Below, piece by piece: positions 1 through 64,000 of a stretch of DNA of 64,000 bases. The notes beneath the pieces are model-generated. The model saw nothing but the letters and a program-made list of their open reading frames with translations. It was not told the origin of the DNA and did no database searches. Position 1 is the stretch's first letter. Each line of letters opens with the position of its first letter. Made by a program: the position numbers and the translations under genes. The DNA comes from Squalus acanthias (lineage: Eukaryota). The stretch is taken from positions 15,502,001-15,566,000 of the forward strand of contig CM059432.1 in assembly GCA_030390025.1 (NCBI GenBank). Direction: 5' to 3'.

Positions 1-553
1 CAGTGTAAAAACTGGGGAGTGAAGCATGCAGGTCAGTCTCCCTAAAGGCAGTGTATACCTGAGCTATACAGACCAGAAGTCCCAGGTTTGGGTCTTGCTG
101 AATTAGACAATTGAGGTGTTTTTACTTTCCTGGACAGGTCCGGAGAGAGCAGCACTCAAATGGATACCCAAAGTTTTTTTGTGCTCTCTTGCCCTCTGCT
201 TATTTCACCTCATCCTAATGCTCCAGTCAAACCCGATGGAAGCCAGACAACGGGCAGATAAGAAGGAATCCAGCTCTGTGGTTTTATATTAAAGTGGAGA
301 CTTGGAGGCACCTTGTGAAAGCTACGACAAATGTGGGTCTTATGCGCCATCAGGTCTGCAGAGTTGCCCTGATTTACAGTGCACAGTGTCATCAGATGGG
401 GGAATACTCACCAAGGGTACTCACCTAACTTAAAAGTAGCTTCAGTTGGGGCTCTACAATTGGCCTCGGTGTTCCTGGGTTATGAAGAAGGAAATCAGCC
501 AGGATTCCCACTCCTGGTTACTTTGAATTGATCTTTACTGGAAAGTATGGATC

Positions 554-1115
554 TGAACTGTATAAAACACTAGTTAGGCCACAGCTAGAGCGCTGCGTAC
601 AGTTCTGGTCACCACTTTACAGGAAAGATGTGATTGCACTGGAGAGGGTACAGAGGAAATATATGAGGATGTTGCCAGGACTAGAGAATTTTAGCTATGA
701 AGAAAGATTGGATAGGCTGGGGTTGTTTTCTTAATTGAGGTGTATAAAATTATGAGGGGCCTAGATTAAGTGGATAGGAAGGACCTATTTCTCTTAGCAG
801 AGAGGTCAATAACCAGGGGGCATAAATTTAAAGTAATTGGTAGAAGGTTTAGAGGGGAGTTGAGGAGAACTTTTTTCATCCAGAGGGTGGTGGGGGTCTG
901 GAACTCACTGCCTGAAAGGGTGGTAGAGGCAGAAACCCTCAGTGCATTTAAAAAGTACTTGGATATGCACCTGAAGTGTTGTAACCTACAAGGCTACGGA
1001 CCAAGAGCTGGAAAGTGGGATTAGGCGGGATAGCTCTTTTTCAGCCGGCGTGGACACGATGGGCCGAATGGCCTCCTTCTGTGCTGTAAATTTCTATGAT
1101 TCTGTGATTCTATGA
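554..1115 (+). mobile_element. CR1 LINE 3' fragment
   Basis: ORF2 C-terminal motifs LYKTLVRPQLE.CVQFWSP, TRGHKFKV, QRVVGVWNSLP; (CTATGATT)n-type tail. Confidence 0.9.
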
Positions 1116-1619
1116 CAGGTGATGGCAGGATCCAGCTCAACTCAGTAGGTTGACACCTGAAGAATGGCCATTTGGGTAATGATCTGGTGCAATGATGGTG
1201 CCGATGAAATCATACCTTGCCAGAGTTGGTGCCTTTAGAAGATGAAGGGGAGCATATTTGTAATGGGGGAAATAGCGACGTATAAAAGCCAACTGGTCTC
1301 ACCTGGGCCAGTGTGTTTTTGGGAGTGGACACATTGGCCCAATGAAACCACAGACTGGGGTTTAACCCCGAAAATACCATAAGGAAAAGGCAGAACAAAA
1401 ATATACAATGGACAAAGGTACAACATACATAGGAAAGGGAATTGAATGCATTTATTGTAATAGCTGTCCCATTAACTTCTTTAAAACGAACATTATTTGA
1501 TCCATTTCACTTGAAATAAGCTCCTGGGAAGCACCCATACCCGGCATAAATTAACAGAAACTGTTGTCTCACAGCTTTTAAGGAAATCAGATAGTTCACC
1601 TGCTTTTTTGTTGTTGTGG

Positions 1620-2080
1620 TGTCAGCTGTGGCTCAGTGGGCAGCACCCTCACCTCTGAGTCAGCAGGTTGTGGGTTCAAGTCCCACTCCAGAGACTTGAG
1701 CACAAAAATCTAGGCTGACACTCCAGTGCAGTGCTGAGGGAGTGCTGCACTGTCGGAGGTGCCGTCTTTCGGATGAGATGTTAAACTGCTCTCTCTCTCA
1801 GGTGAATGTAAAATTTCCCACAGCACTATTTCGAAGAAGAGCAGGGGAGTTAGCCCCGGTGTCCTGGGGCCAATATTTCTCCCTCAATCAACATCACTAA
1901 AACAGATTATCTGGTCATTATCACATTGCTGTTTGTGGGAGCTTTGCTGTGTGTAAATTGGCTGCCGCGTTTCCCACATTACAACAGTGACTACACTTCA
2001 AAAAGTACTTAATTGGCTGTAAAGCGCTTTGGGACGTCCGGTGGTCGTGAAAGGCGCTATAGAAATGCAAGTCTGTCTTT
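1620..2080 (+). mobile_element. tRNA-derived Deu-domain-type SINE (SacSINE1/AmnSINE-like), full length
   Basis: A box TGGCTCAGTGG (1629-1639), B box GGTTCAAGTCC (1673-1683), central GGTGCCGTCTTTCGGATGAG..CACTATTTCGAAGAAGAGCAGGGGAGTT body, L2-like tail AAAGGCGCTATA(G/T)AAATGCAAGT. Many copies in the window. Confidence 0.8.
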
Positions 2081-2502
2081 TTTAAGGCAAATGTCATTCT
2101 TTTGTGTGACAGACCTGACAAATGTTCCTTGTTGAGATTGATTTTGTTTTTTAAAAACTTTGATCAAAATTAATCGTGTGCCTCATTGCAAAATATAGGT
2201 CCCTCTTCAATTTGATTAGCTTTTTTTTAATGTATCTTTGTCCTTTTAACCCCTGTAAAATCTCATCCGTTGTCACAATTTCAGCTTGCCATCTTTGGGA
2301 AGGTTATTTTCCAGTTCGAGAGATTTTCCCCCTTCCTCGTCCCCTTCCCCCACGTTTCACAGATCACCCAAATACAGAGATCTCGCCCTGACTGCAGTGA
2401 TTCTCCAACAGTGTAGTTGAAATATCCCCGTTTAAGCGAATATTAGGAAAGCAACTGTCTGTAAAGAGACGCTTGGGCCCTGTCCCAGAGGTGATCATTA
2501 TA

Positions 2503-2618
2503 TGGAGATGCCGGCGTTGGACTGGGGTGGACAAAAATGAGAAGTCGCACAACACCAGGTTATAGTCCAACAGATTTATTCTGCTGGACTATAACCTGGT
2601 GTTGTGCGACTTCTCATT
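2503..2618. mobile_element. Penelope-like pLTR mini-insertion (inverted/direct, hairpin)
   Basis: Matches the 3' end of the Penelope copy at 55425-55506 in both orientations. 12-bp TSD GTGATCATTATA at 2491-2502 and 3365-3376. Confidence 0.8.
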
Positions 2619-3361
2619 GGGCCGAAAATTGATCCCGGGACGCGAGAGTACGCACTGCGTACTCTCGCGTATTCCCACTCCAATTGCCGGTTTTCTGCAT
2701 GCCCTGCGCATGCGCTGAAAACCGGCAATTGCTCTTCCGAAAAGGGGGCGGGGCCTGGCTGCATCGCGTGCGCGCTACAGGCTGCGCGCACGCTGTGCAC
2801 TTCATGCTTTGGACGCGCAGGTAAGTAGGGAAGATTTTGGAAATGTAAAAAGGAGGAGTAAGACCCGCTTTTAAGAAGGTAAGTAGTGAATTAAGTATTT
2901 TTTTGAATTTTTTTTTACAGGTATATCTTTTTTATAGACTTTAAAGACAGGTAAGTTTATTTTTATAACTTTTTAAAAGATTTTAAATTTTTTCAAAAAT
3001 TTAATTTTTTATTTAAAATGGTTAATTTAATTAACTATACTTATTTTATTAATGTGATGGGTTTTTTTTTTAATTTAATTGAGGTTTAGCTGTTATTTTG
3101 GGGGGGTGTAAGATTCATAAGTCTCACAGCCATGCTGTGAGACTTATGAATGGAAGATGGTGTGCTGCCATTGGCTCTAACTGAGTCACGTGATCCCACA
3201 GCTCGCACGAATTAACTACGCCGCTGGGATACGCAAGCCCAGCACAGCTGATGTCTGGAACATCAATTTCGTGCGAGCTGGATCAGAAAAAGCATAAGCG
3301 AGGTGAGACATCGTGGGGAAGGCTTACCCCCGCGGGAACAGAGCGAGATCAATTTCTGGGC
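2619..3361. mobile_element. Harbinger-type MITE
   Basis: Imperfect TIRs GGGCCGAAAATTGATCCCG / CGAGATCAATTTCTGGGC, ATT on both flanks, GC-rich arms and AT-rich core. Confidence 0.7.
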
Positions 3362-3859
3362 ATTGTGATCATTATAGACAGGGTCTGTCTGTGTGTGTAA
3401 TTGGTTTCAAAGTCGAATCTTTGAAGCTGGCCGGGGACCCAGGTCCGAGCTGTGGTTGTTTACTGTGAAATTCTTTTTTGTTTTCACTAACTTGGAAAGG
3501 AATGTTTTATACTCCGCATTGACCGGCTTTTCTCAGTAAACTTCTCGATGCCAAGCAAATAAAAACCGACTCAAGCTAAACAGCGTGGCCAGGCGAGTCA
3601 AATGAAATCAGTCCCTCATCCCAGAGTTTTGCTGACCGTTTGGGTTCTTTAATCTGGGCCAGTGGCTGGAAGCAAATCGGCGAGGAGCTACAGGTACATT
3701 AGTGAAACAGTAAAAGTCTGCACAAACACCACCTGTTAATGAGAGTCGGTGTAACGCAGAATTTCAAACCCCTTTTATAAACAGGGCGGAACGAATGTAA
3801 AATTACAAACTTCCGATGCTGGAGACTCTGGGTTCTATCTCTAATCTGTGTGGGAATCT

Positions 3860-4718
3860 GTCGGGTCTGTCAGTGTGTGCGCGTGTGTGTCAGTGAGTGT
3901 CTGTGTCAGTGTGTGTGTGTCTGTCTGTGTGTGTCAGTGTGTGTGTGTTTGTCTGTCTGTGTGTGTCAGTGAGTGTCTGTGTCAGTGTGTGTCAGTGTGT
4001 GTGTGTCAGTGAGTGTCTCTCAGTGTGTGTGTATCAGTGTGTGTCTGTCAGTGTCTGTGTCAGTGTGTGTCAGTGTGTATGTCAGTGTGTGTCTGTCAGT
4101 GTGTATGTGTCAGTGTGTGTGTCTGTGTCAGTGTGTGTTTCTGTGTGTGTGTGTCAGTGTGTGTTTCAGTGTGTGTGTCAGTGTGTGTGTCAGTATGTGT
4201 TTCAGTGTGTGTGTGTCAGTGTGTGTTTCAGTGTGTGTGTAAGTGTCAGTGGGTGTCTGTCACTGTGTATGCCAGTGTGTGTTTCAGTGTGTGTGTAAGT
4301 GTCAGTGGGTGTCTGTCAGTGTGTGTGTCAGTGTGTGTTTCAGTGTGTGTGTGCTTCAGTGTGTGTGTCGTGTGTGTTTCAGTGTGTGTGTGTCTGTCAG
4401 TGTGTGTGTCGTGTGTGTTTCAGTGTGTGTGTCTGTCAGTGTGTGTGTCAGTGTGTGTGTGTGTCAGTGTGTGTGTCGTGTGTGTTTCAGTGTGTGTGTG
4501 TCTGTCGGTGTGTGTCTGTCAGTGTGTGTGTCAGTGTGTGTTTCAGTGTGTGTGTCAGTGTGTGTGTCAGTGTGTGTGTGTGTCAGTCTGTGTGTATCAG
4601 TGTGTGTGTGTCAGTGTGTTTGTGTCAGTGTGTGTGTCAGTCAGTGTGTGTGTGTCAGTGTTTGTGTGTGTGTGTGTGTGTGTGTCAGTCAGTGTGTGTG
4701 TGTGTCAGTCTGTGTGTG
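3860..4718 (+). repeat. GT-rich satellite (GT)n-CA / GTGTGTCA-type, block 1
   Basis: Directly visible tandem of (GT)n interrupted by CA/CT. Confidence 0.95.
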
Positions 4719-4721
4719 TTT

Positions 4722-7700
4722 TTTTTAATTTGTTTATGGGATGTGGGCGTCGCTGGCAAGGCCAGCATTTATTGCCCATCCCTAATTGCCCTTGAGAAGG
4801 TGGTGGTGAGCCGCCTTCTTGAACCACTGCAGTCCATGTGGTGAAGGTACTCCACGGTGCTGTTAGCGAGTGAGTTCCAGGATTTTGACCCAGCGACGAT
4901 GAAGGATCGGCGATATACTTCCAAGTCAGGATGGTGTGTGACTTGGAGGGGAACTTGGAGGTGGTGGTGTTCCCATGCGCCTGCTGCCCTTGTCCTTCTA
5001 GGTGGAAGAAGTCGCGGATTTTGGAGGTGCTGCCGAAGAAGCCTTGGTGAGTTGCTGCAGTGCATCTTGTAGATGGTACACACTGCAGCCACGGTACGCT
5101 GGTGGTGGAGGGAGTGAATGTTTAAGGTGGTGAATGGGGTGCCGATCAAGCGGGCTGCTTTGTCCTAGATGGTGTTGAGCTTCTTGAGTGTTGTTGGAGC
5201 TGCACTCATCCAGGCAAGTGGACAGTATTCCATCACACTCCTTACTTGTGCCTTTTAGATGGTAGAAAGGCTTTGGGGAGTCAGGAGGTGAGACACTCCC
5301 CGTAGAATACCTAACCTCTGACCTGTTCTTGTTGCCACAGTATTTATGTGGCTGGTCCAGTTAAGTTTCTGGTCAATGGTGACCCCCCCAGGATGTTGAT
5401 AGTGGGGGATTTGGCGATGGTAATACCGTTGAATGTCAAGGGGCAGTGTTTAGACTCTCGCTTGTTGGAGATAGTCATTGCCTGGCACTTCTGTGGCGTG
5501 AATGTTACCTGCCACTTATCAGTCCAAGCCTGAATGTCGTCCAGATCTTGTTGCATGCGAGCATGGACAGCTTCATTATCTGAGGAGTTGTGAATGGCAC
5601 TGAACACTGTGCAGTCATCAGCGAACATCCCCATTTCCAACCTTATGTTGAAGGGAAGGTCATTGATGAAGCAGCTGAAGATGGTTGGGCCTAGGACACT
5701 GCCCTGAGGAACTCCTGCAGCGATGTCCTGGGGCTGTGATGATTGACCTTCAACCACCACAACCATCTTCCTTTGTGCTAGGTATGACTGCAGCCAGTGG
5801 AGAGTTTTCCCCCCGATTCCCATTGACTTCAGTTTTACTCGTGCTCCTTGATGCCACACTCGGTCAAATGCTGCCTTGATGTCAAAGGCAGTCACTCTCA
5901 CCTCACCTCTAGAATTCAGCTCCTTTGTCCATGTTTGGACCAAGGTTGTAATGAGGTCGGCAGCCGAGTGTTCTTGGCAGAACCCAGACTGGGCATCAGT
6001 GAGTAAGTGCCTGCTTGATAGCACTGTCGATGACACCTTCCATCACTTTATTGATGATTGAGAGTAGACTGATGGGCAGTAATTGGCTGGATTGGATTTG
6101 TCCTGCTTTTTGTGGACAGGACACACCTGGGCAGTTTTCCACATTGTCGGGTAGATGCCAGTGTTGTAGCTGTACTGGAACAGCTTGGCTAGAGGTGCGG
6201 CTAGTCCTGGAGCACAAGTCTTCAGCACTATAGCTGGGATGTTGTCGAGGCCCATAGCCTTTGCTGTATCCAGTGTGCTCAGCAGTTTCTTGACATCACG
6301 TGGAGTGAATCGAATTGGCTGAAGACTGGTTTCTGTGATGGTGGGGCCCACAGGAGGAGGCCGATATGGATCATCCACTCAACACTTCTGGCTGAAGATG
6401 GTTGCAAACACTTCAGCCTTGCCTTTTGCACTCATGTGCTGGGCTCCACCATCATTGAGGCTCCTCCTCCCGTTAGTTGTTTAATGGTCCACCACCATTC
6501 ACGACTGGATGTGGCAGGACTGCAGAGCTTTGATCTGATCCGTTGATTGTGGGATCGCTTAGCCCTCTCTATAGCATGCTGCTTCCGCTTTTTAGTCCTG
6601 TGTTGCAGCTTCCCCATTTGGCACCTCATTTTTAGGTACGCCTGCTGCTGCTCCTGGCATGCTCTTCTACACTCCTTATTGAACCAGGGTTGGTCCCCTG
6701 GCTTGATGGTAATGGTAGAATGAGGGACATGCCCAGCCATGAGGTTACAGATTGTGGTGGAATACAATTCTGCTGATGCCCCACAGATGCCCAGTTCTGA
6801 GCTGCTAGATCTGTTCTGAATCTATCCCATTTAGCACAGTGGTAGTGCCACATAACACGATGGAGGGTGTCCTCAGTGTGAAGACAGGACTTCATCTCCA
6901 CAATGTCTGTGCGGTGGTCACTGCTGCCAATACTGTCATGGACAGATACATCTGCGACAGGTAGATTGGTGAGGACGAGGTCAAGTAGGTTTTTCCCTCG
7001 TGTTGGTTCTCTCACCACTTGTCGCAGGCCCAGACTGGCAGCTATGTCCTTCAGGACTTGGCCAGCTCGGTCAGTAGTGGTGCTACTGAGACACTCTTGG
7101 TGATGGACATTGAAGTCCCCCACCCAGAGTACATTCTGTGCCCTTGCTACTCTCAGTGCTTCTTCCAAGTGGTGTTCAACATGGCAGAGTACTGATTCAT
7201 CAGCTGAGGGAGGGCGGTAGGTGGTAATCAGCAGGAGGTTTCCTTGCGCCCATGCTTGACCTGAAGCCATGAGACTTCATGGGGTCCAGAGTCAATGTTG
7301 AGGATTCCCAGAGCCACTCGTTCCCGACTGTATACCACTGTGCCGCCACCCCTGGTGGGTCTGTCCTGCCGGTGGGGCAGAGATGGTGATGGAGGAATTT
7401 GGGACATTGGCTGGAAGGTATGATTCTGTGAGTATGACTATGTCAGGCTGTTGCTTGACTAGTCTGTGGGACAGCTCTCCCAATTTTGGCACAAGTCCCC
7501 AGATGTTGGTGAGGAGGACTTTGCAGGGTCGACTGGGCTGGGTGTGCTGTTGCCGTGTCCGTAGCTGGTGCTGAGTGGTTCGGTTTCATATTTATTATTT
7601 TGTTTCGTAGCGGTTTGTTACAACTGAGTAGCTTGCTAGGCCATTTCAGAGGGGCAGTTAAGAATCAACCACATTTTTGTGGGTCAGGAGTCACATATAT

Positions 7701-7946
7701 CCCTGACCAGGTAAGGACAGCAAATTTCCTTCCCTAAAGGACATTAGTGAACCAGATGGGTTTTTACACCAATCCGATAGTTTCATGGTCACCATTACTG
7801 ATACTAGTAATTATTCCAGATTTATTTAATTAACTGAATTTAAATTCCCCAGCTGCCATGGTGGGATTTGAACTCACATCTCTGGATCAATAGTCCAGGC
7901 CTCTGGATTACTAGCCCAGTGACAATACCACTATACTAACATTCCC
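4722..7946 (-). mobile_element. Near full-length APE-RT non-LTR retrotransposon (family 'B', clade unassigned) with tRNA-like 5' head; frameshifted
   Basis: APE motifs NIWGL, DIVILTESYL, YRPP, GDFN, LDLVLTN, SDH; RT motifs [30 protein letters not shown]-rich 3' end at about 4722; A/B boxes at 7863-7938. Confidence 0.9.
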
Positions 7947-7947
7947 T

Positions 7948-8452
7948 TGTGTCAGTGTGTGTGTGTGTGTGTGTCAGTGTGTGTCTGTCAGTGTGTCTGC
8001 GTCAGTGTGTGTCTGTGTCAGTGTGTGTGTGTGTCAGTGTGTGTGTGTGTCAGTGTGTGTGTGTCAGTGTGTCTGTGTCAGTGTGTCTGTGTCAGTGTGC
8101 ATCTGTCAGAGTGTGTGTGTGTCAGTGTGTGTGTGTGTGTGCATCTGTCAGAGTGTGTGTGTGTCTGTGTCAGTGTGTGTCAGTGTGTGTGTCTGTGTCA
8201 GTGTGTGTCTGAGTGTGTGTGTGTCAGTGTGTGTCTGTCAGTGTGTGTGTCTGTGTCAGTGTGTGTGTGTCTGTCAGTGTGTGTGTGTCAGTGTGTGTTT
8301 CAGTGTGTGTGTATCAGTGTGTGTGTATCAGTGTGTGTGTATCAGTGTGTGTCTGTCAGTGTGTGTGTGTCAGTGTGTGTTTCAGTGTGTGTGTGTCAGT
8401 GTGTGTGTATCAGTGTGTGTGTGTGTCTGTCAGTGTGTCTGTGTCAGTGTGT
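7948..8452 (+). repeat. GT-rich satellite block 2
   Basis: Same unit and strand as block 1. Confidence 0.95.
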
Positions 8453-10196
8453 GAACATAAGAACATAAGAAATAGGAGCAGGTGTAGGCCATTCGGCCCT
8501 TCGAGCCTGCTCCGCCATTCAATGAGATCATGGCTGATCTTCTGCCTCAACTCCATTCACCGGCCCTATCGCCATATCCCTTGATGCCCTTACTAGTCAG
8601 AAATCTATCGACTTCTGTTTTGAATATACCCAATGACTGAGCCTCCACAGCCCCCTGGGGTAGAGAATTCCAAAGATTCACCACCCTCTGTGTGAAGAAA
8701 TTTCTTCTCATCTCAGTCCTGAATGGCCTACCCTTTATCCTGAGGCTGGGGCCCCTGGTTCTAGGCTCCCCAGCCAAGGGAAACATTCTCCCAGCATCCA
8801 TCCTATCAAGCCCTGTAATAATTTTGTATGCTTCAATGAGATCCCCTCTCATTCTTCTGAATTCAAGAGAATACAGTCCTAGTTTACTCAATCTCTTCTC
8901 ATACGACAGTTCCGCCATCCCAGGAATCAATCTCGTGAACCTTCGTTGCACTCCCTCTATGGCAAGTATATCCTTCCTTAGGTAAGGAGACCAAAATTGT
9001 ACACAGTACTCCAGGTGTGGTCTCACCAAGGCCCTATATAATTGGAGTAAGACTTCTTTACTCCTGCACTCAAATCCTCTTGTAATGAAAGCCAGCATAC
9101 CATTTGCCTTCCTAATGGCTTGCTGCACCTGCACATTCACTTTCAGTGACTCATGTACAAGGACACCCAGGTCCCTTTGAGCATCTGCATTCACCAATCT
9201 TTCACCATTTAGGAAATACTCTGTCTTTCTGTTTTTTTCTACCAAAGTGGATAACTTCACATTTATCCACATTATATTCCATCTGCCATGTTCTCGCCCA
9301 CTCACTGAGCCTGTCGAGATCCCCTTGAAGCCTCTTCACATCCTCTTCACAACTAACACTGCCACCTAGCTTTGTATCATCAGCAAATTTGGAAATGTTA
9401 CATTTAGTCCCCTCATCCAAATCATTGATATAGATTGTGAATAGCTGGGGCCCAAGCACCGATCCTTGCGGTACCCCACTAGTCACAGCCTGCCATTCCC
9501 TACTCTTTGTTTTCTGTCTGTTAACCAATTCTCAATCCATGCTAGTATATTACCCCCAATTCCATGTGCCCTAATTTTGTTCACCAACCTCTTGTGTGGG
9601 ACCTTATCGAAGGCCTTCTGAAAATCCAAATACACCACATCTACCAGTTCCCCTTTGTCTACTCCGCTAGTTACATCTTAAAGAACTCCAATAGGTTTGT
9701 TAAACAGGATTTCCCTTTCATAAATCCATGTTGACTCTGCCCAAACTTACTATTAGTTTCTAAGTGTCCAGTTATTACATCCTTTATAATAGATTCCAGC
9801 ATTTTTCCAACTACTGCTGTGAGGCTAACAGGTTTGTAGTTCCCCGTTTTCTCTCTCCCTCCTTTCTTAAATAGCGGGGTTACATTTGCTATCCTCCAAT
9901 CTGCAGGAACCGTTCCAGAATCTATAGAAGTTTGGAAGATGACAACCAATGTGTCCACTATCCCAATGGCCACCTCTTTCAAAACCCTAGGATGTAGGTC
10001 ATCCGGTCCTTGGGATTTATTGACTTTTAGTCCCACTAATTTTGCTAGTACTGTTTTTTTACTAATAATAATTTCTTTAAGTTCCTCATTCTCGCCACAC
10101 CCTTGGTTTTCTCGTATTTCTGGGAGGTTTGTGAAGACAGAAACAAAGTATTTATTTAATTTCTCTGCCATTTCCTCATTCCCCATTATAAATTCT
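8453..10196 (-). mobile_element. CR1 LINE, 5'-truncated
   Basis: RT motifs [29 protein letters not shown]; (TTCTTATG)n tail at 8453-8470. Confidence 0.93.
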
Positions 10197-11148
10197 TGTG
10201 TGTCAGTGTGTGTCTGTCAGTGTGTGTGTGTGTGTCAGTGTGTGTGTCAGTGTGTGTCTGTCAGTGTGTGTCTGTCAGTGTGTGTGTCAGTGTGTGTCTG
10301 TCAGTGTGTGTCTGTCAGTGTGTGTGTCAGTGTGTGTGTCTGTGTCAGTGTGTGTGTGTCAGTGTGTGTGTGTGTGTGTCAGTGTGTGTGTCAGTGTGTG
10401 TCTGTGTCAGTATGTGTGTGTGTCAGTGTGTGTGTGTCTGTGTCAGTGTGTGTGTCAGTGTGTGTGTGTCTGTGTCAGTGTGTGTGTGTCTGTGTTAGTG
10501 TGTGTGTGTCAGTGTGTGTGTCTGTGTCAGTGTGTGTGTCAGTGTGTGTGTGTCTGTGTTAGTGTGTGTGTCAGTGTGTGTGTGTGTCTGTGTTAGTGTG
10601 TGTGTGTCAGTGTGTGTGTCTGTGTCAGTGTGTGTGTCAGTGTGTGTGTGTCTGTGTTAGTGTGTGTGTCAGTGTGTGTGTGTGTCTGTGTGTGTGTGTG
10701 TGTGTATCAGTGTGTGTCAGTGTGTGTGTCAGTGTGTGTCTGTGTCAGTGTGTGTGTGTCAGTGTGTGTGTGTCTGTGTTAGTGTGTGTGTGTCAGTGTG
10801 TGTGTCTGTGTCAGTGTGTGTGTCAGTGTGTGTGTGTCTGTGTTAGTGTGTGTGTCAGTGTGTGTGTCAGTGTGTGTGTCTGTGTCAGTGTGTGTGTCAG
10901 TGTGTGTGTGTCTGTGTCAGTGTGTGTGTGTCAGTGTGTGTGTGTCTGTGTCAGTGTGTGTGTCAGTGTGCGTGTCTGTGTCAGTGTGTGTGTGTCTGTG
11001 TCAGTGTGTGTGTGTCAGTGTGTGTGTGTCTGTGTCAGTGTGTGTGTCAGTGTGTATGTGTCAGTGTGTGTGTGTCTGTGTCAGTGTGTGTGTCAGTGTG
11101 TGTGTCTGTGTCAGTGTGTGTGTGTCTGTGTTTATGTCTGTGTCTGTA
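10197..11148 (+). repeat. GT-rich satellite block 3
   Basis: Same unit and strand as blocks 1-2. Confidence 0.95.
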
Positions 11149-11749
11149 TGTTTTAGCAAATGAGTTCATTTTGTTCTTGCTTCCCTTTGACAAGTCCTCC
11201 GGCTGATGGAGTGTTTTCGAGCTAAAATGTTCCCATCGATTTTTCCCCCTCCTCTGTCTGAAAGCCACAAATAGAGTCACACAGAAAGGGTGGTGCGGCT
11301 TAAATCTGGCAATGCCACTGAGTTCCGAGTCCGGACTCCACCTGGCAGTGCAAGCCTGGGTTATATTACAATAAACCAGCAGTAATTATTAGACAAAGGG
11401 ATGAATGCAAAGATGCATTTATCGTTGCTATGAGCGGATTGTTGCGAACGTGCATTTAAACTACAAACATATTGCACTGTAGGGTGAGATGAAAGCAGAA
11501 TGGGAGCATAAACACCGGCACAGACAAGTTGGGCTGAATGGCCTCTTTCTATGCTGTAAATTCTATGTAATTCTCGGTATTCCTTACAACTGGTTAAAGG
11601 ATAAATATTGGCCAAATTGGATAAATTCGCGCCACGCGACCGAGGTGTTTAGTTGAAGTTTTGCAATGAAGGTACAAATGTGTGGGATTCAATTCCCTGA
11701 GAGCCACCTGTGGAAGACTCTTGTGTGGATTTTCTGCAATGGTCTGAAC

Positions 11750-11970
11750 CTGTCCTGGGCCAATATTTATCCCTCAACCAACATAACACAAAACAGATTA
11801 TCTGGTCATTATCACGTTGCTGTTTGTGGGAGCTTGCTGTGCGCAAATTGGCTGCCGCGTTTCCCACATTACAACAGTGACTCCACTCCAAAAGTACTTC
11901 ATTGGCTGTAAAGCGCTTTGAGCCGTCCGGTGGTCGTGAAAGGCGCTATATCAATGCAAGTCTTTCTTTT
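11750..11970 (+). mobile_element. Deu-type SINE 3' half
   Basis: Near identity to 1860-2080. Confidence 0.8.
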
Positions 11971-12614
11971 TAACAAACCGACAGTAACACCCCTTCCCAA
12001 ACAAAAAGTCATCGGAGTGAATGGATCAACTAACCTATTATCAGTCGTATCGTAAACAGAATGGCATTGTCTTAAAAAAAAACCACTGCGTTTAAAAATT
12101 CAGTTGATACACGCACACTGGGACTGAGAGCTGCTGTGCGGAGCAGCTTCTCCCGAGCACTCTGTGCAAGTCCGGGCGCTGAACTTTTCTTGGAGTTTTG
12201 CTCTTGAACAATGGGAGCGAATGCCCGCGGGCTAACAGCGCTCTCTACTGATAAGATTTAAGAATACACAGTAAGCTGATTAACAAAACCGGACAGGAAA
12301 ATCCGATCACGCAATGTGCCAAGTCTTCCCGTTTCCCATTCCTTTCGTCGAGTCTCTATTTGATACCGAAAACGTTTCGAATAGAACAACAACGACAACA
12401 ACAAAAAAAGACTCCTGTCACCAGAAGGACAACTGTCTTTTCATCAGAGCTCAGGAAGCTGATTTTGAATAATGTTTATGTTTTATGAGAGGAAATTTCT
12501 CAAATACGAGATGTAGGGGCTTACCTTTGTGAGAGACATATTTTTCTTCAATGTCCCCTCCACACACACTGAAAGAATTGAATTTTTGTAAGGGTGTCTA
12601 TGGGCACTCAGTGC

Positions 12615-13138
12615 TTTTTTTTTCCTTTTTTTTATTCGTTTATGGGATGTGGCTGTCACTGGCAAGGCCAGCATTTATTGCCCATCCCTAATTGCCCTTG
12701 AGAAGGTGGTGGTGAGCCGCCTTCTTGAACCGCTGCAGTCCGTGTGGTGAAGGTACTCCCACAGTGCTGTTAGGGAGGGAGTTCCAGGATTTTGACCCAG
12801 CGACGATGAAGGAGCGGCAATATATTTCTAAGTCAGGATGGTGTGTGACTTGGAGGGGAACTTGGAGGTGGTGGTGTTCCCATGCGCCTGCTGCCCTTGT
12901 CCTTCTAGGTGGAAGAGGTCATGGGTTTGGGAGGTGCTGTCGAAGAAGCCTTGGTGAGTTGCTGCAGTGCATCTTGTAGAGGGTACACACTGCAGCCACG
13001 GTACGCCGGTGGTGGAGGGAGGGAATGTTTAAAGTGGTGGATGGGGTGCCAATCAAGCGGGCTGCTTTGTCCTGGATGGTGTCGAGCTTCTTGAGTGTTG
13101 TTGGATCTGCACTCATCCAGACAAGTGGAGAGTATTCT
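12615..13138 (-). mobile_element. LINE family B 3' fragment
   Basis: Near identity to 4722-5230; poly(T) at about 12615-12635 on +. Confidence 0.88.
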
Positions 13139-13213
13139 AACAAGTAATGCATCCAAGTGGCCATTATTCGTGTGGGAGCCCTGGCAATGAGTGTTGGTGG
13201 GCATCACTGCCAA

Positions 13214-13995
13214 GCAGAGAGGTCAATAACCAGGGAGTATTGATTTAAAGTAATTGGTAGAAACATTAGAGGGGAGTTGGGGAGAACTTTTTTCACCCAA
13301 CAACAACAACAACTTGTATTTATATAGCGCCTTTAACGTAGTAAAACGTCACAAGGCGCTTCACAGGACTATTATAAGACAAAAAATTTGACACCGAGCC
13401 ACATAAGGAGAAATTAGGGCAGGTGACCAAAAGCTTGGTCAAAGAGGTAGGTTTTAAGGAGCGTCTTAAAGGAGGAAAGAAAGGTAGAGAGGCGGAGAGG
13501 TTTAGGCAGGGAATTCCAGAGCTTAGGGCCGAGGCAGATGAAGGCACGGCCACCAATGGTTGAACGATTATAATCAGAGATGCTCAAGAGGGCAGAATTA
13601 GAGGAGCGCAGATATCTCAGGGGGGTTGTGGGGCGGGAGGAGATTACAGAGATAGGGAGGGGCGAGGCCATGGAGGGATTTGAGAATTTTGAAATTGAGG
13701 CATTGCCAGTCCGGGAGCCAGTGTAGGTCAGCGAGCAGCAGGTCAGCAGGTCAGTAAGTCACCCAGAGGGTGGTGGGGGTCTGGAACTCACTGCCTGAAA
13801 GGGTGGTGGAGGCAGAAACCCTCATCGCATTTAAAAAGTACTTGGATATGCACTTGAAGTGCTGGAACCTACAAGGCTACGGACCAAGAGCTGGAAAGTG
13901 GGATAAGGCTGGATAGCTCTTTTTCGGCCGGGACAGACACGATGGGCTGAGTGGCCTCCTTCTGTGCCATAAATTTCTATAATTCTATGATTCTA
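13214..13995 (+). mobile_element. CR1 3' fragment interrupted by an L2 fragment
   Basis: Matches 797-1115 once 13300-13758 is removed. Confidence 0.85.
13300..13758 (-). mobile_element. L2 LINE 3' fragment
   Basis: GPKLWNSLP..FKTLLKTYLF; (TTG)n tail; TSD TCACCCA at 13293-13299 and 13759-13765. Confidence 0.88.
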
Positions 13996-14142
13996 TAAGC
14001 CTGATCCTGCCCTCGTCCTATGTTTGCAAACACATACATTCGACAGAACTCGCTGGATGGCAATCAGTAGCAGTAAATCTGTCCGATGTTCCTCTCCAAA
14101 TCTAGGAGAGCAGAAGTTAATTGTAGTACTCCTACCTTAGAT

Positions 14143-14607
14143 GCCCGCTTTGGCTCAGTGGGCAGCACTCTTGCCTCTGAGTCAGAAGGTTGTGGATTCA
14201 AGTCCCACTCCAGAGACTTGAGCACATAATCCAGACTTGACACTTCAGTGGAATAATGAGGGAGTGCTGCACGCTTAGAGATGCTGTCTTTCAGGGGAGA
14301 CGTTAAACCAAGGTCCTGTCGTCCCTCTTGAGTGGACATGAAAGATCCCATGGCACTATTTCGAAGAAGAGCAGCGGAGTTCTCCCCGGTGTATCTGGAC
14401 AATATTTATCCTTCAACTAACACCACTAAAAACAGATTATCTGGTCATTGCTGTTTGTGGGAGCTTGCTGTGCGCTAATCGGCTGCTGTGTTTCCTACAT
14501 CACAACAGTGACTACCCTTCAAAAAGTACTTCATTGACTGTAAAGTGCTTTGGGACGTCCTGAGGGTTGTGAAAGGCGCTATAGAAATACAAGGGCTTTC
14601 TTTCTTT
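14143..14607 (+). mobile_element. Deu-type tRNA SINE, full length
   Basis: A box TGGCTCAGTGG, B box GATTCAAGTCC, same body and tail as 1620-2080. Confidence 0.8.
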
Positions 14608-15028
14608 ATGACTACCTCAGCACAGACTGGGGAATTGAAACTGGGACCTTGGTACAGCTAATCAATGGATAAATATGCAGCGATATTGGAGAGTTGTGAA
14701 GAGTGCATTTTTCTATTTTTATGTGTTACAGAACATGAGCATAACATTTGAGATGAGCAATTAATCTAATTGCATTTATTCCTGAGCAGAGATTATGATT
14801 AGTCATCAAAAATACCTTAATTACCCAATTTGCTTTGTTACAAAGTAACATCTATGATATAATAATTAACGACGCGAGTACACTGCAGATACTACTCTCA
14901 GACTAGTAGCAATGCAAAGCCAGCACACTTAAATTACGGGGTCCATGATGCTTTGTGCAGTGTCTAGTGATGATGGCTTCAATTTTAATGTTAGGAAAGA
15001 AATAACTTGCATTTATATAGCACCTTTC

Positions 15029-18000
15029 AACAACAACAACAACTTGTATTTATATAGCACCTTTAAAGTCGCAAAACGTCCCAAGACGCTTCACAGGAGC
15101 GTTATAAAACAAAATTTGACACCGAGCCACTTAAGGGGAAATTAGGGCAGGTGACCAAAAGCTTGGTCAAAGAGGTAGGTTTTAAGGACCGTCTTAAATG
15201 AGGAAAGAGAGGGAGAGAGGGGGAGAGGTTTAGGGAGGGAATTCCTGAGCTTAGGGCCTAGGCAACAGAAGGCACGGCCACCAATGGTTGAGCAATCAAG
15301 ATAAGGGATGCTCAAGAGGCCAGAATTAGAGGAGCGCAGATATCTCGGAGGGTTGTGGGGCTGGAGGAGATTACAGAGAGGGGGAGGGGCGAGGCCATGG
15401 AGGGATTTGAAAACAAGGATGAGAATTTTAAAATCGAGCTGTTGGTTAACCGGGAGCCAATATAGGTCAGCGAGCACAGGGGTGATGGGTGAACGGGACT
15501 TGGTGCGAGTTAGGACACGGGCAGCCGAGTTTTGGATGACCTCAAGTTTATGTAGGGTAGAACGTGGGAGGCCAGCCAGGAGTGCATTGGAATAGTCAAG
15601 TCTAGAGGTAACAAAGGCATGGATGAGGGTTTCAGCAGCGGATGAGCTGAGGCAGAGGCAGAGACGGGCGATGTTACGGAGACGGAAGTAGGCGGTCTTT
15701 GTTATGCTGCGGATATGTGGTCGGAAGCTCATTTCAGGGTCAAATATGACACCAAGGTTGCGAACAGTCTGGTTCAGCCTCAGACTGATGTTAGGGAGAG
15801 GGATAGAGTCAGTGGCTAGGGAACGGAGTTTGTGGCGGGGACTGAAAACAACGGCTTCGGTCTTCCCAATATTTAGTTGGAGGAAATTTCTGTTCATCCA
15901 GTACTGGATGTCAGACAAACACTTTAGAGACAGTGGAGGGGTCAAAAGAAGTGGTGGTGAGGTAGAGCTGGGTGTTGTCAGCGTACATCTGGAAATTGGC
16001 GCTGTGTTTTTGGATGATGTCGCCGAGAGGCAGCATGTAGATGAGAAATAGGAGGGGGCCAAGGATAGATCCTTGGGGGACACCAGAGGTAATGATGGAG
16101 TGGGAAGAGAAGTCATTGCAGGTGATTCTCTGGCCACAATTAGTTAGATAAGAATGGAACCAGGCGAGTGCAGTCTCACCCAGCGGGACGATGGTGGAGA
16201 GGCGTTGGAGAAAGATAGAGTGGTCAACCATGTCAACGGTTGCAGACAGGTCAAGAATGACAAGGAGGAACAGTTTACCTTTGTCACAGTCACAAAAGAT
16301 GTCATTTCTGACTTTCATAAGAGCCGTTTCGGTACTGTGGCAGGGGCGGAAGCCTGATTGGAGGGATTCTAACATGGAGTTCCTTGAAAGCTGGCCACGG
16401 ATTTGGGAGACGACAATACATTCAAGGACTTTGGAGAGGAAAAGGAGGTTGGAGATGGGGCAGTAGTTTGCAATCAGTTGGGTCAAGGGTTGGTTTTTTG
16501 AAGAGAGTGGTGATGATGGCAGATTTGAGGGAGAGGGGGACAGTACATGAGGAGAGAGAACCTTTAACAATGTCGGCTAATGTGGAAGCCAGAAGTGGAA
16601 GTGGGTGGTCAGCAGTTCAGTGGGAATAGGGTCGAGGGAGCAGGAAGTGGGTCTCATAGACAAGATGAGCGCATAGAGGGCATGCGGGGAGATCGGAGAG
16701 AAACTGGAGAAAGAAGCGAGTTCAGGGCTAGAGCAGGGGGGAACCTTAGAGAAGTTTGGCCTTGGAGAAGGAAGGGAAGTGGCAGAGGCAGCCTATTGGA
16801 TGGTCTCCATCTTAGCGACAAAGAAGTCTATGAGCTCCTCGCACTTGTTGTTGGAGGTGAGGGTGGAGGAGACAGGGGAGAGGGGTTTCAGAAGCCGGGT
16901 GTTATCTTTGCATTCCAGAATGATCCTGGAATTGTGAACAGTTTTGGCAGACGAGAGCAGGACCCGATAATATTTATGTGGTCCAGCCAGATCTGGCAGT
17001 GAATGGCTAAACCAGTTGTCTGCCATATCCGTTGAAGTCTGCATCCCTTGGACTTAAGGGAGTGAAGATGAGGGCTGTACCAGGGGGAATGACCAGGGTG
17101 AGAGAAAGTAATGGTATTAATAGGGACTAAGGCATCAAAAGTGGTGTTGAGGTTTGTGTCTTAATGCGAGGAGCATTCGTAATAAGGTGGATGAATTAGC
17201 TGCGCAAATAGATGTAAATGCATATGATATAATTGGGATTACGGAGACATGGCTCCAGGGTGACCAAGGCTGGGAATTCAACATCCAGGGGTATTCAATA
17301 TTCAGGAAGGACAGGCAAAAAGGAAAAGGAGGTGGGGTAGCATTGCTGGTTAAAGAGGAGATTAACACAATAGTAAGGAAGGATATTAGCTCTGATGATG
17401 TGGAATCTGTATGGGTAGAGCTGAGAAATACCAAGGGGCAGAAAACGTTAGTGGGAGTTGTATACAGACCCCCCAAACAGTAATGCTGAGGTTGGGGATG
17501 GCATTAAACGGGAAATTAGAGATGCATGCAATAAGGGCACAGCAGTTATCATGGGTGACTTTAATCTACATATAGATTGGGCTAACCAAGTTAGTAACAA
17601 TACTGTGGAGGAGGAATTCCTAGAGTGTATACGGGATGGTTTCCTGGACCAATATGTCGAGGAACCAACTAGAGATCAGGCCATCTTAGACTGGGTATTA
17701 TGTAATGAGAAAGGATTAATTAGCAATCATGTTGTGCGAGGCCCCTGGGGAGGAGCGATCATAATATGATAGAATTCTTCATTAAGATGGAGAGTGAAGT
17801 AGTTGACTCAGAGACTAGGGTCCTGAATTTAAATAAAAGAAACTACGATGGTATGAGGCGCGAGTTGGCTAGGATGGTTTGGGGAGCGTTACTTAAAGGG
17901 TTGACGGTGGATAGGCAAAGGCAAACATTTAAAGATCACATGGATGAACTCCAGAATTTGTTCATCCCTGTTTGGCATAAAAATAAAACAAAAAAGGTGA

Positions 18001-20087
18001 CTCAACCGTGGCTAACAAGGGAAATTAGGGATAGCATAAGATCCAAGGAGAGGACATATAAATTGGCCAGAAAAAGCAGCAAACCTGAGGATTGGGAGCA
18101 GTTTAGGATTCAGCAAAGGAGGACAAAGGGATTAATTAAGAGGGGGAAAATAGAATATGAGAGTAAGCTTGCAGGGAACATGAAAACTGACTGTAAAAGC
18201 TTCTATAGATATGTGAAGAGAAAAAGATTAGTGAAGTCAAGCGTAGGTCCCTTGCAGTCAGAATCAGGGGAATTTATAATGGGGAACAAAGAAATGGCAG
18301 ACCAATTAAATACATACTTTGGTTCTGTCTTCTCAAAGGAGGACACAAATAACCTCCCAGAGATGTCGGGGAACATAGGTTCTAATGAGAGGGAGGAACT
18401 GAATGAAATCAGTATTTGTAGGGAAATGGTGTTAGGGAAATTGATGGGATTGAAGGCCAATAAATCCCCAGGACCTGATAATCTACATCCTAGGGTACTT
18501 AAGGAAGTGGCCCTAGAAATAATAGATGCATTGCTGGTCATCTTCCAAAATTCTATGGACTCTGGAACAGTTCCCATGGATTGGAGGATAGCTAATGTAA
18601 CCCCACTATTTAAAAAAGGTGGTAGAGAGAAAACGGGGAATTATAGACCGGTAAGCCTGACGTCGGTAGTGGGCAAAATGCTAGAGTCCATTATAAAAGA
18701 TGTAATAGCAGAGCACTTGGAAAACAGTGACAGGATCGGACAAAGTCAACATGGATTTACAAAAGGTAAATCATGCTTGACTAATCTACTGGAATCTTTT
18801 GAGGATGTAACTGGTAGAATAGATAAGGGTGAATCAGTGGATGTGGTGTATTTGGACTTTCAGAAGGCTTTTGATAAGGTCCCGCATAAGAGATTAGCGT
18901 GCAACGTTAAAGCACATGGGATTGGGGGTAAGGTACTGTCTTGGATAGAGAACTGGTTGGCAGACAGGAAGCAAAGAGTTGGAATAAACGGGTCTTTTTC
19001 CGAGTGGCGGGCAGTGACTAGTGGGGTACCGCAGGGATCGGTGCTAGGACACCAGCTATTCTCAATATATATTAATGTGGATAAATGTGAGGTTATCCAC
19101 TTTGCTGGCAAAAACAGGAAGACAGATTATTATCTGAACGGCAATAGATTGGGAGAAGGGGAAGTGCAACGAGACCTGGGTGTCCTTGTGCACCAGTCGC
19201 TGAAGATAAGCATGCAGGTGCAGCAGGCGGTTAAGAAGGCAAATGGTATGTTGGCCTTCATAGCGAGAGGATTCGAGTACAGGAGCAAAGATGTCTTGCT
19301 GCAGTTGTACAGGGCCTTGGTGAGACCACACCTTGAGTATTGTGTGCAGTTTTGGTCGCCTTATCGAGAAAGGATGTTCTTGCCATGGAGGGAGTGCAGT
19401 GAAGATTCACCAGACTGATACCTGGGATGGCAGGAATGACGTATGAAGAGGGATTGGGTCAATTAGGCTTATATTCGCTAGAGTTTAGAAGAATGAGAGG
19501 GGATCTCATTGAAACTTATAAAATTCTAACAGGACTAGACAGACTAGATGCAGGAAGGATGTTCCCGATGGCGGGGGAGTCCAGAACCAGGGGTCACAGT
19601 CTAAGGATAAGGGGTAAGCCATTTAGGACTGAGATGAGGAGGAATTTCTTCACCCAGAGAGTGGTGAACCTGTGGAATTCTCTACCACAGAAGGCAGTTG
19701 AGGCCAACTCATTAAATATATTCAAGAAGGAGTTAGATATAGTTCTTAAGGCTAAAGGGATCAAGGGATATGGGGAGAAAGCAGGGACAGGGTACTGAGT
19801 TTGGATGATCAGCCATGATCTCATTAAATGGCGAAACAGGCTCGAGGGGCCGAAAGGCCTACTCCTCCTCCTATCTTCTATGTTTCTATGAGGGTGTTGT
19901 TGAGCAGATTGGTAGCTGCAGAAATGTCGTGAATAGAGGGCCAAAGGCTGGACAGTTGGGATTTCGTAAATTTAGTTGTGAGTTGGGGGAGTTTTTTCCA
20001 GGAGCGGACACAGAAGGAAGTAGGGTTTATGGGACGAAAGGGGGATGTGGGTGGAGAGCGATACAAGGAAGTGGTCAGAGATGGCCA
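15029..20087 (-). mobile_element. L2 LINE (end of APE through RT to 3' tail), interrupted by CR1 at 17153-19889
   Basis: QSGFRPCHSTETAL, LDLSA, GVPQGSILGP, YADNTQLY, SRLDYSN. L2 coding resumes at 19890-20087 (AISDHFLV..LLNNTL), joining TFDALVP at about 17140. (TTG)n tail. Confidence 0.9.
17153..19889 (+). mobile_element. CR1 LINE ORF2 (APE+RT), with internal deletion and frameshifts
   Basis: [52 protein letters not shown]; 3' tail TTCTATGTTTCTATG. Confidence 0.95.
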
Positions 20088-20094
20088 TATCTGT

Positions 20095-20412
20095 GATTGA
20101 CGACCATATGATGTCCCATAACTCTCCACAACCAATAAATTATTTTGAAGTGTAGTCACTGTTGTAATGTAGGTGACAATTTGCGCACAGCAAAACCCGC
20201 AAACAGCAACAAGATAAATGACCAAATAATCTGTTTTACTTAAGAGGCAATCAACAACTCAATGTAACATCTCATATGAAAGGCAGCACCTCTAACAGTG
20301 CAGCACTGGACTGAACTGTCAGCTAAGATTATATGCTCAATTCTCAGGCGTGGTGCTTGAACCCATGACCTTCATGACTCAGAGGTGAAAGTACTACCAC
20401 TGAGCCAAGGCT
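20095..20412 (-). mobile_element. Deu-type SINE, degenerate
   Basis: Reverse complement of the SINE head (CCACTGAGCCA, CTTGAACCC) and tail. Confidence 0.7.
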
Positions 20413-20619
20413 GATTAAGACCAACCGTGAGCTTGTTCTAACCAAATATCTATTTGCACACTTTCCAGCAATGATCACTGGAAATCATTCATGAGTGGGA
20501 ACCTTGGCTGATTTCCCTCAGTTGGCGAGGGGTACTGAGATAAATTGTCATGATGGGATCAGCCAGTTCAGCAGAGACTGAGACCTTCCTGGCCCCTATG
20601 GCTCAGTTTTATACACTAT

Positions 20620-21512
20620 GGGGGAAAAATTCAGTTGGTTGCGCCTCCCGTTAGCGCCTTAATAGGGCGCTAATGGGGCGCAAAGCATCTAGCGCCCAGG
20701 CGCGGCGAAGTTTGCGCCGCTCGCGAAATTAACTAGACATTTTGCGGCGGCGCTAAACACTACCGCCACGATCTCCTGCGCCGGCAGATCGTGACGTCAG
20801 TCGAGTGCGCAATGCCCCAGTATCGCCCCGGAGCGGATATTGAGTGGCGCCCCCTGCCTTACCGCCTGACGCTAGCAACGACAGGTTGAGGGGAGCGTTC
20901 TGCAGTCATGAAGGGAAAGGGGGAGCGCTATTTAAAGGTGACCGCTTCCTGCCTTTTATTGTTGGTGCCATTTTTGAACTACGCATTCTGAGCGAGAGAG
21001 AGAGAGACTTCTGGAGAGATTCAACGTTGTGTGAAGGAGTTTTGGGTACTGAGCAGCACTTTGCAGGTTCATTTTGATTTGCCATTCCTTGTATCGATTT
21101 AGAAGAGACTGTGGGGGCTGCACTCTGAGCTCTTTGCCTGGTACTCTCCATTGATCTTTCCAGCAGATTTGATGTGCAGGTCTCTCCAGGCCGAGATTCA
21201 AGGCTGCAATGAGCAGGATGTGGATGGAAAGCAAGATTAACCATCCCCTTTAAGAACTGGCCCGTGTCATTGTGTGTGTGTTCCATTGTTGACTGACATT
21301 ACATGAGCTTCGCCAGCGCTCTGAGGTAGCGCCTCGCTCCTCGGCCTTTGCGCCTTAAGACAGGTGTGAAGCTCCTGATTTAGCGCTCCAATCACCTCCA
21401 GGGGCGATAAAAGTCAAGTTTGCAGTCGGTGGCGATAATTAGCGCCAGGCGCTAATCTTTGCGCCCGGCCGATAATTGCTCCCCAAATGGGGCGATACTG
21501 AATTTCTTCCCC
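20620..21512 (+). mobile_element. Non-autonomous Harbinger element
   Basis: TIRs GGGGGAAAAATTCAGT / ACTGAATTTCTTCCCC (14/16), TAT on both flanks; left arm homologous to the transposase-bearing copy ending at 28147. Confidence 0.8.
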
Positions 21513-21902
21513 TATTTACCAACTGAACCATCAGAGCATCTTGTAATTACTATGCAAGCAAAATTGTATCATCTAAAATTACCACAACAAAATGAAAACT
21601 GTTTTGTAAGTTGGTTGTTGCCCAGAACTGAAGTAGAACATAAACTATGTAGAATGGGTTTAAATGCTGTCCGAAAGTACTTTTCTGTATTTCTTTTCGA
21701 GTGCTTATCATTTATTATTAATGGTCACCACTTCTCTAGCATGCTTCATCTTATTTACACAGCGCCTCAAACATTGAACTACAGATCACACTAGTAATTT
21801 GTACTCTACTTTGTTACCTTCAGTTCTGCAGCAAGCAACATTTAGAAAACCTGAGAAAAACACAGAATATTACACCACAATAACCATTCTGTTTAACATT
21901 AT

Positions 21903-22607
21903 GGGGGAAAAATTCAGTTGCTTTACGCTTCCCGTTAGTGCCCTATGAGGGCGCCAACGGGGCGCAAAGCAACCAGCGCCCGGGCGCGGCGCTGCCAACT
22001 CCTCCTGCCAAATTCAGCGGGAAGTTAACGGCGGTGCTAACCATTAGCGCCCCACGGCGCTGCGCCGCCAGCGATGACGTCATCGCCGTGTGCAGCGCCC
22101 CGCTCGCACCCCGGCCGCGGTCTTCGGTAGCGCCCCCTGACTTACCGCCGGACGCCGGGGGCGGCGCTATTTTAAAGGCGAGGTGCCGGGCGGCCATTTT
22201 TGTTGCTAGCCGCCTGCCAGCACCTGCCTCCGCTCCCGTCCCCGGCCTCCTTACCCGCTCCCACCACCCCCGCGGACTGCCGGCTGCGCTCCGTGAGCCC
22301 AGCACTTCTCTTGAGTGCCGGGCTCTTTCGACAGCACTCCCGATCCCCGGGGGCCCAGATGGGCCCCGGGTCGCGCTGCGCAAGGTCTCTCCCCTTTAAG
22401 AAGGGGAGGAAGGCCTTCAATACCGCGGCGCGATGTGCCGCGATATTCCCTCGCAATGCCCCAAGAGGGAGGCGGGGCACCCCGCTTCCCTCTTGGGGCA
22501 CTATCACTCAATTTCGGTCGCGGGGGGCACTAATTTTTCCGGGTGCGCTAAAAGTAGCGTCCCGGTGAAGTTAGCGCCCCAAGGGGGCGCGACTCAATTT
22601 TTCGCCC
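21903..22607 (+). mobile_element. Non-autonomous Harbinger element (same terminal family)
   Basis: TIRs GGGGGAAAAATTCAGTT / GACTCAATTTTTCGCCC (14/17); GC-rich interior; TSD ambiguous. Confidence 0.75.
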
Positions 22608-22994
22608 ATATGTTTTATGAGGTTTTTTTCACCTTACACTTTCTGTTGTTCTCTCCCAAAGGCACCGTCTCAAACTGAGATACAGTCTATGAGTGTCAGC
22701 AGCCCGAGGGTACCTTGGTCAATTAGCAATTGTTCAGGAGTGAGCCTGAAGAATGTGCATCTGCAGATTATTTGGCCGTGGGAACCATCACAACTGACTT
22801 CAGTCCTGTTCTCACCTGTCCTCCATACTCGCACACTTTACAGCTGGGGACACTGGATCGTGATCAAAAGCAGCTAATTTTTCCTTTACCGAAGTGCCTC
22901 CTGGTTTCAATTGCCCAACTATAAACTAGGCATAAAAACAGAAAATGCTGGAAATACTCAGCAGGTCAGGCAGTATCTGTGGAGAGAGAAACAA

Positions 22995-23031
22995 AGTTAA
23001 CGTTTCAGGTCGATGACCCTTCATCAGGACT
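22995..23031 (-). ncRNA. Minimal hammerhead motif (Penelope family B)
   Basis: On the minus strand: AGTC-CTGATGA-A-GGGTC ATC GACCT-GAAA-CGTT-AACT. Confidence 0.68.
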
Positions 23032-24531
23032 GGAAAAAGTTGGAGATGGTACAGGTTTTTAAGCAAGTGTAGGGGCAGGGAAAGGGAGAAGGGGAGGAAA
23101 GAACAAAAGGGAAGGTCTGTGATAGGATGGAAGGCAGGAGAGATTAAGAGACAAAAGGGATGATGGTGCAAGGCAGAAGGAGATAGTAATGGGACAAGTT
23201 AAGAAACAAAAGATGACTCGAGATGAAGTGTAAATGGCAATGGCAGAATGAAAGACAGCTGCCATGTGAGAGAGAGAAAAAAAAATGATAGAGGCAGAGG
23301 TTATGGTCTGAAATTGTTGAGCTCGATGTTGAGTCCAGAAGGCTGTAAAGTGCCTAATCGAAAGATGAGGTGCTGTTCCTCGAGCTTACGTTGAGCTACA
23401 TTGGAACAGTGTAAGAGGCCGAGGACGGTGAGGTCAGAGTGGGAGTGGAGCGGAGAATTAAAGTGACAGGCGACCGGAAGCTTGACGTCACGCTTACAGA
23501 CTGAACGGAGGTGTTCCGCAAAGCGATCACCCGATCTGCGTTTGGTCTCCCCAATGTAGAGGAGACTGCATCGTGAGCAGCGAACACAGTAAAATAAATT
23601 GCAAGAAGTACAAGTAAATTGCTGTTTCACCTGGAAGGAGTGTTTGGGGCCCTGGACTGTGGGAAGGGAGGAGGTAAAAGGACAGGTGTTGCATCTCCTG
23701 CGCTTGCACGGGAAGGTGCCGGGCGAAGGGGAAGGGGTGTTGGGGGTGATAGAGGAGTGGACCAGGGTGTCGCGGAGGTAGCGGTCCCTTTGGAATGCTG
23801 AAAGGGGAGGTGAGGGGAAGATGTGTTTGGTGGTGGGATCACGCTGGAGGTGGCGAAAATGGCGGAGGATGATCCGTTGAATGTGGAGGCTGGTGGGGTA
23901 AAAGGTGAGGACAAGGGGAACCCTATCATGGTTCCGGGAGGGAGGGGAAGGGGCGAGAGCAGAAGTGCGGGAAATAGAACAGACACGGTCAAGGGGCGTG
24001 TCAACCACGGTAGAGGGGAATCCTCGGTTGAGGAAAAAGGAAGACATGTCGGAAGCACTAGTATGGAAGGTTGCATCGTTAGAGCAGATGCGGTGGAGAC
24101 GGAGAAACTGGGAGAATGGAATAGAGTCCTTACAGGAAGTGGGGTGGGAGGAAGTGTAGTCCAGGTAGCTGTGGGAGTCAGTGGGCTTGTAGTGAATGTT
24201 TGTCAACAGTCTATCCCCAGAGATGGAGACAGAGAAGTCGAGGAAGGGAAGGGAAGAATTGAAGATGGACTATGTGAAGGTGAGGGAAGGGTGGAAATTG
24301 GAAGCAAAGTGAATGAAATTTTCTAGTTCAGGGCGAGAGCAGGAAACGGCACTGATACAGTCAACAATGTACTGGAAAAAGAGGTGAGGGAGGGGACCTG
24401 AGTAGAACTGGAACAAAGAATGTTCCACATATCCCTCGAAAAGGCAGGCATAGCTAGGACCCATGCGGGTTCCCATAGCAACATCTTTAATCTGGAGGAA
24501 GTGAGTGCAGTCAAAGGAGAAGTTGTTCAAT

Positions 24532-24645
24532 GTGGGGAGCGGGCAGGGAAGTGGCTTTGAGTCCAAGATCAGCCATGATCTTATTGAATGGTGGAGCAGG
24601 CTCGAGGGGCCAAGTGGCCTACTCCTGCTCCTATTTCTTATGTAA
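24532..24645 (+). mobile_element. CR1 3' tail fragment inside the Penelope RT
   Basis: GATCAGCCATGATC..GGCTCGAGGGGC..CCTACTCCTGCTCCTATTTCTTATG. Confidence 0.8.
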
Positions 24646-24705
24646 TATGAGAACAAGTTCAGCTAGGCGGAGGAGGGCGGTGGTGGATGGGGACTGGTTG
24701 GGCCT

Positions 24706-26279
24706 AGAACATAAGAACATAAGAATATAAGATGAAGGAACAGGAGTCGGTCATTTGGCCCCTCGAGCCTGCTCCGCTATTCAATATGATCATGGCAGAT
24801 CTGATCTTGGCCTCAACTCCACTTCCCTGCCCGCTCCCCATAACCCTTGACTCCCTTATCTTTCAAAAATCTGTCTATCTCCACCTTAAATATATTCAAT
24901 GACCCAGCCTCCACAGCTCTCTGGGGAAGAGAATTTCAAAGATTCACGACCCTCTGAGAGAAGAAATTCCTCCTCATTTCCGATTTAAAAGGGTGCCCCC
25001 TTATTCTGAAATTATGCCCCCTAGTTCTAGATTCCCCCATGAGGGGAAACATCCTCTCTGCATCTACCCTGTCAAGCCCCTTCAGAATCTTATATGTTCC
25101 AATAAGATCCCCTCTCATTCTTCTAAACTCCAATGAGTATAGGCCCAACCTGCTCAACCTTTCTTCATAAGACAACCCCTTCATCTCCGGAATCAAACTC
25201 ATGAACCTTTTTCTGAACTGCCTCCAATGCAAATATATCCTTCCTTAAATAAGGAGACTAAAACTGTACGCAGTACTCCAGGTAGTCCCACCAACGCCCT
25301 GTACAGTTGTAACAGGACTTCCCTACCTTTATACTCCATTCCCTTTGCAATAAAGGCCAACATTCCATTTGTCTTCCTAATTACGTGCTGTACCTGCATG
25401 CTAACTTTTTGTGATTCATGTACAAGGACCCCCAGATCCCTCTGTACCTCAGCATTTTGTAATCTCTCTCCATTTAAATAATAATTTGCTTTTTTATTTT
25501 TCCTACCAAAGTGGATAACCTTGCATTTTCCCACATTAAACTCCATCTGCCAGATTTTTGCCCACTCACTTAGCCTATCTATATCCCTTTGGAGATTCTT
25601 TGCGTCCTTCACACAATTTGCTTTCCCACCTATCTTTGTGTAATCAGCAAATTTGGCTACATTACACTCGGTCCCTTCATCCAAGTCATTAATATAGATT
25701 ATAAATAGTTGAGGCCCCAGCATTGATCCCTGCGGCACCCCACTAGTTACAGTTTGCCAACCTGAAAATGACCCATTTATCCCGACTCTCTGTTTTCTGT
25801 TAGTTAGCCAATCCTCTATCCATCTAATATATTACCCCCAACCCCGTGAGCTCTTATCTTGTGTAATAATCTTTTATGTGGCACCTTATCGAATGCCTTC
25901 TGGTAATCCAAATGCACTACATCTACTGGTTCCCCTTTATCCACCCTGCTCGTTACATCCTCAAAGAATTCCAGCAAATTTGTCAAACATGATTTCTCTT
26001 TCATAAAACCATGCTGACTCTGCTTGACTATATTATGATTTTCTAAATGTCCTGCTACCACTTCCTTAATGATGGACTCCAGCATTTTCCCAATGACAGA
26101 TGTTAGGCTAACTGGTCGATAGTTGCCTGCTTTCTGTCTCCCTCCTTTCTTAAATAGGGGCGTTACATTTGCAGTTTTCCAGTCCGCTGGGGCCTCTCCA
26201 GAATTCAGGGAATTTTGGTAGATTACAACCACTGCATCCACTATCTCTGCAGCCACCTCTTTTAAGACTCTAGGATGCA
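24706..26279 (-). mobile_element. CR1 LINE, 5'-truncated, inside Penelope
   Basis: RT motifs; 10-bp TSD GGTTGGGCCT at 24696-24705 and 26280-26289. Confidence 0.92.
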
Positions 26280-27211
26280 GGTTGGGCCTCTGTTCAAGGA
26301 AGAAGCAGAGCGCCCTCAGGCCATCCTGGTGGGGGATGGAGGTGTAGAGGGATTGGACGTCCAGTGAAAAGGAGATGGTTGGGGCCAGGAAACTGGAAAC
26401 TGTTAACGTGGCGGAGGGCGACGGAAGAGTCGTGGATGTAGGTGGGAAGAGACTGGACAAGGGGAGAAAAAATAGAGTCGAGATAGGAAGAGATAAGTTC
26501 CGTGGGGCAAGAACAGGCTGAAACGATGGGTCTACCAGGGCAGTCCTGTTTGTGGATCTTGGGAAGGAGGTAGAAGCAGGCTGTGCGGGGTTGGGGAACT
26601 ATGAGGTTGGCGGCCATGGAGGGAAGATCTCCAGAGGAGATGAGGTCAATGACAGTCTTGGAAACGATGGCTTGATGTTTGGTAGTTGGGTCATGGTCCA
26701 GGGGGAGGTAGGAGGAGGTGTTGGAGAGTTGGCGTTCAGCCTCCGCTAGGTAGAGGTCGGTTCGCCAAACAACAACAGCGCCACCCTTGTCAGCAGGTTT
26801 AATGACAATGTTGGGGTTGGATCTGAGAGAATGGAGTGCTGCAAGTTCAGAGGGAGGTAGGTTGGAGTGAGTGAGGGGAACAGAGAAATTGAGATGGCCG
26901 ATGTCACGCCGGCAGTTTGCAATGAAAAGATCTAGAGAGGTTAAGAGGCCAGAGGGAGGGGTCCAGGTAGAACGAGAATTCTGAAAACAGGAGAAAGGGT
27001 CAGCCTGTGCGGGGGGAAGACTCCTGGCCAAAGAAGTGGACACGGAGACGAAGGCGACGGAAAAAGAGCTCAGCGTCGTGCCGAGCTCGAAATTCATTGA
27101 GGTGGGGGCGTAAGGGGATGAAGCTCAGGCCTTTGCTGAGGACTGATCGTTCGGGGTCAGAGAGGGGAAGGTCAGAGGGGATAGTGGGGTGAGATTGGAA
27201 GAAGGGATGGG

Positions 27212-28147
27212 GTCTCTGATCATGGGGAATGAGATGTACTCCCTTCTCCTTCTGTAGAGAGCGTCTGTTACTTCCCGATGCAGCAATGGACAGTGAACTG
27301 CGAAATGTTTGCAATATCCACTGTTGAAGCTTGGAAGGAGCCAGTGGCGTAGAAATTGAAAGTGACTGTGACCTTAACTGCCACTGAGAGAGACGTCCTG
27401 GTCCTGAGCTGAGGCTGGAGGTCTGGCTGCAGGAGGAGGCAAAGCTCTGTGACCACCTCCTTGCTGAAGTGCTGCCTTCTAATGCACTGCTCCTCTGAGA
27501 GATGAATGTAGGAGAACTGCTCCCGGAATACCCTGGGAGGCTCCGGCCTCCTCTGGAGAGCCCTGTTGGCCCTCCTCCCTCTGGCCACATTTTCCAATCT
27601 TTCTCGCTGCCTCCGACGGTGACGCTGGAGGGCGAGGTCCCGTGCCAGTACAGCCCCCATTAAATGATGGAAATGTTGCACGATCAAATGTAACCCAAAT
27701 GAAAGTGATAAATTTTTCTCAGCCAGAATACTCCATCAAGTTGAAAACAGTCAAATGGGTCAAAACGCCTGTCTGCTTGTGTCAAAACTGACAACGCAGC
27801 ATTTTTTGCCGACAAAACCCCCCCCAGAATTTGACCCCTTTATATAGCGCTCTTCCAGCACTCGTCCGACTGCAAACCACCTCCCTGTACCTGTCGTTGC
27901 TAACAGCAGGCGCTCAGGCAGGGGGAGAATGAATTTCTGAGCCGGGCGCTGCACAGCCGGGTGATGTCATGATCTCGGGGCGCGGGAGATCGCGGCGCCA
28001 GTGGTTACCGCCGCCACCGCAAACCTCCAGCTCAATCTCGCGGCCGTCGGTACTAGCTCCACGCTCGGTCGCAAAGCCGGTAGCGCCCTGTTGGCGCCCC
28101 CCCCGGAGGCGCTAACGGGTGGCGCAAAGGCACCCAATTTCTCCCCC
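27212..28147 (-). mobile_element. Harbinger transposon 5' part with HARBI1-like transposase N-terminus
   Basis: RVFREQFSYIHLSEEQCIRRQHFSKEVVTELC..VAVKVT..FYATGSFQ..ISQFTVHCCI..VTDALY..YISFP; terminus GGGGGAGAAATTGGG matches the 20620/21903 TIR family. Confidence 0.85.
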
Positions 28148-28269
28148 ATGCGTTCTAGTCATCCCAATGGCTCTGCGGTAGAGTCTCTGCCTCTAAGTCG
28201 TACAGACTCTGAAGGTCCAAGATTCGATCCCTGATCACTCACCATCTCCCATTTCCATCATTCCCTCTG

Positions 28270-29280
28270 GTACATCTCCCACCCTTGTCTGAGGGCTGCA
28301 CACTTGAGCGCACTTGGCGCACAGCTGGTCTTGTTGTCCACTGTCAACTTTCATTGCACCATATCAAGCATTGTAGTACTTCCCTGTTTTAGATGACCGG
28401 CAGGGAAGCATCAACAGTGCCCAAACCAACATGGCATTGGCCATGTTCCTGACACTATTCAGGCACAGGAGGTTGGCCCCCTAAATTGGACCTATTTACA
28501 GCTGTTTTCTGCCAAGGTCCAATTTCCGCCCCCCCCCCCCACTCTCCCCAACAGCCCTGGTGTCCAAAACTATAAGATTATGACTGAGTCAACACACCCC
28601 AGTGTTCTCCTTAAAATAACGTGGAACATCACACAGAGAAGGCTGCTTCTGGATAATGGCCCCTGACGTGTGGAAATTGATGTTTCTGTTATCAGATATC
28701 ATGTGAACAGCATTTGAGTAACAAATACTTTGGGGTGGAAACTTCATAGCGCCGGACTGCAAGTGCCAACTGGGCAAAGGGAACAATCCCTGCATCGTAA
28801 GAGGTAGGCCCGAGCCCAATCGAAATTGGAGGAGCCTGGTGGCCACAATGGGACCATGTAAAATGCTTTGCACTCGAGGGAAACCTGCCATGAAGAGAAA
28901 GCTGCGCCTGCTGTCCTGATTCTGCCTTTTCCAAGGGCAAAGTGATGAAGGGGTCTCCCCTTTGCCAACACAGTATTTATCACTTGCTTGATACATATGC
29001 GCACTGAAGACTGCTTGGTATGGCAGGTGCCTTCTAGGATGGCTTCGAAGAATCCGTAACCATATTGTGGTAATTTTCACATCTACAGGAAGCCTGGTCT
29101 ACAGCAGCTTGATCCAAATAATTATTGTCTGCAGGCCACTGTGCAGCAGATGGTATGACCGTATGGGACCTTGTTTTGTAAAGTGGAAGCAGGAAGTTGG
29201 GTCAAGTTTCCTGTTACATGTCCAGGTACATGTGGAGAGGTTTATAAAGCCATCAAAACTAGATTTGTTTAAAATTTCTG
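28270..29280 (-). pseudogene. Highly degenerate HARBI1-like Harbinger transposase
   Basis: Across shifted frames: FHFTK..HLL..LQ, LPVDVKIT, QSSVRICIKQV, AGFPRVQ. Confidence 0.6.
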
Positions 29281-29489
29281 AAAGGCTATAAAAAAACAAA
29301 CCAAAAATATGCTGCTTAAGAGGAAGAAGATACTTTGCCCAGATTAAGTGAGTGGCAATTCATTGGTTAAATTATTCATTTGTAGATGTATGTGAAATTA
29401 GGAAACACTCCTACACACAAAGGGTGGTAGAAGTTTGGAACTCTCTTCCGCAAACGGCAATTGATGCTAGATCAATTGTTAATTTTAAC

Positions 29490-31612
29490 TGGTACTTGGG
29501 TGGCCGTTCCCCCTGGTACGGCCCTCATCTTCGCTCTCTCAAGTCCAAGGGACGCAGACCTGAATGGATATGGCGGACAACTGGTTTAGCCATTCACCTT
29601 GATCTGGCTGGACCACATAAAGCATTATCGGGTCTTGCTCTCGTCTGCCAAAATTGCTCACTATTCCAGAATCATTCTGGAATACAAAGATAAACCCCCG
29701 GCTTCTATTCTCCACTGTTAACCGTCTTCTTAAAACCCCTCTCCTCTGTCTCCTCCACCCTCACCTCCGACAACAAGTGTGAGGAGCTCATAGACTTCTT
29801 TATTTCTAAGCTTGAGAACATCCGTTCAGCTGCCTTTACCACTTCCCTTCCTTCCCCATGCCCACCGGGCCAAACTTCCTATAAGGTTCCCCCTGCCCTA
29901 GCCCTGAACTCACATCTTTCTCCAGTTTCTCTCGGATCGCCCCTCATGACAACTCCGCGCTCATCTTGTCCATGAGACCCACCTCCTGCTCTCTCGACCC
30001 TATTCCCACCAAACTGCTGACCACCCAACTTCCTTTTCTGGCACACATGTTAGCTGACATTGTTAACGGTTCTGTCTCCTCAGGTACTGTCCCCCTCTCC
30101 CTCAAATCTGCCGTCATCACCCCCTCCTCAAAAAAACAACCTTGACCCCTCCGTCCTTGCAAACTACCGCCCCATCTCCAACCTCCCTTTCCTCTCCAAA
30201 GTCCTTGAGCGAGTTGTCGCCTCCCAAATCCGTGCCCGTCTTTCCCACAATTCCATGTTTGAATCCCTCCAATCAGGTTTCTGGCCTTGCCACAGTACCG
30301 AAACAGCTCTCATCAAAGTCACAAATTACATCCTTTGTGACTGTGACAAAGGGTAAACTATCACTCCTCATCCTTCTTGACTTGTCTGCAGCCTTTGACA
30401 CGGTTGACCATTCCATCCTTCTCCAACGCCTCTCCACCGTCGTCCAGCTGTGTGGGACTGCACTCGCCTGGTTCCATTCTTATCTATCTAATCGTAGCCA
30501 GAGAATCACCTACAGCGGCTTCTCTTTCCGCTCCCGCATCGTTACCTCTGTCCTCCAAGGATCTATCCTTGGGCCCCTCCTATTTCTCATCTTCATGTTG
30601 CCCCTTAGCGACATCATCTGAAAACACAGCGTCAGTTTCCACATGTACGCTGATGACACCCAGCTCTACCTCACTACCACTTCTATCTGACCTCGCCACG
30701 ATCTCTAAATTGTCAGAATGCTTGTCCGACATCCAGTTCTGGATGAGCAGAAATTTTCTCCAATTAAATATTGGGAAGACCGATACCATTGTTTTCGGTC
30801 CCCGCCACAAACTCCGTTCCCCAGCCACCGACTCCATCCCTCTCCCTAACATCTGTCTGAGGCTCAACCACACTGTTCGCAACCTTGGTGTCATATTTGA
30901 CCCTGAAATGAGCTTCCAACCACATATCCGCAGCATAACTAAGATCACCTATTTCCACCTCTGTAACATCGCTCATCTCCGCCCTTGCCTCAGCTCATCC
31001 GCTGCTGAAACCCTCATCCATGCCTTTGTTACCTCTAGACTTGACTATTCCAACGCACTCCTGGCTAGGCCTCCCACGTTCCACCCTACGTAAACTTGAG
31101 GTGATCCAAAACTCGGCTGCTCGTGTCCTGACTCGCACCAAGTCCCGTTCACCCATCACCCCTGTGCTTGCTGACCTACATTGGCTCCCGGTTAAGCAAT
31201 GCCTCGACTTCAAAATTCTCATCCTTGTTTTCAATGGCCTCACCCCTTCCTATCTCTGTAATCTCCTTCAGCCCCACAACCCCCCGAGATATCTGCGCTC
31301 CTCTAATTCTGACCTCTTGAGCATCCCTGATTATAATCGCTCCACCATTGGTGGCCGTGCCTTCTGTTGCCTAGGCCCTAAGTCTTGAATTCCCTTGCCT
31401 AAACCTCTCCGCCTCTCTACCTCTCTCTCCTCCTTTAAGATTCTCCTTAAAACCTACCTCTTTGACCAAGCTTTTGGTCACCTGCCCTAATTTCTCCTTA
31501 TGTGGCTCGGTGTCAAATTTTTTGTCTTATAATAGTCCTGTGAAGCGCCTTAGGATATTTTACTACGTTAAAGGCGCTATATAAATACACGTTGTTGTTG
31601 TTGTTGTTGTTG
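29490..31612 (+). mobile_element. L2 LINE, 5'-truncated, inserted in a CR1 3' fragment (29395-29487 / 31613-31775)
   Basis: NYRPISNLPFLSK, LDLSAAFDTVDH, YADDTQLY, SRLDYSN; (TTG)n tail. Confidence 0.92.
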
Positions 31613-32299
31613 TAAATCTAAGATTGATAGATTTTTGTTAACTGCAGGTATTAAGGGATATGGGCCAAAGGCAGGTATATGGAGTTGGGTCGCAGATCAG
31701 CCATGATCTCATTGAATGGCGGAACAGGCTCGAGGAGTTCAATGGCCTCCTCTTGTTCCGATGTTCCTATGTTCTTACCGTCCAAGAAATATAAACATAC
31801 AGCAGCCGAAGAACCCAATGTAACGGCTTTCCTATTTTTAAATCCTACAATAAACTTTGCATTCATGCAATGTAGAAGAGGAAGATAGGCTACTGCGCTA
31901 CAAGAGGTTTCCTTTCACACTGTCTTAGGAAGTTTGGTTTAATTCTTCCTTTGGTGCAGGCCCAGCAGTTTGATGAGGAGTAACGGCGTGAAGAACATTC
32001 GGCACTGGTTACGGTCAGCTTTGTAAGCACCCACAGCAGAAGCCTGGCGTTCATGCTGTAGTCTGTGAGACTTTGGTAGCACTTTCAAAGTAGATTGGTA
32101 TTTTTTTGCAAACTGTAATATTTTACAAAAAGATCAAAATGCACATTTATTTTACTTAAATTCAGAAAATATATTGACAAGATATTTTTAGTTGCATCAT
32201 TCACAATCTGGATATTCCAATCAAAATTCAATTTTTTTGCATTATTTGGAGGAATGAGAGGAGGAGGAATGGAAGGATGGCAGCCAGGTGGGACTACAC

Positions 32300-33230
32300 T
32301 GGAAACAAATCGCCTGCATCCACCATTACCCACACTTATCTTAGGAAAACGGTTTTCACGGGCTCTGTGACAGTGTTGTAACATCTCATGGAAGCTTATC
32401 TCTATCCAATCTCCACCACAGGAACAGCACTGCTGGTGGCTACAAAGGCCCCCACAGCCTTAATGCCTCTGGTTCATTCCAAGCTGCCACAAGGGACAAC
32501 AGCAATATCTGTCAATCTGCAGTCCACACATATATCAAGCAGGTGACGGATGTGATGTTCGCCAGGGCAAGCAATTTTATTAATTTCTCCATGAACACCA
32601 GCAGCACAATGAGAGGGTACTTTTCATTCTTTTCAGAGTGCAGTATTCTCCAAAGTTCAGGGCATGACACCCATGTGGCTCAATGGCACACGATTGCTTC
32701 ACCTTCATGAACCTCAAGGCTGTCCACTTTCAATGTGCAGGTCATCTGGGGCCATCAAACTGGGATAATGCAAATGAATACCTGCTTCCTAGGTAGCAGT
32801 TGTGATAGCTTCATTTTAAGGCAGTCTATGGTGCCAGAATTATCTGAGCCACAAAGAAGAGTGCAAAGTTCACTCTTAGGAGACCACGGCAAACTTCTTG
32901 AATCCTGGCTTATGATATCTCTGAGACTTGCACAAACAGCAGCAGAGCTAAAGGGATCAAGGGATATGGGGAGAAAGCAGGGACAGGGTACTGAATTTGG
33001 ATGATCAGCCATGATCGCATTGAATGGCGGAGCAGGCTAGAGGAGCCGAATGGCCAACTCCTGCTCCTATCTTCTATAATTCTATGATTCTACAATGCGA
33101 GTCCCATACAGCCACCAGGCTCATCGTTGAACATACAATAGACATCTTGAAGCAGCACTTCAGCTACTTGGACAGATCTGAGGCATCTAACAATGCAATT
33201 CTGCCAAGGTCTCGAAGATTACCTTGCATG
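32300..33230 (+). pseudogene. Degenerate HARBI1-like transposase, split by a CR1 tail (32948-33090)
   Basis: SGSFQAAT..CQSAVHTYIKQVTD..FINF; NVQVIW..GSSCDSFILRQS; LLGDHG..WLM; HTATRLIVEHTIDILKQHFSYLDRS. Confidence 0.8.
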
Positions 33231-33674
33231 CTAGATTCATTAAAATGATACCAGGGAGGAGAGGTTTTGGTTATCAGGAGAGATGAGAGAAAGTAGAGCT
33301 CTTTTCATTAGAACAAAGAAGGTTAAAAAGAGATCAGATACATATGTTCCAAATTTAATAAGGTTTTAATAAGGGAAAAACTATTTCCACTAGTCAGTGA
33401 GTGGGTAACTAGAGGGCATAAATTTAAGAATGTCACCAAAAGAACAAAGGGAGTTGTTAGAGAAATATTTTGAAAGGGTTTTTAGGATGTAGAGTACTCT
33501 ATCAAACACTAGCAGAAGCAAAATCCATTATCTATACATTTGTAATATATTAAAACTCTTACGTCTGCGTGCACTTTCTGTCTTTGCCATTTCTCATAGA
33601 ATCATAGAAATTTACAACACAGAAGGAGGTTATTTGGCCCATCATGCCTGTTCTCGTCAAGTTTTTGTCACATT

Positions 33675-35453
33675 GGGGGGAATTTTTCGGGGGGGTCAGC
33701 AGGGGCATTCAGTGGCGGGTCAGGTGGGAAAATGTTTTTTTTTGACAGCGGGTCGGAACCCCACTGTCAACCCGCCACCACGCGCCTTTCCCAGATGTCG
33801 GGTCTGTCAGCGCTGAACAGACCCGACACACAGCAGTGGGGGAGGCAATTCAGGTCATTATGACCTTGTTAACAGCCCATTAAGAAGTATTTTGAGCTCA
33901 CCTTTACATTTTACGAGGCTGCCCATGCGCTCCACGCTGCTCAGGGATCACGTCAGGTAAGCATGTCGGGAGTTATATGACCATGGAATCATCTCTTTAC
34001 TTGACAGCTGCAAATGTGCTATAAAAGCTCCCATCTCACATCTGTTCACTTTCCAAGCTCAGAAGCTGTTGCTTACTGCATTTGGAAGACAGATTGAGCT
34101 TTATGCAGGTTGTAAGTGTTTGGGGTAAACTCTCTATCCAGTGTCGCCTCATTGGAACAACCTCTCTCACCACTGACAGATCGCTTCTGTCATCTCAAGT
34201 TCACCTGCCATCTATTACATCAGCATCGGTGCCCTTGAAACTATCTCACCTTGGTCCTCAGACTCCCACCACGATCAGCCCCAACACCAGCAGCACCAGG
34301 CACACCAGCAGCACCAACAACAACGCTAACCTTCTCCGCAATCAACTGATGCTGCACAGGACACAGGGCATCAGCACCCATCCACATTGCTGCCTGGGAG
34401 GCCAGGGATGACCTCACCATGGCCAGATTTACTTCACTTGACGCTGTACACCCTGGCTGCCACATGATGCGCCAGGTTGGCACCACCCCACACCAACACC
34501 ATAAAGCATCCCTACAATGCCCAAGCCATTCCTTTCACACTCATGACCATTGCGGGGGGTACCGTTATGTCTCACCATTCACTGCAACTCACTAAGCCAC
34601 TTCCGAAGGTGCACACAGATCTGTCCAAGAACGCAAAGTGTTGAAAATAAAGGTTTCAATGTTTGACACCACATTAACAGAAACTTTACATGAACATTGG
34701 CTAAAACACCCAAGTGCCTATCCTTGTGTGTTGTTAGTTGGTATGATTGCACTAGGATGAGGGTGAGTGTGAGGGGTGGCTAGTGAGATGGGGAAGTGAT
34801 AATGTAGATAGAGAGGGATGGGTGGAGGTGCAAGGTAAGTTGGTGTGAGTAAGGATGTGCAGGAGTAGGGTAGGGAAGGCAGAGTGATGGGGATGTGATG
34901 AGTGGCACAGCAGGATGAGGCTGAGTGTGGCTTTGTACTAACGTTTCGTGTTCTACTGAGATCATTGAAAGGTTGGTGCCACTGCAGCCTGGTCCCCCTT
35001 ACGACATCCATGCTTGTGTCCTCCTGTGCAATGTGCAACCAGGCTGCATTGGTCTCCTGGGGAGGTCTCTTCCGCCCATTGGAAGGGAAGAGAACCTCCC
35101 TGTGTGCTGTGACTCCCTCCATAAGCATATGGAGGGAGTCATGGGAGAGCCTGGGTGCAGCTGTGCACCTCTGTGCAGTGCTTGTCAGTATTTGCAGCAC
35201 CTCAATGCTGTAGAACACTGACAGCACAACTGTCAAAGTAAATTTGCACATGGTCCCTTTAAGGAAACCGGCTGATGACACGTCATCAAATGACATCACC
35301 AAACCCACTTCCTTCAATTGACCAGGAAACACGCTGGACAAGCCCAATCAGGGGAAAATCATTTTCAACATCGGGCTGGAGCCAGCAGTGAGGTCAGGAC
35401 CCACCACCGACGTCACCCGCAACAGACCCGCCGAGGTTGGTAAAATCCAGCCC
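33675..35453 (-). mobile_element. Non-autonomous Harbinger carrying a Myb/SANT-like fragment
   Basis: AAPRLSHDSLHMLMEGVTAHREVLFPSNGRKRP..AWLHIA..FNDL (about 34940-35175); imperfect TIRs; ATT on both flanks. Confidence 0.8.
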
Positions 35454-35909
35454 ATTGTGTCTACTTTTACGCATGATAATTTCCTATCTCGATGTTTATA
35501 ATGGAAATTGCCACATTACTCTAATTGTGTGACCTGGCCACTGGGCTCCCACACATTTTTTCAAAGTGCTTTTTTTAATCTGCTGTTTTTTTCCACAGAA
35601 ACTGAAATTTCTAATGCCCAAATAGGAGTTTAACCAAAATTTTAAAAATGAAAAATATACATATTTAACAATAACATGGTTACATTTATCAATTAAATCA
35701 TCTTCTGTGTCTTTTAATGCCTTCATTAAAAATTTTAACATGAAGGTTTCAACCTCTCCCAAAAGCCTGAGCTTGGAGCTGATATTTTTGCCCAGAACGG
35801 TGATGCTGTGCGCTGGGTCTGGGTTGCGCATTCTGAGCATGTGCAGTGTAATTTCCCCAGATGCATCACTGCTCTTCAGTCAGCTGTACCGAGGAATATT
35901 TTTCTCCGG

Positions 35910-36240
35910 CTACAATTGAATAGATAATAGTAAAACCAGGCAATGAGCCCTACTCAGCTGGACAACAGGGGAGAGACGTTGAAGGAAGACGGTGTGGCCG
36001 ACCATGTCAAAGGCTGCAGAGAGACAGAGAAGGATAAAGAAGGATAGTGCACCATGATCACAGTCACAGAGGGTATAATTTGTGACTTTGATTATTGCTG
36101 TTTCAGTGCTCTGGCAAGGGCAGAAACCTGATTGGAGAGGTTCAAACATGGAGGTGCGGGAAATATGGGCGTGAATTTGGGAGGTGACAACACGTTCAAG
36201 GACTTTGGAGAGGAAAGGGAGGGTGGAGATTGGGCAACTT
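35910..36240 (-). mobile_element. L2 RT fragment
   Basis: PISTLPFLSKVLE, QSGFCPCQSTETA, LSAAFDMV. Confidence 0.8.
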
Positions 36241-36439
36241 GACCTCCTGTTTTCACCTTTCGTCACACCTTTTGTGCTAGATCTTTAGCATTATAAATGC
36301 CTCCCTCCACATTTATCGTGGGCACATAATCTTGTCATATTCTATTTGCACAACTTGGCCAATGGCAGCCTGTGACGTGAACTTATGAACTTTCTCTCAC
36401 AGCTTGACCGTCATCTTGGTTTTGCTCGAGCGATTTTTC

Positions 36440-37005
36440 CTCCTTTTTATTTATTTGTTTATTTGTTTATTTATTTGTATTCGTTTATGGGATCAGGGCA
36501 TTGCTGGCAAGGCCAGCATTTATTGCCCATCCCTAGTTGCCCTTAAGAAGATGGTGGTGAGCCGCCGCCTTGAACCGCTGCAGTCTGTGTGGTGAAGGTA
36601 CTCCCACAGTGCTGTTAGGGAGGGAGTTCCAGGATTTTGACCCAGCGACGATGAAAAGAACAACGATATATTTCTAAGTCAGGATGGTGTGTGACTTGGA
36701 GGGGAACTTGGAGGTGGTGGTGTTCCCATGCGCCTGCTGCCCTTGTCCTTCTAGGTGGAAGAGGTCGCGGGTTTGGGAGGTGCTGCCGAAGAGGCCTTGG
36801 CGAGTTGCTGCAGTGCATTTTGTAGATGGTACACACTGCAGCCACGGTACGCCGGTGGTGGAGGGAGTGAATGATTATGGTGGTGGATGGGGTGTCAATC
36901 AAGCGGTCTGCTTTGTCCTGGATGGTGTCAAGCTTCTTGAGTGTTGTTGGAGCCGCACTCATCCAGGCAAGTGGAGAGTATTCCATCACACTCCTTACTT
37001 GTGCC
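36440..37005 (-). mobile_element. LINE family B 3' fragment
   Basis: Near identity to 4722-5250; (TTTA)n tail. Confidence 0.88.
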
Positions 37006-38329
37006 TGCAGCCTTACTTGTGCCTTTGGTCAGGCAAGTTCATTCTACACTTGAAAATTTCACATTTTGTGTTTGCTATTGCTTCTAATATTAATCATTCT
37101 TTCCTTCAGGTTTTCCTGCTGTTTTACTGGAACAGCACCAGCTCGTCGGTACCTCTGTAAAAGCTTCTTCCAGAGTTTCTCATGATGGTCCCGCAGCTGC
37201 AGTCGCTGCATGTGTTCGCAGTATTTCACTGAACAGATTTTGAAGATGCGTGTGTCAAGGACCAATGGTTAAGTGTTTCAGTAATATACTACTTGCAAGG
37301 AAATAATTGTTGCACTGGAGGATGCCAACTGGGACTAATGGAAAAAAAATCTTTACTGTGAAATGGAATGATTGTTGTTAAATGTAAAATAAGAATAGAT
37401 AATAAAATATTTTGTCTAAATTATATTGAATCATATTTTGAAGAGAAATTAATTACTGCAGAACTGACACCACAAGGGATTCCAATCAGTGTAATCATCA
37501 ACATCTGTCTGCACTTTCCCATCACTCTTCATTTAATATCTTATTTACTTCTTGTGATCTTTTTAATGTGAGTGAGTGATAGCATGCTGTGATAGTAGTA
37601 TTGTCACATTGCCTTCATTGATTTTTTCCCCCTTCTGCATTCTGCTCTCTTTTGCTGGGTTATGAGGGCGAATTTTCCGATCCCCTGCACTCGTGAGGTG
37701 GGGGCCGAGCAGTTGTGACTGCAATACTCGCTGCAAGGGAAGCAGGCCAATCACACAGGATTTTCTGCAATCCGCCTCATCAAGGATTTACAAGGAGCTC
37801 CTCGTGCTGATTTCGCCTGAGGCAGGGAACTCAGAATGGCAGTGGTGAAGAGCTGCTGGTTGGTGGGGAGCCAGTGATGCTTCTCTGCTCAGCACCTCCC
37901 CCCCCCCCGCCTGGTTATTGAACCCGTTGATAGCTGCTTGCTTTGTTTGTCGCTCTGGTCTGCCTCCCAGCTGCCCCCACCCCGACAAGCCCTGTCTTTG
38001 GCCAACGTGCTAGCAGGCACAATCTGCCTGCCAAACCCCCAAAAAGCAGTGTGGCTTCTATCCATCAGCTGGGCCAGCATTTGTCCCCCCTCACGTCAGC
38101 TTTGGGCCGATTGTGAGAACCTGTGCTGCTGCATCAACCAGTATGTTCATCCTTGCATGTCATCTAAGTGCATCTCTTTTGCACCCTCTTCATGGCCTTG
38201 GCACAACTTCCTAAAGCAGAGTGCTCAAAACAGGACCTAATATTCTAACTATGATCAAACCAACTCCTCCATCATTATCCCTAGGCCTGTTTTGCCCCGC
38301 TAGCAGGATAGACCTTTCTCAAAGGTGAA

Positions 38330-39480
38330 GGCCCAGTGGTGTAGAGTTGGGTAGCCTCATGGCTTCAGGTCAAATAAAGTCATGGCAACATCCCGATGAC
38401 CATATAACTCAACTGACAGTTCAGAACTCTGCCATGTTGAACAGTATTTGGAGGAAGAACTGAGGGAAGCAATGGCACAAAGTGTACTCTAGGTGGAGGA
38501 CTTCAATGCCTACCACCAAGAGCGGTTAGGGGGGGTAAAACCACCACTGACTAAGTTGGCTGAGTCCTGAAAGACGTAGCTGGCAGACTGGACTTGCATC
38601 AGGTGGTAGGAGCTAAAATGAGGGAATAACTGCTTGACCTCATCCTCACTAGCTTACCTGTTGAAGTCATGTCTGTTCACGATGGCATTGGTAGAAGCGA
38701 CCACAACACAGTCCTTGTGAAGACAATGTCTCATCTTCACACTAAGGACACTTTTCATAATGAAGTGTGGCACTACCACGGTGCTAAGCAGGACAAACTA
38801 AGGACAGATCAGCTGCCCAAAACTGGGCATCCATGGGGTGCTATGGGCCATTTGCAGAAACAGAATTATATATCACCACAGTCTGTAACTTCACAGTGCA
38901 GCACATCCTTCACTATATCCATTAAGTCAGGAGATTAATTCTGGTTCAATAGGGAGTGCCAGGAGCAATACCCGGCATATCTTAGAATGATCCAACAATG
39001 AACTGAAGCTACAATGAAGGGCTATCTGTATGCTAAACACCAAAAGCAGCAGGTTAAAGACAGAGCTAAGCGGTCCTACAACCAATGGATCAGAGCAGAA
39101 ATCTGTAGTCCTACCACGTCCAATCGGGAATGGTGTTGGAAAATCAGGAAACTAATAGGAGGAAGAGGCTCAAATGAACGTCCCCATCCTCAAACACAGT
39201 GAACTCCAGCATGTGAGTGCAAAAAACAAGGCTGAAGTATTTGCAAGCATCTTCAGCCAGAAGTGCCAAGTGAACGATCCTATTTTGCCTCTTCGCAAGG
39301 TACCAACCATTATAGATGCCAATGTCTGGCCAATTTGGTTTACCATGTGACATTAAGAATACACTAGGCACAGCAAAGGCTATGGGCCCTGACAACATCC
39401 TAGCTGTTGTGCTGATAGCCTGTGTACAAGAACTAGCTGGCCCTTTAGCCAAACTATTCCAGAGCAACTATGACATTAGT
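38330..39480 (+). mobile_element. Degenerate LINE family B (APE to linker)
   Basis: GRSDHNTV, KAMGPDNI..ELAGPLAKLFQ, homologous to 6150-7270. Confidence 0.75.
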
Positions 39481-39484
39481 GTCT

Positions 39485-39945
39485 GGACTCAACATAGAGT
39501 TCAACAATTTCAGATCATAACCCCGGCCCCTATCACATATATATATATATATTTTTTTTTTTTTTATCCACACTTTTGTTTGGCCTTTTTTCTTCCCTCC
39601 CACATGGCAGCTGTCCTTCATTCTGCCAGCGCAATTCACACTTCATCTAGAGCCATCCTTTGTTCCTCAACCTGTCCCATTTCCACCTCCTCTTGCCTTG
39701 AATATCTCTTAATGTCTCTCAATGTCTCTCAATCTCTCCTGCTTTCTATCCTATCACTGACCTTCCCTTTTGTTCTTTTATCCCCTCCCCCTTTTCACAG
39801 CCCTAACTTGCTTTAAAATCTATTTCATTTCCTGCTTTTTTCCAGTTCTGACGAAAGGTCTTCGACCTGAAACATTAACTCTGTTTCTCTCTCCGCGGAT
39901 GCTGCCTGGCCTGCTGAGTTTTTCCAGCATTTTCTGTTGTTATTC
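39485..39945 (+). mobile_element. Penelope-like 3' end/pLTR
   Basis: Homologous to the reverse complement of 22930-23340; hammerhead motif at 39844-39880. Confidence 0.8.
39844..39880 (+). ncRNA. Minimal hammerhead motif (family B)
   Basis: AGTT-CTGACGA-A-AGGTC TTC GACCT-GAAA-CATT-AACT. Confidence 0.65.
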
Positions 39946-39974
39946 AGGAAAACAGATGCTGAGTTAAAGGATAA

Positions 39975-40830
39975 GAGATTAGAAGGGATAAGGGGAAGTT
40001 GGTCAAAAGGTGGGTTTTAAGGAGGGCTTTAAACGAGGAGAGGGAGGTGAAGAGACAGTGGGATTTAGGGAAGGATTCCAGAGAGTGAGACATAGGTGTC
40101 TCAGGGCACAGCTGCCAATGGTGGGGTGATGGGGGAAGGATGCACAAGAGGCCAAAGTCAGAGGAATGGAGAGTTCATGTGGGATTGTAGGGCTGGAGGA
40201 GGTTACAGAGTTAGGGAAGGGTTGAGGCCATGAGGGACTAAACACTAGTATGAGAATTTTAAATTTGAGGAGCTGGGAGACCAGAAGCCACATCAGTGAG
40301 GACAGGGGAGTTGGGCAAGTAGGACTTGGTGCAGGATAAGATACAGGCAGTAGATTATTGGACAAGATAAAGTTTAGGGACAATGGCGGATGGGAGGCTA
40401 GCCAGGAGAGAATGGAATAATTGAGCTTGGGGGCGACAAAGGCATGAATGAGGGTTTCAGCAGAAGATGGACTAAGGTAGGGGTGGAGGTGGGCGTTGTT
40501 ACGGAGGTGGATGTGGGCTGTCCTTGTGATGGAGAGGTTATGAGGTTGAAAGTTGTAAAGGGTGTCAAGCTTGTACAGCCTGAGACTGTGACCAGGTAGT
40601 GAGATGGAGTCAGTTCCAAGTGTATGGAGTTTGTGGCGGGGGGTCAGGATGATTGCTTCAGTCTTCCCAATGTTTATTTGGAGGATGGTGCAGTTCATCA
40701 TTGATGTTGGACAAGCAGTCTGACATAGGGGCAGTAGACGGACTGAGGGAAGTGGTGGAGAGGTAGATCTGTGCCTACATATGGAAGCTTACCCCATGGC
40801 ATTGGATAATGTTGCCAAGGGGCAGCATGT
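39975..40830 (-). mobile_element. Degenerate L2 3' fragment
   Basis: LQINIGKTEAI, AETLIHAFV, FKALLKTHL. Confidence 0.8.
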
Positions 40831-41042
40831 AGATGAATTGGAATTGTTGCTGTTTTGGGGAGAGCAAGTCTATTTGAGGAAGGTGAACAGACAGAAGAGT
40901 TGTCTGTCATTTTGATCCTGATGATGTTATGCAAGTGACACACATGTGCCTTTTGACATGATTTATATAATTTCATGTGATGTTGGAAACAAGTGAAAAA
41001 ATGATTGCCAAATATTTTTTAATGAAATCAATCCCCTTTAGT

Positions 41043-43765
41043 TGATGTTGTGGCAATAACTGAGACCTGGCTCAAAAAAGGGCAGGATTGGGTATTATAT
41101 ATTCCTGGTTATAAAGTGTTCAGGAAAGATAGGGAAGGAAAGATAGGAGGTGGTGTGGCAGTATTGGTCAAGGAGAATGTTACAGTGCTGGAGAGGGAGG
41201 ATGTCCTGGAGGGGTCAAGGAAAGAATCTATATGGCTAGAGTTAAGAAATAATAGAGGTGCCATTACACTACTAGGTGTATTCTATAGACCACCAAATAG
41301 TGGGAAAGATATGGAGGAGCAAATTTGCAGAGAAATTACAGAGAGGTGCAAGAACTATAGAATAGTAATAATTTGGGACTTCAACTATCCTAATATAGAC
41401 TGGGATTGTAATAGTGTTAAGGGCAGAGAAGGGGAAGAATTTCTGAAATGTGTTCAGGAGAACTTTCTTGATCAGTATGTTCCCGGCCCAACGAGGGAGG
41501 AGGCATTGCTGAATCTGGTTCTGGGGAATGAGGTAGGTCAAGTGGAGCAAGTGTCAGCAGGTGAACATTTAGGGAACAGTGATCATAGTATCATAAGGTT
41601 TAGATTAGCTATGGAAAAGGACAGGGAGCAATCTAAAGTAAAAATGTTAACTGGGGGAAGGCCAATTTCAGTGAGATGAGAATGGATCTGGCCCGGGTAA
41701 ACTGGTATCAAAGATTGGCAGGCAAAACTCTAATGGAACAATGGGCTGCCTTTAAAGAGGAAATAGTTCAGGTACAGTTGAGGTACATTCCCACTAGGGG
41801 GAAAGGTGGGGCAACTAAAGTCAGGGCTCCCTGGATGACGAAAGAGATAGAGAATATGATGAAGCAGAAAAAGAGCGTGTATGACAGATGTCAGGTTGCA
41901 AATACATCTGAGAATCAGGCTACATATAGAAAGGTCAGAGGAGAAGTGAAAAAGAAAATGAGAGGAGCAAAGCGAGGGTATGAGAATAGAGTGGCAGCCA
42001 ACATAAAAGGTAATCCAAATGTCTTCTATAGGCATATAAATAGTAAAAGGGTAGTAAGAGGAGGGGTGGGGCTGATTAGGGTCTAAAAAGGAGACTTATG
42101 CATGGAGGCAGAGGGTATGGCTGAGGTACTAAACGAGTACTTTGCATCTCTCTTCACCAAGGAAGAGGATACTGCCATAGACATAGTAAAGGAGGAGGTA
42201 GCGGAGATACTTGATAGGATAACAATTGATAAAGAGGAGGTATTAGAAAGGCTGGCTGTACTTAAAGTAGATAAGTCACCAGGAGCGGATGGGATGCATC
42301 TTAGGATGCTGAGGGAATTGAGGAAGGAAATCACGGAAGTACTGGCCATAATATTCCCAATCCTCCTTCGATATGGGGGTGGTGCCAGAGGGCTGGAGAA
42401 TTGCAAATGTTACACCATTGTTCAAAAAAGGGTGTAAAGATAAACCCAGCAACTACAGGCCAGTCAGTTTGACTTTGGTAGTGGGAAAGCTTTTAGAAAC
42501 AGTAATCAGGGACAAAATTAACAGTCACTTGGACAAGTGTGGATTAATTAAGGAAAGCCAGTACAGATTTGTTAAAGGCAAATCGTGTTTGACTAACTTG
42601 ATTGAGTTCTTTGATGAGGTAACAGAGAGGGTTAATGAGGGTAATGCAGTTGACGTAGTGTACATGGATTTCCAAAAGGCGTTCAACAAAGTGCCACATA
42701 ATAGACTTGTCAGCAAAGTTGAAGCCCATGGAATAAAAGGGACAGTGGCAGCATGGATACGAAATTGGCTAAGTGATAGGAGACAGAATAGTGGTGAACA
42801 GTTGTTTTTCGGACTGGAGGAAGGTATACAGTGGTGTTCCCCAGGGGTCGGTTCTAGGACCACTGCTTTTCTTGACATATATATTAATGACTTGGACGTA
42901 GGTGTACAGGGCACAATTTCAAAATTTGCAGATGACACAAAACTTGGAAGTATGTGAACAGTGAGGAGGAGAGTGATAGACTTCAAGAGAACATAGACAG
43001 GCTGGTGGAATGGGCGGACACGTGGCAGATGAAATTTAACGCAGAAAAGTGTGAAGTGATACATTTTGGTAGAAAGAATGAGGAGAGGATGAGAAAGCAG
43101 TTAAAAAGGCTTACGGGATCCTGGGCTTGATAAATAGAGGTATAGAGTACAAAAGTGTGGAAATTATGATGAACCTGTATAAAACACTGGTTCGCCCCCA
43201 ACTGGAGTACTGTGTCCAATTCTGGGCACCACACTTTAGGAAGGGTGTGAAGGCCTTAGAGAGGGTGCAGAAAAGATTTACGAGAATTATTCCAGGAATG
43301 AGGGACTTCAGTTACGTTGATAGACTGGAGAAGCTGGGGTTGTTCTCCTTGGAGCAGAGAAGATTGAGAGGAGATTTGATAGAGGTGTTCAAAATCATGA
43401 GGGGTCTGGACAGAGTAGATAGAGAGAAACTGTTCCCATTGGCAGAGGGATCAAGAACCAGAGGACACAGATTTAAGGTGATTGGCAGAAGAACCAAAGG
43501 TGACATGAGGAAAAACTTTTTTACGCAGCGAGTGGTTAGGATCTGGAATGCACTGCCTGAAAGGGTGGTGGAGGCAGATTCAATCACGGCTTTCAGAAGG
43601 GAGTTGGATAGGTATCTGAGGAAAACAAATTTGCAGGGCTACGGGGAAATGGGCGGGGGAGTGGGACTGGCTGGAGTGCTCTTGCGGAGAACCGACGCGG
43701 GCTCGACGGGCCGAATGGCCTTCTTCCATGCTGTAACCATTCTATGATTCTATTCTATGATTCTA
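41043..43765 (+). mobile_element. CR1 LINE ORF2 (APE+RT), frameshifted
   Basis: VAITETWL, YRPPNS, SDH, NYRPVSLT, DFQKAF, FADDTKLG, LEYCVQFW; (ATTCTATG)n tail. Confidence 0.94.
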
Positions 43766-44469
43766 CAGCAATTATTGCCATCGCAGTTTTAATAAATTAC
43801 TACTTGATGTGAAAAAAAATCAGCATGCCAGCAGAGTGCAACCATCATAAGTGGCTAAACTGAATCTAACCCCGTCAGAAAAGAACCTCGGAATGGGATC
43901 AACTGCTGGACCCTGTGCAGAAGAAATCCATTAATTGACATATCTCTATGGCGACGACCTATAAAAGGCAGTTGAAATGAAGTTGCTATTGACCATGTTA
44001 GGCTGCGTGTAATTAATACGTGGCGCAGATGTAAAAACAATCATTCAGGTAACAGCAGGAAGGAACTTTATTAGCCGGTTTACACAGACACATGGGAACT
44101 GACTTCCTATCATTATTTGTGTCAGTGACTCACAGTGAAGGGTCTGAGGAAAAACAATGACAGTGGAATTTGTGCTTTTGATGAAGATGCTTTTAATGTT
44201 AACTATGAATTCTAAGAGCACAGCAGTGAGCAGCATCCTGATAGCTCATCCTGTGGGCAAATCCAAAAATGCGTTGCAGTAGTGAGCCACTTATAAAAAC
44301 ATAAAGAAGCTCGGAACAAGACAGGCCATTTAGCCCATCAAACCTGCTCCTTCTACTGACCAGGCACACTCTACTTGGTCATGGACTGACCTTCGCACAT
44401 TAAATTTCCACAGAGAGACACCTGCATAAATACAGTGGCATCCCATTCTCCACAGTGTTATCAAAAGAA

Positions 44470-44950
44470 CAAGTTTGTATTCATGTAGTGCCTTTAATGT
44501 CCTCAGGAGGTCTCAAATCATTTCCTTTCACAGGCAATTAATGACTTTGTGTGGTCAGTGTTGCAAATGGGGCAGCCAATTTCTACACAGCAAGGTTCCA
44601 GAAACTGTAAAGATGATAAAATGGCCAATGAATCTCCGTTGGTGGAGGAATCGACATTAGCCAGGACATGAGGAGAACCCACAGCTCTTCTTCAGTTAGT
44701 GGCATGGTTTTTTTTTTGTCTTATAATACTCCTGTGAAGCGCCTTGGGATGTTTTACTACGTTAAAGGCGCTATATAAATACAAGTTGTTGTTGTTGTTA
44801 CGGGATCTTCTCTATCCACCTGTTTAATACCCCATCTGAAACATAGCATTTCTGTCAGCCTGGATGATGTGCTCAGGTCCTGGAGTGGGGCTTGAACCCA
44901 CAACCTTCATGATTCACAGGCAAAAGTGCAACCACTGAGCGAAACTGATA
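44470..44950 (-). mobile_element. Degenerate Deu-type SINE interrupted by an L2 tail (44707-44800, +)
   Basis: Head CTTGAACCCACAACC..CCACTGAGC; L2 tail GTGAAGCGCCTTGGGATGTTTTACTACGTTAAAGGCGCTATATAAATAC(TTG)n. Confidence 0.65.
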
Positions 44951-45548
44951 TTTGGCCCGATATACCTTTCTCCGCCCCCATGGCGCACTGCAGCAGCACA
45001 GGGGCAATTGTGCTTTGTGAAGTCTTTGATCATTGTAGTGCATACCTATCTGTATAAGCTTCCAGTCCTGTTCCCAATCAAATACTTATCCAGCTCTCTT
45101 TTGAAGGAGTTAATTAATTCAGCCTCAACTGCTTTCTCTTCAGATGTCTGTTCCACAGATCAAGTACTCTGTGGGGAAAAAAGTCTTTCTTTTAACTTCC
45201 ACTCACACTTCAGACTGGTTAATTTTAAACTGTGTTCTCCAGCTCGCTGCTTACAGTCTGAGGCACATAGCATACTTACAGCTATCATCTTAGCATTTTA
45301 AAGACCTCACGTAACCCCCCCCACTCTACGGCCACGATTTCGCCGACCGAGGCAGGTCCGAAGCGGCCGGGGTCGGTGTCGCGGTCCCAGCCCGCTGCCT
45401 ACCGCAGCCCGCACTCGCCAAGCGATTTTCCGTTGATTGGGCTTTGCGAGGTTTAAGGCCAATTAATAGGAAGCGGGTCTGATGACGTCATTTGATGACG
45501 CGTCATCAGCCAGTTTCCTTAAACAGGCCATGTCCACATTGATCTTGA

Positions 45549-45728
45549 TGCGGAGATGCCGGCGTTGGACTGGGGTGTCTTTGATGTAAGGAAAGATTGT
45601 ATCTCTGCAGTTTCTGTGTTTATATTCTGTGAACTTTTGTAGATTCACTCATTGCAACTTTACCTGAAGAAGGGGCGATAGCTCCGAAAGCTTGTAATTT
45701 TAAATAAATCTGGTGTTGTGCGACTTCT
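45549..45728 (+). mobile_element. Penelope pLTR mini-insertion with hammerhead
   Basis: 14-bp TSD CACATTGATCTTGA (45535-45548, 45729-45742); absent at the homologous site of the sister element. Confidence 0.85.
45660..45697 (+). ncRNA. Minimal hammerhead motif (family A)
   Basis: TTAC-CTGAAGA-A-GGGGC GATA GCTCC-GAAA-GCTT-GTAA. Confidence 0.7.
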
Positions 45729-48582
45729 CACATTGATCTTGACAGTTCTGCTGTCAGTATTCTACAGCATTGAGGTGCTGCAAACACAGACAAGCACTGC
45801 ACAAAGGTGCACGGCTGCACCCAGGCTCTCCCATGACTCCCTCCATATGCTTATGGATGGAGTCACAGCACGCAGGGAGGTTCTCTTCCCTTCCCATAGG
45901 CGAAAGAGACCTCCCCAGGAGATCAACGCAGCCTGGTTGCACATTGCACAGGAGGACACAAGCAGAGATGTCGTCAGGAGGACGTGGCTGCAGTGGTGCA
46001 AAGATTTCAATGATCTGAGCAGCTCACGAAAAGTTACTGCCAAGCCACACTCAACCTCATCCTGCTGTGCCACTCATCACATCCACATCACTCTGCCTTC
46101 CCTACCCTACTCCTGCACATCTTTACTCACACCAACTTACCTTGCACCTCCACCCATCCCTCTCTATCTACATTATCACTTCCCCATCTCACTAGCCACC
46201 CCTCACACTCACTCTCAACCTACTGCAAGCAAACGAACTAACAACACAAAAGGGTAGGCACCTGGGTGCTTTAGTCAATGTTCATGTGAAGTTTCTGTTA
46301 ACGTGTTGTCAAACAGTGAAATCTATATTTTCAACACTTTATCTTATTGGACAGATCTGTGCTCACCTTTGGAAATGTCTTCGTGAGTTCCCGTGAATGT
46401 TGAGACATAACCTCCCCCCCACCCCCAATGGTGATGAGTGTGAAAGGAATGGCTTGGACATTGTAGGGATGCTTTATGGTGCTGGTGTGGGGCGGTGTCA
46501 ATCTGGCGCATCATGTGGCAACCAGGGTGTACAGCGTCAAGTGAAATAAATCTGGCCATGGTGATGCCATCCCTGGCCTCACGGGCAGCAATGTTGTCGG
46601 GTGCTGACGTCCTGTGTCCTGTGCAGCATCAGTTGATTGCAGAGAAGGTTGGTGTTGTTGTTGGTGCTGCTGGTGTGCCTGGTGCTGCTGGTGTTGGGGC
46701 TGATTGTGGAGGGATTCAGAGGACCAAGGTGAGAATTTTTCAAGGGCACTGATGTTGCTGGAATAGATTGCAGCTGAAGTTGAGATGACAGAAGCGATCT
46801 GTCAATGGTGAGAGAGCTCGCTCCAAGGAGGTGACAGTGGATAGAGAGTTTACTCCAAACACTTCCAAACTGCATACAGCTCAAAAGTGTCTTCCAAGTC
46901 CTGAAGGCTCAAGCTTCTGACATTGGAAAGTGACCATCTGTGAAATGGTAGCTTTCATACCACTTTTGCAGCTGTCACCTATTCACAGCAATGGGGAGAC
47001 ACAGAGAACCCGACCTCCTTACCTGACGTGATCTCCGAACGATGGGAACCCTGTTAAAAAAGTGGGAAAATAGAAATAGGCTGGCAAAATAGTAGTTAAC
47101 AAACGTTTAACAAGCATTTAACTGTCTTAAATGCCTCCCCCGCTGCTTGGTGTCGGGTCTGTTCTGAAATCGCAGACCCGACACTTTGGAAACTTACATG
47201 GAGGCGGGTGCGGAGCGGGTTCCCAACCCGCTGTCAATCATTTCAATTTTGACAGTGGCCCCGCCTCCGAACACCGCACCCTGAGCGCCGGCAAAATCGC
47301 GGCCTACATTTCTCCAATGAAAAACAAGGTCAACTCTGCAAATCTCCCTTCATAATTTCTAACCCTAAGTCTAGGAATGATCCTTGTTCTCTTCTTTAAA
47401 CCCTCTCCTACACATCGACCTCTTGTAATAAAGGTTGGCACAAATTACGGAAGCCATTGGTCCATATAACTCACTGTTCCATAGAAACCTATGGCCCTCT
47501 AACTCGCATCTGATGCTTCCTCTCTTTCAGCTAGTTCCTTATCCACCTCAAAGTTTTGCCGAGGATACCCACTGCTTGGTTCTTCTGTAGCAGCCTTTCA
47601 TGTGGAATTTATCGAAAACTCTCTGGAAATCAATGTGCACAATATCATTGAGGGTTTTCACCACCCACTTGGGATGTCGCCTGTTCAAAAAAGACCAAGG
47701 AGGTTGATTGGGCAGCATCTTCCTCATCTAAAGCAATGTTTGCTACCATTTATTCGGTGATTTTCATGCAGGTAATTTCTAAACTTGTTTCTAATGGCCT
47801 TTTTTGAAAAATTTGTTCTAGGGATATGGACAACACTGGAAAAATAGCATTTAAGAACATAAGAAATGGAGCAGGAGTAGGCCTATGGCCCCTCGAGCCT
47901 GCTCCGCCATTTCAATAAGATCATGGCTGATCTATTGAATATCCCTCATTTCCTTTAGAGTATTGAGAGTCAACCTCATCTTGTGGGACGAGAGTTACAT
48001 GTAGGCCAAACCAGGTAGGGGTGGCAGGTTCCTGAAGGACATTAGTGGGGTTTTTAACCACAATCTAGCAGATTTCACGATCATTCTCTGGTGCCAGCCC
48101 ATGGATTACCAGATATTATTGAATTCAATTTCAAAACTTGCTATGTTAGGAGTTGAAGCCACGCCCTCTTGCTCGTCCAATACCATAACCACTAGGCTAC
48201 CATGCCATATATTTTGCCAGTTATTCATGTAAGACTAAAGGGTCTTTAGTTACCTAGATTTTTTCTGAAGGTAGGTGCCCTAAACTGAACGTGATATTCC
48301 AAATGTGGCCTCACCGCTGATCTATACAACTGCCCAGAAAGTCACAGGTTTTATCCCAAGTTTGTGCTGAGTTTGGTAGCCTCAGTTGGGGTGGCAGTGG
48401 AAACACTCAAATTGTCTTCAGGGGAGCTGGGGAGTTATCCCTCAATCAACATAACAAAAACAGATTATCTGGTCATTATCTCATTGCTGTTACAACAGTG
48501 CCTACACTTCAAAAAGTACTTCATTGGCTGTAAAGCGCTTTGGGACGTCTGGTGGTCGTGAAAGGCGCTATATAAATGCAAG

Positions 48583-48618
<36 letters not shown>

Positions 48619-48619
48619 T

Positions 48620-49150
48620 CAACACCCCTGAGCTGGAGATGAGAAAAACTCATCCAGAATTCCCATCTTGGATTTCTAGCCAGTGACCTATCCTGGAAAT
48701 TATGCTTCATTGGATTTTGGGATCGGGTTTCGCTATGATCTTCCAAAAGGTCAAAAAGATTGTAGACAATCAAGGCCCATGCATGAAGAATACATCCTTC
48801 ACTGAGGAGCCAGATGGCTGCCAATTCCCAAAGTGTTATCTCTCCAGAAGGTCTGTTATTCTTTAAAGAGAGGTCAACCATAGGTTTGTTTTTTGTTACC
48901 AAGAGCAGGTGTGCTTGCTGATGCAAATCCCATTGTGCATCTGTGTCATTGACGTAATATGATAGTCAAACTGAAAATTAAACAATTGTGATACTGTTCC
49001 TCCAATAATCGAGTTAAGGTATCCGATGATATTATAAACCACAAGAGAGTGAAGCTTGAGTGGTTTGTAACAGGCATCAATGCTTTGTAGAGTGATCGAC
49101 AACATTCTCTGCTATCTATTTGCACAAGAGGAGTAGCCGTTATTTCATCA
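48620..49150 (-). pseudogene. Very old HARBI1-like transposase remnant
   Basis: LQSIDACYKPLK (cf. VQGAIDCTHV), WLLSEG..AW (cf. WLLGDxGY..WL), YN..H..TR (cf. YN..H..TR..IE). Confidence 0.45.
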
Positions 49151-49184
49151 TTACTTCAGGTCTACTGATGGATAAGCTGTACAT

Positions 49185-49480
49185 CTCCCCCAGTGGCTCA
49201 GCCAGTTTATCCAGAGGGCAGCTGAGCTAACCAAACCCAGGAAAGCTCCAGATTTAATTTCAACCTGTGGTTGATCTCAGTGGGGTAGTGGAGTTACAAC
49301 TGCCCTCGTGAGGGGGAAATCATACAGAGTTTGTGCCCTCGTTGTTACCTTTTAACCCCTGCTGGGAATAGATGTAACGTGAGAACAGGATTTAGCTCAG
49401 CTGTCATGCTCCCTAAAGTGAATTTGTTTTGGTAACATTTGCTGTCAGGGCTCATGTGCGAATAATGACCACTTGGGTAA
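49185..49480 (+). mobile_element. Older, second SINE-like family (fragments also near 35-120, 420-530, 13996-14135, 14610-14680, 20410-20615, 28150-28235)
   Basis: Recurrent degenerate motifs CTGAGCTA..CCAGGAA..CCAGG, GATCTCAG..GGG..TACAA(T/C)TG(G/C)CCTC, GAAATCAGCCA; family not identified. Confidence 0.45.
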
Positions 49481-49789
49481 GGTATCAGAGGACACCCAGC
49501 AGCTGCATAATTATATGTCAGCGAGGTGTCAATAAGATAAAGTGGCAAAAAAAATGGTGTGTTTTATTTTCATTAGGAAGCCAAAATGAAGGGCTGGTAG
49601 TGTAAGAGATCACTACGGTTAAAAACAGAAAAAGAGTAGACATGGTAATTAGGAGACATCAAGGTTGGGTTTTAATTCACTGAACGTTCTGGGAGGAAGG
49701 AAAGACTGAAGGTGGTGAAGGATTCCACAGTTTTTTTGAGATCGTGGGAAAGAATGAGTTGAGCCAAGGACGATGTGAATGAGCCTTGC

Positions 49790-50060
49790 GGCTAGATTTT
49801 CAGAGGTTTTTTTAACCAACCGATTTTGGGACATCTGAGGCGAAAAGGGGTTGATGAAATGTTACTTGAATCCTCAATCGAACAACACCATTTGCCATTT
49901 TCTGCTGGAACGGAGGTCAGTAACTGGAAGCATCTGTCCAAATGCTGGTGCCCATATTTAAACTTCCTTCCTTCTGGCCTAAATATTTGATCGCTCCTTT
50001 CCTTTATTTGGGATAATAACACTGCTGTGGAGGAGTGTTTGAACTGGGGGGACTCCATGC
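49790..50060 (-). pseudogene. Harbinger Myb/SANT-like remnant
   Basis: PQFKHSSTAVLLSQIKERSDQIFRPEGRK aligns by eye with PRLSHDSLHMLMEGVTAHREVLFPSNGRK. Confidence 0.45.
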
Positions 50061-50152
50061 TCAGGCTAACGCTTTTTGCATCATTATTACTGTTCCTTCC
50101 TCCCAGCTTCTCAAATGGTGGTCTGCCCCCTTAAGCTGCTGCAGCCAGTTAA

Positions 50153-50666
50153 GAACATAAGAACATAAGAAATAGGAGCAGGAATAGGCCACTTGGCCCC
50201 TCGAGCCTGCTCCGCCATTCAATAAGATCATGGCTGATCTTGGGCTCAAAGCCACTTCCTCGCCCACTCCCCATAACCCTTCACTCCCTTATCTTGCAAA
50301 AATCTGTCTATCTCCACCTTAAATGTATTTAATGACCCAGCCTCCACAGCTCTCTGCGGCAGAGAATTCCACAGATTTACGACCCTCTGAGAGAAGAAAT
50401 TCCTCCTCATCTCAGTTCTAAGAGGGCAACCCTTTATTCTTAAACTATGCCCCCGAGTTCTAGATTTCCCCACGAGGGGAAACATCCTCTCTGCATCTAC
50501 CTTGTCGAGCCCCCTCAGTGTCTTATATGTTTCAATAAGATCACCTCTCATTCTTCTAAATTCCAATGAGTATAGGCCCAGCCTGCTCAACCTTTCCTCA
50601 TAAGTCAAAACCCCTCATCTCTGGAATTAACCTAGTGAATCGTCTCTGAACTGCCTCCAATGCAAG
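50153..50666 (-). mobile_element. CR1 3' fragment
   Basis: YEERLSRLGLYSLEFRRMRGDLIE; (TTCTTATG)n tail. Confidence 0.92.
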
Positions 50667-51245
50667 TATGCGGCACGCATTTCCCATTCCTCTTAGAGAT
50701 AATCGAATCCAAATAGAAAGTGCAAAATAGCACTGGGAGCCTGCCCTCATTATAAAGAGGCCGATCCTACAAAATTCAGGGAGGAGACATCCCACTCTGA
50801 CAAACCTCTGGCAGGAACCCCTCCCAGACTGAACATCTACCGCTTAACGTCAAGAGAGTGAGGATTTGCGAGGATGAAGAGTATGTAGGGCAGCATATTT
50901 ATAACTTAGAAGGCAAGGGAGGGAAGTTCAGAGGAGCGTGCTGATATTTATTATAAAAGTAGTTGCCATTTCAAGTTGAAATAGAAGCAAAATGATGGAC
51001 TCTGCACTGTGCGCCAGCCCTGTGTAATGCACTATGGCAATAATGCCTCCGCTTTCTTATCTGAACTTTTGTTTTCCAACAGTGTGCAGGCTTAAGACTT
51101 AATATCATAGAGGTTTTATTTTCAGGTCAATCATATTATTTTCCATTTAAGGGAACCGTTTAATATGAAGCAACTTATGTGTTCTTAAAAAAAAAAGCAA
51201 ATCCTAAAACCTCTCTGTAAATGCATCTATGCAATGATAATAAAT

Positions 51246-51931
51246 GGCCCGGAATTTGCGGTCAGCAGCGAAGCGAAGGCGTTCTCTGCTGGCCCCGAAG
51301 CTCGCTCCGCACAAGGGTCTCGCGATCCCTGAGTCGGGTTTTTTCGACCTTCAATTCAATTCAACGGACTAGTGGGGATTCCCTTGTTCAAACTGCTGTG
51401 ATGTCAACAGGCTGTCTAAGCAGCCAATCAAAACGCAGAATTCTCACAGACAACAAACAAGGAAGTGAGTAAGCTCTTAGAATTCTAACTTTTTAAAATA
51501 GTTAGAGAGAGCAAAAGGAAGATTGGGGCTCTCACATGGGGAAAAGGCATTTTATTAAAATGGACAAATTTCACACGGCACAAAATTAAAATTAGTTTTC
51601 CAAGTCCTTAACCTTTGTTTAGCAGTCAATACGCTGTTAAAACCCCAGTTACACCTCATCCCTTTGGGTCTAACTTTTAGTGGGGAATTGAACAGCGTAA
51701 TTACTGCGGAAGAGTCGAAGTTTTCGTCAGTTTCAATGATTTGGCTGATTACACGGATTGCCGGCTGTGTGGGGGATCTACAGCGCAGCCTGTTTCGGAG
51801 CTGTCAATGACTGGCTGCAACTTTGGGATTTCCCCATGTGCCTGCAAATCCCGAAGTTGCGGTCAGTTTCAAAGGCAGAATGACAGCAAACGCTGCCAGT
51901 TCGCCATCATCCCGACTGCAAATTCCAGGCC
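51246..51931. mobile_element. Harbinger-type MITE
   Basis: TIRs GGCCCGGAATTTGCGGTC / GACTGCAAATTCCAGGCC (16/18); flanks AAT/CAT. Confidence 0.75.
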
Positions 51932-52520
51932 CATACTCTATTAATCATAGGTTACTGTTTAGCAGCATCTATACGTAGATATTTGACTAAGAAAGATTTA
52001 CATTTAAATGGTACTTTGATCTCTCAAAAAATGTTACACCCCTGTAACAGCTGAGAAGAAAATTGGCCCAAATCTGTTCTCATGCAGAACGCAGAGGTCA
52101 CTTTATACAAGATTGTACAAGAATAACCTATGTAGCATATCAGGTGGAACACAGGGATGGTGTAAACCTGTGGTGAAAACAGTATTGAATATGTGCTTAC
52201 ACCCAGAAAATACTTTGCAAACCAAACAAAAGAAAAACACATCTCCTTAAAATAAACAATCTTTGTTAAATTGAAGAAAAGCTGTTTTGAATTTATTCTG
52301 AGTTTTTGAAAGTCTATACATGGTAAGTTTAGCTCCCTAAGGCATAACTCTGCAAACTCATTTTCTTAAGTATAGCATGTGCATACACATGATAAATACA
52401 TGTTGTGACTCAAAAGAATGTAGTCCATGTTCATGAGCAAGTTCCACAGCTAACAGGCTCAAATTGTACTCAAGCCCTCCAGGCCATAAAAGTTCAGATG
52501 CTCAAAAGAGAAACTAGTTC

Positions 52521-53420
52521 TTATTTATTGTCCCTTTTGGGTTTCAAATAATCAAAGAGAGGTTCGAGCCCCTCTTCTACAAGGTCTGCCAGTGGTTTAG
52601 CAAGGGGGTTACGCTTGACGTGAAGCCCCGTATCTAGCGCATGGCAGGCGACCCTTTCCAACTCAGTCAGCATGGGGAGGTTCGTGGGAAGGTTTTCAAT
52701 GTCATTATAGTTCACATTGAGCAGTTTAAGGGGTCTCATCAAACAGATTGATTTGGGCAGGAACCGAAGCCTGTTTTTCTCTGCAATAAATATCCTCATG
52801 TTTTCCAGTTGCCCAACACTTTCAGAAATACTTTCAATTTTGTTGTGGCCTATGTGTAAGAAAGTTAATCTTCTCATCCTGTAGACACACGTGGGCAATT
52901 GCACCAATCGATTGTTGCTTAAATTGAGTTTTTCCAGTTTCCTCAGGTCCTCCAAGTTCTCGGGGAGAGATGAAATCACATTGTGTGAGAGGCTCAGGAC
53001 CTGTAGCTTTTTGCAGTGGCTCAGTTCTGACGGCACTTCTTTGAGACAATTCCAATCAGCGAATAGAACCTTCAGTTTCCTCAACGTTCCAATTTCTTTT
53101 GGCAAAGCAGCCAATTGATTTCCCAACAAATTTAGTACGACCAAATTATGAAGGTTCTCGACGCCAGGACTGATACTAAGAAGGAAATTATGTGACACAT
53201 TGAGTTTTTCTACTTCAGTTACCTGCCAAATAATTTCAGGGATTTCTGTCATTTCCATCATTGCTAACCCCAGAGAGCTGAAGCCGTAAACGGTCTTCAA
53301 TTGGCTCCTTATCTCAGCAACCAAAAGTACTTCCTCATCTTCTGAAGGAATTGGTCCTTTCTTTTTTATTGATTTTCTTAGCTCTTCTTTCGAAACAGTC
53401 TTCGACGCACAAATTCCCAT
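52521..53420 (-). CDS. LRRC30: Leucine-rich repeat-containing protein 30-like, single coding exon, 299 aa
   Basis: Uninterrupted ORF with about 8 LxxLxLxxNxLxxLP repeats. The C-terminus GLHVKRNPLAKPLADLVEEGLEPLFDYLK and the segment EVEKLNVSHN..VVLNLLGN..LKVLF..NCLKEVPSELS.CKKLQVLSLSHN match LRRC30 as I recall it. N-terminal MGICAS. Splice acceptor (ttttacttttacag) at 53475 just upstream of the ATG; candidate AATAAA at 52292-52297 (-). Confidence 0.88.
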   Translation of the reverse strand: MGICASKTVSKEELRKSIKKKGPIPSEDEEVLLVAEIRSQLKTVYGFSSLGLAMMEMTEIPEIIWQVTEVEKLNVSHNFLLSISPGVENLHNLVVLNLLGNQLAALPKEIGTLRKLKVLFADWNCLKEVPSELSHCKKLQVLSLSHNVISSLPENLEDLRKLEKLNLSNNRLVQLPTCVYRMRRLTFLHIGHNKIESISESVGQLENMRIFIAEKNRLRFLPKSICLMRPLKLLNVNYNDIENLPTNLPMLTELERVACHALDTGLHVKRNPLAKPLADLVEEGLEPLFDYLKPKRDNK

Positions 53421-54571
53421 CCTTAATTGCTAAGGCTCCTATATAATTTTTTCCAAGGTTTACGTATTGGTGACCTGTAAAAGTAAAATTGACAGTGTTC
53501 AAGATAATACACCATTGCATTAAGCAAGCAAGGTCAATAAGACGAATTAAGTGGTCAACATATATACCATTTATACTATACAGGTTGCATTGCACTATAG
53601 TTTTAGTTTGGCTTTGAGCCAAACTGCGCAATGCAATTCGAGTACAAGCACTTGGCACAGGGAACAGTAGGAAAGGCAGGAGGTGGAGAAAGATGCTACA
53701 GTTTTGAGGGAATGTTTCTGACGTATGACTGCTACTGTAGCGGAATCTGCTAGCCGCATGTGTTGGACTACACTGCAAGGAATACAGGGCTTTCAGATTG
53801 CCTTGGAGTGAGTGAGAGTCTGTGGTGCAGTCCCCAGCAATTGCTGCCATGACGCCAGTCTCAATATCTCTCATGAATGCCCAGACTGCTGACATTCAGG
53901 CATTGGGCTGACCTCCACTATGGACTGCCTAATGGAAGAGCTGGGACAAATGGGGAGAGACAAGATCACGGATTTCAGGAGTGTGACCAATGCTATTGTC
54001 TCAGTTATCACACCGATCAGATCACACTGAAGGCATGATCAGAGCTGAAATAGGATCTGTGTTGGTGGATGCCACATGCTTTCCAACCTGCAGCACCAAC
54101 AACCAACTGTGTTTCTACAACCCCCACCACCAACCACCCCCCCACCCCACCACCGCCCCCCATCCCATCAACTGCTGCTGAGCCTGAGAGCACGCAGAGC
54201 TGGGCCACTGCCCTCCCAACCCCACCGCCACCACCCACCCCCGAGAGGCAGTCACAGCCTGAGCCATCTTGATTCCAGAAGCTCAATCAGGGACTCAACT
54301 ACCAACCCCCACAGCCCTAGTCCTGTTATAGTGGTCACACCAGGTAGAGGCAGAAGGATAGAAAGTAGAACACAACAGACGCCTACTTATAGGAGGGGTA
54401 GGCATGGTGGGGAAAGGGTTTAGAGGTAGGCAAATAGATAGGTTTGCATGTAAATAAAGCGTATTAGAGCACTGCAAGTGGTGGTTCTTTGTGTACTTGC
54501 TCAGAGTTCTGTTTCGTTTTGTTATGATAATTGGTGGGAGTTTCTCAGTGTTTTTAGGTGGTATTGATCAA

Positions 54572-55506
54572 CATGTCATCGATGACGACGAACACCTTGC
54601 TAAGGCCATCCCCACGCCTCCACTACACGCCTTCAAGCAGCCGCCTAACCTCAAAAGTACCATCGTTCGCAGCAAATTACCCAGCTGTCAGGAGAACAGC
54701 GACCACGACACCACACAACCCTGCCACGGCAACCTCTGCAAGACATGCCAGATCATGAACACAGATACCGTCATCACACGTGAGGACACTACCCACCAGG
54801 TACATGGTACATACTCATGTGACTCGGCCAACGTTGTCTACCTGATACGTTGCAGTAAAGGATGCCCCAGAGCATGGTACATCGGCGAGACCATGCAGAC
54901 ACTGAGACAACGTATGAACAGACACCGCGCAACAATCGCCAAGCAGGATGGTTGCCTCCCAGTCGGGGAACACTTCAGCAGTCAAGGGCATTCAGCCTCG
55001 GATCTGCGGGTTAGCGTTCTCCAAGGCGGCCTTCGTGATACACGACAACGCAAAATCATCGAGCAGAAACTGATAGCCAAGTTCCGCACTCATGAGGACG
55101 GCCTCAATCAGGATATCGGGTTCATGTCACGCTATAGAACGTGACTTGACATCGTTGCCGGTCTTTCCAGTTTTAAAAAAAAAACAAACACAAGAAACAA
55201 ACACAAAAAATGGAGAGGATATGCAGCCAGCAGGTGTTCTGACGCGTTGGACCCCCTGGGACACATCTCATTGTCTTGGCTGTGCTCTTAGTGTGTCTTT
55301 GATGTAGGGAAAGATTTAATCTATGCATTTTCTCTGTGTTTTTATATTCTGTGAATTCTGATAGATTCTCTCACAGTAACTTTGCCTGACGAAGGGGCGA
55401 CAGCTCCGAAAGCTTGTAATTTTAAATAAATCTGTTGGACTATAACCTGGTGTTGTGCGACTTCTCATTTTTGTCCACCCCAGTCCAACGCCGGCATCTC
55501 CGCATC
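54572..55506 (+). mobile_element. Penelope-like element 3' part (GIY-YIG + pLTR + tail)
   Basis: FKQPPNL, PCHGNLCKTC, NVVYLIRC..WYIGET..LRQRMN.H, GLN; 8-bp TSD TTGATCAA (54564-54571, 55507-55514). Confidence 0.9.
55382..55419 (+). ncRNA. Minimal type I hammerhead ribozyme motif (Penelope family A)
   Basis: TTGC-CTGACGA-A-GGGGC GACA GCTCC-GAAA-GCTT-GTAA. Confidence 0.7.
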
Positions 55507-55966
55507 TTGATCAATGTTGAATTTGATGACTCTGTCTAACTCTTGGAGCAGTGAATCTCTGACCTGTGGCTATACATCAGTGTACTGCTGACCAGCTAAT
55601 GTTTGCCATGTCCTCTATTACCCCCTGAAATGTTCCTCATGCATGTTATCACTTTTACAGTGACAAGGAGAGCGTAACTAGCCTGAACCATGGCTCCAGC
55701 TCTTCTCACTGGAGGTCACAAATTTCTCTGACCTCAGTCTCCATATGCACTGATCTCTGATAGGTTCAGCTATGCACTCCAGGGACATTAGGAGCAGTTA
55801 TGAGGGTATGGACAAACACAACACCTCCTTCTCTGATGTTGCCTGATCACCCTGGCACCCAACATCATTCCTGTTCATCTTCTGCCTCCTCCTCCAGGTA
55901 GCATAGATAAAGCGGGAACATAGGATCTTAGGACCTGCTAGATGAAAAAAGACCAAGGTCCATCTT

Positions 55967-56099
55967 CTGATGAAAGGTTATCAACCTGAAACGTTAACTC
56001 TGCTTCTCTCTCCACAGATACTGCCTGACCTGCTGAGTGTTTCCAACATTTTCTGGTTTTATTTCAGATTTCCAGCTTCCGCAGTATTTTGCTTCTGTG
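55967..56099 (+). mobile_element. 133-bp Penelope family B pLTR insert beginning at the hammerhead core
   Basis: CTGATGA-A-AGGTT ATC AACCT-GAAA-CGTT-AACT; 14-bp TSD CCAAGGTCCATCTT (55953-55966, 56100-56113). Confidence 0.82.
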
Positions 56100-57049
56100 C
56101 CAAGGTCCATCTTGTCCGCCTTCTACCGTACTGGTAGTCGCATGATACGATAATGGAATTGTTAACTGATCATGGCAATAAGTCTACAACAGACCCAGAC
56201 ATGATGCAAGGAAAACCCCAGTGATGGAGAGCTTTGAGAACCATAGGTCCAAAGTCACCTGTTCCTCCAAGCGCGCTACACTTACCACATGTCACATCTC
56301 AAATTACTCATATACTGTAACCCAAAATGTTATTTTCTGAAAGGGACATCATTAGATCCAGTGGTCGTGAAAGGCGCTATATAAATGCAAGTCTTTCTTT
56401 TCTTTCTTTCTTTCTTTCTTTCAGTTTGGTGGCTGGGCTTGAACATGAAAAATCATTGGTTTTGTGTCAATTCAACAGAACAGGAATATGTCTCATAAAT
56501 AAAACATGCTATTCATAAAGTCCTCCTATTAATCAGTGTACCACGGTCATGTTCCTCTCCGATTTTACAACAGGATAACACATTTCAGTTATTATATCTT
56601 TAAATGTGTTAATACTTTAAAACATTATTATCTCAATGATATAATGCAGTTTCATACAGAGAATAATACACACCTGGAGATATGAGACAATAATGTCACC
56701 AAGGAAGGAAGTAAATTTGAGTAATTGATAAGTGTCATCTGAACTCTTTGGTGATATTAGTCTCATAATCACTTCCAGTCTCAATTATGATTGTTGATAG
56801 TTTTGTTCCCCTTTCACCATGTTATTCTCTCACGGTAGGTGTGACTCAGGAGACTTTGAGTAGTTGCTATGTCATGACATCTAAACTAAAGGACCAACAG
56901 TTCTGATACAATAACTGTAAGGTTACCTAGTGATAATCAATGATTGATTACAGGGTGCTCAGTGACTATTCTCCCTCCCTTTTGTGAAACAGTTTGGAAT
57001 ACCTCACTGTGTTAAAGCTGCTATATAAATGCAAGTTGCTGAAATAATC

Positions 57050-57785
57050 TAGAATCATAGTATAATACAGCACAGAAGGAGGCCTGTGCAGGCTCTTTGG
57101 TAGGCCTATCCAATTAGTTCCACTCCCCTGCTCTTTCCCCATAGCCCTGTAATTTTTTTCCTTCACGTGTTTATCTAATTCCCTTTTGAATGTTACTATT
57201 GAATCTGCTTCCACCACCCTTTCAGGCAGTGCATTCCAGATCACAATTCACTGTGTAAAAAAGTTTTTCCTCATGTCGCCTCTGGTTCTTTTGCCAATCA
57301 CCTTAAATCTGTGTCCTCTGGTTACCGATCCTTCTGCCATTGGAAACAGTTTCTCCTTATTTACTCTATCGAAACCATTTATAATTTTGAACCCCTCTAT
57401 CAAATCATCTCTTAACTTTCTCTTCACTAAGGAGAACAACCCCAGCTTCTCCAGTCTCTCCACATAATTGAACTTCCTCTTTCATGGTACCTGACATGAA
57501 TCTTGTCATTCATGTGGAAATGACTTATGAAATAATACTGGGCGGCCTGCTGGTGGCGCTGTCCAGGGAGAGTATAAATACTCGGGCACGGGCCCAGCTT
57601 GCGCGGGACATTCTTAACAGGAACTAGTGAAGGACACAACTAGAGCTCCATGTTGAAAAACAGTTGATTAAAGCTTTGTTTAATGCTTAGACCAAGTGCC
57701 TAGTAGTTTTCTTACGTCAGTACCATTCTAGTAAATCTTTTCTGCACCCTCTCTAAGGCCTTGACATCCTTCCTTAAGTATGGTG
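57050..57785 (-). mobile_element. CR1 3' fragment interrupted by a solo LTR
   Basis: ERLEKLGLFSL..TRGHRFKVIG; CR1 coding resumes at 57720. Confidence 0.85.
57492..57719 (+). mobile_element. Solo LTR (228 bp)
   Basis: TG...CA ends with short inverted termini (TGACATGA / TTACGTCA), 5-bp TSD GTACC, TATAAATA near 57574, ATTAAA near 57667. Confidence 0.8.
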
Positions 57786-58254
57786 CCTAGTCATCCAGTC
57801 AATATCTATGACATAGATCCGAGTTCTCAACAGTACTCAGTATGTAACTCAGAAGGACAACCCCTTTGATGGTACAAGGCAACAAACAGTAAAATATCTA
57901 TTAAATATTTTATTTTATTTTAGTAATTTTCTCCCATTGCTTTCCTGAAATTAGCAACACAGGCTTTCAAGGGCAGTGCAGCCTTTCCCCAAAGCCACGA
58001 ACTGCAGATAAAATCAGACACAAATCCACAGAAGCTTCGCTGAACAATTAGCCACTAATTGACTTCAGGGTGTGCCTATTTAAATCACTTGCCCATAGGT
58101 TCATCACAGCTTCATTTTCACAGCTAAACATCACAACCATACTCTTGACTGCCCATAAGCAATGTCATGAGGCAGAGCTTCCACTGTGAGGCTTGTGTAT
58201 TTTATACACGTACATTTTTTATGATGATCTCCTGTGGTGTTGCTCATGGTGAGC

Positions 58255-58530
58255 CAGAGGATCCACTGTCTGCTCGCTCAGGCGGACGTAAAAGATCCCA
58301 CGGCACTATTTCGAAGAGCAGGGGAGTTATCCCCGGTGGCAAGGCCAATGTTTATCCCTCAACCAGCATAACAAAAACAGATTATCTGGTCATTATCACA
58401 TTGGCTGCCGCGTTTCCCACATTACAACAGTGACTCCACTCCAAAAGTACTTCATTGGCTGTAAAGCGCTTTGAGACGTCCGGTGGTCGTGAAAGGCGTT
58501 ATATAAATGCAAGTCTTCTTCTTCTTCTTC
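58255..58530 (+). mobile_element. Deu-type SINE, 5'-truncated (other partial copies at 48420-48620 +, 56357-56420 +, 61835-62016 -)
   Basis: Body and tail identity to 1620-2080. Confidence 0.8.
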
Positions 58531-58989
58531 AATATAAATATTTGTGCCATGTAGGGGATAACATCAGGGCCACTGACGTACATGGCTGAAGAAACCACAT
58601 TTTGTTTGTATTAAATGGTATCCGATGCTTCAGGATCGCGTTCTCTGACTGTGTCCATTATTCTATGTCTAACACACATTCCTTTACCCGCAAATCTAAC
58701 TTTTATTCCTTACCAGTTTTAAAGCTAAGAATGCACAGCATGGTAATACGCAAAACGTTAGATATCTGAGGGTAGAAAATGCACCATTTTATATGGTGCA
58801 ATTCCGGCTGAAATCCAGTGAGGGGTGGGGGGGGGGGGAGGTCAGAAAATGGGGGAACCGAGTTCTGCCAGATATCTGCCCTTGTTTAATTCCACAAGAA
58901 ATCCTGATCCGATGGGAGTGGGCGGTTTTCTGATGTACTATAGGGAGTAATTGTCTGGATGCATTATCTCAAACATGGCATGTATATAT

Positions 58990-59317
58990 ATTTTTTATTA
59001 TTCATTCATGGGATGTGGGCATCGCTGGCAAGGCCAGCATTTATTGCCCATCCCTAATTGCCCTTGAGAAGGTGGTGGTGAGCTGCCTTCTTGACAATTG
59101 AGTGGCGTGCTAGGCCATTTCAGAGGGCAGTTAAGAGTCAACCACATTGCCGTGGGTCTTGAGTCACATATAGGCCAGACCAGGTAAGGATGGCAGGTTT
59201 CATTCCCTGAAGGACATTAGTGAACCAGATGGGTTACATGGCCACCATTACTGGTACTAGCTTTTTTTTTATTCCAGATTTATTTAATTAACTGAATTAA
59301 AATTCCCCAGCTGCCGT
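58990..59317 (-). mobile_element. SINE-like derivative of LINE family B (5' UTR fused to 3' tail)
   Basis: 58990-59094 matches 4722-4822; 59094-59317 matches 7620-7858. Confidence 0.82.
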
Positions 59318-61022
59318 ATATGGGTGCAGGCTTATGGATCATCAGGGTCTTGTGTCGGGAATTCCCTGAGAGCTGTCCTGCTCCGCAGCCATAACTTCAC
59401 TAGAAGTGCAGTGGAAACCCCATTTACCCAGATAAACGGGGCGAGGGCGGTGGAGTGGGAGCAGTTCCAATGAAATTCCCAGCCTTGCTCTGCTTATGAG
59501 AAATGGCCGTTTATTGTCAACACAAGATAGATATAATAGGAGAAAGGCCGAGCTGTAACTTGAGTGTCATCCAATTGTAAAAAATTACGTATCAACTTTT
59601 ATAATAATATATATCAGTGTTTAGGAGGTTACTCAGCCTTAAAAAAATGGAATAATATAAAATAATATAGAATCCTGGGGGTTTACTCAACATCTAGCAG
59701 CCATTTGTAATCTCCTTTACATAGTTTCATTACTTAAGAACCAATTCATTAATTTCTAAAGTGTTAGTAAAACCTTTGCATGAAAATGTTTAAGGCTATG
59801 AACAACACTGCATCAAGTCATGACTGAGTTTTGGTTACTCTAACGTTGAAGCATTTTGATAATCATCAACAGCACTTGCATTGCTCAAAGCAGTATTTAA
59901 ATCAATGCGATAAAAATATGAGCAGCAATGTCATTTTCTAAATACGACGCATGTACTTACAACGAATAAAGTCAAGTCTTCTCGCTGAGCTCCGTACACC
60001 GCAGAGAGTGCATCGCTTTTGTAATTGCTGACGAGGTCAGTTAAAGTGATACCGAATTTGAGAATGCAGCTGCTTCTGTCACTTGGCCTTATATAAGAGT
60101 GATAGAACTTCTGGTATACAAATAGATCACTCATATTACTCGTTTGATTTTTTTTTTTGTTGCCTTAAGATTGCCTTTCGTTTTCAATTAACTAAGCAGC
60201 TCTTACAGGGGAATGAACGTCAATACACTCAAAGCTCCTGAGTTCTGCCTTAATTTTAAAGCCCGTGCATTTTCTCAGATTTTAAGTCCACTTGCGGAAA
60301 AAAATCCATTCTGTTGTGTTGCACCCAGCAAGAATCTGGAATAAAGAATTGGATAGCTTAGGACTTAATCATTTTTGAGCAGTCCAGCCCTGAATTCCAG
60401 ACGGTAATATAGCAGAGGGTCCTTTAGTAACATCAAGCAATAGATATACTCTATTATTTGAACGGTGACAGACGCATTTCTTCACACTTTGCCTTCATCT
60501 TCGAAAGATTAATTTGACATCATTTTCTTATATGCTTTGCAACACTGCAAAAATGAGTAACATTGCAAGGTGTGGGCCAGGTCACGCGTACAATTTCCTT
60601 CAATTTACTTCTTTTCAGCAATTCACCACACAGTGTGAGCCAGACCATCCATACACTCCTTTTTATTATGAAGAAAAATGTGGGGGGAAATGGGCTAATA
60701 ATGCCAGTAGCCTTCTCAAAGTGACACATTAATCTGAATGAGGGAGTTAGAGTGTGTTTGGTGCATTCACTTTTTTGTCATGTGCCATCCCTTGCCAAAG
60801 CAGCAAATGGCTAAGAGGCTCACTGCAGCACAGATCTGGTGCAGTGGTACCTCTGACACCTGGGCTCATTATCCAGTCTAGACTCATGGGATGAAAGTTT
60901 CATTGGCTGCAGATTGTAATTCATAATGAGAAAGTGATAAGAGGAGCAAAAGGGGAATATGAAGGAAAAAAAACTTGTAAGGAATATCAAAGTTAACAGT
61001 AGAATTCTTTTATAAATATATC

Positions 61023-61765
61023 GGGCCGGATATTCCGATCCCTTACGGGTGGGTACGCGCTGTGTGCACACCCGTGGGGACATCGGAAATGCCGGTTTCA
61101 GGCATGCAAAGCACATGCGCTGAAAACCGGCATTTCCGATCTGTCAAGAATTCTCTTGACATATCGGACGCCTGCCCTGGAGAAGGGCCTCTGCGGGGGG
61201 AGAGTTCCGCTTTCTGGAGAACCTCCGCCCACAGAAAACCCTTAGAAATCTTACGCCTGGTAAAAGCAGGCGTAAGGCCTGCTTTTACCAGCATAAGATT
61301 TGAAAAAAGTTAAAAAAAACATTTTTTTCACTCATTTATCATTTAAAAATACTTTAAAATGGTAAGTTTATTTTTAGCCCCGTAAAAAACTTTAATTATT
61401 TTTTTCAAAAAATAAAATTTTTGTTTAAAATGTTTAATTTATTGTAATTTAAACTAATTTTAAAAATGTGATTTTTTTTTTTAATTTATTTAATGTTTTA
61501 CAGTGTTTTTGGGGGTGATCTCCGTTCATATATTTGACAGGTCTATCTGTCAAGTGTATGAAGGGAGATACCCTTCTTTGATTGGCTCCCCATGGCCACA
61601 TGATCCCAGGGATGCTTGCGAACCGCATGCGCCTCTGGGATACGTGGGCCCTGCACATTTTGAGTTGGAGAGGCCCAGGAGCGGAAGTGTCCGGACCTCG
61701 GGAGCCCTCAGGTAAGTCCGTAGATTTTTTCCAGATTGGAGGCCTCCGATCGTAAAATACGGCCC
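61023..61765. mobile_element. Harbinger-type MITE (related to 2619-3361)
   Basis: TIRs GGGCCGGATATTCCGATC / GATCGTAAAATACGGCCC (15/18); flanks ATC/ATT. Confidence 0.78.
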
Positions 61766-62547
61766 ATTAAGAGAAAGAAAGTGGTAAGGGGAAATTTGGG
61801 TCCATTAAAGGCAGATGCAAGTGAGACTATAATAAGGAAAGAAAGACTTGCATTTATATAGCACCTTTCACGACCTCAGGACATCACAAAGTGCTTTACA
61901 GCCAATGAAGTACTTTTTTTGATGTGTAGTCACTGTTGTAATGTAGGAAACGCGGCAGCCAATTTGTGCACAGCAAGCTCCCACAAACAGCAATGTGATA
62001 ATGACCAGATAATCTGACAATGAACAATAAGGAAATGGCCGACTTGTTAAATGAATACTTTGCAGTAGAGGAAGATTACAAAATACCAGCAGTAAAAGGG
62101 AACCTATAAATAAGGCAAGGGGAGGAATTGATTGGATTTAATATAAGTTTAAAAAATGGTAATGGAGAAAGTAATGTGAGTTAAGATAGACAAATCTCCA
62201 GGACCTGACAGTTTCGACCCCAGGGTATGAAAAGAAATAGGTGAGAAAATTGCAGATGTGTTCGGCATGATTTTCCAAAGCTCGGGAATTGTGCCTTTGT
62301 ATTAGAAAATTGCAGATGTCACTCCATTATATAAGAAGGGAGGGAGGGAGAAACCAGAAAACTACAGACATGTCAGTTTAATATCAGTTGTGGGTAAGTT
62401 ATTAGAATCCATCATCAGGGTCATGGTGGCTGAGCACTTGGACAAGTATGAGCTGATCAAAAAGAGTCAGCAAGGATTTGTAAAGGGCAGGTCATGTCTG
62501 ACTAATCTAGTTGAATTTTCTGAAAAGGTCACTAACATAGTGAATAG

Positions 62548-62969
62548 TCACGATACATGACGTAGAGTCATCCAGACTCAAGTCGTCGTTGGCTTGTTCA
62601 CAGATGTGATTTCCAGTAAAAAAAAGTTAAAATTTTAAAGTTTATCGTTTTCCATACAGACTGCAGCTTTTGACACATTAGACCCCCTGTAACCCCACCT
62701 CATTGTCTCAGTTGTATCTTGCTATGTCTTTGATGTGGTGCCTTCCTGGCTGACCTGATTGTTTATCTGCCGAGGTGTGACAAAAGGTAGTCAGGAGGAT
62801 TAAATGTAGTCGTCTGCCATTGTACGCTTCACATGCATTGTTCTCTATCTATATATGCTTTGTCGATTTGTATTCCTTTACTTCACCTGACGAAGGAGCA
62901 GCGCTCCGAAAGCTTGTGATTTCAAATAAAACTGTTGGACTATAACCTGGTGTTGTGCGACTTCTCACT
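62548..62969 (+). mobile_element. Penelope pLTR insert with hammerhead
   Basis: 11-bp TSD ATAGTGAATAG (62537-62547, 62970-62980); ends TGGACTATAACCTGGTGTTGTGCGACTTCTCA like the other family A copies. Confidence 0.82.
62883..62919 (+). ncRNA. Minimal hammerhead motif (family A)
   Basis: TCAC-CTGACGA-A-GGAGC AGC GCTCC-GAAA-GCTT-GTGA. Confidence 0.72.
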
Positions 62970-64000
62970 ATAGTGAATAGGGAAGGTGTATGGATGTTAA
63001 AAAGGAAGAAAGTTTATAAACCTTAGGACAAGGCCAGCATTTATTGCCCATCCCTAATTGCCCTTGAGAAGGTGGTGGTGAGCCGCCTTCTTGAACCACT
63101 GCAGTCCGTGTGGTGAAGGTACCCCCACAATGCTGTTAGGGAGGGAGTTCCAGGATTTTGACCCAGCAACGATAAAGGAATGGCGATATATTTCCAAGTT
63201 AGGATGGTGTGTATCTTGGAGGAGAACTTGGAGGTGGTGGTGTTCTCATGCGCCTGCTGCCCTTGTCCTTCTAGATGGTAGAAGTTGCGGGTTTGGGAGG
63301 TGTTGCCGAAGAAGCCTTGGCGAGTTGCTGCAGTGCATCTTGTAGATGGTACACACTGCAGCCATGGAACGCCGGTGGTGGAGGGAGTGGATGTTTAAGG
63401 TGGTGGATGGGGTGCCAATCAAGTGGGCTGCTTTGTCCTGGATGGTGTCGAGCTTCTTGGGTGATAAGTGGCGTTCCGCAGAGATTTGTACTGGGTCCTC
63501 AGCTCTTCACCATATACATCAATGACTTGGATGAAGGATAGAGAGTTGTATATCCAAGTTTGCAGATGACACCAAGTTAGGAGGCAGAGTAAGTTGTGTA
63601 GTTGAGCAGGAAATTTCAAAGGAACATAGGCAGATTAAGTGAGTGGGCAAAACTGTGGCAGATGAAGTGCAATGTGGGGAAGTTTGAAGTCATGCATTTT
63701 GGATCCAAGAATAACATCAGAATATTTTCTAAATGGTGAGTGACTGGGGACTGTGGAGGAGCAAAGAGATTTGGGTATCCAGATAAACAAATCAATAAAA
63801 GCTAGTGCACAGGTATAAAAAAATTATCAAAAAGGCTAATGGAATGTTGACCCATATCTCAAGGGGGCTGGATTACAAAAAGGGGAGGAAGTTATACTTC
63901 AGTTGTACAGAGCCTTGGTCAGATACCATTCGGACTACTGCGTTCAGCTTTGGATGTCGCACCTCAGGCAGGATATATTAGACCTTGGCAGGGGTACAAC

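Follow-up and report, generated by a model that had tools for sequence, protein, structure and literature searches.

A tRNA-type SINE head forms the 5′ end of Zenon LINEs in sharks and a ray and may serve as a Pol III promoter

The field holds that LINEs use RNA polymerase II (Pol II) and SINEs use Pol III, which limits their length (Kojima 2024, PMC10886601, in the portion of the text available). Known head captures, as far as they are treated in the accessible part of Kojima 2018, run from LINE parts into non-coding SINEs. A locus in the spiny dogfish, Squalus acanthias, raises the question of whether the reverse can occur: does a protein-coding LINE carry the tRNA-type head of a SINE as its own 5′ end, and is it transcribed from that head? 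The locus lies in a stretch of 64,000 nt, which we call the window. On its minus strand, from 7946 to about 4719, sits a decayed APE-RT LINE of about 3.2 kb (3,218 nt on the sense strand). Its parts, and two SINE-like relatives elsewhere in the window, are as follows.

7852..7946, minus strand: tRNA-derived head with A box, arm 1 (loop CTAGTAA), duplicated arm 2 and B box (ARAGORN, Rfam, match to SquAca_Zenon-1)
7620..7851, minus strand: SINE-type body, common to the SINE copy at 59315-59094 (sequence alignment)
7523..7619, minus strand: LINE-specific linker with an A-rich tract at 7612-7590 and an ATG at 7589 outside the APE frame (alignment and contig coverage)
4782..7522, minus strand: single APE-RT reading frame (ORF2), broken (Pfam PF14529, PF00078)
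4719..4781, minus strand: short 3′ UTR and A-rich end, followed by AC-rich microsatellite (92-94% identity with the SINE tail and with three further 3′ fragments, all in the window)
58991..59315, minus strand: 5′-truncated SINE-like copy, in which the body runs directly into the final ~100 nt of the LINE at junction 7620/4822 (alignment; contigs)
47930..48207, minus strand: older SINE relative with a single-arm head, a body shared with Zenon and a LINE-like tail (alignment with shuffles)

No host DNA separates the head from the APE domain in this copy. AC-rich microsatellite directly precedes the 5′ end at 7946 and the same microsatellite follows the 3′ end, so that any target-site duplication is unreadable. 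This long microsatellite, at 3900-11150, also contains a 5′-truncated CR1 copy (8460-10150). The Zenon copy itself is dead, its frame broken into ten in-frame segments with three stops in 906 codons.

The initial annotation had described an A box at 7938-7928 and a B box at 7875-7863, and both are found there on the minus strand, the A box reading TAGTATAGTGG. Its two anticodon-like arms, the second a duplicate of the first, are likewise present (7919-7903 and 7898-7882), and the 21-nt units 7919-7899 and 7898-7878 have the same letter at 16 of 21 positions. ARAGORN makes a single tRNA call in the whole window, which is this head (7924-7852), typed as Asn(ATT) from the second arm. The Rfam tRNA model gives the head 20.4 bits, below its gathering score of 29, and the head folds no better than shuffled sequence (z 0.73). 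The element has, as SINE2 families do, a tRNA-derived head with A and B boxes. We consider tRNA-Thr(AGT) a plausible source for it, and take Ser(AGA) and Gln to be the alternatives. By eye, the anticodon position reads AGT in six of the seven elasmobranch Zenon consensuses, over the part of each that was compared, and ATT in that of the whale shark; a similar arm in bivalve Helenus is filed under Thr-AGT in the available part of the Kojima 2024 supplement (PMC10886601). Arm 2 remains paired although its stem letters differ between the compared Squalus consensuses and those of white shark and catshark, and over the first 134 nt the window copy equals SquAca_Zenon-1 at 126 positions, with five of the eight differences at CpG sites (both by eye). 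Our pattern scan for A/B boxes is no census, as it missed this copy's own A box, which carries two CpG changes. Two further A/B-box heads with 33-nt spacing, at ~1673 and ~14195 on the plus strand, probably belong to a different tRNA-derived SINE family.

The APE domain had been placed about 350 nt after the head, in good agreement with the 341 nt that we measured from the B box to the APE motif KVLLTN, which begins at 7522. Pfam recognizes Exo_endo_phos_2 (PF14529, E 3e-12) and RVT_1 (PF00078, E 3e-29) in the frame. Between the head and 7585 the list of open reading frames holds no minus-strand frame of at least 80 aa, which leaves no room for an ORF1. The A-rich stretch, first put at about 7590-7605, is present but lies at about 7612-7590, and by eye a tract stands at the same place in the compared part of all seven elasmobranch consensuses. 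Ten ATGs occur between 7946 and the APE motif, and the frame of that motif contains no Met from 7585 to 7292. In six of the seven consensuses, again over the compared part and by eye, an ATG follows the tract; in the stingray consensus, where both lie inside the first 400 nt, this ATG is out of frame with the APE. Internal, non-AUG or frameshift initiation would therefore be needed whichever polymerase makes the RNA. At the other end, an AATAAA about 40 nt before the A-tail suits Pol II, and A-rich ends, the poly-A trait, are found in the full copy and in two of the three 3′ fragments, the third being cut short. Contig loose ends at 4737-4739 are A-tracts in all four sequencing runs. Another AATAAA, at ~7826-7821 on the minus strand and about 120 nt into the element, is odd for a Pol II transcript; it recurs in six of the seven elasmobranch consensuses (by eye, over the compared part).

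By its sequence the window LINE is a member of the elasmobranch Zenon family. Zenon elements are described as having no ORF1 and as having a poly-A tail that is unique to them among CR1-group elements, and near-full-length copies of the elasmobranch family number in the hundreds to thousands in each genome, a few of the listed ones being intact (Stuart et al. 2026, PMC13343379, including Suppl. Table 3, in the parts available). The single frame with APE and RT and without ORF1 in the window element matches this trait, and the absence of ORF1, correct as the initial annotation had it, is already published for Zenon with or without a head and is no novelty. We compared the first 400 nt of each published consensus (Suppl. 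Table 2 of the same paper) by eye. All seven elasmobranch Zenon consensuses (SquAca_Zenon-1/2/3, CarCar, RhiTyp, ScyCan and HypSab) start with head, body and linker. They represent white shark, whale shark, catshark, spiny dogfish (three) and stingray, five species in all, measure 2.9-3.3 kb, and start no more than a few bases from the 5′ end of the tRNA. A and B boxes are recognizable in them, the B box being degenerate in the stingray consensus, whereas over the same 400 nt none of the three consensuses from hagfish (two) and coelacanth (one) has the head. As the same structure occurs in five species including a ray, head and APE-RT form one unit. The SINE-LINE hybrid structure proposed for this locus therefore holds at the level of the family: the head-APE joint is not local, since the compared elasmobranch consensuses and the gene models of other sharks share it, and no elasmobranch consensus begins with a different 5′ UTR or an ORF1. 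We conclude from these comparisons that the head is almost certainly integral to elasmobranch Zenon.

Database searches gave a similar picture of the junction and a sparser one of the wider family. Of the 13 database proteins that we tested, 5 have body sequence upstream of the APE; they come from whale shark, from horn shark and from a single Logan cluster with two members. The shark gene models may be spliced and count only as support for the junction. Among the 17 matches of the protein search, ten look like copies of elasmobranch Zenon, P0016-P0019 are distant endonucleases, and P0010, P0013 and P0020 look like repeat-protein noise. Three horn shark gene models (P0001, P0002 and P0022) have LINE pieces annotated as exons of host genes, namely an Ig-domain locus, a zinc-finger gene and a FERM gene, likely through annotation read-through. 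The stretch 7300-7950 is present in 20 of the 24 public runs listed, 14 of which hold half its words or more. Contigs from four runs cover all 30 bins, and position 7590 is covered by 106, 72, 87 and 21 contigs, depths that are unsuited to ranking head against body and, as X15 is only tentatively an RNA run, to gauging expression. None of the 32 contig pieces listed, of over 640,000, bridges 7620 by 31 letters on each side, so the contigs alone are no proof of linkage. A 20-nt APE motif had no matches in metagenome, viral and prokaryote contigs, and the viral collection gave one irrelevant RT locus, and none when searched with the alignment. In an RT tree of 26 rows with no labeled Zenon reference, no supported set holds the window RT; the nearest rows are L036, P0028, P0026 and P0032, and the closest RT relatives found are 38-43% identical to it. 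ARAGORN called a tRNA in none of 21 related loci, many of which are cut on the 5′ side. L036 (1-3099), an intact Zenon-like APE-RT element with a poly-A end that makes up the whole contig of a "Clostridia" metagenome bin, is most likely mis-binned animal host DNA; it differs from the window element in having an in-frame ATG and T-runs, and its contig offers only 33 nt before the frame.

The head and body also occur in short elements. Aligned over 217 bases, 7857-7620 and the SINE copy at 59315-59094 are identical at 193, and the 59-kb SINE form ceases to follow the LINE at 7620, a point that lies upstream of the A-rich tract. The joint 4821/7620 was found in contigs of all four runs, and body/tail joints in contigs vary (4821/7620, 4817/7619, 4793/7622, 4809/7634). 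In the 48-kb relative, the head alignment has a 20-nt gap at arm 2 (its score was reached by 6 of 2,000 shuffles), and the score of its tail alignment to the Zenon tail was reached by none of 2,000. Run X15, too, shows single-arm heads, by eye, at a loose end of 11 contigs at 7875. The single-arm heads on the 48-kb relative and in run X15 suggest that a SINE donated the head and that the arm was duplicated later. The variety of body/tail joints shows that the LINE may itself also give rise to derivatives by deletion, so that the SINE-to-LINE direction of capture is tentative.

The window contains other repeats as well. An old 5′-truncated Zenon copy at 38270-39470 on the plus strand, 69% identical over 38408-39470 and without a head upstream, may represent an older subfamily or may simply be decayed. 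Three 3′ Zenon fragments on the minus strand (12626-13222, 36470-37006 and 63029-63463) are 92-94% identical to the full copy. Penelope-like sequence is found at 54458-55144 on the plus strand (GIY-YIG match, E 2e-4), and we take 23301-24269 and 26294-27124 on the minus strand to be Penelope-like fragments too. A 302-aa open frame with leucine-rich repeats (Pfam LRR_14, LRR_8) at 52521-53429 on the minus strand is probably a host exon or retrocopy.

If Pol III reads the whole element, its sense strand should bear a mark, since a Pol III unit must be free of T-runs on that strand. There is no TTTT in the 3,218 nt of the window copy, compared with 4.8 expected from base composition (6 of 1,000 shuffles), 2.0 expected under a dinucleotide-preserving null (P 0.146), and P values of 0.076 and 0.056 under two codon nulls. 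With TT content or codon usage kept constant, the lack of TTTT by itself loses significance. Shorter runs gave a stronger signal: synonymous permutation of the coding segments predicts 12.5 TTT runs, and they hold 4 (none of 5,000 shuffles had so few). Runs of A, C and G stand at 0.90-0.99 of expectation, and Phe is encoded by TTC in 17 of 20 codons. At 0.32, the TTT ratio is lower than in any of the 33 related LINE ORFs, which span 0.59-1.38 with a median of 1.00 and of which 32 contain TTTT; these controls are 33 ORFs from 35 loci, with L033 and L035 (ORF <300 aa) and L001 left out, and L036 is the only close Zenon-like relative among them. These tests cover one copy. TTT is not itself a terminator, and it is on TTT that the strongest depletion falls, not on terminator-length runs.

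ORFs in the same window carry 1.6 (CR1), 4.3 (L2) and 4.0 (Penelope-like) TTTT per kb. The CR1 is also TTTT-poor for its codons (11 against 22.5 expected, P 0.001), and L032 (1-3921), a distant LINE ORF, has no TTTT against 6.0 expected, has few C runs too, and lies in a contig where ARAGORN finds no tRNA. T-run avoidance therefore has other causes too. The old Zenon copy at 38270-39470, 1.2 kb long, contains three TTTT runs. Among the published consensuses, compared over their first 400 nt, TTTT is absent from all seven headed ones and present in all three headless ones (by eye), and none of the five majority changes towards T creates a TTTT, among 40 listed of 970 differences. The lack of TTTT in the window copy agrees with a trait of type 2 Pol III units, the absence of a T4+ terminator on the transcribed strand. 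Taken together, the T-run signal favors Pol III as the putative polymerase of the LINE.

These observations suggest the following history. An ancestral ORF1-less Zenon would have taken the 5′ ~330 nt of a partner SINE, tRNA head and body, as its own 5′ end, presumably by template switching or recombination before the split of sharks and rays; both route and direction are proposed here from the comparisons above. The internal A and B boxes would recruit TFIIIC and Pol III, although the head as a working promoter is our inference, and Pol III could read the whole 3.3 kb owing to a sense strand purged of T-runs. The resulting RNA would be uncapped and would contain many upstream AUGs, so that translation of the APE-RT would have to start internally, at a non-AUG codon or through a frameshift, close to the A-rich linker, the weakest step of the scheme. 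To our knowledge there is no demonstrated route for translating an uncapped 3-kb Pol III RNA, and this counts against Pol III. The APE-RT would then use target-primed reverse transcription, beginning at the 3′ tail, to copy its own RNA, and would also mobilize short head, body and tail derivatives that are SINEs by structure. Target-primed reverse transcription and the mobilization of SINEs by a LINE protein are established biology, and in the window a tail is common to the LINE and its SINE derivatives. That Pol III makes the full-length Zenon RNA seems to us slightly better than an even bet. The complete account, in which elasmobranch Zenon is an autonomous coding retrotransposon with a captured SINE head from which Pol III transcribes its 3.3-kb RNA, on a strand kept terminator-free since before the shark/ray split, this RNA being translated without a cap, is tentative and falls a little short of even.

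The simplest competing idea is a one-off SINE insertion beside a 5′-truncated LINE at this locus. It could draw on the A-rich tract at 7612-7590, which had been flagged as a possible tail of an independent SINE, and on the unbridged position 7620 in the listed contig pieces. The tract is no SINE tail, as the SINE form leaves the LINE at 7620, before the tract, and the tract itself stands in all seven consensuses; the SINE's own tail is missing at the junction, and the same junction recurs in gene models of other sharks and in the compared part of all seven elasmobranch consensuses, by which we regard this idea as refuted, its chance being next to nil. A different question of origin is whether Zenon captured a tRNA directly, the SINEs being internal-deletion derivatives, which would be compatible with Pol III use. 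The varying body/tail joints fit such a course, as does the precedent that Zenon spawns internally deleted elements, for example Persaeus from a lepidopteran Zenon (Wang et al. 2019, in the accessible part). The older single-arm SINE relative at 48207-47930, with its Zenon body and Zenon-like tail, and the single-arm heads of run X15 instead place the simpler head on the SINE side, and we judge direct capture to be somewhat unlikely.

Other readings accept the head and assign it another task. A promoter located in the body or linker might have Pol II produce the coding RNA, and the boxes, bound by TFIIIC, would serve as enhancer or boundary; Pol III would be confined to the short SINE derivatives, exchange with which would keep the boxes intact. 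Such exchange, or repeated derivation, does occur, as SINE and LINE have lineage-specific body variants in common in the sequences compared. The AATAAA near the 3′ end, the milder T-run loss of the headless CR1 and the standing view of LINEs as Pol II transcripts and of SINE length as limited by Pol III processivity (Kojima 2024, PMC10886601, in the portion available) speak for Pol II as well. It does not predict a T-specific loss of runs over a 2.7-kb coding region that exceeds all 33 related ORFs, nor consensuses whose start, in the part compared, lies only a few bases from the 5′ end of the tRNA, the place where Pol III starts. We hold transcription by Pol II to be rather unlikely. Alternatively, the tRNA-like fold could be a processing signal, the element being co-transcribed from host genes and cut by RNase P at the head; R2 and some RTE elements use a self-cleaving ribozyme in an analogous way. 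A head that folds no better than shuffles and scores under the Rfam threshold speaks against this, and RNase P cleavage gives no reason for T-run avoidance; we consider it improbable. Transcription by Pol III from the SINE-type head is the reading that we carry forward.

How does this element compare with those already described? The elasmobranch Zenon of Stuart et al. 2026 (PMC13343379) agrees with the window copy in 5′ sequence, length of about 3.3 kb, single APE-RT frame, lack of ORF1 and poly-A end; the available parts of the paper differ in giving no account of head, promoter or partner SINE. Its main text contains "tRNA" and "promoter" zero times and "SINE" once, the preprint likewise has neither "tRNA" nor "promoter", and "tRNA" is absent from the available text of the supplement. 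According to its authors, the elasmobranch Zenons were not submitted to a repeat repository. In the open literature, which was the scope of our search, with Repbase, Dfam and subscription journals outside it, we found no description of a tRNA-headed Zenon or of a Pol III-transcribed LINE. The sequences are deposited as Zenon consensuses, and the head goes unremarked in that text. The lack of ORF1 and the sequences are already public, and the head seems to be undescribed; what is new is the Zenon identity of the tRNA-headed LINE and the five-species range of its head.

Zenons of hagfish, coelacanth, crustaceans and Lepidoptera share the lack of ORF1 and the poly-A tail in the sources available, whereas the hagfish and coelacanth consensuses have no tRNA head in their first 400 nt. 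Persaeus keeps part of the Zenon 5′ UTR and, in the accessible part of Wang et al. 2019, is described without tRNA homology or a Pol III promoter. SINE2 families with LINE tails in cartilaginous fish (HE1, SacSINE1 and the CmiSINEs) share the A/B-box tRNA head, a body and a LINE-shared tail. The 59-kb and 48-kb copies in the window have this build and are short and non-coding, but the window element itself, at 3.2 kb with an APE-RT, is neither; SINEs code for nothing, unlike Zenon. Described shark SINEs pair with HER1/CR1 or L2 and have V, Deu or CORE bodies, in the sources as far as available. UCON3, Deu and Meta, the bodies that our comparison covered, showed no resemblance by eye to the Zenon body in the available sequences of the Kojima 2020 supplement. 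RTE-1_DAn and the elements related to it are also LINEs holding tRNA-like sequence, but they belong to the RTE clade, and the available part of Kojima 2018 does not say where in the element that sequence lies or what it does. Bipartite SINEs (Bov-tA, AfroSINE) and TRIMp3 elements (Cassandra, Helenus, Ajax) likewise join Pol III heads to retrotransposon parts; in the accounts available these are short and non-autonomous, whereas the Zenon head sits on a full coding element. The available portions of Luchetti 2017 (PMC5499810), Nishihara 2016, Ohshima 2013, Kojima 2020, Wang 2019, Martelossi 2024, Venkatesh 2007 and a whale shark preprint treat other shark SINEs or Zenon partners, none of them the SINE found here.

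Across sharks and rays, then, a tRNA-type head sits on a full coding element. If Pol III does make its RNA, Zenon would provide a naturally long Pol III transcript that needs translation, in effect a natural Pol III messenger RNA, and with it a direct way to test how RNA that lacks a cap gets to the ribosome; the Zenon LINE would be the longer form of its own SINE. Even if Pol III is not used, the family would represent promoter capture in the reverse direction, together with a SINE family unmatched to the shark SINEs described in the sources available.
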